NCBI RefSeq assembly: GCF_000142905.1
Contig: NW_013657678.1
Location: 558,001 to 622,000 of the forward strand
Direction: 5' to 3'
Origin: Thecamonas trahens ATCC 50062
Lineage: Eukaryota; Protista; Apusomonadida
DNA: 64,000 bases
Part shown: positions 1 through 64,000 of the stretch, piece by piece
Position numbering within the stretch: position 1 is the stretch's first letter
How the letters are laid out: each line of letters opens with the position of its first letter
Made by a program: the position numbers and the translations under genes
Notes under the pieces: generated by a model
Told to the model about the DNA's origin: nothing
Database searches by the model: none
What the model saw: only the letters and a program-made list of their open reading frames with translations

Positions 1-360
1 GCCATTGAGGTCCGAGATGGCGTTGGCGCGAGGCGATGACGACGACGACGAGGCTGGGAGCGAGGAGGGAGAGATCAACGATGAAGATGACGACGGCGAT
101 GATGTGGGACGAGAGGGCGAAGAGAGGGCCGACGAGGGAAGCAGGTGATGCTTGGAAGAGGTGGCGACCAACAGTGGTGCCAGCAGAGGGGTGTTGTTGA
201 TTGGCGGCGGAGTGGGGCCGCCCGACACCACATGCTTGTGCCACGCGAGGAACCAGTTGAACGAGAGGAGGCAGAGTGAGCTGTGCTCGACCTCGACGTT
301 GCCTGCCGACTCGACAGATGACGCCACTGCCAGGCAGGCCGCCACTTCCTCGTTGTCCAT
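1..360 (-). CDS. 5' part of a DUSP-domain protein (likely ubiquitin-specific protease); runs off the window edge
   Basis: My own translation from ATG at 360 is open to position 1: MDNEEVAACL...LCLLSFNWFLAWHKHVVSGGPTPPPINNTPLL. This resembles the DUSP pattern (L-I/L-S-x-x-W-F-x-x-W ... P-x-P-I-D/N-N-x-x-L-L). Confidence 0.55.
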   Translation of the reverse strand, partial: MDNEEVAACLAVASSVESAGNVEVEHSSLCLLSFNWFLAWHKHVVSGGPTPPPINNTPLLAPLLVATSSKHHLLPSSALSSPSRPTSSPSSSSSLISPSSLPASSSSSSPRANAISDLNG

Positions 361-508
361 GAGGAAGAGATGTGGTGAGTGAGAGTGTGTGGGTGTGTCG
401 GGTGGTGTGAGTCGCGTGACTGGCAGAAGAGAGGATGGGCGCCACGGGCAGTGGGAATGTGATGTATGGTTTATATTTCATTATTTTTGCCTCATAGTCC
501 AACAATTG

Positions 509-589
509 GAGCAGGTGGCCGAGTGGTTAAGGCGCTGTGTTCAGGTCGCAGTATCTTCGGATGCGCAGGTTCGAGTCCTGTCCTGCTCA
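509..589 (+). tRNA. trnL-CAG: tRNA-Leu(CAG), copy 1
   Basis: Acceptor stem GAGCAGG/CCTGCTC+A; A-box TGGCCGAGTGG; anticodon arm CTGTG-TTCAGGT-CGCAG (CAG at 542-544); long variable arm ATC-TTCG-GAT; T-loop GGTTCGAGTCC; downstream oligo-T Pol III terminator. Confidence 0.96.
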
Positions 590-688
590 GTTTGTTTTTT
601 GCCCTTTTTTTTGCCTCCGTGGCGCTGCTTGTGCACTTGAATGTACACATAAAATACAGCTGCGACCTCATTACTCAACCTATACAAC

Positions 689-769
689 GAGCAGGTGGCC
701 GAGTGGTTAAGGCGCTGTGTTCAGGTCGCAGTATCTTCGGATGCGCAGGTTCGAGTCCTGTCCTGCTCA
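689..769 (+). tRNA. trnL-CAG: tRNA-Leu(CAG), copy 2
   Basis: Identical 81-nt sequence 180 bp downstream of copy 1, followed by a T8 run. Confidence 0.96.
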
Positions 770-1105
770 GATTTCTTTTTTTTGCCTTGTGTTCGACCCT
801 CTCGAGCACCAGCGCGATGTCATGGCAATGATGACAAGGAGGATGTGTATGATGGTGATATCGGTGCTCGTCCTGGCAGTGGGCGGGACGTGGCGCGTTT
901 GGTGAGCGGATGCAAGTACTCGCTGTCATGGCGCTGGCAGCAGGTGCTGGTCGGGATATTCGTGGGTTGGCGCCAAGACGGCGAGAAGGGCGGCAGCAGT
1001 AACAACCGCAATGCCGACGCCACCCAACGCCAGCCGCCACTACCACAGCCGCCACGTGTAGTCACCGCCTGGTGGGGTTGGGGTGCGTGTGGGTGTATTC
1101 CTGAC

Positions 1106-3945
1106 ATGGCGTTCTCGAGAGCTGCGCGATTCCGTTCTCGGAAGCCCTCGCCGGCGCTCGAGTTGGCAGATGTGGCTGGCGAGACCGATGGCGATGGCAG
1201 AACCGGTGATGGTGATGCGAGCTGGACGAGCGAGTACTCGGAGAGTGACATCGGCACAGCGTATGCAGCGACAACGTTTGGAGAGCGGGCTCCTGGTGTG
1301 CGGTTCGGGACAGGCGCTGCTCGGCGGGATGTTGGGCCCGACTTGTCATCATCGTCCGACTACGAGAGCTACTCGTCATCCCTGTCGGGATCGTACTCGT
1401 ACTCTTACTCGCGATCGAGCAGTGTTGTCAGCGAGGAGGGCAGAGCATGGAAGAATCTTCTGCCGAGAGCAAGGATCAAGGGTGCAAGATTCGGGACGGC
1501 ACCCAGGTTTGGGCAAGCGCCCAAGTGCTTCTCGACGAGCTCGGGATCCAGCAGCGAGAGCTATGGGTACTATGACTCGTCGATTACGAGCTCGACGTTC
1601 AGCTCCAGCGAGGCTGTTGTCCGGTGCAAGGGCGGAGTCATCGGGAGGGCGCCGCGGATGCCGGGCTTTGGCGCGGGCGCCCAGCATGGTTCGAGCTCGG
1701 GCTCGGGTCTCGAGCTGGATATCGTGTATCCAGACCCACACGTGCCCGGGCCACAGTGGCGGGTGCCAACGACGCCACCGACGCGGCTGCCGCATCAGCG
1801 CGAGCGCGAGCCGCCGTTGCGAAATGTCAACGCGGCTCTGGACGCGATCGAGCCGCGCCGCGGGAGCAAGGCTTCGTTTGCCAAGGCCAAGCGCGAGCTC
1901 TCACCGCCCAAGCCGGCAACATCAAGGCGGGCAAGCGCACTCGAGCCTCAGCTCGATGCGGTTCGGATCCGCGAGCCGGCATTCTCGTTTGGACGAGCCG
2001 CGGCGCGGCCAAAGAGCCCGAGCCCACCGCCTAGCCCGCTACCGTTGGGCGAGATGCTGCCGCCGGTGGCAGAGAGTGCTGGTGTTGGCCCGAGCGTGAC
2101 ATTTGGCAGGGCTAAGGCACGACCGGAGCCTATCTCACTCACGGCGCGGGTACCGCTGCGGAACCCGTCCATGGACGCGGTGCTCCCTGCGACGCCTGTG
2201 GCGTCGCTCACCCGGTCACAGCGCGAGGCTGCCGCGTCCTCAGCTCGGGATTGTCGTCCGCTCTATGCACCACCATCAGAGCTTGGCGAAGGGGCCGGAC
2301 CTGCGCTGCCTCGCGCCCCGCGGTTGCCGCGGCCGGCATCGCCGGACGAGCGGCCGCTACCGGATCCCGCGTTTGACGCCTCTATCCGCGCTTCTGTCAA
2401 CGGCGCACTGAGGCTCGACGGCTACGCGCCGCGGCCAAGCCCGACAGCAGTATCGGCGGCAGCACGGGTTCCGCTCCGCAACATTGATGCAGCACTGGCG
2501 GCGACCGAGCCGGCAGTCCCAGGCGGTCGGATGGGCTACGCTCAGCTCCGCGGCGATCACTTTGCCACCGACGGCGACATTCTCGTTCTGCACCCCGACT
2601 GGGAAGCAGTCTTGCCACGGGCTCCGGGCCAGACCATGGCGCGGGCAGCTGCTGAGCCGGTCGGGCTCGACAGTGACGATGAGGTACCAGGCCCTGGCGC
2701 GTACGAGCCGGTTGTAAGCGAGAACGTACCGGGCGGCGTCATCGGCGAAGCGGCTCGGGCGCCGACAAAGGTCGCTGCGAGCCGTAGCCCCGGACCCGGA
2801 TCGTACGACCTGCGCGCCGCGCTAGATGCCGTGTTTGGCAACGTACCAGGCGCTGCACTCGATGTTACCGGCCGTGGGGCTCGGAGTGGCTGGGCGGCGA
2901 CCGGCAGTGTGACGACTCGGGTACCGCTGCTCGCTATGGATGCGCCAGGATTGGGCAAAGCCATAACGGGCCCAGCCACGTTTGGGCGCGCTGCTCACGA
3001 CGATGCACCAGAGGCTGACGATCGCGTCTACGATGTCAGCTGGAGCGGCGTCGAGCCGGCGGTGCCGGCGGCACGCGTGTTGTCACGGCCGCTGGCAAAA
3101 GAACCCGTGATGGGCGCGGCGCCCTCGACATTCAGTGGAACGCAGTTGAGGCGCTGCCGCGGTCTGCAGTAGTGCCAGCAGCTGAGCGGATGACAAGTGC
3201 GGCGACAATCACATCGAGAATCGGCGGCTACGTGGTGAACCACGCGAGCGTCGAGGCTGCGTCACAGGCGGCGGTGTTTGGCGGTGCGGTGGCGCGGCCT
3301 GATGTTTGCGCACCGAACGGGACTAGCGCCGGCATCGGGCCGGGGGCGTACGACGTGGCGCGCGGCGAGGAACTGACCCGTGCGCGAACGATCGGCGGCG
3401 TCATATCCCTCTTGGTCGCTGCAGCGTCAATGGGTAGCAGCGATGTGGGTCCTGGCAGCTACGACGTGACCGGCGCATGCGCCGCGCTCGCCAAACATGT
3501 TCCCGCGGCTGTGTTTGGCGCATCGCGGACAGGGCTCACACGCGAGCAACGCGGGGTGCTGAAGCAGATCACGCTGTATGAGTTGCTCTTTCGGCTCCCG
3601 CCGGGACTGGAGAACGCGCCGGCTGCCCTCGCAGCGCTGGAGCGGGCACGCAGCGGTGCCGGGGCAGGCACTGGACCGGGACCTGGTGACTACGATGCCG
3701 ACGACCGCGCGGTGCGAAAGCGGGTGGTGGGTGGAGCAGTGGGCAAGGCCGGGATGGGCCCTGTCTGCCGCGGCGAGGACATCCTGCTCTGGGACGTGCT
3801 GTTTGGACCCGGAATGGGCAGCTTGGCGCGCACCGAGCTGCCGGCTGCCGCAGTCAAGCCCAAAGGACAGGCGCGTCGGCGACGCAAGAGTCGGCCACGG
3901 GCGCTTGCCTGGCTGGGAGCGGACAAACGTGTCAAGGGGGAGTGA
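1106..3945 (+). CDS. SHIPPO/ODF3/STPG-like PG-rich repeat axonemal protein (two ORFs joined by a probable 1-bp frameshift near 3105)
   Basis: Repeated PGPGAYE, PGPGSYD, GPGAYDV, GPGSYDV and PGPGDYD motifs plus FGxAxR repeats across ORFs 695-3172 and 3172-3945. ATG 1106 chosen because the upstream part of the ORF overlaps the tRNA. Confidence 0.7.
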
Positions 3946-3997
3946 GACAAGTCAGGACGGGTGTGTTCATGACGGCAGAAACCGAGGTCGGCGGCGG

Positions 3998-5593
3998 CTA
4001 GCGGTAAAGATGGCCGGAGCCGAGGACGTTGCGAACGTCGTCGACGTGAGTCAGCTCCTCGAGGAACGGAATGAGGTCAAGGAGCTCGGTATCCTCCATG
4101 TCGTCAAACCAGGAGGTGCATGCGACGGCATTGTCGGGATCAAAGAGGTAGGAGACAGGCGAGTTGTCAACAATGAGGATGCCGGCCATGTCGCGGCCGA
4201 GGGCAGAGAGGTCCTTGACAAAGTTGCCCTTGGTGGAGACGCACGAGTCGCGGTAGAGGCGGGAGCGGACGACCTTATGGGCGTCGAGGAGGTCGATGAC
4301 CGGGTTTGCGTACTTTGCGAGCGAGGCGGTATAAATGACGACCTCGTAGAGCTCGCCCATGCGGCGGAGGAACTCGTCACAGTGCGGCCGCACGAGGACG
4401 TACACCATGTGGGTCTCACCCTCGATCTCAACGGGGACAATAAATGACGAGTTCTCGGTGGGTCGGAACGACGAGTGGACAAGGGTCTCATCGAGGTCAA
4501 GGACAAGAGTCTTCTTGCCGACGTCTGCCGGGTGCATCGGGCCGAGCAGACCGTAGTCGTAGTTGGGCTCAACAACCGGCGGCGGGCTTGGCTGGCCGCC
4601 ACCGTAGCTGGGCACGACAGCGCCGGGCGCCTGGCCGGCATCCGAGGCGGCAAACATGGTCATCTGGGTGCCATCAGCAGGGGTGTAGCCGGTAGCGGCG
4701 GCCCCGTTTGCTACCGGCAACAGTGTGTTCGAGTCGGTGCCTTGCTGGCCTGCGGCGACTGGGCCGGGCGCACCTGGGTCTCCGCCCTGGGCTGGAGCGT
4801 TGGACGGCGGAGGGCGAGAGCCACAGCAGCAGATTTTGTCCCAGAACGACGGTGGCGGGGCTGCGGCGTGCTGCTGGCCCTGGTGCTGCTGCTGGCCCTG
4901 GTGCTGCATCTGGCCGTGCTGCATGTGCTGCATTTGGCCGTGCTGCTGCTGATGGAGCATTTGCATCTGCTGCGGGTGTTGCTGGCCTTGCGGCATGTGA
5001 TGATGGTGGTGGTGCTGCTGCTGCATGTGATGCTGCTGTGCCAAGTGCTGCATCTGGATCTGCTGCGCCGCAGCCTGCTGCTGATGCAGCGACTGAGCAG
5101 GCGGCGGCGAGCCTTGACTCCCACCGGTAGCTGCAGCACCACCCGATCCTGGCGGAGGGATAGCGGTGGGATACATGGGCGGCGGAGTGGCATGTTGACC
5201 GGGACCAGGCCCCGCGCCAGTCCTTGCTCCACCCGCTGCACCGCCGTACGAGTAGGCAGGCATGTATGCCACGGGTCTGTTTGACGGATGGACGCCATGT
5301 TGCTGTTGATGAGCCTGAGGAGGACCACCAGCACCAGCATGTGTTGATGGATACCTCGATCCCCGACCAGTACCAGTACCCGAACCATTTCCACTAGATC
5401 CACCACTTGCGTTCCCGGCTCCCATTCCACTCACACTCCCTCCTCCGGAACCACCTCCACTCCCACCCCCCCCTCGGCCTCTCCGTCTTTGCATGCGAGC
5501 GGCTTGGATTTGGGCATGGGTAAGTCCATGACCACCACCACTTCCTCCACTACCGTCAGGTCGCGCAACTTGGGTAATAAGGTGCTCAGCCAT
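3998..5593 (-). CDS. Small CTD phosphatase (SCP/CTDSP/Psr1-2 family, HAD superfamily)
   Basis: [17 protein letters not shown] (DxDxT motif), VRPH, YTAS, VKDLS, IVDNSP. Q/H/G-rich N-terminus and a CCC cluster. Confidence 0.93.
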
Positions 5594-6449
5594 GGTGCAC
5601 CCTACTCAAAGGGAGTTCCCACTGGTCTGAAGACAAGAGTACCCGCCCTTGTCCTCCCCTTCCCCCTCCCCCCCTCCCCCCCCCCTCCTACCCTCACCGA
5701 GGCCGCTCCCTCCCTTGCTGCCGTTTGCCGCTCGTTTTGGCGGTTGCGGCAATGGCGAGGGGAGAAATCCCGGCTAAAAAAATATGCGCTCGTAGCGAAG
5801 AGGCGGCTTGGTTGGTTGCTTTTCCCCAGCCTCCTCCCCAGCTATGGTAACATGGTAGTTTATCTGTATTATGCATGTGCGTTGCTACGCGAGGTATGAA
5901 ATGCTTGCTGTGGCTCCTGAAGTTGCTGTGATGGCGGTGTGGTCCTACCTGCCAAGCAGGTGCTGAGCAGAGAGTCTGGCAGTTTTTTGGGCCTCCTACT
6001 TCCATGGGCAAACAGTTCCGAGCCCAATGGCTTGATATGTCCTCGCAGCTTGGCGATGGGCCTGTCAGAATGGCATCGACCCCCCCCCCCCCCCCCCCCC
6101 CTGCGTATCATGAGCCACTGACGGGCCCTGGACGTGTGTGGCTGAGGGTAAGACAGGCAGTATGCTGGTGGTGCGTCGTTAATTGGCGTGAACGTTTGTT
6201 GGCCCGCAAGTCTGTCACTGATGTTCGTCTCGATCTTGCTCCTCGCTCACCAAGAATAGCAAGTATCGTCGGCGACGTGTTGGCTGTAGTGTGGGGAGAG
6301 GTTACATCATCGATCATAGGCGATGTTGTCAATGCCAGCGACGGTGCGGGGGGCGAACCATTCCTTCCCATGGAAGCCGAGCTCCAAACCCACCCCGTCA
6401 CATCACACACTGATTACACTCGACTGCGCGCTGCCCCACACCGCGGACC

Positions 6450-7541
6450 ATGGACATGCCAAGGAGCCGCAAACAGCAGCATCTTCCGTTTGATGTCGAG
6501 TCGTGGTACTCCATTCTGACTGTGAGTCCAAGTTTGACCTTTCCCACCACCTTTCTCGACTTTCCGCCGACAGCTGCCGCCGCTGTCGTCGCCAGCTACC
6601 GCGCGCGCTACTGCGGCGATGCCGAACCAAGCGCCGAGGCGGAAGCCGAGCTCGATCAAGTGCAACATGCCCTGGATATCAGTCTCGCGAGTCCTGACTT
6701 TGCCGATGGTGCATTTGTTCGCCTCTCGTCGAGGTCGCCAAAGGACGGGGAGCCGCTACACGGCGCTGGAGCCGCGTTGCGCTCGGCGTACCTGGCGGCG
6801 CGGGCAGCACGGGTGGCGTCGACGATGGCCGCGCTCGGATGCTCAGATAACGCACCAGGCCTACTGGCCAATGCTCAGTTTCTCGCGGTCGCGGATGTGA
6901 CGGCGCCGCTGCTCCGGGTCACGTCAGGCGCTGAGGCCATGGCACTGATACTCTCGTCGGAACGGGTGTTCGCGGACATGCTCCTCGCGCTCGACTGCGC
7001 TGACGACAGATGCTGGGCGACGCAGGTGGCTATCCGGGCGTGGGACTCGAACGTCGATCCGAGCGCAGAGTTCCGGCTCTTTGTGTACAACGGGCGGCTA
7101 GCGGCTATCTCGCAGTACAACCACTATGTGGTTGTGCCAGGGCTTGTGGACCGCGTCGACGCGCTCCGCCCGGTCCTGGTCGAGGCGTGGCTTGCAGTCG
7201 ACGCTCGGCTTCGCGCCTCGGCATCAAGCATCGACTATGCGTCGTATGTGCTTGATGTGGGCGTCTACGCTGACAACGCGTCGTGGATTGTCATCGAGCT
7301 CAACCCGTTTGCCATCTCGACAGGTGGCGCCCTCTTCTCCTGGACCGCCGACGCCGCACTCCTTCATCCGGCCTCCCAAGCAGAGGTCGACAAGGTGCCA
7401 TTCCGGGTCCACGACGAGCTCTTACCGCAACTTGCCGACATGGGCGAGTACGTCGAAAGCGAGCTCTTCGCCCGATGCACTCTGCCGACGGTGCCTCCAC
7501 AACCGCCTCTTCAAGCCGGCGGCTGGTGCGTGCTGCTTTGA
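6450..7541 (+). CDS. Cdc123/D123-like (R2K) ATP-grasp protein with C-terminal CaaX
   Basis: FVRLSSRSPKD, SSERV, EFRLFVYNGRLAAISQY, IELNPF, TGGALFSW; ends CVLL-stop. Confidence 0.8.
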   Translation: MDMPRSRKQQHLPFDVESWYSILTVSPSLTFPTTFLDFPPTAAAAVVASYRARYCGDAEPSAEAEAELDQVQHALDISLASPDFADGAFVRLSSRSPKDGEPLHGAGAALRSAYLAARAARVASTMAALGCSDNAPGLLANAQFLAVADVTAPLLRVTSGAEAMALILSSERVFADMLLALDCADDRCWATQVAIRAWDSNVDPSAEFRLFVYNGRLAAISQYNHYVVVPGLVDRVDALRPVLVEAWLAVDARLRASASSIDYASYVLDVGVYADNASWIVIELNPFAISTGGALFSWTADAALLHPASQAEVDKVPFRVHDELLPQLADMGEYVESELFARCTLPTVPPQPPLQAGGWCVLL

Positions 7542-9274
7542 ATCGGGAGCGGGAGCGCGAGGAGTGGGGACGCGACACGGCAGGCTCGACGCGCTGCCTC
7601 GGCATGGCGGGAATGGCTAGCATCGTAGCGCCAGCTCGTCTCGCTGCCGGCGTCGAGGACTTTGACTGGATGCTTGGCCTGGATGTCGTCGCGAAGCGCG
7701 TCGCAGAGTGCCCAGCCGGCACCGATGGAGGCCGGTGGCGCCATACCAAGGAGTGAGGCAGCTGTTGCACCGACGGCGCCTGTCACGCTGTCTGCGCTCT
7801 TGGCGACGAGTGCCGACCGGAGCTCACGCCTCACAGCCATAGCGTGAACAAGCTCAGCGCGCACGCAGTCATCCAGTGCACCCTGCACCGTTGCCTGCCA
7901 TCTGAACCCGAGTGCATCGAGAGCGGAAACGAGCGCGATGCCTTCAGCCGAAGGCCCAGTGGGATCAATGCTAGCTACCCGGTTGCGGGCATCATCCACC
8001 AGCGTCCGGGCGTCGAGGCTCGGGGCGGCAAGATGGGCCCAGGCGGTGCGGAGCTCGTCGAGGGCGGCGTCGACATGGGTGACGTCAACGGCGTGCGAGG
8101 CAGCAGCCGACGGCGCAAGGGTAGCAAGTAGCTGGGCCTCGATGGCGCGAGCTTCGGCGAAAACCGCGGCGACGTCGGCGGTCATCGCGCACGGAGCGGA
8201 CCGCGGGTGGAGGGCGGCGAAGAGGCGAAAGTGGTCACCCGAGCCGGCGCCGTTTTCAAGCACGTCGCTCACAGTGATAAAGTTCTTGAGACTCTTGGAC
8301 ATTTTGGCGCCGTCGATGTGGAGGTGGGAGATGTGGGCAAAGAGGCGGGCCCAGGATGTGGGCTTGTCGCGCGGCGCGTCGAGCCACGCCAGGCACTGGG
8401 CGATCTCGTTGGTGTGGTGCGGAAACTTGAGGTCAATGCCACCGGCGTGGACGTCGAGCGTGGCCCCAAACTGGGCGGTCGCCATCGCTGAGCACTCTAT
8501 GTGCCATCCTGGGCGGCCAGGCCCCCACGGGGCGGGCCATGCTACGGCTGCTGGCGATGCATCGCCCTTCCACAGCGCAAAGTCCGCCGGCGCGCGCTTA
8601 CCCGGGGCTTGGGCCGAATCGCTGTCGCCGTCGTCATCGCCGCCACCGCCAATGCCATGCCTACAGCCACTCAAACCAGCCGAGGCCTTGAACATGGCGG
8701 CTGGATACGCGTCCCCGTACGTCTCTGTGTCAAAGTATACCGAGCCCGAGGAGTGGTCGACGTAGGCGGCGCCACGGGCGACAAGATCGGCGATAAAGGC
8801 GACAATGGTGGGCATGGCGTCGGTGACGCGGGGTGCAGCGTGCGGAGGCGCAACACCAAGGCCTGCCATGTCGCGATTGAAGCTTGCCTCCATGTCGGCC
8901 GCGAGCTCGGCGTGGCCGATGTCCAGCTCTGCTGCGCGGGCGATAATCTTGTCGTCGATGTCTGTGACGTTGCGGACCGATGTAATTCGGACGCCAAAGA
9001 GGCTTCCCAGCATCCGCTGCATGAGATCAACATGTACATACGTCCATCCGTGGCCGAGATGCGCCGGGGCGTAGACCGTCGGCCCGCATGTGTACCAGCT
9101 CAGCTCAGCGCCCGGCTCGCAGACTGGCACCACGGTCTCACTATACGACGAGAGCATGTGTGGAGAAGGATGACTCCTTGACGCCGCCGTCATCGACGCC
9201 CTTGTCCGCGCCACGCAGTGGTACCGGCGGATGCATTGTTGCGTTGCTGTGAGCAGACTGCCCCGGAGCGCCAT
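7511..9274 (-). CDS. CARS2: Cysteinyl-tRNA synthetase, probably mitochondrial
   Basis: WYTCGPTVY, HLGH, NVTDIDDKII, DFALWK, GRPGWHIECSAM, HAGGIDLKFPHH, KMSKS. Arg/Ser-rich presequence-like N-terminus from ATG 9274. Confidence 0.92.
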   Translation of the reverse strand: MALRGSLLTATQQCIRRYHCVARTRASMTAASRSHPSPHMLSSYSETVVPVCEPGAELSWYTCGPTVYAPAHLGHGWTYVHVDLMQRMLGSLFGVRITSVRNVTDIDDKIIARAAELDIGHAELAADMEASFNRDMAGLGVAPPHAAPRVTDAMPTIVAFIADLVARGAAYVDHSSGSVYFDTETYGDAYPAAMFKASAGLSGCRHGIGGGGDDDGDSDSAQAPGKRAPADFALWKGDASPAAVAWPAPWGPGRPGWHIECSAMATAQFGATLDVHAGGIDLKFPHHTNEIAQCLAWLDAPRDKPTSWARLFAHISHLHIDGAKMSKSLKNFITVSDVLENGAGSGDHFRLFAALHPRSAPCAMTADVAAVFAEARAIEAQLLATLAPSAAASHAVDVTHVDAALDELRTAWAHLAAPSLDARTLVDDARNRVASIDPTGPSAEGIALVSALDALGFRWQATVQGALDDCVRAELVHAMAVRRELRSALVAKSADSVTGAVGATAASLLGMAPPASIGAGWALCDALRDDIQAKHPVKVLDAGSETSWRYDASHSRHAEAARRACRVASPLLALPLPIQSSTHQPPA

Positions 9275-9952
9275 GCCGCGTCTGGTCGAGTGGGTTGAGC
9301 GGAGTGGCTTTGAGTTGCGTCGAGGCTGGTCGGCTGGCCGGCGAGGGACAGACACTCGCGACGGGACGACTTGCGGCGGGCGGTCGCAATTGCAAACAAC
9401 TCATCAGCATGGTACCCCAATACGTAACAGGTACCCCCTCTGGCTGGCGTCCTGGATGTAGTGACTCACAGTCGAAAGGTGAATGGCTCTCCACCTTGAT
9501 TATCGATGCTCTCATGACCGCTGCGTAGCTGTGCCAGGACCGAGCTTTCCGACAGCGTTTCCGGTTCTGCTGCTGATACCACTGCGATGGCTCAACTCCA
9601 TGTGCCCGAGTCTTGCTAGAGTCGATGACCACTGATTGCTTTTCTTCTACGCCCCCCCCCCCCCCCCCCCCCCCCTCGTCCTTGGATCGGATGTACTGGA
9701 TGGTGATTCGGCGGATGGCTGGGACAAATTTTGCGGCCAAAAAAAAAATATGCGCGGGTTTTGATACGCGTGCGAATCTGCTCAAACGCCTTCCCTGCCG
9801 TACGACTTGGCAGGGAGGGGAGGGGGGGCATGTTGTTCCAAAGGACGCACCCTTTTCTCGGGCCAACACAGTGCGGGAGCTTGGCACACGTTGCACAAGC
9901 ACTACTTGACGTTGTGGGTCAACACGTGGCCTCTTCCCCACATACTGGCGTC

Positions 9953-12900
9953 ATGCCGTTCCCTTGGGAGGTCGCGGTATTGGCAATGGTTGCAACGACG
10001 CTGTTGACCGGTGCGCTCGTTCGAGGTGACTTGGCCTCTGAAGCTGCGCAGCTGGACGTGATGTTTGAAGCACTCGGCGGCTCGACATGGAAGGTCAAGA
10101 CAGGATGGGAGGCGCGTGCCGGAGGAGCCAGTGCGAGTACTGAGAGCGTGTGCGACTACTATGGCATTGTCTGCTCCAACAACACCGCGGACGGTCAACT
10201 GCACGTCACCGCCGTGTACCTTGCCGGAAACGCTCTCGATGGCGAGCTGCCGGAGCTAGCATGGGACTTTCCTGAGATGCGCGAGTTTGATCTCACCGCA
10301 AACCGGATTTCAGGCACACTGCCGCCAGCCTGGGGCCGTTGGAGCAAGCTGGAGAAGCTTTTTCTCGGCAGCAACACGCCCCCAGACGAGGCGGCGATGC
10401 TCGCCAACGGCGCATCGTACACCTACCTGCGTTGGTACGGACTCACGCTCTCGTCGGGAATACATGGCCCACTTCCGCCCGAGTGGGGCGCGCTGACCCG
10501 GCTCCGGATGCTTGCGCTCAACACTGGTGCGCGATCGACGACCGACGGCTTTGCCGGGCACGACATCCCGCCCGAGTGGGCTGGCATGGCTTCGCTCCAC
10601 TTTCTCAACTTTGCCGACTCGGGGCTGGGGACGGGTGGGCCGCTGCCGTCGGCGACGCTGGCGGCCATGCCGGCGTTGCGGATCTTCTCGTGTCGGCGGT
10701 GCGGGTACACGTCGATTCCCGGCGAGCTAACCTCCTCGCGGTCGCTCATCCTCGTCCACTTTGGCCACATGCCGCTCAACGGACCGTTCCCCACCATTTG
10801 TGGAACTGGCCGCAGCTGCAGGGCATCGGGATCGGCGACACGGGAACATACGGCGAGCTGCCGACCGACTGGTCCGGCATGCAGAGCCTTGATCTGCTCA
10901 ACTTGCCGAACAACCCGGGGCTGACTGGCACGTTCGAGCACATTGCGGCGCTGCCCAAGCTCCAGGTCCTCCACACCTACGGCTCGGGCATCCGCGGCGA
11001 CTTGCCGGTCTTTGCCTCGACGGAGCTCGAGCTACTTGCCATCTCCAACCAGGAGCTGACGGGGACTATTCCGCCTCAGTGGGGCTTGCTTTCCAAGATG
11101 ACTCAGCTGTGGATGGCCGGTAACATGGTGAGCGGGCCGATTCCCGCCACGCTCGCCAATTGGACGGCTCTCACACTCTGGGATACCCGTGACAATGTGC
11201 TCTCGGGCACGCTGCCGCCCGAGCTCGGCGCTGGGTGGAGCAAGCTTGTCCGCTTCAAGGTCGACAACAACAGGCTGAGCGGCGAGCTGCCGCGTGGCTT
11301 CAACTCGCTCGTCCAGCTCGATGTCAGCGGTAACATGTTCACCGGTTCGCTGGACATCATGTGCGACTCGCCTGCACTCGACTCTGTTGATGCTGCCAAC
11401 AACGCACTTTACGCGTTTCCCGACTCTTGCGCACTGACAAGCACCTCCCTTGATCTCTCTAGCAACAACTTTGCCGGCCAGCTCCCGGCCGGCATCGGCA
11501 ACGTTGCCGGACTCAAGCATCTCTCTCTGGCGTCGAACTCGCTGTCGATCGGACCGGTTCCACTGTCGTGGGCCAACCTCGAGCCGTCGCTCATTTCTCT
11601 GGACCTCTCGCACAATGCCATTGCCGCGGACGTTACCAGCTTTCTGGTCCCGTTCCGCACCTTTTCTGCACTCCAGCGAATCGATATCTCGCACAACAAG
11701 TTGTTTGGCGAGATGCTGTCGAGCTTGTTTCTGGAAGTCTTTCCGGTTCCGCGCAACTTTCTCCAGCCGCTTGTCTCGCTCTATATCAACAACAACCAGA
11801 TCTCCGGCAACGTGCCCGAGTGGGTCGATCTCCTCCCATCCATCCTCGAGTTTGACGGTTCGGCCAACAACTTTACCGGCTCGGTCGATCGGCTCACCGG
11901 GTACGTCCAGTCGGTGGTCCTTTCGGACACGCCAGGGCTGGGCGAGGCCGACGGCGCATCGCTCCCGCCAAATCTAGTGCCTGTGGAGCCGTTCTCGCAG
12001 CACCGCATCGACAAACCGTACTCGTGCCCCGCATTTGTGGATGTGCGGATGCTGCGGTCGAGCGTGGTGCTTGATCCGGCGTACTACGGCTACCACCTTT
12101 GCCGTTGCTTTTCTGGCTTTCACGGCTCGGCCGGCAAGTGCCACTCATGCGAGCCGTACGGGAGCGCGGTCCGGTGCGAGGGCGGAAGGGTCGAGCTTCC
12201 GGCGGCGCCGATTCAAGACGAGCGGATCGGACGGGGGTTAGGGACCGCGAGCCTTGCATCGATTGCTACTACCGACACCGCCGCTCCGACCGAGTCATCC
12301 AGCGACGCTGGGCCGTACTGGGGCGGCGCCGAGGTACACCCGGGCACCATCACCATTCAGCCCAACTACTACGTGGCAGGCAAGACCGCAAGTGGTATGT
12401 TCCTCCTCGACGAGTGCTACCCGATTGGAGTCCGTGAGACGAGCTGCAACCCGCAGGGGTTGGACGAGTACACCTGCCGGGAGGGGTACCGCGGGCGGGT
12501 GTGCTCGCGATGCGAGACAGGATACTATCTGCAGGGACGGCGGTGCGAGGTGTGCCCATCGGCGCTTCCTGTTGTGCTTGCTGTCGTGTACACAGTGACG
12601 TTTCTGGCGTGGTTTGGCGTGAACCAGACTCGCCGCAAGTCTGTTTTTACGCGCCGTTGGTCAAGTCGCTCTTCTTCTTTCTGCAGATGTCTGCGATCCT
12701 GTTCTCCGGCTCGTCGGTTGTAGTGTGGCCGCAGGCAGCCGAGTCATTTTTCACCACCATCTCGATGTGGACATCGATTTCTGTTCCACCACTGACCTGC
12801 CTCTCGTCGGCCGGCGACACGTGGGTGTTCTCGTTCTACTTTACTGCAGCGGCGGTGCCTGGACTGTTTATGGTGCCGGCGTTGGGCTACGTTGCATTTG

Positions 12901-14063
12901 TGGTTTTGTCTCGGTGCTGCAGCGCGCTGGGCAGGCGGAGCGAGCGGTTCTGGCGGCACGGGGCGATCCGAACGGCGCTTGCGGTGCTCAATCTGGGCTA
13001 CATGCCCATAACGATGAGCATGCTGATGGCGCTGCCGTGCCGAGGCTCGGCGGATGGCAAGCACTACCTCTGGGTTGCGCCGTGGATTGAGTGCACGCGG
13101 TCAAGCTCAGAGTGGCTGGCGATTGTGAGCATCGGGAGCGCGATGACGGTGGTGTACGGACTGGGTATCCCCTGTGGATTTGCGGCCCTGCTCCGGCAAC
13201 GGCGGCAGTCGCTGAGCGCGATGGTACCGGGCATGGTCGAGGCCGATGGTCACTGGCTGCAATTTATGTATGCGCCGTACCTCCAGCGAATGTACTGGTT
13301 CGAGCTCGCGGTGATGGCGCGGCGGTTGCTTGTGGCAGTGCTCGCGGTCCTACCTGCGACGAACCCATTTGTCCCTTTTGCGTTTTTCGTGGTCCTCACG
13401 GGCGCGCTCATTGTGCAGTTTACGGCCAAGCCATATGTTCACCAGGTGATCAACTGGCTGGAAATACTCACGCTTGTGCAGCTGATGCTCACCTTTGCAA
13501 TCGGCCTTGTGTACTCGTCCGAGATGTACACGACCGACCTCGGGTTTGCAGGTATGGCGCTCGAGGCTGTGGTCATTGTGAGCAACGTCGGAGTCATCGC
13601 GGCGTTTGCGGGCGTGCTGGTGTGGCGGATGTACACCGCGCGCAAGGCGTCTGCTGAGAGCAACGACGACACGGAGCGGAGGGCGCGGCTGAAACGGTTC
13701 GAGGCGGTGGTGGCGACGACGCGGCCACGCATCGCGCCGCTCATGGATCCGATGCTGGGCGGGAGCTGGCCGGCGACCCGGGCGGCCTCGTATCACGGAC
13801 TGGCTTTGCCGCTCGTGGCGTCGCGGAGTGCGTCCAGCCGCGGGTATAGCAGCCAGAGCGAGTCGTCGAGCAGCGAGTCGTCAACGGTGGCCGGTTGGTC
13901 AACGTGTGACGACATCAAGCCGCTGCTCGAGGCGTCGGGCAACGAGTTGGCTGCCAGCTGGAACGAAGGCGAAGACGAGGACAGGCAGCTCGCGTCGCGG
14001 TCGAGCGTTCTGAGCTCGATCTCGAGTCTTACGCCGATGACGGATGCGGGGCAGGGGACGTAG
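9953..14063 (+). CDS. LRR ectodomain / Cys-rich / multi-pass (about 7TM) receptor-like membrane protein (frameshifts near 10797 and 12645)
   Basis: Signal peptide and LRRNT (W...VCDYYGIVC); many LxxLxLxxNxLsGxLP repeats; CxC/CxxC modules (CREGYRGRVCSRCETGYY); then hydrophobic helices with YAPY..YWFE and KPY..NWLE. Confidence 0.85.
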
Positions 14064-15252
14064 TCTGGGACACACTGGCCGAGCCGGACGCGTTGGACGT
14101 GGCGGCTGGGGCAGCATCTGAGACAACGTCAACAGGAGCGGCGGTGGTGGCGGCGACAGCACGGGCAATGGCGTCTGCAGCGGCGCGAGCCTTTTCGTCA
14201 GCAGCGGCCTTGTCGAGGACCGAGCCGCTGCCGGCAAGGGATGCGAGGTCTGCAGACCAGTCGGGGCCGAGAGCGTGGCAGAGGCGGACGACCTGATCGT
14301 CGAGATTGCCTAGCGCCAGAACATCGCGGTAGTTGTTAGGGTCATCGGCAGGGGTAAAGTCACCGACGCGCTCGCGGTTGATGAGGAGGCGCGGGATGGT
14401 GGGTGAGACGCGCGACGGAAGCGAAGCAACAGGCTGAACTGTGAGAGAGGTACCCATGACGATGATGGCGTCGGCGATGGCGACGTCCTCGCGCGAGTGC
14501 TCGAAGAACGTCTCGGGAAGTGACTCGCCAAAGAAGACGATGGCCGGCTTGATGAGGCCGGCGCAGTCTGCGATGGCACAGCGGGGGATGTCTGCGCTGC
14601 GGATGGCGGTCTTGACGACGTCGATCTCGTAGGAGGCGCCGCAGTCGATGCAGTGGGCGTCGACAAACGAGCCATGGACCGGAATGACGACCTCGTCCGG
14701 CAGACCAGTGTCGGCCTCGAGGCCGTCGATGTTCTGAGTGTAGACCCGGAGAAGGAGGCCACGGTCGTGGAGGAGACGCAGGAACCAGTGAGCGAGGGTG
14801 GGACTCACCGTGTCCGTTTCTGAGAACATAGCAGAGGCAAGCGCGTAGAATGGACGCGGGTTCGATCGAAAGAAGTCGAGCTCAAAGACAGCCTCGGGAA
14901 AGGGGAGATCGTACTGGGCGAGCGCGGCGTAGAGGCCAGCGTCCGAGCGGAAATCCGGCACGCCTGCCGCCACCGAGAGGCCAGCGCCAGCAAGCACAAT
15001 GACGTTCCGCAGCTCGCCGGAGAGGATCTTGCCCACAAAGGCATCTAGACTTGGCGGCTGACCACCGAACACGCTTGTGCGCTCTTCATCGGTGAGCAGA
15101 GGCGGAGAAGGCGAGCGAGCCGAGAGCGAGAGAGCGCCAAGTAGCTCTGCCAGCGAGGGGAGGTCATCACCACCGAGCGCATTGGGGTCGAGTCCCATGG
15201 CGGCGAGGATGGCGGAGACGCCCGAAGGGAGGTTGGGAGGTGGGGAGGACAT
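14029..15252 (-). CDS. NAD-dependent deacetylase, class I sirtuin (SIRT2/Hst2-like)
   Basis: GAGLSVAAGVPDFRS, YTQNIDGLE, HGSF, CxxC..CxxxxC zinc site, KPAIVFFGE, GTSL, LINRE. Confidence 0.93.
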   Translation of the reverse strand: MSSPPPNLPSGVSAILAAMGLDPNALGGDDLPSLAELLGALSLSARSPSPPLLTDEERTSVFGGQPPSLDAFVGKILSGELRNVIVLAGAGLSVAAGVPDFRSDAGLYAALAQYDLPFPEAVFELDFFRSNPRPFYALASAMFSETDTVSPTLAHWFLRLLHDRGLLLRVYTQNIDGLEADTGLPDEVVIPVHGSFVDAHCIDCGASYEIDVVKTAIRSADIPRCAIADCAGLIKPAIVFFGESLPETFFEHSREDVAIADAIIVMGTSLTVQPVASLPSRVSPTIPRLLINRERVGDFTPADDPNNYRDVLALGNLDDQVVRLCHALGPDWSADLASLAGSGSVLDKAAADEKARAAADAIARAVAATTAAPVDVVSDAAPAATSNASGSASVSQTTSPAPHPSSA

Positions 15253-15717
15253 GGTTGAAGTTGGACGGGGTGGGTGGTGGTGAGGGGTGGGGGGAGGGCG
15301 GTCTGCCTTTTTGGGCACAGTGTGAGGTTGCGACATGTGACGCGGGAAGGAATGTGTATGTAGGGGGGGGAGGGGGGGGGGGGGGGGCGGGGGCGGATTG
15401 TAGGGTGGCGGTGGCGATGACAAAGGCGAAGGGATGGAAGATCAGGTGCTATTGCTGGAAGGCTGCATGGACGGTGGCGCTGATCGGCTGCCGATGGCTG
15501 ATGGCCGCGGGTCAACAACGATGGACCACGCTATGGGTGTGGCGCAAGACTGTGACAAACTGCGAAAGTGAATGGCCTCTCGACGCGACATGCGCCAAAG
15601 GATGCGGTGAGTGTAAAACTCAAGGTACGATTCCCTGCCACACACCGGGACCACTACAGAACACCACCAAACTTAGTCCAACTACAGACACCCACTCGTA
15701 CTACTGCTTCGCCGAGT

Positions 15718-17786
15718 ATGAATACTACAGCGATGGTAGATGGTGCGGTAGATGCGGCACAAGAGAGTGTTGGCGGTTTTGCGGATGTGGCCGATTTGTC
15801 AGTCGACACGTTGAGCAACGACTTTGTCTGGCCGAGGCCGAGACAGGGGACGAAGGAGAAGAAGGACAAGTACACGACTTGTACAGGGGAGATGTCGGAA
15901 GTGAGTGAGGAAGAGGCACACGCATTTGCTGTGCTTGAAGGAGGGTGGGGGAGGATGGAAGCGGCCGAGGCGGCCGAGACGTTCTCGTTCTGGGCGAGGA
16001 CCAACTTGAGGTTCCCTCCCTGGCTCGCTCCCTTCTTCTCCCGTGCCATCTGCGGAAGGTTCAACCATCCTGCTGGCCGAGGCTGTTCCACCGGCCAATC
16101 GTGTCGCTTTGTACATCGCTGCTTTCTCTGCTCGGATGGATCACATGGTCTGTTCTTTGAGCCCATTGCTTGTGGTCCTCGTCGCGCTTCGTCGTCGTCG
16201 TCGGCGTCCACATCGACTCTGTCGCTCTTGACAGGGCCGTCGCCATCGCTTGGCTTCCCGCCGTCATCATCATCGTCGGCGACGCCGCTGGCGGTGCCGG
16301 GAACAAACGAAGGAGACAGCTCGTACTTGTGCACGACTCATTCTGCGCTAGTGACGCTCGCCAACCGGCGGGGGACGACCATCGATGGCCTGGCGAGCGG
16401 GATTGCCGGATACGACATTGTTGCGCTGCACATGGCTGTGTTCCGCGGAGAGTGGGCCGACAGCGCAGCCGATGGAAGCAGCAGCACTGAGGCTGCGACA
16501 ACCACTGTCGATAGCTGCACAGGAGCGGTAATCTCGGTGCCGGAGCAGTGGGCTCGCTTGTGGGCTGATGTGACGGCAGCCAATCCGAGGCAGGTTGTCC
16601 TTGTTGATGCCGACAACCAGAGCCATCTGCTCGACGAGCTCCTTTGTGGAGAAAAGTACGCAGCAGCAGACACGGTACTTTTGTTGTTTGTGGTCATGTC
16701 CAAGTGGAAGACCTCGCCCAAGCGAGGGATGCTGGAAGAGGCGGCGGCTCACGGACAGGTTGCGGGGCAGCACGCCCGGCTTGTTCTCAGCCTCGGCGAC
16801 AGCAAAGACGCCGCCGATATTATGCTGACCCACCATGCGCTGGCGCTGTCACGGGAGCTGCCAAACGCCACATCTCTAGTGGTTGCCTCGCATGACGGCT
16901 TTGCCTCGGAGCTCGTCCGGATCCTGCGGGCCAGTGAACCAGGACGCTCGGTTGGCCAGCTGACAGCCTTTGATCCGGCATCAGTGGCAGAGCCGTCGGT
17001 TGTCGATGGCTCACAGAGCGCGGCACTGGCGACAGCCCGGGACCTGCTGCAAGTAGCAAGCGTGAGCGCACAGCCTGTAGGCGGCTCAGACGGCCCGCTA
17101 GCAGTATACGAGGCGAACCTCGGGCACGCGTTCAAGTCCCGCTTCCCCGAGGGCTACACCACTCACCGGCTCCGCAAGCTCCTGGAGATGGCGATCAAGC
17201 TGGGATGGATGGTGATGGACGGTACTTCAAAGGCGGCGCGGTACTTGATCACCGCCAGGGGGGAGAGAGCGATTGCACGCAGCGGCATCGACGAAGCCAC
17301 CAACGCCAAGTCCGTCGCCGACCTTGTGCGCAACTACGGCGGGCAGATCTCGTTCCTCAGCCTCCAGCAGCTGTTCCCAGACTCTAGCGAGGCCATGATC
17401 GAGCTTCGGGTCGCCGACGCGTTGAACGCCGGTACTGTGCGCCGTGGGCCGTACAACACGCTGGTGGCGGAGGAGAGCAATGTCGAGCACTCTTCACCTG
17501 CTCGGCCGAAGGGGAAGGCCGTGACGAGAACGCCGATGCGGGCGGGCCTCCGCCGGTTAAGAGAGCATCCAAGTCGCCTCTGGATGTGGTGGTCGACGCG
17601 CTGCGCACGCGTGGAGGGTCGATGGCCAAGTCGGCTGTGGGCAACGAGCTCAAGAAGAGGCTCGGCGCCGATGTATACTCCAAGGCAGTGCTGGCAAGTG
17701 TGCTGGATGTCGGCGAGCGGCAGGGAGTACTGTGCAAGCGGATGAAGGGCAACCACATGTGGATTGATCTAATCCCGCAGTTCTGA
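15718..17786 (+). CDS. CCCH zinc finger + NYN/PIN-like nuclease + winged-helix (LOTUS-like) protein; frameshift near 17515
   Basis: CGRFNHPAGRGCSTGQSCRFVH; VVLVDADN...SKDAADIML...VVASHDGF; C-terminal helical repeats such as GGSMAKSAVGNELKKR. Confidence 0.6.
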
Positions 17787-17961
17787 ATACATGCTGGACG
17801 ACCGGGGGAGTAGCTCCACACCACGTCGGCGGCGGACAGGCTAGCGGACTAGCGCTGGTGCATGCGATCGAGTTATCTTTAGAGAAAAAAGGGGTGATAA
17901 TCGAGCAATGTGACTCATGAGAAGCCCATGGGGGATCCTCCTTGAGCACAATAGTAAGCGC

Positions 17962-19626
17962 TCAGCTGCGACGCTTGCGTGGGCGGGTGTCGTCTGTGGC
18001 CGAGGCTGTCGATGCGCGGGCGCGCTTGGCGCCGACGACGGGCATGTCGAGGTAGAGCTGACACCAGACGGCGACTGCACTCTTGGTCTTCTCCACGCAA
18101 TCGTTAGAAGCCAGGTGGTACAGCTTCTGGAGCTTGCCCTGAACAGGCTTGAAGCACTTGGTGCGCGGCGAGCCGTAGACCGACATCAGCGCAAGCGCGC
18201 TGAGTATCTTATCGACGAAGGACAGAAAGCTTGTCATGCCGGTGGTAGCGTCGCGTGCAAGCATCGCCTTCACGTAGCAGGTCAACGTTCCGCTGCGACC
18301 AGGCGTCTTCTTGTGGTACACCTCCATGTTGAACGCGGGGAGGCCAAGGGCAAGCACAGCATCGGCAGGTGCGCCGGCCTTCTGGGCATCACTTACAGCG
18401 GGAGAGACGGTCGGGACAATGTCCCCGATTAGTGTCCCAAGGGTGACGAGATCAGCTGGCGATAAGGGGATGAGGAGTCGGTAGATGGCCTGCTCGGCGC
18501 AGACAAGTAGCCGCTCGATGCGGTCCTCGTTGCGAACTCCGTCGCTGGTCCGACCCGAGGTCTTCGCAATGTACGCCTTGATGTCATCGAACCGCGCCAT
18601 GAGCTGTGCATGCACGGCCAGCCAACTACTTGGAGGTACCCAGTCATCGGCCGTCGTCGGCGATCGATGCTGTGTCAGCGGCGGCGGCGGCGACGGTGGT
18701 GGTAGGGTTGGTGGTGATGGCCCAGGGTGCGGTGACGGCATTGGCTCGTGTGCGTAGCGAGGGATGGTGGAGGCCGGCGGAGCGGCGGAGTATGCCATCG
18801 GCAACACCAAACTCGGGCATGGGCTCGATCCCGAGCTCAAGCCCAGGCTGGGGAACAATCCCTCGATCTCGCCCGAGTCGAGATGCCCCAGCGCTACCGA
18901 CGACACGCCGCTGCCCGCGTCCGAAGGCATGGGCATCGGCGGGTGTGCGTAGCGAGGGATGGTCGAGGTCGGCGGAGCGACGGAGTATGCCATCGGCAAC
19001 ACCAAACTCGGGCATGGGCTCGATCCCGAGCTCAAGCCCAGGCTGGGGAACAATCCCTCGATCTCGCCCGAGTCGAGATGCCCCAGCGCTACCGACGACA
19101 CGCCGCTGCCCGCGTCCGAAGGCATGGGCATCGGCGGGTGTGCGTAGCGAGGGATGGTCGAGGTCGGCGGAGCGACGGAGTATGCCATCGGCAACACCAA
19201 ACTCGGGCATGGGCTCGATCCCGAGCTCAAGCCCAGGCTGGGGAACAATCCCTCGATCTCGCCCGAGTCGAGATGCCCCAGCGCTACCGACGACACGCCG
19301 CTGCCCGCGTCCGAAGGCATGGGCATCGGCGGGTGTGCGTAGCGAGGGATGGTCGAGGTCGGCGGAGCGACGGAGTATGCCATCGGCAACACCAAACTCG
19401 GGCATGGGCTCGATCCCGAGCTCAAGCCCAGGCTGGGGAACAATCCCTCGATCTCGCCCGAGTCGAGATGCCCCAGCGCTACCGACGACACGCCGCTGCC
19501 CGCGTCCGAAGGCATGGGCATCAACGCGTGTACGTAACGAGGGGAAATTCGACTGTGACCTCCTGCCGAGAGAAAATCCGATGTCGTATCGAAGTCATCG
19601 CTGTCGCCGACCGGAGGCGTCAGCAT
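17962..19626 (-). CDS. Hypothetical protein with four 65-aa tandem repeats and a basic C-terminus (start uncertain; frame is open to 20100)
   Basis: Long ORF with a non-repetitive helical-looking C-terminal region ending RPRKRRS. No family recognised. Confidence 0.45.
   Translation of the reverse strand: MLTPPVGDSDDFDTTSDFLSAGGHSRISPRYVHALMPMPSDAGSGVSSVALGHLDSGEIEGLFPSLGLSSGSSPCPSLVLPMAYSVAPPTSTIPRYAHPPMPMPSDAGSGVSSVALGHLDSGEIEGLFPSLGLSSGSSPCPSLVLPMAYSVAPPTSTIPRYAHPPMPMPSDAGSGVSSVALGHLDSGEIEGLFPSLGLSSGSSPCPSLVLPMAYSVAPPTSTIPRYAHPPMPMPSDAGSGVSSVALGHLDSGEIEGLFPSLGLSSGSSPCPSLVLPMAYSAAPPASTIPRYAHEPMPSPHPGPSPPTLPPPSPPPPLTQHRSPTTADDWVPPSSWLAVHAQLMARFDDIKAYIAKTSGRTSDGVRNEDRIERLLVCAEQAIYRLLIPLSPADLVTLGTLIGDIVPTVSPAVSDAQKAGAPADAVLALGLPAFNMEVYHKKTPGRSGTLTCYVKAMLARDATTGMTSFLSFVDKILSALALMSVYGSPRTKCFKPVQGKLQKLYHLASNDCVEKTKSAVAVWCQLYLDMPVVGAKRARASTASATDDTRPRKRRS
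18748..19522. repeat. 195-bp tandem repeat, about 4 copies
   Basis: The unit start GTGTGCGTAGCGAGGGATGG recurs at 18748, 18943, 19138 and 19333; copies are near-identical. Confidence 0.95.
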
Positions 19627-20116
19627 GCTGGGAGTCGCAAGCCGACCAGGAGAGGACAGGGCGTCACGGGGCTGCACAAAGTCATCCACCCGCGGCACAG
19701 CTCCGCGAGGAGTATCCACAATGATCGTGGGGTGAAACCAAACATGATGCTTGTAAGCGCGTGTCTCTACTTCTGGGTTTTGGAAGTCGTGTCTGCTTGG
19801 AAGAGCCGAGCTGTGTACGGCGTCTACCGAGGCTTCCTTTTGAAGTGTCCAGGCGGTCGCCTTCTTCGAGTGTGCCCTCGGCCCATGGCTTCGATGGAGC
19901 AGTTCCGCTGCTCTCTTCGTGAAGTTCCGCCGATTCGTTTTTTTCTCTCTCGGCACAACTTTCCCTCCGCCACACCCTCCGCCACACCCTCCGCCACACT
20001 GCATGCCGTAGTGGCCGAGGTGGCGGAGACAGCGGGGGGAACAAAACGTCGCACGCTTACTACCCATCGGATCAATGTCCGTTACTAATTGTTTTCTCAT
20101 CCGCTACTCTCACTCA

Positions 20117-21418
20117 ATGCAGGATTCTCGCATTCCCGTCACGGTGCTCTCGGGCTTCCTCGGCGCCGGCAAGACGACGACGCTCAACAATCTGCTGTCC
20201 AACACCACCGGGACCAAGCTGGCGGTCATTGTCAACGACATGTCCGAGGTCAACATCGATGCGGCGCTCGTCACTCGCTCGACTGAGAAGATGGTCAACC
20301 TCTCGAACGGGTGCATCTGCTGCACGCTCCGCGGCGACCTGCTCGAATCGATTGCCGCTCTTGTGGCGCCCGGCGCGCCGGCCATCGACGGCATCGTCAT
20401 CGAGTCGACCGGCATTGGCGAGCCGTTGCCGGTGGCGCAGACGCTCTCGCTCACCCCCGAGGAGCTCGGCGACGAGTCCCTCACCTCGGTTGCCAACCAC
20501 GTCCCCGTCGACACCATGGTGACCGTCATCGACGGCCCGGGCCTCCTCGCCCGCATGGCGTCGGGCGAGGATCTCGCCAGCCTCGCCATGGCCGCCGGCG
20601 AAGACGACGACCGCACCCTCGCCAACCTCCTAGTCGACCAGATCGAGTTTGCCGACGTCATCCTCGTCAACAAGGCCGACGTGGCCTCCGAGTCCGAGAT
20701 CGCCGCCATCACCACTCTCATCCGCCAGCTCAACCGCAACGCCAAGGTTGTGCCCACCATCCGCGGCAACGTCCCACCGGCAACCATCGTCAACACCGGG
20801 CTCTTTGATCTCGATGCCGCAGAGTCTGGCGCAGGCTGGCTTCAGGAGCTCCTCGGCGTTCACACGCCCGAGTCTGAAGAGTACGGCATCAAGTCGTTTG
20901 TCTTTCGCGCCCTCCGTCCCTTCTACTCGGATCGGTTCCATGAGTATGTGGCGGCCGAAGGCAGCACGCTCGGCGACGCAGTCGTTCGCGCCAAGGGCTT
21001 TGTCTGGCTCGCCACTCGTCACGATCTGCAGTTTATCTTCCAGAAGGCTGGCACCATGTGCTCGTTCGAGCCGGCTCGCCCGTGGTGGATCAACATCCCG
21101 CGCAGCGAGTGGCCCGACGACCCCACCATCGTCGAGTCGATTCAGAAGGAGTGGGATCCCAAGTGGGGCGATCGCGCTACCGAGCTCGTCTTTATCGGCA
21201 TGGACATGGACGAGGCTGCCATCCGCCGCGATCTCGAATCTTGCCTCCTCTCGCCCGAGGACATGGCCGCTGGTCCCGAGCACTGGGCTCGGACCATCGA
21301 GGATCCGTTCGACTTTGGCGAAGAGGAAGAGGAGGACATGGACGAAGAGGACGAAGATCACGCGCATCATGCGCACCACGCGCACCACGCGCACCACGCC
21401 CACCACGCCCACGCATAA
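20117..21418 (+). CDS. COG0523/CobW-family G3E GTPase zinc metallochaperone (YciC/ZigA/ZNG1-like)
   Basis: SGFLGAGKTT, VNDMSE, GCICC, ESTG, QIEFAD..NKAD; CobW_C domain (RAKGFVW, ELVFIG); acidic stretch plus (HAH)n tail. Confidence 0.93.
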   Translation: MQDSRIPVTVLSGFLGAGKTTTLNNLLSNTTGTKLAVIVNDMSEVNIDAALVTRSTEKMVNLSNGCICCTLRGDLLESIAALVAPGAPAIDGIVIESTGIGEPLPVAQTLSLTPEELGDESLTSVANHVPVDTMVTVIDGPGLLARMASGEDLASLAMAAGEDDDRTLANLLVDQIEFADVILVNKADVASESEIAAITTLIRQLNRNAKVVPTIRGNVPPATIVNTGLFDLDAAESGAGWLQELLGVHTPESEEYGIKSFVFRALRPFYSDRFHEYVAAEGSTLGDAVVRAKGFVWLATRHDLQFIFQKAGTMCSFEPARPWWINIPRSEWPDDPTIVESIQKEWDPKWGDRATELVFIGMDMDEAAIRRDLESCLLSPEDMAAGPEHWARTIEDPFDFGEEEEEDMDEEDEDHAHHAHHAHHAHHAHHAHA

Positions 21419-21432
21419 AACAGCTTTACTCA

Positions 21433-21546
21433 CCTGGACTACCTAGACTACCAGCCTCACTTGCCGGCCTCAAACGGATCCGCAAAACGCCTGGACTACC
21501 TGGACTACCAGCCTCACTTGCCGGCCTCAAACGGATCCGCAAAACG
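21433..21546. repeat. 57-bp tandem duplication
   Basis: CCTGGACTACCT(A/G)GACTACCAGCCTCACTTGCCGGCCTCAAACGGATCCGCAAAACG occurs twice, with one mismatch. Confidence 0.92.
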
Positions 21547-22674
21547 CAGGACAGACGCGTCCGGTGGACACGAGTCGGCCATGTCCGGATCGTCGGTCCC
21601 GAGATCGTCCATGAACGTCGGATCGTCGGTCGTCTTGCGGATGACATCGCAGGCCGAGAGCGACTCGGCAACGGCTGTCACGTTGCGGGCCTGTGCCGGC
21701 TTGAAGAACCCGAGACAGTCGCAGTAGTACGGGGTGGCGAGGAGCTTGTCCCCAAAGTTGGCATAGAACTCCTCATGCGAGACAATCGGGTTGTGAAAGT
21801 ACATCGAGATGGCCACCGACTCATCGTCGGTGATTGGCATGGTCCGGTGGTACCAGCCGGCGTAGAAGAACAGCGCGTCGCCCGGCCGCAGAACACACCG
21901 CAGCTTGCCATCGCCATGCGGCCCGGGCCCAGCCGTGTCGTTCCATGGCAGGTCCAGCTCCCACAGCTTCCACCCGCGCATCTGCAGCGAGTACGACGAC
22001 TCGCAACCCTCGTCGATGTGGCGGCTATTGGCCTGCGCCTTTTTGGCTCGGAACAGAAACTCGGAAAACAGATCCGGTCCCACACCGTCCTTGGTTAGGA
22101 ATGACGGCGTCGAGTAGTGCGCACGGAGAATGGCCCGGACGTAGTCCTCGTGCGCAGTGATGAGACCCTCCTCACGGTCAAACCACTCGGGCAGGACCTT
22201 CTCCAAGTTGTCGGCATGCCAGAACGGCTCATCAAGCTCGTTGCCGCGGGTCACAAACGGATAGCCCTTGCTCAGCAGGCTCCTCGCCAGCTCAACATGC
22301 TCTCCACCGCCAGTCAGCATCTCTTCATCAATGGCTACCGCATCGATAATGGGAATGTCACACGGCATCTCGGCCAACGCCGCAAAGTACTCTTCCTCGG
22401 TTGCGCCGTCACGAATATGATACTTGTTGTCCTCAGTCCATGGCTCGGGAGGGAGTCCCGACTCGGTAGACGCATACGGATCATAGTCATAATTATCATC
22501 AGCATCATCAATCTCGTTGATGACATGGACGGTGTTCTCGCCATCGCCGGTGGCTCCACTTGCCGACACCTTGACCACCACCACGCCAACGATACACATC
22601 CACACCGCCAAGCTAAGACAGGCCAACACCACAGCCTTCCGCATCCGCATGCTCATGCCCATGCCCATGCCCAT
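21514..22674 (-). CDS. Secreted/ER JmjC (cupin) Fe(II)/2-oxoglutarate oxygenase, paralog 1
   Basis: N-terminal hydrophobic signal; HIDEGC...GWKLW...CVLRPGDALFFYAGWYHRT (HxD...H triad). Confidence 0.8.
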   Translation of the reverse strand: MGMGMGMSMRMRKAVVLACLSLAVWMCIVGVVVVKVSASGATGDGENTVHVINEIDDADDNYDYDPYASTESGLPPEPWTEDNKYHIRDGATEEEYFAALAEMPCDIPIIDAVAIDEEMLTGGGEHVELARSLLSKGYPFVTRGNELDEPFWHADNLEKVLPEWFDREEGLITAHEDYVRAILRAHYSTPSFLTKDGVGPDLFSEFLFRAKKAQANSRHIDEGCESSYSLQMRGWKLWELDLPWNDTAGPGPHGDGKLRCVLRPGDALFFYAGWYHRTMPITDDESVAISMYFHNPIVSHEEFYANFGDKLLATPYYCDCLGFFKPAQARNVTAVAESLSACDVIRKTTDDPTFMDDLGTDDPDMADSCPPDASVLRFADPFEAGK

Positions 22675-23046
22675 GCTCTTCTTTGTGTCTATGCTGTACA
22701 ACTGCTCTCTCTTGAAAAGGAGTCAGTCAAAGAGTCGAATGCCTCCTGTCGCTGGCCGCTGCTTTGTACGCCTCGTTGCTCCCTCTCTGCCTGTCCGCTC
22801 GTTCCTCTGTCTCGTGTCAGGTGCGATGCTGGGCGGCCATGCGTCCAACATGTCTTCTTCGGCATGCCGTCACGAGAATGCATGACTTGCAGTCACATCG
22901 CGCCATGTCACGGGACGGAGTGGGAGCGGCGAGGGAAGCATAGGGGGGAGGGGGGGTGGTCGGGAGGGCGCCATCCAAAGTGGGTCATGTTGGGACTCGT
23001 CTGCACCATTTTTACGCGCTTCCTTGGCCAGTGGTCACGGTCACAC

Positions 23047-26016
23047 TTAAGCGAAAGCAGGACCGGAGGAGGATGCGGCGGCCGCGTCGTCATTGGACTC
23101 TGCCACGATGATGTCGTCGTAGATCTTGGTGACGACGCCGCAGGCGATGGTGCGGCCGGCCTCGCGGAGCATGATGCGGCCCATTTCTTTGCAGTTTGCA
23201 AAGGTGTCGATGCAGATGGGCCTGCGGACGGTGATCTCGACGGTGGCCTCGTGGCCGGAGAGCAGGCGCCGCGGCTTCTTGCGGCGCGGCGGCGGCTTGC
23301 CGTCTGCGGCGGCGGCGGCGACCTTGGCGGCGAATTGCTCGGCCTCGGGAGAGCCCTCGGCGGGGTGGAACCGACAGAGGCGGGAGACGGTTGCATCCTC
23401 GTTGACGTTGTGGTAGTGGACGACCACCGGGTAGCCCTTGGTGATGGGGATGCTGACATCAAGGACGATGAGGCGGACCTTGAACCGTGAGGTCATGGGG
23501 ATGGGGAACTCGGGGTCACACATGAACCGCACGCCGGCGAGATTGGTGATGGCGGCGTCGCGGAGAACAATGTCGACGTTGGCGCCGGCCTCGGCCCAGT
23601 TGGCGGCCTCGACGTCGCGGACGGTGATCGACTTGACCATGTGGATCTCACCACCGGGCAGGAGGAGGACCTGGTCGTCGAGACGGACGGTGCCGGTCTC
23701 GATCTTTCCGGCGACGGTGGCGCCGGACGAGGCCATCGGCTTGTAGGCGTCGGTGATGGGCATGCGGAACGGGGCGTCGACGTCGCGGGCCGGCGGCGGG
23801 AGCGAGTCGATGGTGGCCAGGAGTGGCGCGCCGGTGTACCACGGCATGGCGTCGGGAGCGGGCTCGAGGAGGTTGACACCCTCGAGGCCGGAGAGCGGCA
23901 CAAACGGGACCGAGCGGAAGCCCATCGAGCGAAGAAAGCGCTTGAGGGTGGCACGGATGGCGTTGAATCGGTCCGCGTCCCAGCCGATAGCGTCCATTTT
24001 GTTGACAGCGACAACAATGTGGCGGACGCCGAGCGAGCGGAGGAGGTGTGTGTGCTCCTTGGTCTGGCCATCGGCATCAAAGCCTGCCTCAAACTCGCCC
24101 TTGGCCGCTGAGACGACGAGGATGGCGGCGTCGGCTTGGGCGGCGCCGGTGATCATGTTGGGCACATAGTCACGGTGGCCAGGCGCGTCAAGTAGCGTGA
24201 TGTCCTTGTTGGGCGTCTGGAAGCAGGTGACCGCGACGTCCATGGTGATCCCGCGGGCGCGCTCCTCCTCGTGGGCGTCGAGGACCCATGCAAAGGCGAA
24301 AGAGCCCTTGCCCTGCTGCGCCGACTGGCGCTCGTACTTGTGGAACTCCTTGTCTGTGACCCGCTTCATGTCGTAGAGCACGTGACCCATGAGCGTCGAC
24401 TTGCCGTGGTCGACATGGCCGACGACAACGAGGTTGAGCGGGGAGCGGGAAGGCGCGGCAGCAGCGCGGGCAGCCTCGATCTCCTTGCCGATCTTCTTGT
24501 TGAGCTTGGTCCTTCGGCGGATGAAGAGGCGGGCAGACCGCGGCGTGCCCGGCGTCGAACGCGGCGTAGTCGCCGACGAGCCGACCTCTGCGGCCTCTGC
24601 GGCAATGGCGGCGGCCTCGGCCTCTGCGGCGGCGGCGGCGGCCTCAGCGGCTGCGTCCTGCGCGCGCGACTCCGAGTCGACCATCGACCCGAGGCCCATC
24701 ATGTCGACGTCCGAGACTGCGCCGCGCGACGACGAGCCCGCGGCCTTGGTCGGCTTGGGAATGCCCGGCGGGCCGTCGTCGACCGCGGCAGTCTTGCTCG
24801 CGGCGGCGGCCTTGGACGACCGCTCAAATGCAGCCGATTGCGCTGCCAACACAACATCGTCGGGGGAGGGTGAGGAAAAGTCAAACGGAGAGAGGCTGGC
24901 ATTGAATGTGGCCGCCAGCGAGTGCTGGCTCACGGCGGCAAACGAGGTCCTTCCGAGCGACGGCGGGAGCGGCGCTGCTGCTGCCGGTGCCCGCGGCTGG
25001 ATGAGCTCGCGGAAGAGGTGCGACGGCGGCGCCGGTGCTCGCAGCGTCGCTGGCTTGGACGCCAACCGAAATGGGTTGGCATCCAGCAGCAGCAGCTCGT
25101 CGTCGACGTCGTCGCCGTCACCGTCATCCACATCGTCCGCGAGCATGATACCAGTCGCGGGCGCCGCCCCGATGCCTGCAGTGGCAGTGTCGGGGAGTGT
25201 GCCAAGCGAGGGAAACGCAAAAGTGGCGACAGAGGTTGGGGCAGCGGCCGGGTTGAGGGAAGGGAAGGCAACCGCGGCGGGGGGGTAGGGGCAACGGCCG
25301 GGTTGAGGGAAGGGAAAGCAACCGTGGCGGCGGGGTAGGGGCAACGGCCGGGTTGAAGGAGGGGAAGGCAATGCCGCCGCCGCTGGATGGCGGAACAGCC
25401 GGGTTGAGGGAGGGGAAGGCAATGCCGCCGCCGCTAGATTGCGGAACAGCCGGGGTGGGGCAAAGGCAGCGGGGGCAGAGGCAGAAGAGATGGGCTTACC
25501 AGAATCATGGGCGGGCGCAGGGTTGAGGATAGCCTTGACGGCGGCGTCGACGTCGCCGCCGGCCGCGTCGAGGGCATCGGCCACAGCCTTGCGGGTGTGG
25601 TACTTGTTGGACTTGTTCACGCGCCGCATGACGGTAGCCTGCTTCTCTTCGAGAGTAAGCTCCTTCTTGTTGCCCTTGCCCTTGCCGCCCTTGCCGCCCT
25701 TGCCGCCCTTGCCGCCCTTGCCAGCGGTGGGCTCGTCTTCCAGCGCGTGGACATGGCCACCGTCGTAGTACTCGCCGCCGTCGTCATAGTACTCGCCACC
25801 ATCGTCATAGTACTCGCCGCCGTCACCGTAGTACTCGTCACCGTAGTACTCGTTGTCGCCGCCCTGGTAGTAGCTCTGATCCGGAAACGCCGACCGGTTG
25901 CTGCCGCCGTCAGCAGGCTTGAGATACATGGCTGCGGTGCCTGGTGAAATAGCCACATCCGTCGGCGAGTCGGCCATATCATCGTAGTACTCGTCCATGT
26001 AGTAGTCTGTATCCAT
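23047..26016 (-). CDS. HBS1L: HBS1-like translational GTPase (Hbs1/Ski7 gene)
   Basis: GHVDHGKST, SFAFAWVLD..EERARGIT, DAPGHRDY, NKMD, two beta-barrel domains; UBA-like N-terminal segment (GGDVDAAVKAIL); PFDFSSPSPDDVV motif. Confidence 0.92.
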   Translation of the reverse strand: MDTDYYMDEYYDDMADSPTDVAISPGTAAMYLKPADGGSNRSAFPDQSYYQGGDNEYYGDEYYGDGGEYYDDGGEYYDDGGEYYDGGHVHALEDEPTAGKGGKGGKGGKGGKGKGNKKELTLEEKQATVMRRVNKSNKYHTRKAVADALDAAGGDVDAAVKAILNPAPAHDSGKPISSASAPAAFAPPRLFRNLAAAALPSPPSTRLFRHPAAAALPSPPSTRPLPLPRRHGCFPFPQPGRCPYPPAAVAFPSLNPAAAPTSVATFAFPSLGTLPDTATAGIGAAPATGIMLADDVDDGDGDDVDDELLLLDANPFRLASKPATLRAPAPPSHLFRELIQPRAPAAAAPLPPSLGRTSFAAVSQHSLAATFNASLSPFDFSSPSPDDVVLAAQSAAFERSSKAAAASKTAAVDDGPPGIPKPTKAAGSSSRGAVSDVDMMGLGSMVDSESRAQDAAAEAAAAAAEAEAAAIAAEAAEVGSSATTPRSTPGTPRSARLFIRRRTKLNKKIGKEIEAARAAAAPSRSPLNLVVVGHVDHGKSTLMGHVLYDMKRVTDKEFHKYERQSAQQGKGSFAFAWVLDAHEEERARGITMDVAVTCFQTPNKDITLLDAPGHRDYVPNMITGAAQADAAILVVSAAKGEFEAGFDADGQTKEHTHLLRSLGVRHIVVAVNKMDAIGWDADRFNAIRATLKRFLRSMGFRSVPFVPLSGLEGVNLLEPAPDAMPWYTGAPLLATIDSLPPPARDVDAPFRMPITDAYKPMASSGATVAGKIETGTVRLDDQVLLLPGGEIHMVKSITVRDVEAANWAEAGANVDIVLRDAAITNLAGVRFMCDPEFPIPMTSRFKVRLIVLDVSIPITKGYPVVVHYHNVNEDATVSRLCRFHPAEGSPEAEQFAAKVAAAAADGKPPPRRKKPRRLLSGHEATVEITVRRPICIDTFANCKEMGRIMLREAGRTIACGVVTKIYDDIIVAESNDDAAAASSSGPAFA

Positions 26017-26046
26017 GCCACAGATTCGTCGAGCAGAGCCGTATGT

Positions 26047-26123
26047 GAGCCGAGCCGAGCCGAGCCAAGCCGAGCCAAGCCAAGCCAAGCCGAGCCGAGC
26101 CGAGCCGAGCCGAGCCGAGCCGA
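26047..26123. repeat. Pentanucleotide microsatellite (GAGCC/AAGCC)n just upstream of HBS1
   Basis: About 15 consecutive GAGCC/AAGCC units. Confidence 0.9.
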
Positions 26124-26800
26124 GTTGTATGCGAGCGCCGTCGATCCGTCGAGTTGCATCAAGTCGTCATCCCCGTCCATAGTCACGTCCCCACATCCAC
26201 CCACATCCATACCAACAACATAGACATCATAAGTACACACCATTCCCCCCTGTCTTCCATTTCCCCAACCCCAAACCAACCCCCATACCCTTCCCCGCAA
26301 CCCGACCTCCCGACATACCAGCAGTCCATTCTGACAAAAACCACAAAGAGACACAACATGAACTCCCCCCCCCCCCCACCCCACCCCCACGCACACCCTC
26401 CCACACACACGACATACCGTCCGCATTTAGGTTGCGCACATCTCTGTGTCGCGACATGGTCCTTGCGGAGAGTCAGGTGCTCAGACAAACCCCCCTTGTC
26501 CCGGTCCCAGTCACAGCCTCCGTCCCTCCTCCACCCCCCTCCACCCCTCCACCCCCTCCACCACCCACAACCCACCATCAACCCCAATGATCCATCACCC
26601 TCATGCACCCTTCTCTCCATTCCATCCCCATCATGTCCACACACTCATCAAAATCAATCATGATCATCATGCCCATACCCACCCCCCACCCCGCTTCGAA
26701 TCGCCGGGTCGCACCCCTCAGCCCCCCCTTCCCACACTACACAGATGGTAGACTCGTCATACCTCACTGACATCACCCACCCACTCACACATATATACAT

Positions 26801-27520
26801 ATGTTCCGTGTTGTGCGACTTGGTAGTGTCATGCGTATGGTGGGCGAGGGAAGGGCGAGGAGCTTGGTCAGCTGCGGTTGGACGGCGCGGAGGGGTGTCG
26901 ACCATGACGAGGCGTTTGTGGACGAGGATGGGTATGGTGGTGATGATGGTGGTCAAGGCGATGATGACGATGATGGGTTTGATGCTGATGAGTATGCGCT
27001 TGGTATGGAAGATGCTGTTGAGGGCCTTGCTCGGAGAGTCACGGGCCTCTCCTCTGGCCGAGCTGCGCCAGAGCTTCTCGACTCGGTGCGGGTTGATGCC
27101 TACGGCGCGCCGACTCCGCTCGCCCACATCGCCCAGGTCGCTACTAAGGGCTCCAACATGCTCTCGGTCACGCTCTTTGATCCGTCTCTGACTTCCGAGA
27201 CCGAGAAGGCCATCCGCGCCGCAGGGCTAAACCTCAACCCGGTCCCGGCCAAGGGCGGGCTTCACGTGCCGGTGCCCAAGGTGACGGCCGAGCTCCGCCG
27301 CGAGCGGCTCAAGCAGCTCGCGGCCTGGTGCGAGGACGCCCGTGTTGCCGTCCGCGCCGCTCGGACCGACGGCATGAAGCACCTCAAAGCCCTCGAAAAG
27401 ACTATGCCCAAGGAGTACTGGAAGCTGACCGTCAAGGAGTTCGAGGCCGTCGTCAACGGCTACCTCGAGCAGATCGAGACCGTGCGCTCGGCCAAGGAAG
27501 GCGAGCTCGGCTCGGACTAG
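26801..27520 (+). CDS. MRRF: Ribosome recycling factor, mitochondrial
   Basis: GRAAPELLDSVRVDAYG..PLAHIAQV, EKAIRAAGLNLNP, VPVPKVTAELR, EDARVAVRAAR; Arg-rich presequence. Confidence 0.9.
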   Translation: MFRVVRLGSVMRMVGEGRARSLVSCGWTARRGVDHDEAFVDEDGYGGDDGGQGDDDDDGFDADEYALGMEDAVEGLARRVTGLSSGRAAPELLDSVRVDAYGAPTPLAHIAQVATKGSNMLSVTLFDPSLTSETEKAIRAAGLNLNPVPAKGGLHVPVPKVTAELRRERLKQLAAWCEDARVAVRAARTDGMKHLKALEKTMPKEYWKLTVKEFEAVVNGYLEQIETVRSAKEGELGSD

Positions 27521-27547
27521 CCTTCACCCCCCTTCCGCGTGCTCTGC

Positions 27548-28357
27548 TTACAGGCGAAACGTCGGCGGCGTCGGGAACTCAAAGTCGCCCGAGAGAACCT
27601 CCTCCGGGGGGAGCGTCTGAAGGTGCGCAATCTGCGCTCGGACGTAGTCGACCATCCGCGCGAGCTCGTTGGCCTCGACGTTGGGCGACATCGAGTACAA
27701 ATTGCGCCACAGCGCCGCCGCCAGCACTGTGTCGTCGCCGATAAAGCCCTCGTCGTAGCCGACAGCTGCGCCGTAGAACATGCCCAGCAGATCCTTGACA
27801 TTGCGCGCCAGAAGCGAGTCCTGAGTGATGCCTGTCGCCCGGATCCGAACCTCGACCTCCTCCCACAGCGAGTCAAAGAGCGCCTGCCGCATCTGCGCGC
27901 CATACGACCCCTCGGTCCGCATCCGTACCATGTACATCCACGTCTGCAGGACCACAAGCCCATACCATGCCCGGAAAGAGTCGTCTGCCGGCAGGCCCAC
28001 CCGCGCCCGAATCTGCACATCGTCGCCCATGGCCGAGAACGCCGCCATCAGCGGCTTGGAAGCCCGGATTGCCGTAGACTCGGTTGAAAACCAGCCGAGC
28101 ATCCGCCCCACACGCCGAGCCATCCGATACTTGAACGGGAGAGATGCCTCGTCCTTCACCTCGCCCACCGTCATCACCACCGGCCCGTCGCCGTCATGCC
28201 CACCTTCGCCGCACTTGCCCTTGCCCTTGCCCTTGCCCTTGCCCTGACTCGAGTGTACCGCCGCTGAAAAGGCAGACCCTGCAGATACCTTACTCATTCC
28301 CGCAACTAGCCTGCTAGCCACAGCACGCCCTGCCAACGTCGGCAATCTGTCCGCCAT
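27548..28357 (-). CDS. UQCC1: Ubiquinol-cytochrome c reductase chaperone (Cbp3/UQCC1)
   Basis: DSFRAWY...WMYMVRMR, FYGAAVGYDEG..DTVLAAALWRN, YVRAQ; presequence-like N-terminus. Confidence 0.88.
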   Translation of the reverse strand: MADRLPTLAGRAVASRLVAGMSKVSAGSAFSAAVHSSQGKGKGKGKGKCGEGGHDGDGPVVMTVGEVKDEASLPFKYRMARRVGRMLGWFSTESTAIRASKPLMAAFSAMGDDVQIRARVGLPADDSFRAWYGLVVLQTWMYMVRMRTEGSYGAQMRQALFDSLWEEVEVRIRATGITQDSLLARNVKDLLGMFYGAAVGYDEGFIGDDTVLAAALWRNLYSMSPNVEANELARMVDYVRAQIAHLQTLPPEEVLSGDFEFPTPPTFRL

Positions 28358-29234
28358 GCCCCTCACCCGCCATGTTGTACTCAGCTGTGAGGATGACGCG
28401 CCCCGGCTCAGCCCCCGCTCCGGCTCTGCCTACCCGGCTCTGCCTACCCGCAAGCCCACACTCCCCCTACCCATCCGCATGCCCATCTCAACTATGTCCT
28501 CCCTTGCGTACATCATTCGTGTGAACATGTCTCACCGATCGCTCCTCGAGTAGCAGATCGAGAGTGAGGTGGCGAACAAGGAGAAGGAGGGCGAGCTGGG
28601 TTGGCTCCGACCTGCTCCGGCCAAAGCCGCCGCCAGTGCTCGACTGTTTTCTCATGTGCTCGAGGGTAGCTGGTGCAGGTGCCAGAGTTGTTGACAAGCC
28701 CGATATCACATCCGTGGTATCTCTAGTTACTCTAGATGGTACACGATCGCCTGCTGCGCATCCGCTTGCCCACTATTGCTCACCCTTCTGATGCTGCTCT
28801 TCCTGCTCTCTGCCGCTGTGATGACCAGAAGCTGCATCGAAACATCCCATTGTCTTGTCTGATGCCCCACTACGTTCTTCATTGTATCAAATCATTCCTA
28901 TCTTTGATCTGCCTTTCCCCATGCCTTCCATCTCAACACATCAGCCAGCCAGCTAGCAGCCCAGCCCGCCCACAGTCACGCCAACGCCCAGCGCCCGCCC
29001 AACGCCAACGCCCACGTCAAGCCACCACTCTCTCCAGAGGACAGGGAGAGGGAGAGAGATGCTTCTCCGCGCGGGAGACAAGCCCGCTTTTAGGCGATAC
29101 CTGATGCGCACGCTTGCGCCCATGTATGTAACCTCTCTCATTCCCCTGCCCCGGGTAAAGTAAACTTTATTTTTTTTATATTGGACAACGGCAACGGACA
29201 TGGGGGGGCCAGACAACTTTCTTCCCTGCGTACT

Positions 29235-29565
29235 NNNNNNNNNNNNNNNNNNNNNNNNNNNNNNNNNNNNNNNNNNNNNNNNNNNNNNNNNNNNNNNNNN
29301 NNNNNNNNNNNNNNNNNNNNNNNNNNNNNNNNNNNNNNNNNNNNNNNNNNNNNNNNNNNNNNNNNNNNNNNNNNNNNNNNNNNNNNNNNNNNNNNNNNNN
29401 NNNNNNNNNNNNNNNNNNNNNNNNNNNNNNNNNNNNNNNNNNNNNNNNNNNNNNNNNNNNNNNNNNNNNNNNNNNNNNNNNNNNNNNNNNNNNNNNNNNN
29501 NNNNNNNNNNNNNNNNNNNNNNNNNNNNNNNNNNNNNNNNNNNNNNNNNNNNNNNNNNNNNNNNN
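29235..29565. other. Assembly gap (N run)
   Basis: Run of N. Confidence 1.
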
Positions 29566-29652
29566 CTCCCCCCCCCCCCCCCTCCGTCCACACACACTCA
29601 CTCAGGCCCACCTTCACACTCCCTACACTCCCTACCATTATGCTGATGACAG

Positions 29653-31883
29653 TACGGTTGCTGACCAAGAAACGCTCTCTGACTTTGTGGTGACGCTGCT
29701 GTCGGACGACAAGCCCGAGGCCGAGCTGCGGCGACTGTGCTTCTCAGAGACGCAGTTTTCCTTCAGTCCAAGACTGCTTGGTTCGTGGATACCATATTCA
29801 AGGCGCTTAAGTCGCGCTCATTTGCCGGTGGTCGTCCGGTTAATCATCCGCCGGCTTCTTCTACACCCTCTGCTCCTGGCCTGGCTGGCGCTGACGATGC
29901 TCAGCCGTCGAGGAAGCGTCCGCTCTCGCCGCCGCGCATCGATGAGATGAGCGGCCACACCGGTGCTACTGGCCACGATGATGATGTAGAGCCGCAGGCG
30001 AAGCGGCGCCATGGCCTCCAGGACCGCCTCGGCCCGCGCAGAGATGCCTCGTCCGCCCGCTCTGCTAGCCAGGAGATGCTGCGCTCGCGCGATCGCGAGC
30101 GGGGCAACCGTGGCGGTGACCGGGGTGACCGTGGCAACGACCGCCGTGGCGATCGTGGCGACCGCCACTCTGACCGCGACCGTGGTGACCGTGACCGCAG
30201 CGACCGCGGTGACCGACGTGGAGGTCGGTTTGACGACCGCGGCAGCGACCGACGTGGAGGTCGGTTTGACGACCGTGGCCCGCCGCCGCCCGGACCGCCG
30301 CCTCCAGGCATGCTTCCACCGCCTCCTACCGCTGCCAGTGGCGGAGCTGGCTTCCTCGACCCAGACGCCCAGCCGCCGGACGACATCCCGTTCGGTCCGG
30401 CCAAGACTAGCAACCGCGGCAGCGACCGTCGCGGTGGCGACCGCAGTGGTGACCGTGGTGGCAACCGTGACGGTGATCGCGGCGGACGCGGCCGTGGCGG
30501 CGATCGTGGCGGCGATCGCGGTGGCGATCGAGGCCGTGGCGGCGATCGTGGTGGCGATCGAGGCCGTGGCCGCGACTCGGACTCGTCACGGTTCTCCAAG
30601 TTGACACTGCGAGTGTACAACATTCCGGACGAGCTGCTGGCTGAGAGCCACCTGCGCGCGCACTTTGGCGTCTTTGGAGCTATTGTCAAGTGCACACCGA
30701 TCCCGCCCAAGTCATCGGCTTTTATCCAGTTCCTCACAGCCAAGTCTGCCAAGCGGGCGTACGAGTCGCCCAAAGCTGTTCTCGGCAACCGGTTCATCAA
30801 GCTCCAGTGGGCGTTTGCCAACGACGAGACTGAGGCCGGCAACATGGAGGCGTACATGGAGGCCGTGGCGTCGGGGGAGGCCGTGCCACAGGCTGCGCCG
30901 GCGTCGGCACCGCGGCGGCCCGAGCGCGCCGAGCGCTACGAGGGCTCGTCGCGATTCGACCGCCGTGAGCGTGATGAGTTCGCCGACGACGACGAGGTCG
31001 CTGCCGGCGACGATGGGCCGATCCGGGGCGCTGAGCCCGCAGCGGGTGCCACTGAGCTCGACGCCGCCGCCGTCAACGCCGCCAAGCTCGAGGCTGTCGC
31101 CAAGCGCAAGGCTGCGGCAGACATGCACAAGAAAAAAGTGGCGCTCCTCCGCGAGCGTCTCGCCAAGTACGAGAAGATCCTCAAGCTCATGCTCGCAAAC
31201 CCCAAGCTGCAAGTGCCCGAGAAGATGGCCGAGATCACTGGCAACGTTAAGGAGTTGCAGGCCGAGCTCAAGGCGCTGTTGGACTCGCCACCAGCCACTG
31301 TCGCGCCGCTGCCGGCTGCCACGAATGGGCGCGGGCGGGGCCGGGGCCGTGGGCGCGGGCGAGGCTAAAATGAACAAGTGGACGGGTAGAGATTGGGCGA
31401 GGCCGGGGGCGTGGGCGAGGCCGGGGCGGCTACCACGCCGGGCCTGCTCGCGACGCTCCGCCGTCCGGCTTTGTCATCCGCGGCCTCGGCGAGAGCGCCG
31501 CCGGAAACATGACCGCCGTCCGCAAGCACTTTGAAACGCTTGCGCCGATTCGGTCGCTCTCGTTTGACAAAAACGATCCACACGTGGCGTACATCCAGTT
31601 CCGCTCGCGCGAGGATGCTGAGTATGTCAAGGAGGCCGGCGCGACGTCGCTTGACGGCGCCACCATCGCGCTTGAGTGGCACTCGGGCCGGGCCGGCGCT
31701 ATTGGCAGTCGCAGCGGCAGCGGCAGCACTGCCTCGCGCGGAGAAGGCAGCAGCACGACGGCTGCCGCTTCTAACGACGGCGAGGAGGACCTCGTCGGCG
31801 AGGAGGAGGACGTCGACGACGACGACGAGTACGTGGTGGACGACGACAACGACCCGGTGGGCGAAAAGTCGTGGAAGCGGTAA
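29653..31883 (+). CDS. RBM26/RBM27-like RNA-binding protein (PWI + RRM + coiled coil + RRM); first exon missing, with breaks near 29757 and 31366-31394
   Basis: PWI-like LSDFVVTLLSDDKPEAELRRLC..FLQSKTAWFVDTIF; RRM LRAHFGVFGAIV..AFIQF..AVLGNRFIKLQW; RGG tracts; second RRM AYIQFRSREDAE. Confidence 0.82.
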
Positions 31884-31992
31884 AGTATCAGCGAGTGAGG
31901 GTAGCGGCAAAAGAGCAAGTATGTGGCGCGCGCAAGCACGTTCAATGAATGAATGAGGGGTTGGGGGGGTTGGGGGGGTTGGGGAGAGGCGA

Positions 31993-34006
31993 CTACTGCG
32001 GCATGGGCATGCCGCCCGGAGGACCGCCTGCGGGCGGCTGCGGGGCCTGCTGGCCACCGGCCTGCTGCGGGGCGAGGCCCGAGACGATCTCGTCGATGCG
32101 GAGCAGGAGGGTGGCCTGCTCGACGGCGGTCTTGATGGTCTGGACCTTGACTGCGTACGGCTCCCAGATGTCGATGGTGGTCATGTCGATGAGCTCGCCG
32201 GTGATGCCGTTGACGCCCATGGTGGCGTTGTCGCCCGAGGCGTGGGCAGCGCGGAGCTCCGTCATGAGGCGAATGACGTTGGCGCCGCAGTTCTGGGCCA
32301 ATGTGCGCGGGATGACCTCGAGGGCCTCGGCGGCGGCGCGGTAGGGCCACTGCTCGATGCCCTCGATAGACTTGGACTTGCGGACGAGGGCCTGCGAGAG
32401 CGCCATCTCAATGGAGCCACCGCCGGGGACGACGCGCGGGTCAAAGACAACGTTGCGGGCAACGTTCATGGCGTCCTGGAGGTTGCGGTCGATCTCCTGG
32501 AGCACGTCCTTGGACGCGCCGCGGAGAAGGATGGTGGCCGCCTTGGGCGCCTCGCACTCGACAAAGAAAGAAAAGTAGTCGTCGCCGATCTTGCGGATGT
32601 CAAACAGGCCGCACCCGGTTCCGACGTCGCTCTCCTTGACCTCCTCAGGGCGGTGGCAGATGGTGGCGCCGACGGCACGGGCAATGCGGTTGTTGTCGGT
32701 CTTGCGAAGCCGGCGGATGACAGTCACGTTGGCCTTCATCAGGTAGTGCTGCGCCAGGTCAGAGCAGCCCTTCTCGGTGATGACAATGTCGGGCTTGAGC
32801 GCGAGGAGGTCGGCGCAGAGGCGCTGGACGTGGGCGTCCTCGAGCTCGAGGATGCGGTTAAAGTCGGCTTCGCCCGAGATCTCGATGTCGGTCTTGGACT
32901 CGCCCTTGATGTACTCGAGCGGGCAGTCGAGGAGGATGATGCGCGGGTTCTCGATGCGGCGGCGCATCTTCTGGTGCACAATGTCCTTGTTGATCATGAC
33001 GCCCGAGAGGACGCGCGAGTCCTCCATGGTCCCGCCGGGGATCTTCTCCACGCGCGCGTACCGCTTGATGTCGATCTCCGTCCGGCCGTCCTGCTCCAGG
33101 TGGACCGTGTTGACGGCGTCGAGCGCCAGGTTGCACATCAGCTCCATCCACCGCGACGAGAACTTGGTGCCCAGGCACGACTTGATGAGGTTCATCATCG
33201 ACGGCCGGTCGTTCGGGTCGATCGGGAACGAGAGCTCCTCCATGTAGTCGACCGCGTCGTCGAGCATGCGGCGGAAGGCCGAGCAGATGACAATCGGGTG
33301 CATGTTGCGCTCGAGGAAAAGCTCCGCAGACGCCATGACCTCACCGGCGAGAATCGCCACAGACGTCGTTCCGTCGCCGACCTCCTCGTCCTGCGTCCGC
33401 GACAGCTCGATCATCGACTTGGCCGCCGGATGCTTGACGTCGATCTCACGAAGGATCGCGTTGCCGTCATTGGTCATCACAATGCCGCCCATCGGATCCA
33501 GGATCATCTTGAGCATGGCACGCGGGCCAAGGCACGTCCGGACCACGTCGGACACGGCCTAAAGTAACGAGAGGGAGTGCCCAATGCGGTGAGTTGGGCA
33601 GAGTGTGGGCGAGTGAGGGCGGGGGAAGGGTGGGGGTTTTGGGGGGAGCGTCAGAACGGGGGATGGCGACCTGGGCAGCAAGTGGCACTCTTGCACCACC
33701 GCCAGAGGGCGGAATAAAAGTGGTACAAGCCGCACAAGTAGTAGAGATGGTAGCACATATTGCCAAGATCATGGACATGTGGTGGGAATGGATGGTGGTG
33801 GAAGATTCCCTGCTGTAGGTCGGAATATGTATGGATAGTGTCATGTCTGGCGCCAAAGTAGAAAAATGCTCAGAGCGGGCGAGGGGGGGGGCGGGGGCGG
33901 GGGGCAGGCGAAGGGGGATGGGGATACAGAGCAAGCAGACGTACCTTTGCAGCGGCAATGTTCGAGAGCTGAGCCTTGCGACCCTTCTCACTCTCCTGGT
34001 TGGTGT
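31993..34006 (-). CDS. CCT3: T-complex protein 1 subunit gamma; exons 34006-33945 and 33558-31993, first exon probably near 34115-34149
   Basis: GRKAQLSNIAAAK|AVSDVVRTCLGPRAMLKM across a GTAC...TAG intron; TNDGNAIL, GDGTTSV, IDIKRYARVEKIPGG. Confidence 0.96.
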
Positions 34007-34646
34007 CTGTTCTCGCTCAGCAGTCTGTGAGTTCTATCCAAAGCTATGCGTGTTGGGCGCGACCCATGGGGTCGGCCAGGGCTTGGCTGGGAGGAGGGGA
34101 GGAAGGGGAGGGACCTGGTTATTCAACGATTACTCCTTGGCGCAATCATTGAATGAATGGGATCATTCGCGCCGTCGAAAATCGCGCAATTCTACCTCGT
34201 CCTCACCCATACCAACCAAGGCCAATAGGGAGAGAGGGATATACAGGAGAGGAGGGGGAGAGAAGGGGGTAGTGTAAGGTGTGGGTGTGGGTGTGGGTGT
34301 GTGGGGGGGTACGTACTGAACACCATAACGTTGGGTTGGCGGCGGGGCATCATCTTGTTGGAGTGGTGCCGTCGAGTGTGCAGACTCCCGCCGTCTGCCG
34401 ACTGCCGATTGCTGGCCGACGCAAACAGCGGTCGCCGTCGGTAAGGAGGGTGGGCGGACGGGGGTGGGCGGAGGGGGGGGGAAGGGGGAGGGGGAGGGGA
34501 AGGGGATGGAGATCATGGGCGATGATGGGATGATGGATTGGAAGGGGGTGGGGGAGGGGGACCAGAGTGGAAAAGAGTTTGGAGATGATCAGCCAGGGGT
34601 TGCGGGGTGGAAGGGATGGAAGGGAGGGGTGTGGGGTGTGGGGGGA

Positions 34647-34973
34647 NNNNNNNNNNNNNNNNNNNNNNNNNNNNNNNNNNNNNNNNNNNNNNNNNNNNNN
34701 NNNNNNNNNNNNNNNNNNNNNNNNNNNNNNNNNNNNNNNNNNNNNNNNNNNNNNNNNNNNNNNNNNNNNNNNNNNNNNNNNNNNNNNNNNNNNNNNNNNN
34801 NNNNNNNNNNNNNNNNNNNNNNNNNNNNNNNNNNNNNNNNNNNNNNNNNNNNNNNNNNNNNNNNNNNNNNNNNNNNNNNNNNNNNNNNNNNNNNNNNNNN
34901 NNNNNNNNNNNNNNNNNNNNNNNNNNNNNNNNNNNNNNNNNNNNNNNNNNNNNNNNNNNNNNNNNNNNNNNNN
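34647..34973. other. Assembly gap (N run)
   Basis: Run of N. Confidence 1.
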
Positions 34974-35102
34974 ACACACACACACACACCACCACCACCA
35001 CCACCCACCCACCCACCCACCCCACCCACCCCCCCCCCCCACCCCCCCCCCACCCCCCCACCCACACACACATACACCATACACACGCATACACTGTGAG
35101 GT

Positions 35103-36326
35103 ATGTCTCAACTAACCCCAGCTCGCTCTCAGCCGGCGTACCTCCCGGCTTGGCTGGCACCTGGCTCAAAGGGCGCCAACAGGACACGCGACAGCGCGGC
35201 AGGCTCTCATCGACGGGGCGGGACTGGGTATGGGCACGATGACGGTGATATTCGCTCTCGGTTTGAAAAGGTCGAACAGAAGAGTCGGTTGGCTGCTCAG
35301 ACGGCAAGCTATGGGCAGAGTCAGGCAAGACTCTCCTCTGCGCCAGCATCATCAGCCAGCGCTGCGCCAACAAGCCACGGCGGAGGCTCGTCGCCGTCAC
35401 AGCGGATCTTTGCAGAGTCCCTCTCGCGGATGAGAGGCGAGGCTGTCCCAGCCTATGCACCGCCTAAGCTCGAACCGCTCCCACCGCGCACAGATCGCCC
35501 GCACATGCCGCCGAGGCAGCCGCTGGCATCAGCAGGGCTCGTGGCGAGCGCACGATTGACACGGAGGCCCGCGGCAGAGGCGAGCGAGCGGGTGCTGGCA
35601 AGCAGACGGGCGATGAGTCGCACAGCTGCGGCTGTCGATCCACTCGACGCCAGGCGGAGCAGACGTGGAGGCCCAGCACCAGGGCCACCAGCGGCGCCGG
35701 CGCTAGCAACACACATGGCGCTGCAGCCGCCGGTCGGCGCCTCGCTCAACACGGCAGCGTCGTCAACAGCGGTCCTTGCGGCACAGATTAGATCCGAGGG
35801 CATTCGGCTCTCGCCTGATGTGCGGAGCCAGGTGGCACGGACCCGTGCTGCAGTCTCAGCCGCCAACTCGCGCATTGCCGAGCTCGAGGCCCGCTCGCTG
35901 TGGGACACTCCGCCGCGGTCGCAGCCGCTCGGCTCGGTCCCGCACATCCTGGCTGTTGATGGGAGTGCACCGACGTTTGCCCAGCTGAAGCACGCTATTG
36001 CGGCCATGTCGCTCTCCCCCTCGCCTCCGCGTAGCCGGCCAGCAGCGGCGTCGGCGGCGCTGACCTCACTCGAGGCGCTCACACTCTCAGCCAACATGGC
36101 GGCCAGCTCAGCGGCATCCGCTGCCATCCGCTCGTCGCGGGTGCCGGCGGCACGGCCGCGGCCGCGGATTTCGCGGCGTCCGCCATCTGCTCCGTCGACC
36201 GCCCCGCTCCGCCCGTTCACCTCCGCCCGCCGAGCCGAGTTCTCGGCCGACGCCGCGCTGGCGTCGTCGCGGGCCGCAGTCGCCGCGTCGTCGCTCCGGG
36301 CCCCGCTCTCGCTCGCGGATCTTTAA
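35103..36326 (+). CDS. Hypothetical low-complexity Ala/Ser/Arg/Pro-rich protein
   Basis: 407-aa ORF filling the space between the gap and a convergent gene; no family recognised. Confidence 0.5.
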   Translation: MSQLTPARSQPAYLPAWLAPGSKGANRTRDSAAGSHRRGGTGYGHDDGDIRSRFEKVEQKSRLAAQTASYGQSQARLSSAPASSASAAPTSHGGGSSPSQRIFAESLSRMRGEAVPAYAPPKLEPLPPRTDRPHMPPRQPLASAGLVASARLTRRPAAEASERVLASRRAMSRTAAAVDPLDARRSRRGGPAPGPPAAPALATHMALQPPVGASLNTAASSTAVLAAQIRSEGIRLSPDVRSQVARTRAAVSAANSRIAELEARSLWDTPPRSQPLGSVPHILAVDGSAPTFAQLKHAIAAMSLSPSPPRSRPAAASAALTSLEALTLSANMAASSAASAAIRSSRVPAARPRPRISRRPPSAPSTAPLRPFTSARRAEFSADAALASSRAAVAASSLRAPLSLADL

Positions 36327-36354
36327 AAGAGTTTACATCTGTACACACAGCTTG

Positions 36355-37207
36355 CTAGCGGTTGACGGGAGCCAGCGGCGCCCGTCGGCATGGCGGCGGC
36401 GGCGGCTTCCACAGCTTGAACGTCGGCGCTGCCGCCGCCAGCTCGCGAGTGGTGAGCATGATGGGCGAGCCGGTCGGCGCCCGCAACTGCGCCCGCAGCG
36501 CGGCCGCCGCCACCGAGTGCGGCACCGAGTCCGGCGAGCGCGACGAGCTGCTCGGCGACGGTGTGGCAGGAATGGCGGCAAGGCCGATGGTAGTCGACGA
36601 GTCCGAGGCCGAGCCGAGTCCGTCGTCTGTCTCGAGCTCCGAGTCGACAAGCGAGTTGTCGTCACCCGGCGCCAGTACATCGATGGTCGAGAAGCCGTCG
36701 TAGCTGTCTGTGGCCTTGCTCTCAATCTCGGTCGAGCCGGACTCGGTCTCGGACGACAGCGCCGCGTCGTTGCGGTACTTGGCGAGGTACGGATCGTGGC
36801 CGTGTGGATGCACAAACTTGGCGATGTGGCGCTCGTCGATGTTGAAGCACTTGATGCCATACTTGCACGTCGGCTTGTGGACAGGCTTGCGGACCCGCCG
36901 ACGGCTGCGGGATGCTGTCTTGGTCTTTGCTTTGGCCTTAACCTTCTCGTTTGGCTGCTCGCTCCCGGCCACCATCGTCTCAAAGTCCGAGTCCGACTCG
37001 GTCGCCCCGTCGATGCCGCCGGCGTAGTACGCCGCGAGAGCGTCAGCCATGACGGCATTCTGCTCCCAGTCCGCGTGAGTCGCTTCATCGATCAAGCACG
37101 TTGCCGCCAGCAGGCTATCCAGGCCGTAGACGTACCTTTTGATTCGCTTTGATGCCGACAGCCTTGCACAGCTCCTGGAGCTTCCTCCGCGGCAGGCCAC
37201 GAAACAT
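36355..37207 (-). CDS. SAP-like + PBZ (poly-ADP-ribose-binding) zinc finger protein; intron 37135-37060
   Basis: Spliced product reads LPRRKLQELCKAVGIKANQK|NAVMADAL (GTACGT donor, CTCAC branch-like site, CAG acceptor, phase 0). PBZ motif: CKYGIKCFNIDERHIAKFVH. Confidence 0.72.
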
Positions 37208-37586
37208 GCTATAATTCCCACAAGTGCGTGTATCTATGACCGTTCGGCGGTGGTAGGCCTTATGACACGCAGCTTTCCTGCTACGGTGGCAAGCGCGAGA
37301 TTGGTGGCTGGCTGGATGAAGACGCCGAGGTCGTTGGACGTGCCTGGGGTGAGCAAGTGGAAGTGGCGAGTGGTACGGAAAAAGTTCAAAAATTTTGAAT
37401 TGCGCGCGAAAACGTGTCCCTCGGTCGAAAGCTCGCCAGTCGACAGGCGGGCGCGGTGGTTGACGAGCGCGGGACAGTGAGAGAGTAGCAAACGGTGACA
37501 AGGGCGAGAGAGAGCAAACACTTGGCGCGTGACAAAGACTCGACGGCTTGTTCGACGAGACGTTAGCGGGAGTGTACGGGTGAGCC

Positions 37587-40243
37587 ATGAACAACGATCT
37601 TCTCGGACGGATCTCCTCGCTGCGCTCGCGCATTGCCTCGGGCGGCTCGCCTCCCCGTCCACGCCGACCGAATCGTCGCCTGCAGGCCAGTCATGGGCCC
37701 CGCCGCCGGCTCGGGTATGGGTCGAGCGCAGGACCTCCGGTGGCATCTTCATCGTCGTCTCTGGCTTACTATCCATCGCCCGTGACGTCATCCATTGCAG
37801 CGTCGAGCTCGGCGCTCCGGTCGTCGCTGCTAAACACGTCGTCGGTCCCGCCGTCGTCGCCGCCGCAGCGACATGCGCCGCAGGCAACGGTGCCGTCGCC
37901 GGTCCGATCTCCTCCGGTTTCCTCTGCTAACGACGCCGACGCGTCGACCTCCCTACTGTCAGAACTCTCAGTCCTGCGATCGCGACTCGAGTCACTGGAG
38001 GCTGGGAACTCGGCGTTTGCGGCGTCGGCGTCGGCCAAGGGCCCTCGGCCGCAGGAGAGACCGCCAACAGTGGCGTCATCACAGCCACTGACTCTTGAAG
38101 CGCCGCCGCAGTCGCGGGTGGTAGGCGATGGTGCCGACAAGCCGAGCGCCGCCGGGTCGGAGCAGGCCGAGCTTGAGCGCGCTGTGCGTGAGCTCGACGC
38201 CGAGCTCACCAACTCGGAGCTCTCGCTCGTTGATGTCGAGAAGGAGCGGCTGATACTCAAGTCACAGCTGCGCAAGGCACTTAAGCTCCTTGCCATGCGC
38301 GAGGATGAGCTCAAGAATGAGCGCGAGACCGGCAGCGCCGCGAAGGACGACGCCAGCAAGCTCCGCGCCGGCCTTCGGACGGCGCTGGCCAAGGTGAAGG
38401 AGCTCGAGAGCAGCAACACCAAGCTCCACGCCCGCAACGAGCAGCTTGCTGATGAGCTGCGCCAAGTTTCCCGTGCAGCTGCAGCGGCGGCAGCCGAGAA
38501 GCCGGTTGCGATCGCGGCTGCCGAGCTGGAAGCTGAGCGAGCAAAGATGAAGCTCGAGACAGTGACAGCCGAGCGCGACGCGGCCCGCGAGTCAGCAGCC
38601 GAGCTCAAGGCCTCGCTTCTCGAGGCCGTGCGGTCGGCAGAGGCGATGCAAGACAAGCTTGCGGCGCTGGCCAGCGAGCGCGAGGCGGCCAACCGCGAGC
38701 TGGCGGTGGCGGCGAGCGCGGCCGAAACGGCGGCGACACGGGCGCGCGACGACGCACAAACCATCGCTCAGTTGCAGGAGAAGCTCAACGGCAAGAGCAG
38801 CGAGGTCGAGCGCGCTACCGGACGGGTGGCGGCGCTGGAAGCGCAGGTGGCGAGCCTGAAGGAGGAGGCGTCTGCAGCCGGTAGCACGGCGGCGCAGCTG
38901 AGTGAGGTACAGGCCCGGCTGCAGAGTCACGAGCTGGACATGATGCGGCTCGACGCGCTGCGGACCCAAAGCGCGGCGGACAAGGACGCGTTGGCGTCGC
39001 TTCGGTCGCGCAACGACGCGTTCAAGTCCAAGATAAGTCAGCTGGAGGGCCAGCTTGCGCGAGCCGAGGCTGATCTCGACAGCGCCAAGCGAGATGCGCG
39101 CGACGCACGCGACTCGGCCACTGCTGCCAGCGAGCGCATTGCTATGCTGGAGCGGGCAGTCGAGGACGCACGTGGAGCAGGCGACGAGACTCGTGAGCGG
39201 CTGTCGGAAGCGCGGGCTCAGCTCGCCGAAAAGAGCGAGCAGCTGTCTGAGGCCAATTCGCTCCTCGAGATGGCACAGGTGGAGCTCGAGGAGCGTGGCT
39301 TTGAGCTGGAAAACAGCAAGCTGCGCTCGACGAGGGAGCTGCGCGTGTGGCAGAGACTCACGCGGCAGTGCGGGCGACCAATGAGCGGATCCGCGAGCTC
39401 GAGGCGCACGTTGCGGCGCAGCACACGCAGCTGACCAACTTTGCCGAGTCTGAGAGCCGGCTGCTAGGTAAGATCAAGGCGCGCGACGAGGACGTGGTGC
39501 GGCTTCAGGACGAGGTGGCCTCGCTGGACCGTCTTGTTGCCGAGTACAAGACGCGCGAGAAGGAGTTGCTGGCGACGGCGGGCCAGTTTGAGGCTGCGCT
39601 CGAGCGGACCGACGTCCAACTCACGGCGCTGCAGACCGACTATGATGCGCTCGCTGGCAAGGCTGATACCGACGCAGCGGCGGTGAAGTCGCTGCGGACC
39701 GCGCTCGACGAGTGCCAGCGGGCGCTAGCGGAGAAAGAGCAGCGGTTGGCCGACGTCGAGTACGAGCGCGAGACACTGGAGACACAGCTGGCGTCGGCGC
39801 GGGCTACAGCAACCAACGCGCGCAACGACGCTGCGGGTGTCGAGGCTGAGCTTTCAGGCAAGGTCAAGTCACTTGCTGAGGCGCAGGCGCAAATCCAGAG
39901 CCTCTCGTCGCAGCTGCACCAGGCACAGGCGCTGAGCGCGTCGGCAACCGAGGAGCTTCGGGCCGAGCGCAACGCGCACGAAGCGCTGCGGCGGAAGCAC
40001 TCGGCGCTGCTGCGGCGCGAGCAGGCCGAGGCCGACTCGCTGCGGCTTATGGCGCTCGGCACACAGAGCGCGCGGAGAGGCGGGCCGCGGCTGCGATCAC
40101 CGACGCGCGGGAGCACGTCACCGCGAAAGGCGGCGGTCTCTGTCTCGAACGCGGCGCTGCAAGCGCGGGTGGAGATGCTCACCGGTGCGCTGCGCGACCA
40201 AGTCGACTCGCTGGTCTCCGAGGCCAACGCCCATGGTCTGTGA
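37587..40243 (+). CDS. Long coiled-coil protein (frameshift near 39311)
   Basis: Ser/Pro-rich head followed by about 650 aa of A/E/L/R heptads across two ORFs. Confidence 0.75.
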
Positions 40244-40254
40244 GTTGTGTTTGT

Positions 40255-40986
40255 TCAGAGGTCAGTGTGTACAGCATGGCTCCGAGCGCGGATCGAGTAA
40301 ACAATGAGCGAGACGCCAAAAGCAAAGGCGACGACGAGGACAAGGAGCAGCAGAGCCTTGCGGATGCCAGTCCGAGTGACATCGAGCTCGCGGCGCTGAG
40401 CCGGTGGTGATGTGGGCTGGCTGGCAGTGACGGCACGGGCAGCAGCCCGTTTTGCGCCACGGGTGACCACAACCGGAACGTCTTGATCGCTGTCGACGTC
40501 GTCACCAAGCTTGGCCGAGTCCTCTGGCGACACCGCGCGCCCGTCGACAGCATCGATCTCGTTCTTTCCCTTTGAGCACGTCGACAAGCGTGCATCCTGG
40601 CCTGAGCTCAATGCCGCCGCCTCCTCTGCATCCTTCTCGTCAAGCTCTTCCAGGCGAGACTCAACAGCAGACTGCATGGCGGCGGTGTAGACAACGAGCG
40701 TGAGCTCAGAGACGGTGGACTGAATGGAGAAGATTTCATCGCGAATGGCACGAAGACGAGCAAGTTGGGGATCTTCATCAGGTTGAGCAACCGGAGCCGG
40801 ATCTTCACCCAGGACAGCTTTCAGCTGAGCCACTTCAGCTGCAAGGGCATGAGCTCGCGAGGTCAGCTCCTCAATCTGCTCCACGGCTCCTCTCGCAGTC
40901 ACTTGGTGCTCGCCACTAAGCGACGAGAGCATGCGTTCCATCTCGCCTTGGCTGTTGTCGCACTCATTCTCCGCTGCCGAGCTCAT
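40255..40986 (-). CDS. Coiled-coil tail-anchored membrane protein ending in HTDL
   Basis: From ATG 40986: heptad segments, one C-terminal TM helix (ALLLLVLVVAFAFGVSLIVYSI), short tail ...AVHTDL-stop. Confidence 0.6.
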   Translation of the reverse strand: MSSAAENECDNSQGEMERMLSSLSGEHQVTARGAVEQIEELTSRAHALAAEVAQLKAVLGEDPAPVAQPDEDPQLARLRAIRDEIFSIQSTVSELTLVVYTAAMQSAVESRLEELDEKDAEEAAALSSGQDARLSTCSKGKNEIDAVDGRAVSPEDSAKLGDDVDSDQDVPVVVTRGAKRAAARAVTASQPTSPPAQRRELDVTRTGIRKALLLLVLVVAFAFGVSLIVYSIRARSHAVHTDL

Positions 40987-41149
40987 TCTGCCACAACGGG
41001 GAGAGGTGGGCTGAGTGCTGAGTGGCGCTGTCGGGTGGCGCCTGGCCGGGGCAAGGCGACGAGGTCGGTTTGGGGGGTTGGGAGTTTTGGAGGGAAGAGG
41101 GCGTTGACGTTTGATGGGCAGGCGAGAGAGGAGCAGATGCATGGATGGA

Positions 41150-43015
41150 TCAGGCATTGCTCTGGCGAGGAGCTTTGCGACGCTTGCGGCGGACGCGCTG
41201 GACGTACTGGCCCTTGGCGTTGATGGTGATGGCCGGGGCGGCAAACTGGGCATCGTAGAGGGCCTCGCGGAGTTCGCGCTCGCGCTTGTTGGCCATCTGG
41301 GCCTGGAGGACAGAGACCATCTTGCGGCTGTTCTCCTGCTCGCGAATCTTGGCCTCACGCTCTGCGGCGGCGGCGGCGACGTCGCGCTCGATGGCGGTGC
41401 GGGCGTCCTGGATGTCTGCGAGGCGCTCACGCATCTCGCGGTCCTGCTTGGCGGCCATGTTGGCCTCCCACTCGGCCTGAAGCTTGGCGCGGACAGCGGC
41501 GCGGTGCTCGTTCCAGTCAAAGTTGGCGGTTGAGTTGCGGGCATCGACGTCGCGGGCACGCTGGGTGTCCTCCTGCAGCTCGCGGAGGGCATCCTGCATG
41601 CGACGCTCGCGGGTGAGTGCAATCTGGGCTTGCAGCTCCTGACGGTACTTTTCTTGCGCGGAGCGAGCAGCCTCGGTCGAGTACGCCGGCTTGAGCGGAA
41701 GAGAGCCTTCGTAGTGGACGGCGGCATCAGCGGCGCGCTGCCGCAGCTCGCGCTCACGGCGAGCAGCAATCTGCTCCTGTAGCGTCTGTGCGAGCTCACG
41801 CCTGTCCGAGTTGTCGGCGTATGTGGCGGTGAGCGCGTCGCGCTGCGCAAGCACCTCGAGCCGGCGGCGCTCAGCCATCTGCTCGGCGTAGGTGGCCTGG
41901 GCCTCGCGCCGCTGACGCTCTTCCACTTGCGCCAGCTGGGCCTGAGCGGCCTCGATTTGCCGCTGCTTCTCGGCGGCAGCGCGGGCGCGCTCGGCGGCGG
42001 CAGCAGCGGCGTCGCGGCGGCGCTCGTTCTCGGCCTCCTGCAACTCGAGCATGCGAGCACGCGCTGTGGCAGCCTGCTTCTCCTCAAGCATGCGCTTGTT
42101 GAACTCGAGGACCTTGCGCTTCTGCTCCTCCTGATACGCGCGGAGCTCGGCCTGCGGATCGGCAACAACCACGTCTTCAAAGTAGTACTCAAAGTCGTCG
42201 CTGGCACCGTCAGAGGAAGGCGCCGCCGGGGCAGTCTGCTGGGCCCGAGGAGAGTGACGATGCTCGTACTCGGCCTGCGCCTCGTGCGCCGAATCGTACA
42301 CCGTTGCCGGGCCAGGTGTCTCGGCTGCATGGCGTGCGCGGTCAGGTGCCGGTGTCTCGGCCGTGCGGTACTGGGCCTCGACCTGGGCCTGCTCGTATGC
42401 GGTCTGGTGGTGCTGGGCCTGCTCGTACGCAGCCTGCTCGTACGCAGCCTGCTGCTGCGCCTGCTCGTACGCAGCCTGCTCGGCCATAGCCGCCTCGTAT
42501 GCAGCTTGTTGCTGCAGCTCGTACTGTAGATCGCGCCGAGTCTCCATGTGGTTCTGTGCAGGCGGCGGAGTGGCAGCGACAGGCGGTGCAGGCGGCGCAA
42601 CGGCGGCGGCGGCGGCGTCCTCCTGCATCATGGCGGCAAAGGCACTGGGCGTGGCCAGCGAGCCGCGCTGGAGCGCCTGCTTGAGGCCGAGATAGGCGTC
42701 GCGCGAGAGTGAGCCCATGGCAAGCTTGCGGCCCTCCTCGATGTTGCGGGCAGCGTGCTGGCTCGCCGACTCGCGCTCGTTCTCCTGCATCAGCTGGGTG
42801 GCGCCATGGCGCGAATGGCGTGGCGGCGAGTAGGCCTCACGATACGCGGTCAGTTCATACATGCGATGAAAGTTGGGATGATCCGAAGGAAGACCAGCCG
42901 CTTTGATGGCCGCCGCCTTTTCCTCGGCCGTTCCGTTGATGTAATCGATGGGTCTCACCGAGGGCATGAGGATCTTGGTCCCGTTGGACGGCGCGCCAGT
43001 CCTGGCAGGCGGCAT
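41150..43015 (-). CDS. Helical protein with LxxQ(I/M) repeats, ciliary microtubule-associated-like
   Basis: LQEQIAARRERE, YRQELQAQIALTRERR, LQAQMANKRERE; E/R/Q/A-rich; QAAYE repeats. Confidence 0.6.
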   Translation of the reverse strand: MPPARTGAPSNGTKILMPSVRPIDYINGTAEEKAAAIKAAGLPSDHPNFHRMYELTAYREAYSPPRHSRHGATQLMQENERESASQHAARNIEEGRKLAMGSLSRDAYLGLKQALQRGSLATPSAFAAMMQEDAAAAAVAPPAPPVAATPPPAQNHMETRRDLQYELQQQAAYEAAMAEQAAYEQAQQQAAYEQAAYEQAQHHQTAYEQAQVEAQYRTAETPAPDRARHAAETPGPATVYDSAHEAQAEYEHRHSPRAQQTAPAAPSSDGASDDFEYYFEDVVVADPQAELRAYQEEQKRKVLEFNKRMLEEKQAATARARMLELQEAENERRRDAAAAAAERARAAAEKQRQIEAAQAQLAQVEERQRREAQATYAEQMAERRRLEVLAQRDALTATYADNSDRRELAQTLQEQIAARRERELRQRAADAAVHYEGSLPLKPAYSTEAARSAQEKYRQELQAQIALTRERRMQDALRELQEDTQRARDVDARNSTANFDWNEHRAAVRAKLQAEWEANMAAKQDREMRERLADIQDARTAIERDVAAAAAEREAKIREQENSRKMVSVLQAQMANKRERELREALYDAQFAAPAITINAKGQYVQRVRRKRRKAPRQSNA

Positions 43016-43828
43016 CGGCTCGGACACGCCAAAGTGACTGCACTCACGCTCAACATGAGCATCCGTTAGTAACCGTCTCTCCAGCAACCTCACCTGCCTT
43101 ATGTTGTCCTTCCCGGCCCTCTGTAGCGATGCTCACGCCATTGCCAATGTCCTCGCTGCTCGTCACAGCTTTGTCCGTTGGCGCGCCAAGGTGACGCCCA
43201 ACACGCACAAGGCGCTACACACTGCACACAACAAGCCACCATCATTTCCACGCGACTATCCGCGAGCAAAATAGGCTAGCGTATGTCAATGTCAGTATGA
43301 CGAAATACCTTGGTATGCTGAGTGTCTGCTCCGCATGCTAGCTTAGTTAACGTACCCGAGGAGGTCGAAAGCCATCGGCCAAAAGTTTGAAAGGCCGCGA
43401 CGAGTGTGAGTGTAGGCCGCCGTGCCAGCGAACCCAACACGCACCAGCCACCAGCCTGGTGATCGAGTAGCATACACGCTCCACGAAGCGCGTGGATGTA
43501 GCTCAGTTGGCCCGGCGGTGGTGAGGTGGGATCTTGGCTAATAGCTGCCGTGGCTTGATAGTTGCTCTGCCCCAGCCCAGCTCTAGTGTCCAGCTTCGAT
43601 GACCGTTCAGAACGAGGTTGGCCAAGGCAGCAATGGAGCCGCGTGTCTTGATCACGGCTGGACTACGACCATGCAATACAGTGCGTTGTGGTGTAGATCA
43701 ACCGGAAAAGCCCTCTTCAGCCGAGTCCCGGGGACAGGGCTGCAGTCTGGCCGCCGTAAACGCTGCAGTTGGCAGCTCAGCAGCTTCGACCGCACACTCG
43801 TCGCCTCGTTGGAGCCATCTACACGAAC

Positions 43829-44549
43829 ATGAGCGAAGCACAAAGTCAGACAGTGGAGCATGAGGGCGTCCAGGTCACCGCAGTCTCACAGGGTCTGATG
43901 AAAGCTGTACGTGCCGTGAGTGATGGGGTGGGGGGGGGGGGGAGGGTCTTTGCTGAACATGATCATGTCCATGACCATGATCATGATCATGATCGCGATC
44001 GCTCTGCACCGGCGACAGACTTATGACGCATGGCATGGGGTACAGCAAGGACCTGACGGCGAGTTCAAGGTCAGCGGATACCACGAGTTCAAGGTGATCA
44101 TGATCGCGATCGCTCTGCACCGGCGACAGACTTATGACGCATGGCATGGGGTACAGCAAGGACCTGACGGCGAGTTCAAGGTCAGCGGATACCACGAGTT
44201 CAAGGTGACTGGGGTGAACACGACGACGACGACCAAGACGCTCAACGCGGCACTTGTGCTGACATCTGAGGCAGCTGCGGCGGCCGAGGCCGAGGCCAGC
44301 AATGAGGCCGGGGCGAGCGAGGGCGGCGACGGCGGCGACGGCAAGAGCGAGGAAGCCGAGGCGAGCGGCAAGGGCAAGGGCAAGAGCGGGAGTGCGGGCA
44401 AGAGCGAGCCGGGCGAGGTCGGGCGTGCAGCAGTTTACATGGAGATCGAGTCGGGCAGGGAGGTCGTGCTCACCATTGTGGTGGAGACCAAGAACCAGGA
44501 GCCGTTCGATGCATTCCAGATTGCAGTCGAGGCCGTGTATGAGTTCTAG
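43829..44549 (+). CDS. Small hypothetical protein; predicted intron 43907-44018
   Basis: ATG 43829, GTACGT donor at 43907, CAG acceptor at 44018, in frame with ORF 43920-44549. Confidence 0.45.
43984..44208. repeat. 111-bp exact tandem duplication
   Basis: TGATCATGATCGCGATCGCTCTGCACC...TTCAAGG begins at both 43984 and 44095. Confidence 0.92.
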
Positions 44550-44609
44550 GGTACGAACAAGGTGCAAGGAGGTGGCAAGCAGGAGATAAAGGAGGCGTGG
44601 CAGGCGTGC

Positions 44610-45962
44610 TCAGCTGGTGAACGAAAGCAGAGCCTCGAGCGCCTGGCGGTCGGCGGCCGAGGAGGAAGCAGCAGTGGCGGCAGCCGGTGCACAGCGCTTG
44701 CGCTTGCGCGACGACTTGGGTGATGCTGTTGTCTTGGCCTGCTTGGCTTGCTTGGCCTTCTCGGCCTGCTTGGCCTGCTTGGCAGGTGGGAACGGGCGGG
44801 CGGGCGGCAGAGCAGACGCCGGTACAGGCGCTGATTGAAGCGGCGACGGTGCCGGCATGGTGTGCGGCGGGGCAAGCAGCGGAAACGCGTGCTGACCTTG
44901 ATAGACAGGAGGAGCAACAGCGCTCTGGGCCTGCATAGCCATCATTGAGTTCGACGAGGAGGGCGTGCCCATAGACATCATGCCCATGGCCTGCGACGAA
45001 GAAATGTACGAGCCAAACTGCGACGAGAGCATCTGCTGCGCGTGCATCGGGTTGCCAAACGGCGATGGCGACGACGTGGGATAGAGCGGCTGCTGCATGG
45101 TTCCCATGCCCATCGACATGCCGAGTGACGAACCACCCAAGCCCATCATGTACAGCTGCTGCGCCTGCTGCTGCGCCTGCTGCTGTGCCTGCTGCTGCTG
45201 GCGGATCCACTCGGCCTCCTTCAGCCGCTGCAGCATGAGCTGTTGCTGCTGCAGCTGCTGCTGCTGAAGAATGAGCAGCTGCTGCGCCTGCTGCGCCTGA
45301 GCATGGGCTGCGGCCTGCGCCTGCATCTGCGCAAGCTTGGCCTGTTGGGCCAGCTGCTGCGCCTGTGTCGGATGGATCGGCACCGTCGGGTTAATGTGGC
45401 CTGCGGCGGCAGCGGCAGCAGCAACGGCGGCCGGGAAGAGGGCGGCGGCTTCGTTAGGCGTCGGCACGTTGCCACTCTCGCCAGCCGTAACGCCGACCGC
45501 GACCGGGGCGGTCGGCGGAGTGTGCGACCGGTTGCGGACCGAGCCGCCGGAGGACTCGCGGACAACAGCAGCGGCGGCGGCAAGACCAGCATCCGCCACA
45601 CGCGCGCTGGTTGCCTTGAGAGCATGGTGTTGTGCCCTGTTGATGAGTTCTGAGAACGGCATGAGGTTCCACTTCTTTTGCCGCTTGGCCGGCGGCTCGT
45701 CCGGATCGGATCCCGACGCATCTGACAACGATTGCGAGATAGATCCAGGCGATCTTGCACCAAGTTGCGAGTCTTGGGGAGCAAGCGTAGTGGCTTGGCC
45801 CGAGCCTGAATGCAAGGCAGCCTTGGACATCATGGCTGCGTTCGGCCGTGGCAGCGGCGGAGCGAGGAGCTCGCTGTTGGCCCGCAATTTGCCGGTCTTC
45901 ATCACATTCGCCAACGAGTTGGCAGCAAACGTAGAAAAGTCAAACTTGTCAACAACGTCCAT
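44610..45962 (-). CDS. Gln/Ala/Met-rich putative nuclear regulatory protein
   Basis: PolyQ/A tracts; NLS-like PPAKRQKK and RKRKR; C-terminal ALEALLSF. The 5' end abuts a gap. Confidence 0.6.
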   Translation of the reverse strand: MDVVDKFDFSTFAANSLANVMKTGKLRANSELLAPPLPRPNAAMMSKAALHSGSGQATTLAPQDSQLGARSPGSISQSLSDASGSDPDEPPAKRQKKWNLMPFSELINRAQHHALKATSARVADAGLAAAAAVVRESSGGSVRNRSHTPPTAPVAVGVTAGESGNVPTPNEAAALFPAAVAAAAAAAGHINPTVPIHPTQAQQLAQQAKLAQMQAQAAAHAQAQQAQQLLILQQQQLQQQQLMLQRLKEAEWIRQQQQAQQQAQQQAQQLYMMGLGGSSLGMSMGMGTMQQPLYPTSSPSPFGNPMHAQQMLSSQFGSYISSSQAMGMMSMGTPSSSNSMMAMQAQSAVAPPVYQGQHAFPLLAPPHTMPAPSPLQSAPVPASALPPARPFPPAKQAKQAEKAKQAKQAKTTASPKSSRKRKRCAPAAATAASSSAADRQALEALLSFTS

Positions 45963-46012
45963 GACAACAACAATTTGACCGGCTGACAATAGGGCGGGGG
46001 GGGGGGGGGGGG

Positions 46013-46111
46013 NNNNNNNNNNNNNNNNNNNNNNNNNNNNNNNNNNNNNNNNNNNNNNNNNNNNNNNNNNNNNNNNNNNNNNNNNNNNNNNNNNNNNNNN
46101 NNNNNNNNNNN
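46013..46111. other. Assembly gap (N run)
   Basis: Run of N. Confidence 1.
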
Positions 46112-46777
46112 NGGGGGAGGGGGGATTGCTGTTTCCGTCGAGTAAGATGAGTATGAGAGCTATGCTCTGTTGACGGTGGTGGTGCGGAGCGGGGCAGGAG
46201 GTGCGGGAAAAAGGGGCGACGGTGGAGCCAATTGAGATCGAACAAAAATGGCTGAACCATCTATTGACTCGAGATGAACGAACGTTTGCCGCAACAGGCA
46301 AGTGCGGGATAGTGGCAGATACGAAAACACCCTAAGAATACAAAATATGCAACGCGCCGAGTCAAATGAAATGGCAATTGGCAGATTTCCGCACTACGAG
46401 GGGGGAAGAACTTGGCCAGGCCATGGGGATGGCCTTGCACCAGGAATATGTTTCCTACATGTACATCATGAAATGGAAAGCAAGAGTATATACCACAGCG
46501 GGTAGAAAGTCGCGTAGGGCGCTTCAATTTCGGGTGCATAGGCTGGTCGGGGGGCAATGAGCTTGTGCGTACCTCTGCGGCTTGCGGTCAAACGGGAGAC
46601 AGATGCGGACTTGGATGACGACGATTAAATCCCCGCACACGCGCCAATTTGATTACGTCAGTAATGGGTGTCCGTTTGGTCATTTATGGCCGCAGACGGG
46701 ACAGTGCCAAATGACCTGGGGATTCCCTGCATCCGGTCAAGTCTCTTGATCTGGCAGGTAAGGGAGGAAGGTTGTCG

Positions 46778-47516
46778 TCATGCCCACCGCGATGCGAGCG
46801 GTGCCAGCGCCGCTGGCCGCATCGGGGCGGCGCGGTGTGGGCTGCCTCGGCCGTAGACCGAGCCGCGCAGCCGCGGTGAGGCTTCGGCTGGCTTACGAGA
46901 GGCGGCGATGCGCTTTTGCGAGTAAGGCGAGACGTAGGCACCACCGCGGCCGTTGCTGCGGAGCGGGTCCAGTCGGCGAGCCGGCGAGGGTGAGGCATAG
47001 GCCGAGAGGTTGCCGCGGCCAAGGCCACGGTTAGGAGCGGTGCGCCCACGCCCACGCCCACGCCCGCGTCCGCGTCCGCGTCCGCGTCCACGCCCGCGTC
47101 CGCGTCCACGCCCTCGTCCGCGTCCGCGTCCGAGGCCCGACGTGTTGACCACCGCGGGTGACGGCGCGTGTCCACCAATGGCGAGCCGTGTGCCCTGCGA
47201 GACGAACGAGGGCGGGGCGCGCGGAGGCGAGGCAGTATGCCCGCTGGCACCGGTGGTGGCAGACGGGCCAGCAATCGACGGGAGGCTCGGCGCCGCGCTG
47301 GGGTGCTGCGGCGCGCCGTGGGCGTGGAGCGCATGCGGCGAGATGGAGGAGGCCACAAGCGGGGGCGGGCCGGCAGCCGGACCCATGAGCTTGGCCTGTG
47401 CCACTTGTGAAGCACGGAGGGCGGAGGCATGGGCGGAGGCTGCGGCTGGACCGCCGAGCAGCTGGCCCTGGGCCATGTTCTGGCGGGCGAGCCCGTTGGC
47501 GAGGAGAGGCGACGTC

Positions 47517-47551
<35 letters not shown>

Positions 47552-48580
47552 CTTGAGGTGAGCTTGGATGAGCTGCATCGGCTGAGGGCCGGGAAGGCCC
47601 GGATGCGGGGCGAGCGAAGCGTGGTTGATGGCAAACGGCGCCGGGGCTGGGCCCTTGGACGGCTTGGGTGGGCCCTTGGCAGCTTTGCGTTGCTGGTCGG
47701 CGCTGTAGAGCTCTTTGAAGAACGGGTGGCGGAGAGCCTCGCGGGCGGTGTAGCGAGCCTCCGGGTCGTAGGCGAGGAGCTTTGCGAGCAAGTCGACGCA
47801 TTCCTTGGACTGTTTCGTGAGCAGAGAAGCAAGCCCGGTGCCTTTCTGGGGCGGAAAGTCGAACGAGATGTGGCCGGACGAGTGGCGCTTGAAGCCCTCG
47901 AGGACGGCCTTGGGCGGAGTGCCGAGGATTTTGTGGATCTTGTTGATCTGGTCGAGCTCGTCCTTGCCTGGGAACAGCGGGTAGCGGGTCATGATCTCAA
48001 AGAACACGCAGCCGACGCCCCAGATGTCCATCTTGTAGTTGTAGTAGCCGTCGGTGAGGAGGCACTCTGGCGCCCGATACCAGCGAGTGGAGATGTACTC
48101 GGTGTACGGCTGTTTGGAGTAGATGCCGCGGCAGGAGCCAAAGTCGGCGAGCTTGAGCTTGGTCTCGTCGCGGATGAGGATGTTCTCGGGCTTGATGTCG
48201 CGGTGAAAAATACCGTTGCGGTGCATGTGATCCATGCTCTTCATCAGCTGATACATGTACGACTTGACGCGATGATCTGGCAAGTTTGTCCTCCGCCCTC
48301 GGATGAGCTCGTACAAGTTCATGTCGAGGAGTTCAAAGACGAGGGCGAGGCGGCCCGTCTGCCGATCGTACAGCACCTCTTGCAGCTTGACAATGTTTGC
48401 ATTCGGCGAGAGGCGGCGAAGAGCTTGGATCTCTCGGAGATTATTGACTTGATCAATGGAATCAAACGAGGTCTTCATTCGCTTGATAGCCACATACTTG
48501 CCCGTCTTGACAACCTGTGCCTTGACCACCTCGGAGAAGGTACCCTCACCCTTCTTGCCCAAGAACTTGTACTTGTGCAT
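46778..48580 (-). CDS. MOK: MAPK/MAK/MRK overlapping kinase (MOK/RAGE, LF4-like)
   Basis: KKGEGTFSEV, VNNLREIQALRRL, HRDIKPEN, DFGSC, PYTEYISTRWYRAPECLLTDGYY; low-complexity tail with (GR)n. Confidence 0.94.
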
Positions 48581-49248
48581 AACTACCAATCCTCCCTCCT
48601 GTACCAGCTCAACTACCCCCTCCCCTCCACACTCTCTCTCACTCTCTCACACACAAACGAGACGAGCGATACTACCGCTTTCCCCTCTCTCCCCTCCCGC
48701 TGCCTCCAGCCCCCGCCCCGCCCTCCCCATTCGCCTGCTAATGAACTGACCGTTGAACTGTGCTGGAACTCCCCCCGCCCCGCCCCGCCACCCTCTCCAC
48801 CACCACCACCACCACCAACGATTAATTGTTGGTGATGATAAATATGGAATGGCAAACGGGGGAGGAAAGGATTGGAAAATATTGTTGTTGCCGGTTTGGC
48901 GCCCACAACCATTTCCATCACTGCAGCAGAATCTTGATGCGTGTGAACATGAACCTGCGACAGAAGATCATGTACATGTGTGGTTGATCATGCCAATCGA
49001 TGTGATGCTGTGGGCATGGAAGGCTGGCGTAGGTACATTGTGCGGATCTCTTGATACCCCTCGAGCCAGTCTGGGGATGGCATGCGAGGAAAGGCCATTT
49101 GTTCGCCAGCTGGCAAACGATTCAGGCGCAGCCGAGCGAGGGCGAGCGAGGGCGAGCGGGCGAGCTCTGCACCGAGAGCCACCCACATACCTGAACCATA
49201 CCTTGAGACCAAACCTCGCCAGCAGCAGCCACTGCTCTGACCAAGGCT

Positions 49249-49341
49249 ATGCTCCCTGCACTTCGTAGGGTGGTATGGACCCAGGTGCTGGGGCATTGGC
49301 GAGGAGGGCCAGTATGGCGTCGTGTACGGTCGGCGATGACG

Positions 49342-49403
<62 letters not shown>

Positions 49404-50688
49404 GACGACGACGACGACGATGAGGAGGGGGAGAAGGACGAGGTTGTTGGGCAAGTACCCATCACCGTTGTCACCATATGGAGAGGTCGGCAGGAGCATG
49501 GTGGGCATGGGTGTAGGCATGGGTAGTATTCGGTGGTCAACAACTGCGACCATTGAAACGCTCTCAAGTCCATTGACTCTCGACGATATGCCCGGCGTTG
49601 GCGGCCGTGGCTATCTCCCGCATGACGTGCAGGATGGCGATCAGCTGCGTGTTCTGTTTGTGGTCAAGCGGCATGATGCCGGTACGGCTGCCTTTGCTGC
49701 ATCGGTCATCGACTGGCTCCACTCCTCGGCCTCGCCCCCGGTCCAGTGCTTCATTGAGCCGACCGCAGCAGGCCCCACCGGCGAGCCGGTCCTCGTCCGC
49801 CGAGCGCCGTCTGTAGCCACGCTTGGCCGTCGCGGCTGGCAAACGAACATCGATCTGGTTGTGGTGTGTGGCGGCGATGGCACGCTCCTCCATGCCCAGA
49901 CCCTGTTCCAGGGCCCAGCTCCGCCGTTGGCCGCCTTTTCGTGCGGCTCGCTCGGCTTCCTCATGCCGTTCAAGCCGCCCGAGGCGCGAGTCGTCCTCGA
50001 GGCTATCCTCTCGGGCTCGCTTGGTGTCCTTCGGCGCTCACGGCTCGAGTATGCCATCGAGCACGTGCTAGACGTCGGCGACGGCGAGGCGCCAGTCTCG
50101 ACCCAGGTCGCCCCGGCCATGCAGATCCTCAACGAGGTGGTCATCAAGCGACCGCACGACTTTCTAGGCGGTGTCACCGAAATCGCCTGCGGCATCGACG
50201 GCAACGAGCTGGCTCGTTTCCAGGGCGACGGCCTCATCGTGGCCACCCCTACTGGCTCGACCGCGTACTCGATGGCTACCGGCGGCTCGATCGTTCACCC
50301 CTCCATCGACTGCATCCTTGTCTCGCCGCTCTGCTCCATGACCCTCTCCTCTCGCCCGATCATACTCCCGGGCTCCGCCACTGTCACTCTCTCGCCGCTC
50401 AAGTCAGCTGCCTTTCTCGAAGGTCGTTGGGGTCAGCGGCTTGAGCCGCGCGACGTCGTCGTCATCACCCGCTCGCCCTACCCGCTCTACACCTACCTCC
50501 GCTCCGGCATCACCAACAACTGGGTAGCAGACCTCTCTGAGAACCTCATGTACGAACGCCAGGTCCGAGTCCACGCCCGCTACTCGCCCACCGACCCAGC
50601 AGTTTTTGCCTCGCAGTTTGAGACACCACCGCGGACTCGCAAGGTCACTGCCTCACTCTCGCCGCCCGCGGTCAAGCCGGAGAGCTAG
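49249..50688 (+). CDS. NAD(H) kinase, probably mitochondrial
   Basis: GGDGT, GSLGF, LNEVV, GDGLIVATPTGSTAYS, LSSRPIILP; Arg-rich N-terminus. Confidence 0.92.
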
Positions 50689-51389
50689 TCAGTAGCCGCC
50701 GGTTGCGTCCTCTCGTCGGCCTCGTCCGGCCTACCGCGCATCACCACCGACGTCCGCGACATCGTTGCTGCCCGCTTCAGCCCACCCCTGTCCGGCGAGC
50801 CGGTTTCAAGTGTCGGCTCCGAGCCGAGCTGGACAAGCTTGGCGTCCGGCTCGGCAAACCGCACGCTGGTCGAGCCGGCGGCGATCTTGTGTCGGGCGCG
50901 CACAAACCGCCGCTCCTCGGCCACTCGCAGCGCGTCCTTGATCCCGTACAGGTTCTTCTCGTCCGCAATGCCGTAGGGGGTGAGGCCCTCGAACGAGACG
51001 GCACGCACGTCTGCTCCGTACTCGAGAAGCAGCTCGACCATCGAGAGCGAGCCACCAGACGTCGCCACGTGCAGCGGCTGCGAGCCGCCTTGATCTGCTA
51101 CGTTTGGGCTCGCGCCATGGACAAGCAGCCGTCGCGCCGCGTCGAGGTGGCCCTGGTACGCCGCGTTGAACAGCGCAGTCTGTCCGTACTTGTCGCGCTT
51201 CTCCAGATCCACGTCTGTCCGCATCAGCAAGTGGTCCATCAGCTCCAGGTGATTGAACCGTGCTGCCAGAATGAGCGCCGTGTCGCCGTCGTCGTCGTTG
51301 TCGTTGACAGACACCCCCTTGTTCTCAATGAGCCACCGGACCGAGTCGACATCGCCGACTTTGGCCGCCTGCGCAATCGAGCTGAACAT
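50685..51389 (-). CDS. Ankyrin-repeat protein
   Basis: GDTALILAA, GQTALFNAA, GSQPLHVAT, GLTPY repeats. Confidence 0.88.
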   Translation of the reverse strand: MFSSIAQAAKVGDVDSVRWLIENKGVSVNDNDDDGDTALILAARFNHLELMDHLLMRTDVDLEKRDKYGQTALFNAAYQGHLDAARRLLVHGASPNVADQGGSQPLHVATSGGSLSMVELLLEYGADVRAVSFEGLTPYGIADEKNLYGIKDALRVAEERRFVRARHKIAAGSTSVRFAEPDAKLVQLGSEPTLETGSPDRGGLKRAATMSRTSVVMRGRPDEADERTQPAATD

Positions 51390-51426
51390 GCCGTCGTCGC
51401 TGCCGTCGCTCGGGTGAGATCCCACT

Positions 51427-52449
51427 CTACGCTGCCGGCATCCGCCTGTCATGTCCCAGCCCGAGCGCCCTTGCACCGCCGAGCTGGTGGCCATATACCA
51501 GGGCGTGGAGAGCGGTCGGGAGCAGCGCAGAGACGTTGGCCATCGCCGCGTCGAGCTCGCGCGCCTTGGCCCGCCGCGCCGTCGCAAGCCGCCGTTGCAC
51601 GATAAACTGCTCCTCGATCCCGATCCGCTCCGACTCGGCTTTGGCCACAGCTATGCGCTGCGCTTCTCGGGCTGCCGCTGCGGCCTTTCGCTTTGCTCGC
51701 CGCTGCACCCGCTCGGCCTGCGAGACGAGCGCGGCCTCCCGGGCCCGGATTGCTGACGCTACCCGCGCCTCCTCGTCCTCCATTGTCTCCTCTGTCTCGC
51801 CCTCGCCCACAACCATGGCCTGCGTCTCGCGCGGCGCCGTGACAAACGTCGCTCGTCTGGCCCGTGGCCCGCGCCCACCGCGCCCACGCCCGCGCCCACG
51901 CCCGCGCCCACGCCCGCGCCCACGCGCCGGCTTGTGATGCCTTGATCTCGGCTTGCGACGCGAGCTGGGCGGCGTAGGTGGTGGCTTGGGTACAGCCGCC
52001 AGCCGTGGTAGCCGCCGTCCTCCATCTGCTCCGCTCGCCCCACCAATCCGATAAATCCGTCGCCCGATGACCACCGCCGCGGGTGTTCGCATCGCCCTCC
52101 TGTTGGTCATCAGCGCCTCCGACGGGCGGACAGGAAGTTCCGGAGGTGCTGCAAACCTCCGCCGCTTCTCTCTCATGCCACTACTTGCCCTCATCCTCTT
52201 CGCCAGCTCATATCGCTTCGTCCGTCCTCCACTCTGGCCGCATCCATCTTCCGCCAAATCCGCCGCCTCGTCCGCCGCCTGTGCCCCGTCGCTTCCGCTG
52301 TCCTCGCCCGAGCCAAGCACGAACTCGAGCTCCTCGTCTCGAGCTCCAGCACGACTCCCTCGGCTTCTCTTCCCTGCCGTCATGCAGTCCAACCGAGGTA
52401 GTGGCACTGTCATGAACGCAGGTCGCGGTATGAGCTCCTCGCCGCGCAT
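51427..52449 (-). CDS. Hypothetical basic protein with RG repeats and a short coiled coil
   Basis: 340-aa ORF from ATG; no family recognised. Confidence 0.4.
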   Translation of the reverse strand: MRGEELIPRPAFMTVPLPRLDCMTAGKRSRGSRAGARDEELEFVLGSGEDSGSDGAQAADEAADLAEDGCGQSGGRTKRYELAKRMRASSGMREKRRRFAAPPELPVRPSEALMTNRRAMRTPAAVVIGRRIYRIGGASGADGGRRLPRLAAVPKPPPTPPSSRRKPRSRHHKPARGRGRGRGRGRGRGRGGRGPRARRATFVTAPRETQAMVVGEGETEETMEDEEARVASAIRAREAALVSQAERVQRRAKRKAAAAAREAQRIAVAKAESERIGIEEQFIVQRRLATARRAKARELDAAMANVSALLPTALHALVYGHQLGGARALGLGHDRRMPAA

Positions 52450-52961
52450 GGTGATGGCTGCTCGTGCGAGGAGTGGCCGTTCCCCGGGGCGCCGTCGTCT
52501 GCAGTCGAGCAGATCATTTGGAATCGAGGAAGAAAGGCTACAGTGGATGCAGGATCGGTGAAGATGGTGAAGATGGGGGATGCGTCGAGGGGTGGGGAGG
52601 TGGGCTCAGGTGGGGGGAGGGGAGAGAGAGCATGACAAGTTTGGCAGAGTAAAAATACTTTGATCAGTGATCGGCATGCCACGTGGGGGAGTGCACAGCA
52701 TGTAGGAACTTGCCGTGCGTGATGTAGCAAACACACACAATGGTGCCTTCAAGGAAGACTCAAACCAGTAGCAGCAGTCATAGTGTCTGATGAACGTAAT
52801 TTGTCTCCCATCCCTTCCCTCCTGCCCGTCCATCGCTCGCCTATCCTACGCCGATCCGAGAAAAGGGCGTGCCGCTCGTGCCAGGCGGCCGACTTTGCAT
52901 GAGATGGCTCTGCTGGCGAGCGCCTTTCCGGGACGAGAGCGACGACGTACACCGCTCTTGA

Positions 52962-53876
52962 ATGATGCAGAGGGGAGGGCGTATAGGGTGCGCGGTTATG
53001 GTGGCTGCGGCTCTGGCAGCTGTGACACTCCTGGCGGTGGTGGCGGCGGCGGCAGCGGTCGTGTCGGACGAGGCACCTGCCCTCTCGCGAGACGAGCTGG
53101 CGGCAACGGCGTGCAGCCTTCGGCGATTTTCGGCGCATGCAGTGGCGAACGACAAGAGTGTGCGCGAGGAGCTGTATGACGAGATCGACGGCGGACGACC
53201 GGTGGTTGTGACCGGACATACCTTTGATGAGCAGTTCTGGTCGATCGAGCATCTGGGGGAGGTCTTTCCGGGCTTGTACGACGTCAGCGACGACGTCAAC
53301 GTGGCCGAGGATGAGGCCATGCGGGCGCAGTTGCGCGAGCACTACGACGTGCCCGAGTGGCTTAATCGTGATGGCTTGGTGCCGACGTTCGGATCGGACT
53401 ATGTGTTTGTGGGACGGCTCATGGACGTCAACGACCGGCACATCGACTCGGGATGCGCCGTCTCGTTCTCGTTCCAGCTGGCCGGCGTCAAGCTGTGGGA
53501 TCTGGACAACCCTGGCAACCGTAGCGCGGGCGCCGACGACTTTGATAGCTGCGTCCTCCACCCGGGCGATGTGCTTGTCTTTTATCCAGGCTGGTACCAC
53601 GAGACGACCGTGCTCTCGGACGAACCCTCGCTCGCCATCTCGCTCTACTTTTCGTCGCCGGCCTGGAGTCTCAACCGGTACTACGCGGCTTATGCCGACC
53701 ATCTCTTGGCCATCCCCGAGTACTGTTCATGCTACAAGACGATGCTCCCGGAAACTGTCGACGATGCGGAGCTTGCCGCTGGCTACAAGGCCTCATGTGA
53801 CTACATCCGCTCGCAAAAGTCGTTTATGGATGACGACGTGGTGCTGGATGGCAACTGTCCCGAGGGCTTTGCTTGA
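52962..53876 (+). CDS. Secreted/ER JmjC (cupin) oxygenase, paralog 2
   Basis: Signal peptide; HIDSGC..AGVKLW..CVLHPGDVLVFYPGWYHET. Confidence 0.8.
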   Translation: MMQRGGRIGCAVMVAAALAAVTLLAVVAAAAAVVSDEAPALSRDELAATACSLRRFSAHAVANDKSVREELYDEIDGGRPVVVTGHTFDEQFWSIEHLGEVFPGLYDVSDDVNVAEDEAMRAQLREHYDVPEWLNRDGLVPTFGSDYVFVGRLMDVNDRHIDSGCAVSFSFQLAGVKLWDLDNPGNRSAGADDFDSCVLHPGDVLVFYPGWYHETTVLSDEPSLAISLYFSSPAWSLNRYYAAYADHLLAIPEYCSCYKTMLPETVDDAELAAGYKASCDYIRSQKSFMDDDVVLDGNCPEGFA

Positions 53877-53880
53877 TGGT

Positions 53881-55905
53881 TTATGATGCGGCGGGCTCGG
53901 CCGTGGTGGGCTCGGCCGTGTTGGGCTCGGCCGTGGTAGGGTCGGCCCCGTTGCCGTCGGCATTGTCATTGGCATCGCCGGCCCCGGCCCACTCGTACTC
54001 TTCGGGCGTGGGCATCTTCGGCAGATACTCTTCGCCCGGGAACAGTGACTCGAACATTGACCGGGCCTGCGCCATGACGTCCTCAGCGCAAAGCCCACCC
54101 GAGACGTCGGGCACAACGGTGATGTTGCTTGGCACATCCCGGGCTGCACCGTCGATTACCCGCTCGACCTGCGCAAAAGTGCAGTACCACACGGCCTTGG
54201 GCTTGGCGCTTGTGTCTGTGCTTGCGCCAGCCTCGGCCTCGGTTTCAGCCTCGGCCTCGGTTTCAGCCTCGGCCTCGGTTTCAGCCTCGGCCTCGGTTTC
54301 AGCCTCGGCCTCGGTTTCAGCCTCGACCTCGGCCACAACAGGCGTGACGTCGTAAAAGTGCGCGACAACGTGTTCCATGACTTCGCGCCCGTCGTTTGCA
54401 CTGCCATCGGCAGGCAGTGCCATGCTCATCTGAACAACACAGAACCCGGGCGGGCACGACTCGGTCGAGTCGTCGACCTGGACCACATAAACGGGGTTAG
54501 GGTTGTCGGCCACGGCGCGTGGCGGGATCGAGGCCACAGCCAGCTTGGCATCCGCGACTAGTGAGCGGCGGGCGACAACGATAGCGCGGGCGACGCGCGC
54601 CTCGGTCCGAGCCACCATGGCGCTCGGGAGGTACTCGGGCCCGACGACAAAGTGAGCGGCGCGGAGGACGACGCCGGCCTCGGTCCCGACACCCACAGCG
54701 CACCCCGTCCCAGGCGCCAGATACCAGCGTGTGAGCGGCCACGAGAGGACGTAGAAGCCGCCAAAGACGGCGCACAGCCGACAGAACGCCTGTCCGATCT
54801 CGGACATACCGTACATCGGGGCAAGGAACGCGGTCTTGCCGTACCGGCCCAGCGAGTGGAGATACAGCCGGATGGCGGCCTCACCAGCGGCTTTGCTCAG
54901 CGGCGGTTCGTCGCGCTCGACAAGCGCAATGGCATACTTGACAAACGCCGCGAGCTTTCCGCTCATTCGCGCAGCGTCGAGGGCCTCGTCGAGCGTGCCG
55001 TCATCGGCTTTGGCGCCGTCGGCGGTAGGGGAGTGACCGGCTGCATCAACGCTCGTTGCGGTCGAGAGATCCTGCGGCGCATACGGCTTGAGGAACTTCA
55101 TCAGCTTGCGCTTCTCCAGCGCTTTGACGTACGGATCGGCAAAGATGTCGGCCTTGGAGCACGGCACGGCCCGGAACGCGCCGTCCGAGTACAGCAGCGC
55201 CTTTTCACCGCCTTGAACTCGAGGTACTTGGCCACGTCCGACGAGATGAGGTCGGCGACAAGGCTGCCACGCGCCGGGATGACCTTGTTGCCGAGATCGA
55301 CGTTGAACTTTCGTGCGTTCTGCGGCAGCGCAAAGTCGGCCACCGCGGCTGCATCGACCACCACCGCCCGCGCATGGCCGATCCCAGCCCGCGCCATCAT
55401 GCTGCAGCCATCCACGCCCAGAGCCTCAAGCGCCGCCGCGCTTCCCTTATCCATGCCCTCGGTCTCCGCCATCTGGCTCCGATCGCCAGACTCATCCCCG
55501 TGGCCCACCTCACCGCCATGGTCCGATCCGGTCGTCGACATGGTCCTGGAGAGTTCCGGAAACGGGAGCGAGGCCCATGGTCCGCCGTAGTGCGAGTTGG
55601 CGTCGAGATGGAGTACGCGCTTGCCGATCCGGGCAGCCGCGCTGCGCACAGCGACGGTAAGGGGAGGTACGTGAGTGTGGTGAGGAAAAGGTCGCAAAGT
55701 GCACAGGAAAAGGTCGTAGCGTGAGAGGGGGAAAGGCCGTGGAGAAGCGGTGGCCGGCTTCCATGACGCCACCGTTTCACGGCGACCTGGACCTGTAGGG
55801 ATGGGCAAGCTATTTCGAGACAACATACCCAGCCAGGACACTCTGTGCCACACCGGTGCCGGCCACAACGAGGTCAAACGGCTCGCGGAACTCGTCTAGA
55901 CTCAT
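53881..55905 (-). CDS. Rab escort protein (REP/CHM/Mrs6, GDI family); intron 55828-55642, frameshift near 55203
   Basis: FDLVVAGTG..S|AARIGKRVLHLDANSHYGG, GRYGKTAFLAPMYGMSEIGQAFCRLCAVFGG, FESLFPGEEYLP. Confidence 0.88.
54229..54332. repeat. 18-bp coding tandem repeat (EAEAET) in REP
   Basis: AGCCTCGGCCTCGGTTTC occurs about 5 times. Confidence 0.9.
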
Positions 55906-56053
55906 GGTCGGCGTCGACTTGCTCGCGCTGGTCGAGGGAAAAGGCTCGAGCAATTGGAGCCCAGCGGGTCGAGTGGTTGGCCGACTCGGTGCTCGTGGTC
56001 GACTCGGCCGCACGGGGCGTTAACTTGATCAAAATTGCCATTTACCGATCCCA

Positions 56054-59000
56054 CTACAGGATGAGCTGCTGGATGGGAGTGACGACGATGTCGGATGCAC
56101 CGCCCATCTTCAGCTGTGGGATGAGGGTGGTGAGCGCCTTTTGCTGGACGGCGGTGCGGACGGCAAAGGCGTGGCCGCCGTAGAGCTGCGCCACGGTCGG
56201 GTTCTTGAGCGCGGGGAGCGAGGGGATGAGATCCTCGAGCAGGCTCTCGTCGACGTTGAACTCGATCATGACGCGCGAGCGGCCATCGAGGGCCGACTTG
56301 AGGAGGAGGACGAAGCGATCGATCTCGGCCTTGCGGACCGGGTCGGCAAGCGCGGCCTTGGACGCCACCAGATACGTCTCCGAGGTCATAATGACGTCGA
56401 TGATGGAGAGCCGGTTAGCCTTGAGTGTCTCTCCGGTGGCAGTGTTGTCGATGATGACATCGGCGTCGTCGGGCACGTAGACCTCGGTCGCACCGCCGGT
56501 CTTGATGTACGACGCGTCGAGACCGGTGTCCGCGATCCACTTCTTGGTGAGCGTCACGTACTCGGTGGCGATGACAAGCTTGCGATCGGTGGGGAGCGAG
56601 CCGCCGTGGGCAGCGAGGAGGGCATCCGGCGCGGCGACGACAACCCGGACCGGGTCCATGCCGGTGGCAAAGTATGGCACCACCTCGCCGCCGGCCTCAA
56701 GCTCGGCGATGAGGTCGACGCCGGCAAAGCCCATGTCGCGCTTGCCGGCCTGGATGAGCCGGACCGTGTCGCGCGGCTTGAGCAGCTTGACGTCCCATCC
56801 GTCGAGGTTGATCGACGGCCGCAGCGACCGGGCCCGGATCTTAACCTTGATTCCACCGTCTGCGAGGAGTGAGAGGATGTTCTCGTTCATCCGGCCCTTG
56901 GGCAGCGCAAACTTGATGACAGCGCCGCTCTCGTTGGCGGCCGGGAGGGCGACGCCTGCAGTGCCGACGGCGCTGGCCGATCCGGCCCGCGAGCGCGAGA
57001 TAGATCCGCTCTTCTCGGTGCCGACCAGCGCGAGGCGTGCTTTGGCCGCAGCCGCGTGGCCGAGCAGACCCTCCATCGACGCGAGCGCCACCGCATCGGC
57101 CACGATGTCGCCCGCGGCACCCATGTCCGTCATGTGGACAAAGGTCCGGACCCGGAGGAAGGTGAGGACCGAGAGGCCGCCAAAGGCCTTGGCGCTCCCA
57201 CCGGTTGGCAGCGTGTGGTTGACGCCGACCGAGTAGTCGCCGAGCACCTCGGCCGAGCCGGCGCCCACAAATAGCGATCCGTAGTTGTCCAGCTCCTCAG
57301 TCAGCCGTGCCAGATCATGTTTGCCCCCGTCAACCTGGATCTCCAGGTGCTCGGGCGCAAGCGCGTTGGCCACCGCCACCGCCTCATCCATGTTGGCGGC
57401 AATGACCGAGAACCCGTTGTTGGCGAGCGCGGTCGTCGCGGTCGCTGCGTTGGGCCCAAGCTCACCAGAGGCGATCTGGGAAGCGAGCGCAGCATTGACC
57501 GCATCGACCACGCACGCATCGGGCGTGACGAGGATCGGCACGGCGGCGACGTCGTGCTCAGCCTGGGCGAGGAGGTCGGCGGCGATGAGCCCCGGATCGG
57601 CGGATGCGTCGGCGAGGACCAGACACTCAGACGGGCCGGCGAGCATGTCGATGGCAACCGAGCCGGCCACGAGTGACTTGGCGGCGGTGACCCACTTGGA
57701 TCCTGGACCGACAATGGCGTCGCAGGCCGGCACGGCGCCCGCGCCGTAGGCCATGGCGCCGATAGCCTGGGCGCCGCCGATCGTCAGCAGCTTGTCGACC
57801 TTGGCGACGTGGCAGGCGGCCAGAATGATGGGCGCAGGATGCGGCGACGCGACAATGACGTCGGCGCAGCCGGCGACCCGCGCCGTCACAGCCGTCATGA
57901 GCACCGTCGACGGCAGCGGGTAGCGGCCACCGGGCGCGTAGCAACCTGCGCGCGTGACCGGCGAGATCGAGTGGCCGATGTCGCCGCCGGCGATGGAGAG
58001 AGTGAGCGGGTGAAGCGACTGCTTCTGCGCGAGCGCAAAGGTCTCGATCCGCCCGGCGCATCGGCGGAGCACCTTACGTTCGGCCTCGGGAATACTCTCA
58101 TAGGCTGCGGCAAACTCGGCTGGCCCGAGCACGTACCGTTGCTCATCCCGCCAGTACTCGTCTGCATCAGAGAGGTCGCCAAACTTGGTCGCGAGCTCGA
58201 GGAGCGCCGACTCGCCATCGGCTTCGATGCGCGCAAGGATGGACCGTGCGACCTTGAGCGCTTCGGCATCAACAGCATCGACGTACGCCGAGGTCTTGCC
58301 GGACAAGACGTCCGCGGCGGCGACTTGCCGGAGCGCTGGCGTGGGAGAGCCTGTGGGTGCTGGTGCCGGGATGGACGGCCCCGAGCCGCCATCGACGGCG
58401 GCGGGCTCGAGAGGGGCAGCCTTGGGCTTGACAGCGCCTCCGCGGCGCTTGACGTAGAGTGATCGGGATGCAAGGTGGCGCTCGACGTCGACGAGCGGGA
58501 TGCCAGCCTTAACGAGGCCGACCATGACAAAGTAGAGCACGTCGGCGGCTTCCCAAGTGGCGGCGGCGGGATCAAACGGTTGGGCGGCGAGGGCCTCGAT
58601 GTACTCGCCGGCCTCCTCCTCGATCTTTGCGGCGAGCATGGATGGCTTGTCAAAGAGCTTCTTGGTGTACGAACCCTGCGGGGCGCTCTCCAGCCGGGAC
58701 ACGAGGGTGCGGTAGAGATCGCCGAGCGCATCGAGCGAGCCGCCGGGACTGGGCACGCCGGCAAAGCACGCGCGGCGCGAGGGGACATGGCAAAAGCCAT
58801 TGCCATCCTGCGAGACGACAAAGGTGAGAGCATCGGCGTCGCAGTCGAGGGCAATGGCGTGGAGCGTTTGGGTTGCGCCCGACGACGCGCCCTTGCGCCA
58901 CAGCCCGCGGCTCCGCGACCAGTAAACGCCAGCGCGCTCATCGACAGCGGTGCGGATCGAGGCCTTTGACGAGTAGACTTGGCCGAGGAGCTGGCCGCGA

Positions 59001-61216
59001 CAGTCAACGACGACGGTGGGGAAGAGGCCGTCGGCGCGATCCGAGACGAGCGGGGCGGCGATGGCGTCTCCAAGTGAGAGCTCACCCGAGTAGAGCGACA
59101 TGCCGACCTGGCCCATGGCGCCGAGGGCGTAGAGGTCGGCAAGGTCAGCAGGCGAGGTGATGCCGCCGGCAATGGTGAGCGAGAGCGGGAGGCCGAGGGA
59201 AGTCGAGGCGGCAGCAATGACGGCGACAAGGTCGGCAATGGCGGAGCGGTCGATGCCAACCATGCGGCCCTCGCGCTCGACAAAGGTGACGAGGAAGCCG
59301 GAGCAGTACGGCGCGAGGGCGGTGACCCGGTCTGCAACCGACTCGCCGGTCTTGGTCGTCCACCCGTCCACCACTACCTCGCCGTGAACGGCGTCGAGGG
59401 CGACGAGGACGCGATCGCGCGGGAGCTGGGCGAGGAGTTCGGGGCTAGCGGCGGTGCCGATGATGACCGAGCGGGCGCCGGCCTGGAGGTAGTCGAGGGC
59501 GGCGTCGACGGAGCGAATGCCACCACCGACTCGGCATGGGTAGCGCTTGCAGAGCTCGACGATGGCGTCCTTGTTGGAGCCACGCGAGAGGGCGGCGTCG
59601 AGGTCGATGACCGCGATCTCGCCGGCGAGGGCAAACTTGGCTGCAAGGGCGTCGAGCTCGCTGCCGGCGTCGATCTTGAGCTTCTCGGGATCACCGCCGA
59701 CAAGCTGGACAGCACGGCCGCCCATGAGGTCGATGGAGGGAACGACGGCCTGCGGCGGCGGTGAGAGGTGGAGCTTGGTCGCGGCGTCGGGTGCAAACGA
59801 CGGCGGGCGGACCGAGAGCGACGGATCCAGGAGCGAGAGGGCCGATTTGATCGAGCCGACGGTGTAGTCGCCGTAGTGGAAGATGGATGCCGCGAGGAGG
59901 GCATCGGCGCCGGCGGCGATGGCGGCGACCATGTGCTCCGGCGACGAGGCGCCGCCCGAGGCAACAACCGGGATTGAGACGGCGGCGGAGACGGCGGCGA
60001 GGAGCTTGGTGTCGTAGCCGGAGCGGGTGCCGTCGCGGTCAAACGAGGTGAGGAGAATCTCGCCGGCGCCGGCGGCGGCGGCGCGGGCGGCCCACTCGAT
60101 GGCATCGATGCCAGTCCGCTCCGAGCCGGACTTGACGACAACCTCCCAGCCGGAGGCCGTCGAGTCAGCCGAGCGTGCGTCGACGGCAATGACGATGCAC
60201 TGCGAGCCAAAGCGGGAGGCGAGGCGGGAGATGAGCGCCGGGTCACGGACGGCGGCGGTGTTGACGGCGATCTTGTCGGCGCCGGCCTCGAGTAGGGCCT
60301 GGGCCGAGTCGACGGAGCGGACGCCGCCGCCGACGGTCATGGGGAGGAGGACAGAAGCACGGAGGGACCGGATCATGTCGAGGGCGGTGGCACGGGCTTC
60401 GGGCGTGGCGGAGATGTCGAGAATGACCAGCTCGTCGGCGCCCTGGGCCTCGTAGGCGCGGGCAAGCTCGACGGGATCGCCGGCGTCGCGCAGGCCTTCA
60501 AACTGGACGCCCTTGACTACGCGGCCGTCCTTGCAGTCGAGGCAGGGGATGATGCGGCGGGTGTGCGGCGGGGCGATGGGATCCGGGACCGGAAGCGGGG
60601 CGCGCGCGAGGTCGACAAATGCCTTGAGGATGGCGAGACCGAACGAGCCCGAGAGTTCAGGGTGGAACTGGGTGGCGAGGACGTTGCCGCGCTGGAGGGC
60701 AGCGACGTAGTCGGAGCCGTAAGAGGCGATGGCAGCGGACCAGCCGAGCGGAACGGATCGGAGGCAGAACGAGTTGGAGAAAAAGGCGTAGCCCGGTCGA
60801 GAAATAATGTCGCCTGCAGCAGACGCCATAGGCTTGACCTTTGCCCATCCCTGCTGTGGAATGGGCCGCGAGGCGACGTTGTCAAACTTGACGACGTTGG
60901 CGCTAGCCAAGACACCGAGGCCATTGACGCCGGGAGACTCGTCAGAGCAAGCAGCGAGAATTTGGAGACCGACGCAAACAAACAAAGTAGGAAGGTTGCT
61001 AGCGAGACGGGCCTTGATGGCATCGATGAGGCCAGGGGACGAGGCAAGAGCGTCCATAGAGGCACCAAAAGTGCCCACGCCGGGAATAACAACCAGCGGA
61101 GCGCTGGCTACGTCAGCCGACTCGATCGAGGTCCTTGGCTTGGCGCCAGCCCGCTTGAGTGAGGCTGCCACAGAGGCCACGTTAGCCACTCCCGTACATA
61201 CAATCACAGTGTCCAT
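56054..61216 (-). CDS. hisH-hisF-hisA-hisI-hisE-hisD-hisG: Seven-domain histidine biosynthesis fusion: HisH (~61216-60600), HisF (~60565-59835), HisA (~59750-59050), HisI (~59045-58765), HisE (~58735-58440), HisD (~58335-57030), HisG long form (~56920-56054)
   Basis: HisH: PGVG, CVGLQ, QFHPE. HisF: RIIPCLD, GADELVILDI, LTSFDRDGT, ASIFH. HisA: PSIDLMGGRAVQL, VGGGIR. HisI: YWSRSR.LW.KG.SSG, DCDADAL, CH..CF. HisE: SYT, KIEEEAGE, EAADVLY. HisD: YAPGG, AGPSE, QAEHD, APEHLE, GDY..G.NHTLPT. HisG: ALPKGR, ATEY, GATE, DNTATGETLKAN, plus C-terminal regulatory domain. Confidence 0.96.
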   Translation of the reverse strand: MDTVIVCTGVANVASVAASLKRAGAKPRTSIESADVASAPLVVIPGVGTFGASMDALASSPGLIDAIKARLASNLPTLFVCVGLQILAACSDESPGVNGLGVLASANVVKFDNVASRPIPQQGWAKVKPMASAAGDIISRPGYAFFSNSFCLRSVPLGWSAAIASYGSDYVAALQRGNVLATQFHPELSGSFGLAILKAFVDLARAPLPVPDPIAPPHTRRIIPCLDCKDGRVVKGVQFEGLRDAGDPVELARAYEAQGADELVILDISATPEARATALDMIRSLRASVLLPMTVGGGVRSVDSAQALLEAGADKIAVNTAAVRDPALISRLASRFGSQCIVIAVDARSADSTASGWEVVVKSGSERTGIDAIEWAARAAAAGAGEILLTSFDRDGTRSGYDTKLLAAVSAAVSIPVVASGGASSPEHMVAAIAAGADALLAASIFHYGDYTVGSIKSALSLLDPSLSVRPPSFAPDAATKLHLSPPPQAVVPSIDLMGGRAVQLVGGDPEKLKIDAGSELDALAAKFALAGEIAVIDLDAALSRGSNKDAIVELCKRYPCRVGGGIRSVDAALDYLQAGARSVIIGTAASPELLAQLPRDRVLVALDAVHGEVVVDGWTTKTGESVADRVTALAPYCSGFLVTFVEREGRMVGIDRSAIADLVAVIAAASTSLGLPLSLTIAGGITSPADLADLYALGAMGQVGMSLYSGELSLGDAIAAPLVSDRADGLFPTVVVDCRGQLLGQVYSSKASIRTAVDERAGVYWSRSRGLWRKGASSGATQTLHAIALDCDADALTFVVSQDGNGFCHVPSRRACFAGVPSPGGSLDALGDLYRTLVSRLESAPQGSYTKKLFDKPSMLAAKIEEEAGEYIEALAAQPFDPAAATWEAADVLYFVMVGLVKAGIPLVDVERHLASRSLYVKRRGGAVKPKAAPLEPAAVDGGSGPSIPAPAPTGSPTPALRQVAAADVLSGKTSAYVDAVDAEALKVARSILARIEADGESALLELATKFGDLSDADEYWRDEQRYVLGPAEFAAAYESIPEAERKVLRRCAGRIETFALAQKQSLHPLTLSIAGGDIGHSISPVTRAGCYAPGGRYPLPSTVLMTAVTARVAGCADVIVASPHPAPIILAACHVAKVDKLLTIGGAQAIGAMAYGAGAVPACDAIVGPGSKWVTAAKSLVAGSVAIDMLAGPSECLVLADASADPGLIAADLLAQAEHDVAAVPILVTPDACVVDAVNAALASQIASGELGPNAATATTALANNGFSVIAANMDEAVAVANALAPEHLEIQVDGGKHDLARLTEELDNYGSLFVGAGSAEVLGDYSVGVNHTLPTGGSAKAFGGLSVLTFLRVRTFVHMTDMGAAGDIVADAVALASMEGLLGHAAAAKARLALVGTEKSGSISRSRAGSASAVGTAGVALPAANESGAVIKFALPKGRMNENILSLLADGGIKVKIRARSLRPSINLDGWDVKLLKPRDTVRLIQAGKRDMGFAGVDLIAELEAGGEVVPYFATGMDPVRVVVAAPDALLAAHGGSLPTDRKLVIATEYVTLTKKWIADTGLDASYIKTGGATEVYVPDDADVIIDNTATGETLKANRLSIIDVIMTSETYLVASKAALADPVRKAEIDRFVLLLKSALDGRSRVMIEFNVDESLLEDLIPSLPALKNPTVAQLYGGHAFAVRTAVQQKALTTLIPQLKMGGASDIVVTPIQQLIL

Positions 61217-61775
61217 GTTGTTGCGCGAGCGAGACGTTGCTGAAAAAGAAGTTGCAGTCCGCTAGGTTAGCGGAGACGAGGAGTGTGGCGACGTGCGGAG
61301 GGATCGTGGCGACGCGTGCGGATGGCATTTTTTTAACCATCCGCAACTTTCCATTCGAATGTTCTAGCTCTGCTACCCCTACTCACACCTCCTGCAAGCG
61401 GGAGAGAGCTTGCAAAGGAAGGAAAAGTGAATGCTGAGGTGCAAGGAGCAAGGATAATGCCAAATGTTGGAGTGTGGTACGTGTAAAGGCGGCAGTCAAC
61501 GGAGGGGATGAGTATGATGTTCAAGATCACGAGCAAGAAAGTTAGCTTAGAATTGGCGGTGGAGCCGCTGTCACAGCGCAGGCCACTCACTCACATACCT
61601 GTCTGCAGACCAGTTGTATGTGGGCGGGGTGAAGTGGGGCAAAAAGAGGGGGGAGGGGGACACCGTGGGCAGATACTCATAGTGGTATGTTGGTGGGACT
61701 GGGATGCTGCGGGTGGGCGCACTGGCTGGCTGGCTGGCTGACTGGCTGGCTGGCTGGCTGGCGTGCTGGTAATCG
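61217..61775. promoter_or_regulatory. Putative bidirectional promoter between the two his genes
   Basis: 559-bp, lower-GC spacer between two divergent ATGs. Contains an imperfect direct repeat GTGGCGAC(GC)GTGCGGA and a (GCTG)n tract. Function inferred from position only. Confidence 0.55.
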
Positions 61776-63650
61776 ATGGCTCAGATGGCGAGGTTCATTC
61801 GTGACGACCTCGCGAGCGCCCGCTACAAGGGCGTAGAGTCGATCGAGGCGCTGGCTGACGAGCTCGGCATTGCGGTCTCGTCGATCATCAAGCTCAATGC
61901 CAATGAGAACCAGTACGGGGTGCCCGAGGCGTGTGCGGCAGCGATGAGCGCCGCCATCAACGTCACCACCCATGTGTATCCGGATCCAAGCCAGGCCAAG
62001 CTCCGGGGTGCCGTGGCAGAGCTGCATGAGCTCGGGCCCGAGTCTGTTGTTGCCGGTGCTGGCTCGGACGACATTCTCGACATTATTCTGCGCGCGACTG
62101 CGCCCAAGATTGTGGCCTACGCGCCGCCGACCTTTGGCATGTACTCCTTCCTCGCCAAGGTCAACGGTTCGATCGAGCAGGTGCTCATTGAGAGAACGCC
62201 CGAGTTTGGCGTCACGGCCGCGTCCGTTATCGCGAGTGTGAGCGAGGCGCTCGCTGACGGCGGCCACGGCGTCGTCTTTCTACCATCGCCCAACAACCCG
62301 ACCGGCAACCTGGTGGCACTCGGCGAGGTGCGTGCCATGTGTGCCGCGCTCCCGAACGCCATCATTGTTCTCGACGAGGCGTACATCGACTTTGCACCGG
62401 CCGGCGCCTCTGCCGCGGGCCTCATCGGTGAGTATGACAACCTTGTTGTCTGCCGCACCTTTTCCAAGTGGGCCGGCCTCGCCGGGACACGGATCGGGTA
62501 CTGCCTCGCCGATCCTCAGCTTGTTGCCACCTTTCTCGCCATCAAGCAGCCGTACAACGTCAACTGTGCGGCAGAGGCAGGCGCGCTGGCGGCGCTCGGC
62601 GCGCGCGACGACATCCTGGCGTCGTCGGTCTCGCGGCTCATTGTCGAGCGGCGCAACGTGTTTGTCCAGCTCGCAGCGCTAGCGCCACTGGTAGTCCCGG
62701 TCCCGTCGTCGGCCAACTTTGTCCTCGCGCGCATTGCAGACACCGCGCCGCTGACTGCAGGCGAGCTTGCGTCTGCGCTCCGCGCCGCCGGCATCCTCAT
62801 CCGCTACTTTAACAAGCAGGGCGGCGACCTCGAGGCTTACATCCGGATCTCGGCCGGTAAGCCGGCAGACACTGCGGTAGTGATAGGAAAGATCCGTGAG
62901 CTGCTGGGAGCCGCACCCGCGCCACCGCCGGTTCTCGCCAACCCAGGCATCGAGGCGGTGCTCTTCGACATGGACGGTGTGCTCGCCGACGTCGGCGCCT
63001 CGTACCGGGCGGCCATTGTCGCCACGGCGAAAGCGTTTGGTGTCACCGTCACCGCCACCGACATCGATGCGGCCAAGGCGGCCGGCAACGCCAACAACGA
63101 CTGGCTGGTAACCCGAGCGCTCATCGCCGCCAGCGACGACGCGCCGCAGCCGCTGCCGACGCTCGACGAAGTGACTTGTCAGTTTGAGGCGCTCTACCAC
63201 GGCGATGGCAGCACCCGCGGCCTCTACGCCAACGAGACACTCGTGGTCGCAGCCGACTTGCTCCACTCGCTCAAACATGTTGCCGGGCTCAAGCTCGCCG
63301 TCGTTACCGGCCGCCCGCGCGATCCGGACGCCACCCGCTTCCTTGACGACTTTGGCCTCACCGGGCTCTTTGACGCCGTCATCACCATGGACGACGGCCC
63401 GGCCAAGCCATCGCCGGTCCCGATTCAACTCGCGCTTGACGCACTCGGCGTAGCACCAAGCGCCGCCATCATGCTCGGCGACACGGTCGACGACGTCGCC
63501 GCCGCCCTCGCCGCCTCGGTCCCCGCGCTCGGCGTCATCCCACCCGGCGCTGGCGAGCCGGATGGCCTTGCCAAAGTCCTCACGCTCGCCGGCGCAAGCT
63601 ACGTCATGGGCCCGGGCTGCTTCGAGCTTGCGCACCTGATCACCCGCTAG
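61776..63650 (+). CDS. hisC: Histidinol-phosphate aminotransferase fused to a HAD-IA hydrolase (putative histidinol-phosphate phosphatase)
   Basis: HisC: KLNANEN, YPD, GAGSDD, PNNPTG, DEAY, RTFSKWAGLAGTRIGY. HAD from ~62945: LFDMDGVLAD, VVTGRP, KPSP, MLGDTVDD. Confidence 0.93.
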   Translation: MAQMARFIRDDLASARYKGVESIEALADELGIAVSSIIKLNANENQYGVPEACAAAMSAAINVTTHVYPDPSQAKLRGAVAELHELGPESVVAGAGSDDILDIILRATAPKIVAYAPPTFGMYSFLAKVNGSIEQVLIERTPEFGVTAASVIASVSEALADGGHGVVFLPSPNNPTGNLVALGEVRAMCAALPNAIIVLDEAYIDFAPAGASAAGLIGEYDNLVVCRTFSKWAGLAGTRIGYCLADPQLVATFLAIKQPYNVNCAAEAGALAALGARDDILASSVSRLIVERRNVFVQLAALAPLVVPVPSSANFVLARIADTAPLTAGELASALRAAGILIRYFNKQGGDLEAYIRISAGKPADTAVVIGKIRELLGAAPAPPPVLANPGIEAVLFDMDGVLADVGASYRAAIVATAKAFGVTVTATDIDAAKAAGNANNDWLVTRALIAASDDAPQPLPTLDEVTCQFEALYHGDGSTRGLYANETLVVAADLLHSLKHVAGLKLAVVTGRPRDPDATRFLDDFGLTGLFDAVITMDDGPAKPSPVPIQLALDALGVAPSAAIMLGDTVDDVAAALAASVPALGVIPPGAGEPDGLAKVLTLAGASYVMGPGCFELAHLITR

Positions 63651-64000
63651 TCTGGTCACGAGGTAAACCGTGGAATCGTGGCACCATGCCGCAGTTCGAG
63701 CAGAAGCAGCGCGAGCACAGCGTCGACACCCAACTCGCCGCGCAACTCGACGCCAGCCAAACAGCCGCCAACACCTCGCCCTCCCCTGCGTCTGCGGCAT
63801 CAGGACACCAATCCCACACTTGGCCACCCCCTCCATCTCAGCGTCTCGCATCGCTACAGTCGCGGTCAGCAACGGTCCGATACGGTGGTGAACGAGGTCA
63901 ACGAAGCGCTGGAAGATTCCTGGCGCGTGGGTGGAGACGGGCTTCCATTGAGCTTCTGCTGGCGGCAGAGTTTTTAGTGCGGGCGCCTTTGCTTTTTATT

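Follow-up and report, generated by a model that had tools for sequence, protein, structure and literature searches.

The 64-kb window of Thecamonas trahens DNA (the whole stretch that was analysed) carries an intact gene for a single polypeptide in which seven enzyme domains of histidine biosynthesis follow one another. Judged by its sequence, this polypeptide is very probably the orthologue of the heptafunctional protein of Acanthamoeba in both identity and function, that is, one seven-enzyme protein. The architecture is already known and is not new; by itself it adds little, having been in the literature since 2018 and occurring in several protist lineages. Considered jointly with the divergently transcribed HisC-HAD gene beside it, the fusion suggests a broader reading on which we are evenly divided: the eukaryotic megafusions and the HisC-HAD(-IGPD) proteins may be the remains of one operon captured by an early eukaryote, and the TIGR01548-type HAD domain may be an unrecognised class of histidinol-phosphate phosphatase supplying the missing step 8. 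If true, this would provide a candidate new phosphatase class and a clean, testable example of how an entire bacterial operon for a biosynthetic pathway became eukaryotic genes via cistron fusion, with intermediates in living bacteria.

Domain architecture of the fusion protein

The ORF starts at an ATG with no in-frame start codon further upstream in the ORF listing, contains no introns, and its translation is free of internal stops. The public gene model at the locus (P0001; scaffold GL349434.1 of GCA_000142905.1, assigned to T. trahens in PMC5362262) is the identical 1720-aa protein (100% identity, 100% coverage). A first-pass annotation, made from the letters alone, had described one uninterrupted 1720-aa ORF with seven enzyme domains, and on this the ORF list, the stop-free translation, Pfam and NCBIfam now agree; the domain scan that it proposed as a check returned the order H-F-A-I-E-D-G, and the calculated mass of 176.6 kDa is close to the ~175 kDa that it gave. 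The gene and its parts are as follows.

56054..61216, minus strand: whole ORF with stop codon, 1720-aa heptafunctional histidine-biosynthesis protein, HisH-HisF-HisA-HisI-HisE-HisD-HisG
60602..61216, minus strand: HisH glutaminase, aa 1-205, one half of step 5; TIGR01855 score 135 bits (cut-off 105)
59822..60571, minus strand: HisF cyclase barrel, aa 216-465, step 5; TIGR00735 score 339 bits (cut-off 294)
59051..59761, minus strand: HisA ProFAR isomerase barrel, aa 486-722, step 4; second His_biosynth stretch, NF010113 and NF003156 match 490-718
58751..59044, minus strand: HisI PR-AMP cyclohydrolase, aa 725-822, step 3; PF01502
58451..58738, minus strand: HisE PR-ATP pyrophosphatase, aa 827-922, step 2; PF01503, TIGR03188 score 62.8 bits (cut-off 42.7)
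57017..58336, minus strand: HisD histidinol dehydrogenase, aa 961-1400, steps 9 and 10; TIGR00069 score 376 bits (cut-off 244)
56057..56932, minus strand: HisG ATP-phosphoribosyltransferase, long form, aa 1429-1720, step 1; PF01634 and PF08029, TIGR00070 and TIGR03455 above their cut-offs

Pfam places the domains, with whole-protein E-values, at 35-200 (GATase, 7.7e-8), 221-451 and ~490-720 (the HisF barrel and the second His_biosynth barrel, 2.1e-112), 747-818 (PRA-CH, 4.7e-21), 832-918 (PRA-PH, 1.5e-17), 984-1395 (Histidinol_dh, 5.2e-119), 1480-1639 (HisG, 9.1e-30) and 1646-1716 (HisG_C, 7.7e-18). The curated NCBIfam cut-offs are exceeded for hisD, hisF, hisH, hisG, the HisG C-terminal domain and hisE; the GATase domain has a modest Pfam score (32.7 bits), and TIGR01855 is nonetheless above its cut-off. 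The interdomain linkers, 7-57 aa in length, are rich in Pro, Ala, Ser and Gly, so the "short Pro/Ala linkers" of the first-pass annotation were roughly right in composition, but the length does not hold for the two longest, between HisE and HisD (~57 aa) and between HisD and HisG (~38 aa).

The catalytic residues of every domain are retained, with the motifs of HisH, HisI, HisD and HisG checked against solved structures. In HisH, aligned to 1ka9_H and to yeast HIS7 (1jvn_A), Cys81 (VCVGLQ) and His185/Glu187 (QFHPELS) match the catalytic triad, and all three are invariant in alignment A1. The HisF domain has PDB HisF matches as strong as 1e-85, and its D227 and D346 are invariant, as are R221, E262, K315 and E386 of the channel gate; we take these to be D11, D130, R5, E46, K99 and E167 of T. 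maritima, respectively. D496 and D608 of HisA are likewise invariant and presumably equivalent to T. maritima residues, the catalytic-residue evidence for the two barrels consisting of invariant Asp residues only. HisI, aligned to plant HISN2 (7bgm) and bacterial HisIE (6j2l), has both the metal motif DCDxD and the ligands Cys/His/Cys conserved, with D791, C792, D793, D795, C809, H810 and C817 invariant, as are E867, E868, E871, E889 and D892 of HisE. The QAEHD, PEHLE and GDY..NH.LPT motifs of HisD are kept in the alignment to 4gic. HisG comprises a catalytic part with the PRPP loop DNTATGETL and a C-terminal regulatory domain, and its alignment reaches the last residues of the long-form enzymes 2vd3, 1nh7 and 1h3d; by sequence it is of the long form (HisG-L), with a predicted histidine-binding C-terminal domain and presumably no need for HisZ. 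The earlier description of a eukaryotic multi-enzyme that unites steps 1-5 and both terminal oxidations on a single polypeptide is thus upheld, with seven domains in the predicted order and their motifs intact.

Read from the N to the C terminus, the domains would catalyse steps 5, 5, 4, 3, 2, 9/10 and 1, each presumably acting like its free-standing homologue. As in HIS7, the HisF barrel would receive ammonia from HisH, and histidine would exert feedback on the C-terminal domain of HisG. The fusion would set the activities at a 1:1 ratio under one promoter, and channelling between its domains is possible. HisH stands at the N-terminus without an extension, therefore no transit peptide is apparent, and the polypeptide is apparently cytosolic.

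The divergent HisC-HAD neighbour

The fusion lies head to head with a second his gene, from which it is separated by a short intergenic region.

61217..61775: intergenic region, 559 bp, between two divergently transcribed his genes; presumed shared promoter region
61776..63650, plus strand: HisC-HAD fusion, 624-aa ORF (public model 621 aa), Pfam Aminotran_1_2 and HAD_2
61776-62909, plus strand: probable HisC histidinol-phosphate aminotransferase, aa 1-378, step 7
62940-63647, plus strand: HAD-IA phosphatase, aa 389-624, candidate histidinol-phosphate phosphatase, step 8

The HisC part scores 268.9 bits against TIGR01141, just below the cut-off of 276.55, with this being the best-scoring family by far, and the PLP lysine is present in FSKWAG. 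The HAD domain exceeds the cut-off of TIGR01548 (166 against 140.2 bits) and has all four motifs (DMDGV, VVTGR, KPSP and GDTVDD), whereas it falls below the cut-off of TIGR01656, the HisB-N type (54 against 84 bits). TIGR01548 is an uncharacterised HAD-IA family. Many eukaryotes carry the same domain joined to HisC, and labyrinthulomycetes carry it joined to HisC and IGPD. In more than 20 bacterial his operons a relative of the domain is encoded between hisC and a monofunctional hisB, and no other histidinol-phosphate phosphatase candidate was found in these operons within the stretch examined. The neighbour probably supplies steps 7 and 8, with gene context making its HAD domain a candidate histidinol-phosphate phosphatase and pointing to the step 8 enzyme. 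A HAD-type histidinol-phosphate phosphatase has been proven experimentally in archaea (nmHisN, Nmar_1556; Kinateder et al., 2024, PMC10804674). The neighbour's C-terminal domain resembles both nmHisN and E. coli HisB-N in being a HAD phosphatase, and its bacterial relatives share with nmHisN the position between hisC and hisB; this comparison with nmHisN is one of family type and gene position. It differs from E. coli HisB-N in its TIGR01548 membership and in its sub-cut-off score for the HisB-N type.

Searching the window by tblastn with the IGPD domain (step 6) gave no match, therefore step 6 is encoded elsewhere. The fusion alone would cover seven of the ten histidine-pathway activities and the two genes together nine, with steps 7 and 8 coming from the neighbour and IGP dehydratase alone from another locus.

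Metagenome contig L001 has the same divergent pairing of the fusion with a HisC-HAD gene. The his gene pairing is absent in Acanthamoeba and in two contigs with HisC-HAD-type genes (L003 and L004), L087 has a looser his cluster, and the head-to-head arrangement is seen only in the T. trahens lineage. No sequence conservation indicative of shared regulatory elements was detected between the 559-bp region and its L001 equivalent. Gcn4-type TGASTCA sites are absent from the intergenic region and from within 38 kb of the locus; the whole window has four, against 6.8 expected.

Eukaryotic relatives, bacterial operons and the origin of the fusion

The first-pass annotation knew of no characterised seven-domain version, and this claim of novelty falls: an H-F-A-I-E-D-G "heptafunctional" protein, called "unique" at the time, was published for Acanthamoeba castellanii and A. 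polyphaga, with a 51% identity reported between its HisD part and Thecamonas trahens (Rice et al., 2018, PLoS One 13:e0198827, PMC6029752). Public data now hold about nine distinct seven-domain lineages, so the architecture is both widespread and described. The T. trahens protein aligns with A. castellanii XP_004333513.1 in one full-length BLASTP alignment at 52% identity (901/1746 columns), with 50-65% per domain and 51.7% for HisD in our analysis, and the two fall in one clade of the concatenated tree (98/99). A profile search recovered this homologue; a full-length word-index search gave seven matches, Acanthamoeba not among them. The Acanthamoeba protein (1,682 aa, 179 kDa) has the same seven domains in the same order, a long-form HisG and no IGPD. 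It differs, however, in its host, which belongs to Amoebozoa rather than Apusomonadida, in its gene, which spans 7.9 kb for 1,682 codons whereas that of T. trahens is intron-free, and in having no his gene adjacent where T. trahens has the HisC-HAD gene. Shorter and permuted variants occur alongside the seven-domain lineages (A-I-E-D-C-HAD, A-I-E-G, D-G and H-F-A-I-E-B), and six- or seven-domain versions are found on single transcripts in Stygamoeba, Paramoeba and Mylnosiga. The T. trahens copy shows that the fusion is not limited to Acanthamoeba: it occurs in both Amoebozoa and Apusomonadida, and choanoflagellates have six-domain versions. The histidine pathway serves as a target for herbicides and, in Acanthamoeba, for anti-amoebic agents.

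Other eukaryotic proteins are comparable in part. Fungal HIS7 (H-F) and HIS4 (I-E-D) are both contiguous sub-blocks of the T. trahens protein, but they are separate genes without HisA or HisG, which the T. trahens protein has; by Pfam its additional H, F, A and G domains place it outside the HIS4 class. AROM, the pentafunctional shikimate-pathway protein, and CAD, to which the first-pass annotation had likened the fusion, likewise carry several enzymes of one pathway on a large eukaryotic polypeptide, although they serve other pathways with unrelated domains, and the likeness would be one of organisation only.

Bacterial his operons offer a closer parallel. Scanning bacterial genomes with the neighbour's HAD domain, a sampling that is thereby biased, retrieved operons from Planctomycetota, Gemmatimonadota and Myxococcota (L005-L022) with the order G | C-HAD | B | H | F | A-I-E | D on one strand. 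Their identity to the T. trahens domains is 56-65% for F, 48-63% for A, 52-69% for I, 43-57% for D, 42-48% for G and 45-56% for HAD. No closer bacterial sequences were found for any of G, H, F, A, I, E, D and HAD (42-69%); E. coli reaches only 41% for F, 36% for D, 27% for G and 29% for I. The bacterial H, F, A, I, E and D genes follow the order of the fusion domains, and bacterial C-HAD(-B) corresponds to the eukaryotic HisC-HAD(-IGPD) fusions. Partial fusions are already present in these bacteria: every such locus with both domains present has C=HAD and A=I=E, one Polyangia MAG has A=I=E=D, and two Gemmatimonadota have H=F. In an unbiased search of 1.8 billion representatives, the best HisD-only match lay on a bacterial contig that also carries a fused A-I-E gene. 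For the A-I-E protein P0054 no gene context is on record, and P0137 lies on a 1.4-kb contig that was uninformative in this respect. The operons differ from the fusion in that most of their genes are separate overlapping cistrons and in that HisG comes first rather than last.

HisC was considered as a further part of the captured operon, but sequence identity does not support this. Bacterial operon HisC is 28-37% identical to the eukaryotic HisC domain, against 45-47% between the neighbour's HisC and that of Dehalococcoidia/Chloroflexi, and because of this closer match the HisC part appears to have another history. The published Chloroflexi origin of plant HisC (PMC3518814) fits with such a separate history.

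A concatenated H+F+A+I+G tree (1042 columns, LG+C20 PMSF, rooted on E. coli) recovered eukaryotes as monophyletic (98/99) and eukaryotes with the operon bacteria as one clade (100/100), with Acidobacteriota-type operons outside it. Single-domain trees of G (eukaryote clade 98), F and D are consistent with this; fungal and plant HisF, HisG and HisA were left out of the trees. Within the clade of eukaryotes and bacteria there is a polytomy, compatible with eukaryotes being either sister to the operon bacteria or nested in them.

A fusion origin from an operon is suggested because the domain order mirrors that of the bacterial his operon. The ancestor of the eukaryotic fusions would have been an operon arranged as G | C-HAD | B | H | F | A-I-E | D, and after its transfer to a eukaryote adjacent cistrons, some of them already fused in bacteria, would have been joined in single reading frames. 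We infer that operon capture followed by fusion is the likeliest origin of the eukaryotic megafusions, favoured by a little over half of our belief, and the head-to-head arrangement in Thecamonas may preserve a trace of operon linkage. The first versus last position of HisG, the divergent HisC, the polytomy, the HAD-biased sampling and the restriction of the pairing to the T. trahens lineage all count against a simple operon capture. No paper proposing an operon-capture origin, or TIGR01548 as a histidinol-phosphate phosphatase, was found in a literature search outside whose coverage most subscription journals lie.

The strongest competing explanation is that the fusion was assembled stepwise inside eukaryotes from scattered, vertically inherited his genes (a HIS7-like H-F, HIS6, a HIS4-like I-E-D and HIS1), with the operon likeness arising by convergence or by transfer from eukaryotes to bacteria. 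Fungal HIS7 (H-F), HIS6 (A), HIS4 (I-E-D) and HIS1 (G) are indeed contiguous pieces of H-F-A-I-E-D-G, the many permuted eukaryotic combinations imply that the domains shuffle within eukaryotes, and the polytomy inside the clade of eukaryotes and bacteria is compatible with this explanation. In the short I-E tree the fungal HIS4 I-E domains also lie near the megafusions, with weak support, whereas in the HisD trees fungal HIS4 HisD (e.g., Mycena pura P0033) forms a separate clade with a support of 100 and is the group most distant from T. trahens HisD. Fungal HIS4 and HIS7 may be fission products of a megafusion, towards which the weakly supported I-E tree points and against which the HisD trees speak. 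However, the E. coli-rooted trees place Aminicenantes (G tree), Acidobacteriota and Microgenomates outside the clade of eukaryotes and operon bacteria, and because these outgroup bacteria already share the unusual C-HAD-B-H-F-A order, it looks ancestral in bacteria. A route from eukaryotes to bacteria would additionally need two transfers and fission into overlapping cistrons over three phyla. We therefore regard stepwise assembly as unlikely, at roughly half the weight that we give to operon capture.

Integrity of the gene

A relic in decay is a far less probable alternative. T. trahens is bacterivorous and could take histidine from its prey, leaving some domains inactive, and histidine synthesis has been lost in many phagotrophic protists. 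Against this, the 5.2-kb frame is intact, all catalytic motifs examined are conserved, the L001 lineage is 60-81% identical per domain, and the partner HisC-HAD gene is likewise intact; moreover, the phagotrophic Acanthamoeba has been shown to grow without histidine (PMC6029752). Chance as the source of the architecture is excluded because whole-length homologues are colinear end to end at 48-70% identity. An artefact of assembly or annotation, with neighbouring his genes joined into the long ORF by misassembly or lost stop codons, might be suspected from the source being a 2010 draft assembly, but is scarcely credible given that the independent contig L001 has the same gene and domain order at 70% identity with the same divergent neighbour, that the Acanthamoeba fusion gene was verified by PCR in five overlapping sections (PMC6029752), that the seven-domain order recurs in transcriptome-derived Stygamoeba proteins and several other metagenome/Logan assemblies, and that the reading frame is unbroken at all six domain junctions with linkers that align across species.

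Being intron-free, the T. trahens ORF should be easy to clone, and so lends itself to expressing a 177-kDa pathway enzyme and to complementation and structural studies of it. Elsewhere in the window, tRNA and Rfam scans detected only two tRNA-Leu genes, both far from the locus.

The heptafunctional protein of Thecamonas trahens

The first-pass annotation read the following minus-strand gene as a single ORF with seven ordered histidine biosynthesis domains, and its coordinates were confirmed by ORF, Pfam and NCBIfam analysis.

56054-61216, minus strand: seven-domain His megafusion (HisH-HisF-HisA-HisI-HisE-HisD-HisG); one uninterrupted ORF of 1720 codons with an ATG start

The public gene model at this locus encodes an identical 1720-aa protein, with a calculated mass of 176.6 kDa. 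An exact match of this protein locates the gene on scaffold GL349434.1 (680,870 bp) of GCA_000142905.1, the assembly that PMC5362262 lists for T. trahens, a flagellate of the apusomonads. The Pfam matches run from class-I glutamine amidotransferase through two His_biosynth TIM barrels, then PRA-CH, PRA-PH and histidinol dehydrogenase, to HisG followed by HisG_C. Among the NCBIfam models, hisH, hisF, hisD, hisG, the hisE domain and the C-terminal domain of HisG all exceed their curated cut-offs, and residues 490-718 match a HisA-type barrel. Linkers of 7-57 residues, rich in Pro/Ala/Ser/Gly, join the domains. No targeting peptide is apparent, as the N terminus is the start of the HisH fold.

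Interpretation as a histidine multi-enzyme is also supported at the residue level. In alignments to solved structures, the HisH domain has nucleophile Cys81 and His185/Glu187 in place (against Thermus thermophilus HisH and yeast HIS7), the HisD domain retains the QAEHD, PEHLE and GDY..NH.LPT motifs, and the HisG domain matches the long-form enzymes from M. thermautotrophicus, M. tuberculosis and E. coli right through to their final residue, so that both the PRPP loop and the regulatory domain at the C terminus are covered. HisI-HisE keeps the DCDxD and Cys/His/Cys metal sites of plant HISN2 and bacterial HisIE. Two catalytic Asp per barrel (HisF, HisA) and four HisF channel-gate residues are invariant across six homologues, and we take these to be the equivalents of the Thermotoga maritima residues. 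By analogy with free-standing homologues, the protein would tunnel ammonia and its HisG domain would respond to histidine feedback; substrate channelling is possible, and an oligomer may form on the HisD and HisG interfaces.

The annotation further knew of no characterised seven-domain version, and this did not hold. "A unique heptafunctional polypeptide" (1,682 aa, 179 kDa) has been published for Acanthamoeba castellanii and A. polyphaga, with the gene PCR-verified in five overlapping sections, growth without histidine demonstrated, and T. trahens already present in a supplementary HisD comparison at 51% identity (Rice et al., 2018; PMC6029752). We measured 51.7% for the same domain. The A. 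castellanii protein (XP_004333513.1) was recovered by our profile search and matches the megafusion in one colinear BLASTP alignment with 52% identity (901/1746 columns). The two share an identical set of seven activities, and the gene in the window is best read as the T. trahens orthologue of this known enzyme. The Acanthamoeba gene (KB008148.1, 8001-15909 of the extracted locus) occupies 7.9 kb although it has only 1,682 codons and is thus intron-rich, whereas the Thecamonas orthologue is intron-free. The architecture is also widespread, with about nine distinct seven-domain clusters in public data, including Stygamoeba regulata transcripts and several metagenome/Logan contigs; the protein on one such metagenome contig is 70% identical to the megafusion. 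The architecture is not new, and the parts worth following up are its colinearity with a bacterial operon and a candidate phosphatase encoded next door.

A candidate step-8 phosphatase in the neighbouring gene

61776-63650, plus strand: 624-aa fusion of a HisC-type aminotransferase and a HAD-IA phosphatase, divergent to the megafusion and 559 bp from it

The neighbour scores 268.9 bits against TIGR01141 (hisC), just under the cut-off, and 166 bits against the HAD family TIGR01548 (cut-off 140.2), with the PLP lysine and 4/4 HAD motifs present. The same head-to-head pair occurs on the metagenome contig with the 70% identical megafusion. HisC-HAD fusions are widespread (Stygamoeba, choanoflagellates, cryptophytes), and the labyrinthulomycete version carries an extra C-terminal IGPD, placing steps 7, 8 and 6 in one protein. 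Given this recurrent fusion to HisC, the HAD domain is a strong candidate for the step-8 enzyme, histidinol-phosphate phosphatase. Published classes of this phosphatase comprise the HisB-N HAD type, PHP, IMPase-like and archaeal HAD enzymes, the last including nmHisN, which is encoded between hisC and hisB (PMC9798254, PMC10804674). If the HAD domain is the step-8 phosphatase, the megafusion and its neighbour would on this reading cover nine of the ten activities; IGPD was not found within the window.

The HisC domain (61776-62909) has its best bacterial matches in Dehalococcoidia/Chloroflexi (45-47% identity) and shares only 28-37% with HisC of the Planctomycetota, Gemmatimonadota and Myxococcota that have HAD-containing his operons (hereafter operon bacteria), so the fusion may be a mosaic. 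These matches agree with the Chloroflexi origin published for plant HisC (PMC3518814). A GGCT/GGCTGGCT-type microsatellite lies directly upstream of the HisC-HAD start codon (61727-61765), inside the presumed divergent promoter region.

A colinear bacterial his operon

A scan of one genome per bacterial or archaeal species, with three aligned HAD domains as the query, found the closest relatives (45-56% identity) in Planctomycetota, Gemmatimonadota and Myxococcota. Around the bacterial HAD lies a one-strand his operon, hisG, hisC-HAD, hisB, hisH, hisF, hisA-hisI-hisE, hisD, in several cases on megabase-sized bacterial chromosomes. Its H-F-A-I-E-D order is the eukaryotic domain order and its C-HAD(-B) corresponds to the eukaryotic partner fusions. 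By frame-and-stop analysis of the junctions, HisC=HAD is one ORF in all loci of this type having both domains, and HisA-I-E is one ORF wherever all three are present; hisB is monofunctional (198 aa in one locus, L005). A Polyangia MAG encodes HisA-I-E-D in one ORF (L008, 6566-8602), and two Gemmatimonadota MAGs do the same for HisH-F (L014, 2095-3441; L016, 1224-2558); these are intermediate fusion stages. Two F-A-I-E proteins (P0174, P0175) also cluster with the operon bacteria. Selecting loci through the HAD domain biases this sampling; as an unbiased check, the best HisD-only match in a scan of 1.8 billion representatives was looked up, and it sits on a bacterial contig with a fused A-I-E gene as well.

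Identities of operon bacteria to the window domains (F 56-65%, A 48-63%, I 52-69%, E 37-46%, D 43-57%, G 42-48%, H 37-47%) nearly match those of Acanthamoeba, and those of E. coli are lower (F 41%, D 36%, G 27%, I 29%). More distant arrangements include I-G-D-C-HAD-B-H-F-A in Acidobacteriota, with all genes separate, I-G-D-C-HAD in a partly sampled Woesearchaeota locus, and D, C=HAD, B, H, A, F, I in Microgenomates. This operon type and its colinearity went unmentioned in the histidine gene-organisation reviews and other literature searched, a coverage that most subscription journals fall outside.

Every tree took E. coli as its root, and fungal and plant HisF, HisG and HisA were absent from the sampling. 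Eukaryote-type HisG forms one clade (SH-aLRT 98) among operon bacteria, with Aminicenantes and then Acidobacteriota outside. The eukaryotic HisF group (91) falls within a 41-row clade with operon bacteria (93) that leaves CPR-type H-A-F fusions and other sequences outside, and a 54-row HisD clade (98) unites all eukaryotic fusions with most operon bacteria, fungal HIS4 being outermost in that tree. A concatenation of H+F+A+I+G (30 rows, 1042 columns, LG+C20+F+G4 PMSF, full search) recovers monophyletic eukaryotes (UFBoot 98, SH-aLRT 99), joined to operon bacteria at 100/100 on a long stem with an inner polytomy. The best-supported reading of these comparisons is that the whole eukaryotic fusion family shares specific ancestry with the bacterial operon whose order it keeps. 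Most parsimoniously, the operon would have passed from bacteria to a eukaryote and its cistrons then fused, since the outgroups are bacterial and already have the unusual C-HAD-B-H-F-A order. Against a simple operon capture, HisG opens the operon and ends the megafusion, and eukaryotic HisC is unlike its operon counterpart (28-37%) and nearer Dehalococcoidia/Chloroflexi (45-47%).

Variant architectures and the wider window

H-F-A-I-E-D: Paramoeba atlantica; choanoflagellate Mylnosiga fluctuans
H-F-A-I-E-IGPD: several lineages
A-I-E-D-HisC-HAD: Protostelium nocturnum
A-I-E-G: Clastostelium recurvatum
H-F-G: Mastigamoeba balamuthi
D-G and C-D-G: further lineages

The H-F-A-I-E-IGPD proteins are nested among seven-domain proteins in the concatenated tree (87/79), and this variant looks secondary. 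A HIS4-like I-E-D protein of the choanoflagellate Hartaetosiga balthica (P0021, 868 aa) has about 217 N-terminal residues without a domain match; its HisD is sister to that of the six-domain Mylnosiga protein, so this region might be a decayed HisA. One eukaryote contig (GCA_040384145.1, JAWVHD010000739.1, 1-12828) carries HisC-HAD-IGPD, purH (the AICAR transformylase/IMP cyclohydrolase gene) and a His megafusion in the same orientation across about 12 kb, with HisG annotated as its own gene (232 aa) 50 bp past HisD. AICAR is a by-product of the HisF reaction, and the arrangement thus looks like a functional cluster.

The window has a G+C content of about 63%. Its long ORFs lack introns and encode proteins typical of eukaryotes, among them a GDI/REP-like protein, a NIF-type phosphatase, a Nuf2-like coiled coil, an eEF1A-family GTPase and an NAD kinase. 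G+C drops to 0.50 at 28001-30000 and 0.54 at 34001-36000, clearly below the 0.60-0.68 elsewhere. Two tRNA genes lie 100 bp apart with identical scores, apparently a tandem duplicate.

509-589, plus strand: tRNA-Leu(CAG)
689-769, plus strand: tRNA-Leu(CAG)

Follow-up and report, generated by a model that had tools for sequence, protein, structure and literature searches.

The window analysed here, a stretch of 64,000 nucleotides from Thecamonas trahens (source assembly of the pair, GCA_000142905.1), contains two histidine biosynthesis genes that lie head-to-head and are transcribed away from each other. The longer open reading frame occupies positions 56054–61216 of the minus strand and encodes 1720 aa, and the shorter one occupies positions 61776–63650 of the plus strand and encodes 624 aa (exact coordinates from the list of ORFs). 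The divergent intergenic spacer between them (61217–61775, 559 bp) must contain both promoters and both 5′ UTRs. The public gene model on GL349434.1 matches the longer frame exactly; that of the shorter gene starts at the second ATG (61785), giving a protein of 621 aa and a gap of 568 bp. Both frames begin at conserved residues of a catalytic domain, so that a targeting peptide is absent and an intron unnecessary. The first-pass annotation had described two genes diverging from a 559-bp spacer, and the ORFs together with the Pfam and NCBIfam domains bear this description out: both genes are real, and they are adjacent and divergent.

The 1720-aa protein carries seven domains in the order H-F-A-I-E-D-G, all of them far above their Pfam and NCBIfam cut-offs and all encoded on the minus strand. 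HisH glutaminase (aa 4–202, 60611–61207; TIGR01855, 135 bits against a cut-off of 105) is followed by HisF cyclase (aa 219–461, 59834–60562; TIGR00735, 339 bits against 294.6), which matches HisF chains in the PDB with E values of 1e-85 to 1e-70. HisA isomerase (aa 490–718, 59063–59749) is the second His_biosynth stretch, with NF010113 and NF003156 matching over the same residues. HisI cyclohydrolase (aa 726–819, PF01502) and HisE pyrophosphohydrolase (aa 830–919, PF01503; TIGR03188, 62.8 bits against 42.7) share positions 58460–59041, and HisD histidinol dehydrogenase (aa 981–1395, 57032–58276; TIGR00069, 376 bits against 243.8) matches histidinol dehydrogenases in the PDB at about E 1e-74. 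At the C-terminus lies a long-form HisG ATP phosphoribosyltransferase with its regulatory domain (aa 1434–1718, 56063–56917; PF01634 and PF08029; TIGR00070, 125 bits against 75.8; TIGR03455, 75.5 bits against 40). In an alignment of five fusions, C81, H185 and E187 of HisH, which we take to be the glutaminase catalytic triad, are invariant, as are many active-site blocks.

Full-length relatives with the same seven-domain architecture were found (P0002–P0004), and the Paramoeba sequence (P0005) is also full-length. The fusion is 51% identical to that of this amoebozoan and 48% identical at the P0004 locus.

The seven-activity fusion itself is already known and is not new. The heptafunctional protein of Acanthamoeba, a histidine prototroph, was published with its architecture verified by PCR and cDNA, and its HisD part was reported to be 51% identical to the T. 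trahens homologue (Rice et al., 2018, PMC6029752). By published description, each of the two organisms has a protein of some 1700 aa, alike in the set and order of its seven activities, and a separate IGP dehydratase (IGPD); the Acanthamoeba protein has 1682 aa and an intron-rich gene, whereas the Thecamonas protein has 1720 aa and an intronless one. HisC, the phosphatase and the gene neighbourhood are not covered in that paper (PMC6029752). Because animals lack the pathway, fusion enzymes of this kind have been suggested before as targets for drugs against amoebae.

The shorter gene, a single ORF with Pfam and NCBIfam domains, encodes a HisC-HAD protein. Its N-terminal part is a HisC histidinol-phosphate aminotransferase (aa 27–376, 61854–62903, plus strand) that scores just below the TIGR01141 cut-off (268.9 against 276.55 bits); the corresponding scores are 276.4 in L001, a metagenome contig of a relative, and 283 in Stygamoeba and 296 in Hondaea, both above the cut-off. 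Among PDB structures, two histidinol-phosphate aminotransferases come closest (8bj4 and 8bj1, E 2e-60), and 15 more HisC entries come next. The FSK motif is aligned and conserved, and its lysine is presumably the PLP lysine.

The C-terminal part is a HAD-IA phosphatase of family TIGR01548 (aa 392–588, 62949–63539, plus strand; 166–169 bits against a cut-off of 140.2), predicted to be the histidinol-phosphate phosphatase. The family model also exceeds its cut-off in L001, Stygamoeba, Hondaea and one bacterial operon; four sequences, including a bacterial one, show no variation in HAD motifs I–IV (DxDGV, T, K and GDTxDD). A HisB-N type enzyme is ruled out by the TIGR01656 score of 54–57 bits against a cut-off of 84.15, and a different HAD lineage would fill the role of HisB-N. 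In fungi, the phosphatase HIS2 belongs to the PHP family and is unrelated to HAD.

The most likely function of the TIGR01548 domain is that of histidinol-phosphate phosphatase, because of its operon context and its recurrent fusions. In bacterial loci the domain lies between hisC and hisB, fused or adjacent, in operons whose hisB encodes IGPD only; its fusion to HisC recurs consistently in bacteria and in at least four eukaryotic groups, and in eukaryotes it is additionally found fused to IGPD, HisD, HisIE or A-IE-D. The same position between hisC and hisB is taken by nmHisN (Nmar_1556), a HAD enzyme whose function as histidinol-phosphate phosphatase has been proven by experiment (Kinateder et al., 2024, PMC10804674). 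This enzyme and toHisN have one large helical cap and a fingerprint, Y-(D/R)-x-x-I, that follows the nucleophile motif (fingerprint positions Y24, D/R25, K/R56 and D/E64), and homologues of the nmHisN type have been reported in Euryarchaeota and delta-proteobacteria (PMC10804674). The Thecamonas HAD domain contains an invariant S-Y-R-x-x-I cap motif at a distance matching that of the nmHisN fingerprint, a match made by eye that concerns the first part of the fingerprint only. A different phosphatase, for example one acting on phosphoglycolate or a sugar phosphate, would leave the gene pair short of two pathway steps. The nearest solved structures, phosphoglycolate phosphatases and beta-phosphoglucomutases, would fit such an enzyme, as would the failure of the HisB-N model, and the papers that we found document no assayed member of TIGR01548; against the fusions, the operon position and the cap motif, we consider this reading improbable. 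The recurrence of the HisC-TIGR01548 fusion offers a lead to the histidinol-phosphate phosphatase that has long been missing from many protists and bacteria.

HisC-HAD fusions are present in Amoebozoa, choanoflagellates, cryptophytes and stramenopiles; HisC with TIGR01548 occurs in Stygamoeba, Echinamoeba, Clastostelium, Didymoeca, Hemiselmis, Chroomonas and Baffinella. The stramenopile versions (Hondaea, Aplanochytrium and Cafeteria) have IGPD as a third domain, which the Thecamonas protein lacks. The protist fusions are 38–48% identical and group with the Thecamonas protein in a single clade with strong support; in the tree the eukaryotic clade stands on a long stem, apart from the bacterial fusions.

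If the HAD domain does act as histidinol-phosphate phosphatase, the domains agree with the earlier statement that the pair covers every step of the pathway except IGP dehydratase; no IGPD was found in the window by tblastn, nor within 10 kb to either side. The left neighbour is a GDI/REP-like gene and the right neighbour, just beyond the window, a RING/IBR gene; the neighbours are thus unrelated to the histidine pathway, as had been noted. The annotation had also proposed a eukaryotic equivalent of the his operon, co-regulated from a bidirectional promoter. As an operon in the defining, bacterial sense this does not hold, because divergent genes on opposite strands make a single transcript impossible.

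Synteny in relatives had been set as a test of the cluster, and it gave a divided result. The same head-to-head pair is present on L001, with amino acid identities of 70% and 59% and a 415-bp spacer, and all flanking genes are changed: no gene close to the Thecamonas pair is homologous to any of the three L001 neighbours, and L001 in turn lacks homologues of four Thecamonas neighbours. Four other eukaryotic genomes or contigs, L003, Hondaea, Cafeteria and Baffinella, do not show the linkage, and in the first three of these the HisC-HAD gene adjoins no other his gene. This comparison of adjacency covers L001 and these four and leaves out P0004, L002 and Acanthamoeba. We estimate the probability of random adjacency of two given genes as about 2 × 10−4, assuming about 10^4 genes in the genome. 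A single adjacency shared by two moderately related genomes can be explained by simple inertia.

The start codons lie 559 bp apart, within the distance of less than about 1 kb that defines head-to-head gene pairs with bidirectional promoters. A second divergent pair 6 kb off has a spacer of 504 bp, and in this compact genome divergent pairs ordinarily have spacers of about 0.5 kb. The GC content of the spacer falls to 0.52 at positions 61300–61599. A (CTGG)n microsatellite of 10 copies (61722–61762, plus strand; Tandem Repeats Finder and sequence) ends 14 bp upstream of the HisC-HAD start codon and does not occur in the L001 spacer. A motif search of the spacer found neither TGACTC (Gcn4-type) nor TATA motifs, and an Rfam search gave no match. 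The Thecamonas and L001 spacers do not align and have no motif in common beyond what chance would give: 37 7-mers occur in both, against 27 ± 6 in shuffles, and the numbers of common 9-mers and 10-mers do not exceed chance.

A likeness to one bacterial arrangement is seen in the order of the domains. The operon variant hisG-hisC(=HAD)-hisB-hisH-hisF-hisA=IE-hisD, where = denotes fusion, is widespread among bacteria and was found here in Planctomycetota/Phycisphaerae, Gemmatimonadota, Myxococcota and other MAGs. It shares with the Thecamonas pair the enzyme families (46–58% identity), the orders H-F-A-IE-D and C-HAD, the TIGR01548 phosphatase fused to HisC, and the long HisG. Among about 140 bacterial loci that are most similar to the fusion and span hisH, hisF and hisA, all have the order H-F-A except L081 (H-A-F), and fusions of the types C=HAD, H=F, A=IE and A=IE=D are already found among these bacteria. 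However, the operon variant forms a single polycistronic unit, all of it on one strand, with hisB present and hisG first, whereas Thecamonas has two monocistronic genes on opposite strands, without hisB, with hisG C-terminal and with everything fused. The match of order suggests a historical reason for the linkage. What is modestly new here is that the two genes form a pair, which one relative retains, and that this pair matches the bacterial operon order.

Taken as a whole, we consider the locus to be a genuine two-gene his cluster in which fusion replaces the operon, in which joint switching of the two genes is probable and whose linkage is perhaps partly inherited from an operon, and we assign this reading a probability of about 0.6. 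According to this model, the first gene would supply a cytosolic 1720-aa polypeptide with seven activities, including a feedback-type long HisG, and the second would supply histidinol-phosphate aminotransferase and the putative phosphatase, so that two genes would encode nine of the ten histidine reactions, with IGP dehydratase encoded elsewhere. Fusion into two reading frames would be the main substitute for an operon, as it would guarantee joint and equimolar synthesis. The head-to-head layout would place both promoters in one nucleosome-scale region of 0.56 kb, from which we infer that the two transcripts are probably switched together. Since the domain order reproduces the gene order of the operon, selection may not have assembled the linkage, which could in part be a legacy of an operon-like ancestral block. 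Yeast GAL1-GAL10 and Aspergillus niiA-niaD likewise place genes of one pathway head-to-head over a short control region. For these two pairs, shared activator sites and co-induction have been demonstrated, whereas in the spacer of the Thecamonas pair no conserved site was found by comparison with L001.

The same facts could describe a historical leftover, in which an operon-like block or an old rearrangement in the ancestor of Thecamonas and L001 left two genes with independent promoters that remain adjacent by inertia. The domain order collinear with the bacterial operon would be expected in this case, as would a spacer of typical size that has no motif conserved in L001 and the loss of the linkage in most other eukaryotes examined; a further locus, L168, has another his layout (C=HAD=D convergent with hisG), suggesting that his genes often become neighbours and then drift apart. 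Yet pair and orientation survive although every flanking gene differs between Thecamonas and L001. Moreover, the layout departs from simple collinearity with the operon, from which it could be reached only by inversion of C-HAD, loss of hisB and relocation of hisG to the other end, and the long stem of the eukaryotic HisC-HAD clade makes any operon ancestry ancient, with neutral retention over such a time less likely. We consider such a leftover possible but the weaker explanation. An assembly artefact or bacterial contamination, that is, a fragment of a his operon mis-joined into a eukaryotic scaffold, might be suspected from the high GC content and from the identity to bacterial operon genes given above. 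It is effectively refuted: the pair sits 56 kb inside a 681-kb scaffold among eukaryote-only genes (GDI/REP, RING-IBR and myosin), its GC content is that of its surroundings, the fusions are uninterrupted and no bacterial locus shows them in full, the same pair lies on the independent contig L001, and Paramoeba and Stygamoeba transcripts have the same architectures.

For the genuine cluster, the interest of the locus lies in the rarity of linkage among primary-pathway genes in eukaryotes and in the status of histidine biosynthesis as the textbook bacterial operon. Two adjacent genes covering nine of ten reactions offer a small-scale natural experiment on the replacement of an operon in eukaryotes, with fusion providing stoichiometry and possibly a shared promoter region providing timing.

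The comparison between the domain order of the fusion and the order of a specific operon also yields a testable hypothesis for the origin of eukaryotic his fusions. The protist his genes (H-F-A-IE-D-G and HisC-HAD), and perhaps fungal HIS7 and HIS4, may descend from one bacterial-type operon with the gene order given above, of which the Thecamonas pair would be a surviving linkage; fusion of its genes would have made the operon workable in a eukaryote, together with one inversion that gave rise to a shared promoter region. We regard this descent as tentative and rather doubtful; if true, it would revise the published view that fusions of the hisHF and hisIED types were born in eukaryotes and passed to delta-proteobacteria. 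The fungal genes HIS7 (HisH-HisF) and HIS4 (HisI-HisE-HisD) have the same domain sub-orders as the Thecamonas fusion but, unlike it, are separate, unlinked genes without HisA and HisG. In an AU test on the IE and D columns, a single clade of fungal HIS4 and the protist fusions was not rejected (p = 0.64).

ORF calling placed two diverging reading frames, 559 bp apart, exactly where the first-pass annotation had put them: one of 1720 aa on the minus strand (56054–61216) and one of 624 aa on the plus strand (61776–63650). Pfam and NCBIfam domain placement confirmed both proteins as the fusions that the annotation had taken them for, the long one with the domain order HisH, HisF, HisA, HisI, HisE, HisD and long-form HisG, and the short one with HisC followed by a HAD phosphatase. 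Domain scores lie far above the curated cut-offs with the sole exception of HisC (268.9 versus 276.55, NCBIfam); the best solved relatives of this domain are all histidinol-phosphate aminotransferases (E 2e-60), and it retains the FSK motif, whose lysine we take to be the PLP lysine. Conserved domain residues are found right at the N-termini of both proteins, therefore neither an intron nor a targeting peptide is needed, and both enzymes are presumably cytosolic, as judged from their sequences. Both genes already exist as public gene models, and their annotation is solid.

The pair is located on scaffold GL349434.1 (GCA_000142905.1, 680,870 bp), and the neighbouring genes are eukaryotic, encoding a GDI/REP-like protein, NAD kinase, and an eRF3/HBS1-like GTPase. 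Bacterial contamination was rejected on the basis of these neighbours on the same scaffold and a GC check. Rfam and tRNA scans gave no match within the his locus. Elsewhere in the window, two tRNA-Leu(CAG) genes on the plus strand (509–589 and 689–769) lie 180 bp apart and have identical scores, and so represent a tandem duplicate. Two stretches are low in GC (28001–30000, 0.50, and 34001–36000, 0.54, versus 0.60–0.69 in the remaining window), a (CCAC)n array occupies approximately positions 34981–35069, and a 111-bp sequence is perfectly duplicated in tandem at positions 43984–44208 (two copies, 100% identity).

The first-pass annotation had stated that the pair would supply every step of histidine synthesis except IGP dehydratase (IGPD). 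Neither the 64-kb window nor the 10 kb flanking it on each side contains an IGPD, in agreement with this statement; the rest of it depends on the phosphatase step. The HAD domain belongs to NCBIfam family TIGR01548, a “hypothetical equivalog” (166–169 bits versus a cut-off of 140.2), with four of four HAD catalytic motifs intact. It falls below the cut-off of the HisB-N phosphatase model, and among solved structures it is closest to phosphoglycolate phosphatases. TIGR01548 is also fused to HisC in Stygamoeba, Hondaea, one bacterial operon, and L001, a metagenome contig from a relative; in bacteria it is located between hisC and an IGPD-only hisB. The same hisC–hisB position is held by nmHisN of Nitrosopumilus, a HAD enzyme that has been demonstrated to act specifically as a histidinol-phosphate phosphatase, whose cap fingerprint begins Y-(D/R)-x-x-I (PMC10804674). 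The HAD domain of the window has an invariant S-Y-R-x-x-I at the matching distance from the nucleophile. From the fusions to HisC, the operon position, and this motif, we infer that the HAD domain would supply the histidinol-phosphate phosphatase step, in which case the pair would cover nine of the ten histidine reactions.

The giant fusion has been described before. Rice et al. 2018 (PMC6029752) reported a PCR-verified Acanthamoeba protein of 1682 aa with the same seven activities, whose HisD part is 51% identical to that of Thecamonas, in an organism that makes its own histidine and carries IGPD on a separate gene; the megafusion is therefore not new. What is new is the pairing of the genes, the probable assignment of the phosphatase, and their collinearity with one specific type of bacterial operon. 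Full-length relatives of the fusion are few in the databases, comprising three metagenomic proteins (70%, 51%, and 48% identity) and a Paramoeba atlantica transcript; the Acanthamoeba protein was not among the matches. HisC-HAD fusions occur in Amoebozoa (Stygamoeba, Echinamoeba, and Clastostelium), the choanoflagellate Didymoeca, and cryptophytes (Hemiselmis, Chroomonas, and Baffinella), and in the stramenopiles Hondaea, Aplanochytrium, and Cafeteria they include IGPD as a third domain. With each domain written as its letter, other combinations are A-IE-D-C-HAD in Protostelium nocturnum, IE-D-C in Arcella, H-F-G in Mastigamoeba, H-F-A-IE-IGPD in one protist protein, as well as C-HAD-D and C-HAD-IE; thus, the histidine enzymes of protists have been joined and re-joined in many ways. 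For Ascoidea rubescens, the public model of a 1414-aa protein (P0211) combines a nucleoside-transporter domain set with HIS4-type IE-D; the fusion may be genuine or may result from merged gene models.

Alignment of the fusions was used to fetch 80 metagenome and 80 genome loci, all of which are bacterial (Phycisphaerae and other Planctomycetota, Gemmatimonadota, Myxococcota, some Spirochaetota, and others); the metagenome loci all proved to be bacterial operons rather than additional eukaryotic fusions. The order H-F-A is present in every locus spanning hisH, hisF, and hisA (n~140) with one exception, L081, and complete loci read hisG, hisC, (HAD), hisB, hisH, hisF, hisA, hisIE, hisD. The classical enterobacterial order is G-D-C-B-H-A-F-IE, and it is the order found here that places H beside F, F beside A, IE beside D, and C beside HAD, which are exactly the junctions of the protist fusions and of fungal HIS7 and HIS4. 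Inspection of the ORFs revealed stop codons that overlap the next start, as is typical of operons, along with true fusions such as hisC=HAD (588 aa) and hisA=IE (433 aa), where “=” marks fused genes. A same-frame, stop-free test detected C=HAD in 30 of 80 genome loci; many others have H=F and A=IE=D. The arrangement hisG-hisC(=HAD)-hisB-hisH(=)hisF-hisA=IE(=hisD) recurs across the fetched loci L005–L164 (for example, L013 5067–12196, L041, and L088–L093), in Planctomycetota, Gemmatimonadota, Myxococcota, Krumholzibacteriia, and some Treponema; earlier literature held HisC-HAD, HisH-F, and HisA-IE-D fusions, found here in bacteria, to be eukaryotic inventions. An apparent bacterial five-domain fusion was rejected: its locus, L004 (4085–11403), is a GC-rich long-read metagenome contig with the same operon and several HSPs per domain, and its broken frames look like sequencing frameshifts, which makes the 1474-aa “fusion” P0007 unreliable.

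The first-pass annotation proposed synteny in related protists as a check on the linkage, and this was borne out in part. On the 13.5-kb contig L001, a fusion 70% identical and a HisC-HAD protein 59% identical to those of Thecamonas are encoded head-to-head, 415 bp apart. For the three other genes of L001, neither the 64-kb window nor the 10 kb outside it contains a homologue, and four neighbour genes of Thecamonas have none on L001; thus, gene order is conserved between the two at the his pair alone. The pairing is absent from the eukaryotic locus L003, where HisC-HAD adjoins Ku, from Hondaea and Cafeteria, where it adjoins unrelated genes, and from Baffinella, where it lies alone within a long intron-rich gene. 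The 48%-identical fusion (P0004) has a divergent gene upstream, truncated at 188 aa; when the first 188 aa of HisC were used as query, no fragment on its 9237-bp contig was among the matches. A different cluster is found in another eukaryote (L168 3904–8043, GCA_014466255.1, GC 37%), in which HisC-HAD-HisD lies tail-to-tail with a separate hisG, 118 bp apart; physical clustering of eukaryotic his genes is thus a recurrent feature with a variable layout. Taken together, these data describe a real, compact histidine gene pair whose linkage is conserved in one relative and is not general.

The pair had also been described as a eukaryotic equivalent of the his operon, co-regulated from a bidirectional promoter. 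It is not an operon, and co-regulation is plausible on general grounds rather than from the sequence of the spacer. No alignment was found between the spacers of the window and L001; they have 37 common 7-mers versus 27 ± 6 in dinucleotide shuffles, and longer common words are at the chance level of such shuffles. Neither spacer contains TGACTC (Gcn4-type), TGA(C/G)TCA, or TATAAA, and CACGTG occurs twice in that of L001 and not in that of the window. The spacer gave no hit in a scan for sigma-70 promoters and terminators, a type of scan irrelevant for a eukaryote. Within the window spacer, GC content dips, and a (CTGG)10 microsatellite (61722–61762) ends 14 bp upstream of the HisC-HAD start codon, probably inside the 5′ UTR; L001 instead has a long G/A-rich tract adjoining the start of the fusion gene. 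An 85-aa GTG-start ORF lying entirely within the spacer (61333–61590, minus strand) is most likely spurious. In the public annotation of the surrounding genes, the nearest other divergent pair has a gap of 504 bp, and tandem and convergent gaps are 4–412 bp; a divergent gap of 0.56 kb is therefore ordinary for the compact T. trahens genome.

Two questions of descent were considered, namely whether the fusion-type genes had a recent horizontal origin separate from fungal HIS4, and in which direction the fusions passed. The former reading came from a quick concatenated H+F+A+IE+D tree, in which the protist fusions group together (98) among bacterial operon sequences and fungal HIS4 lies elsewhere. 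The AU test, which rests on the IE+D columns and, like all trees here, on unrooted topologies, did not reject a single all-eukaryote clade (p 0.64), the constrained tree being 15 log-likelihood units better; thus, neither a recent nor a separate transfer is supported, and this origin was set aside. As to direction, Fani et al. (2007) proposed that such fusions arose in eukaryotes and that hisHF passed to delta-proteobacteria. Given the many unfused operons of H-F-A order over several phyla, passage from bacteria to eukaryotes is at least as likely. A single eukaryotic clade (SH-aLRT 100), set off by a long stem, is recovered in the HisC-HAD tree, and the window and L001 proteins are sisters within it. 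Four bacterial HisC-only proteins (P0116, P0118, P0126, and P0134; one labelled Dehalococcoidia) branch within the eukaryotic HisC clade, which may point to gene transfer between bacteria and eukaryotes in either direction.
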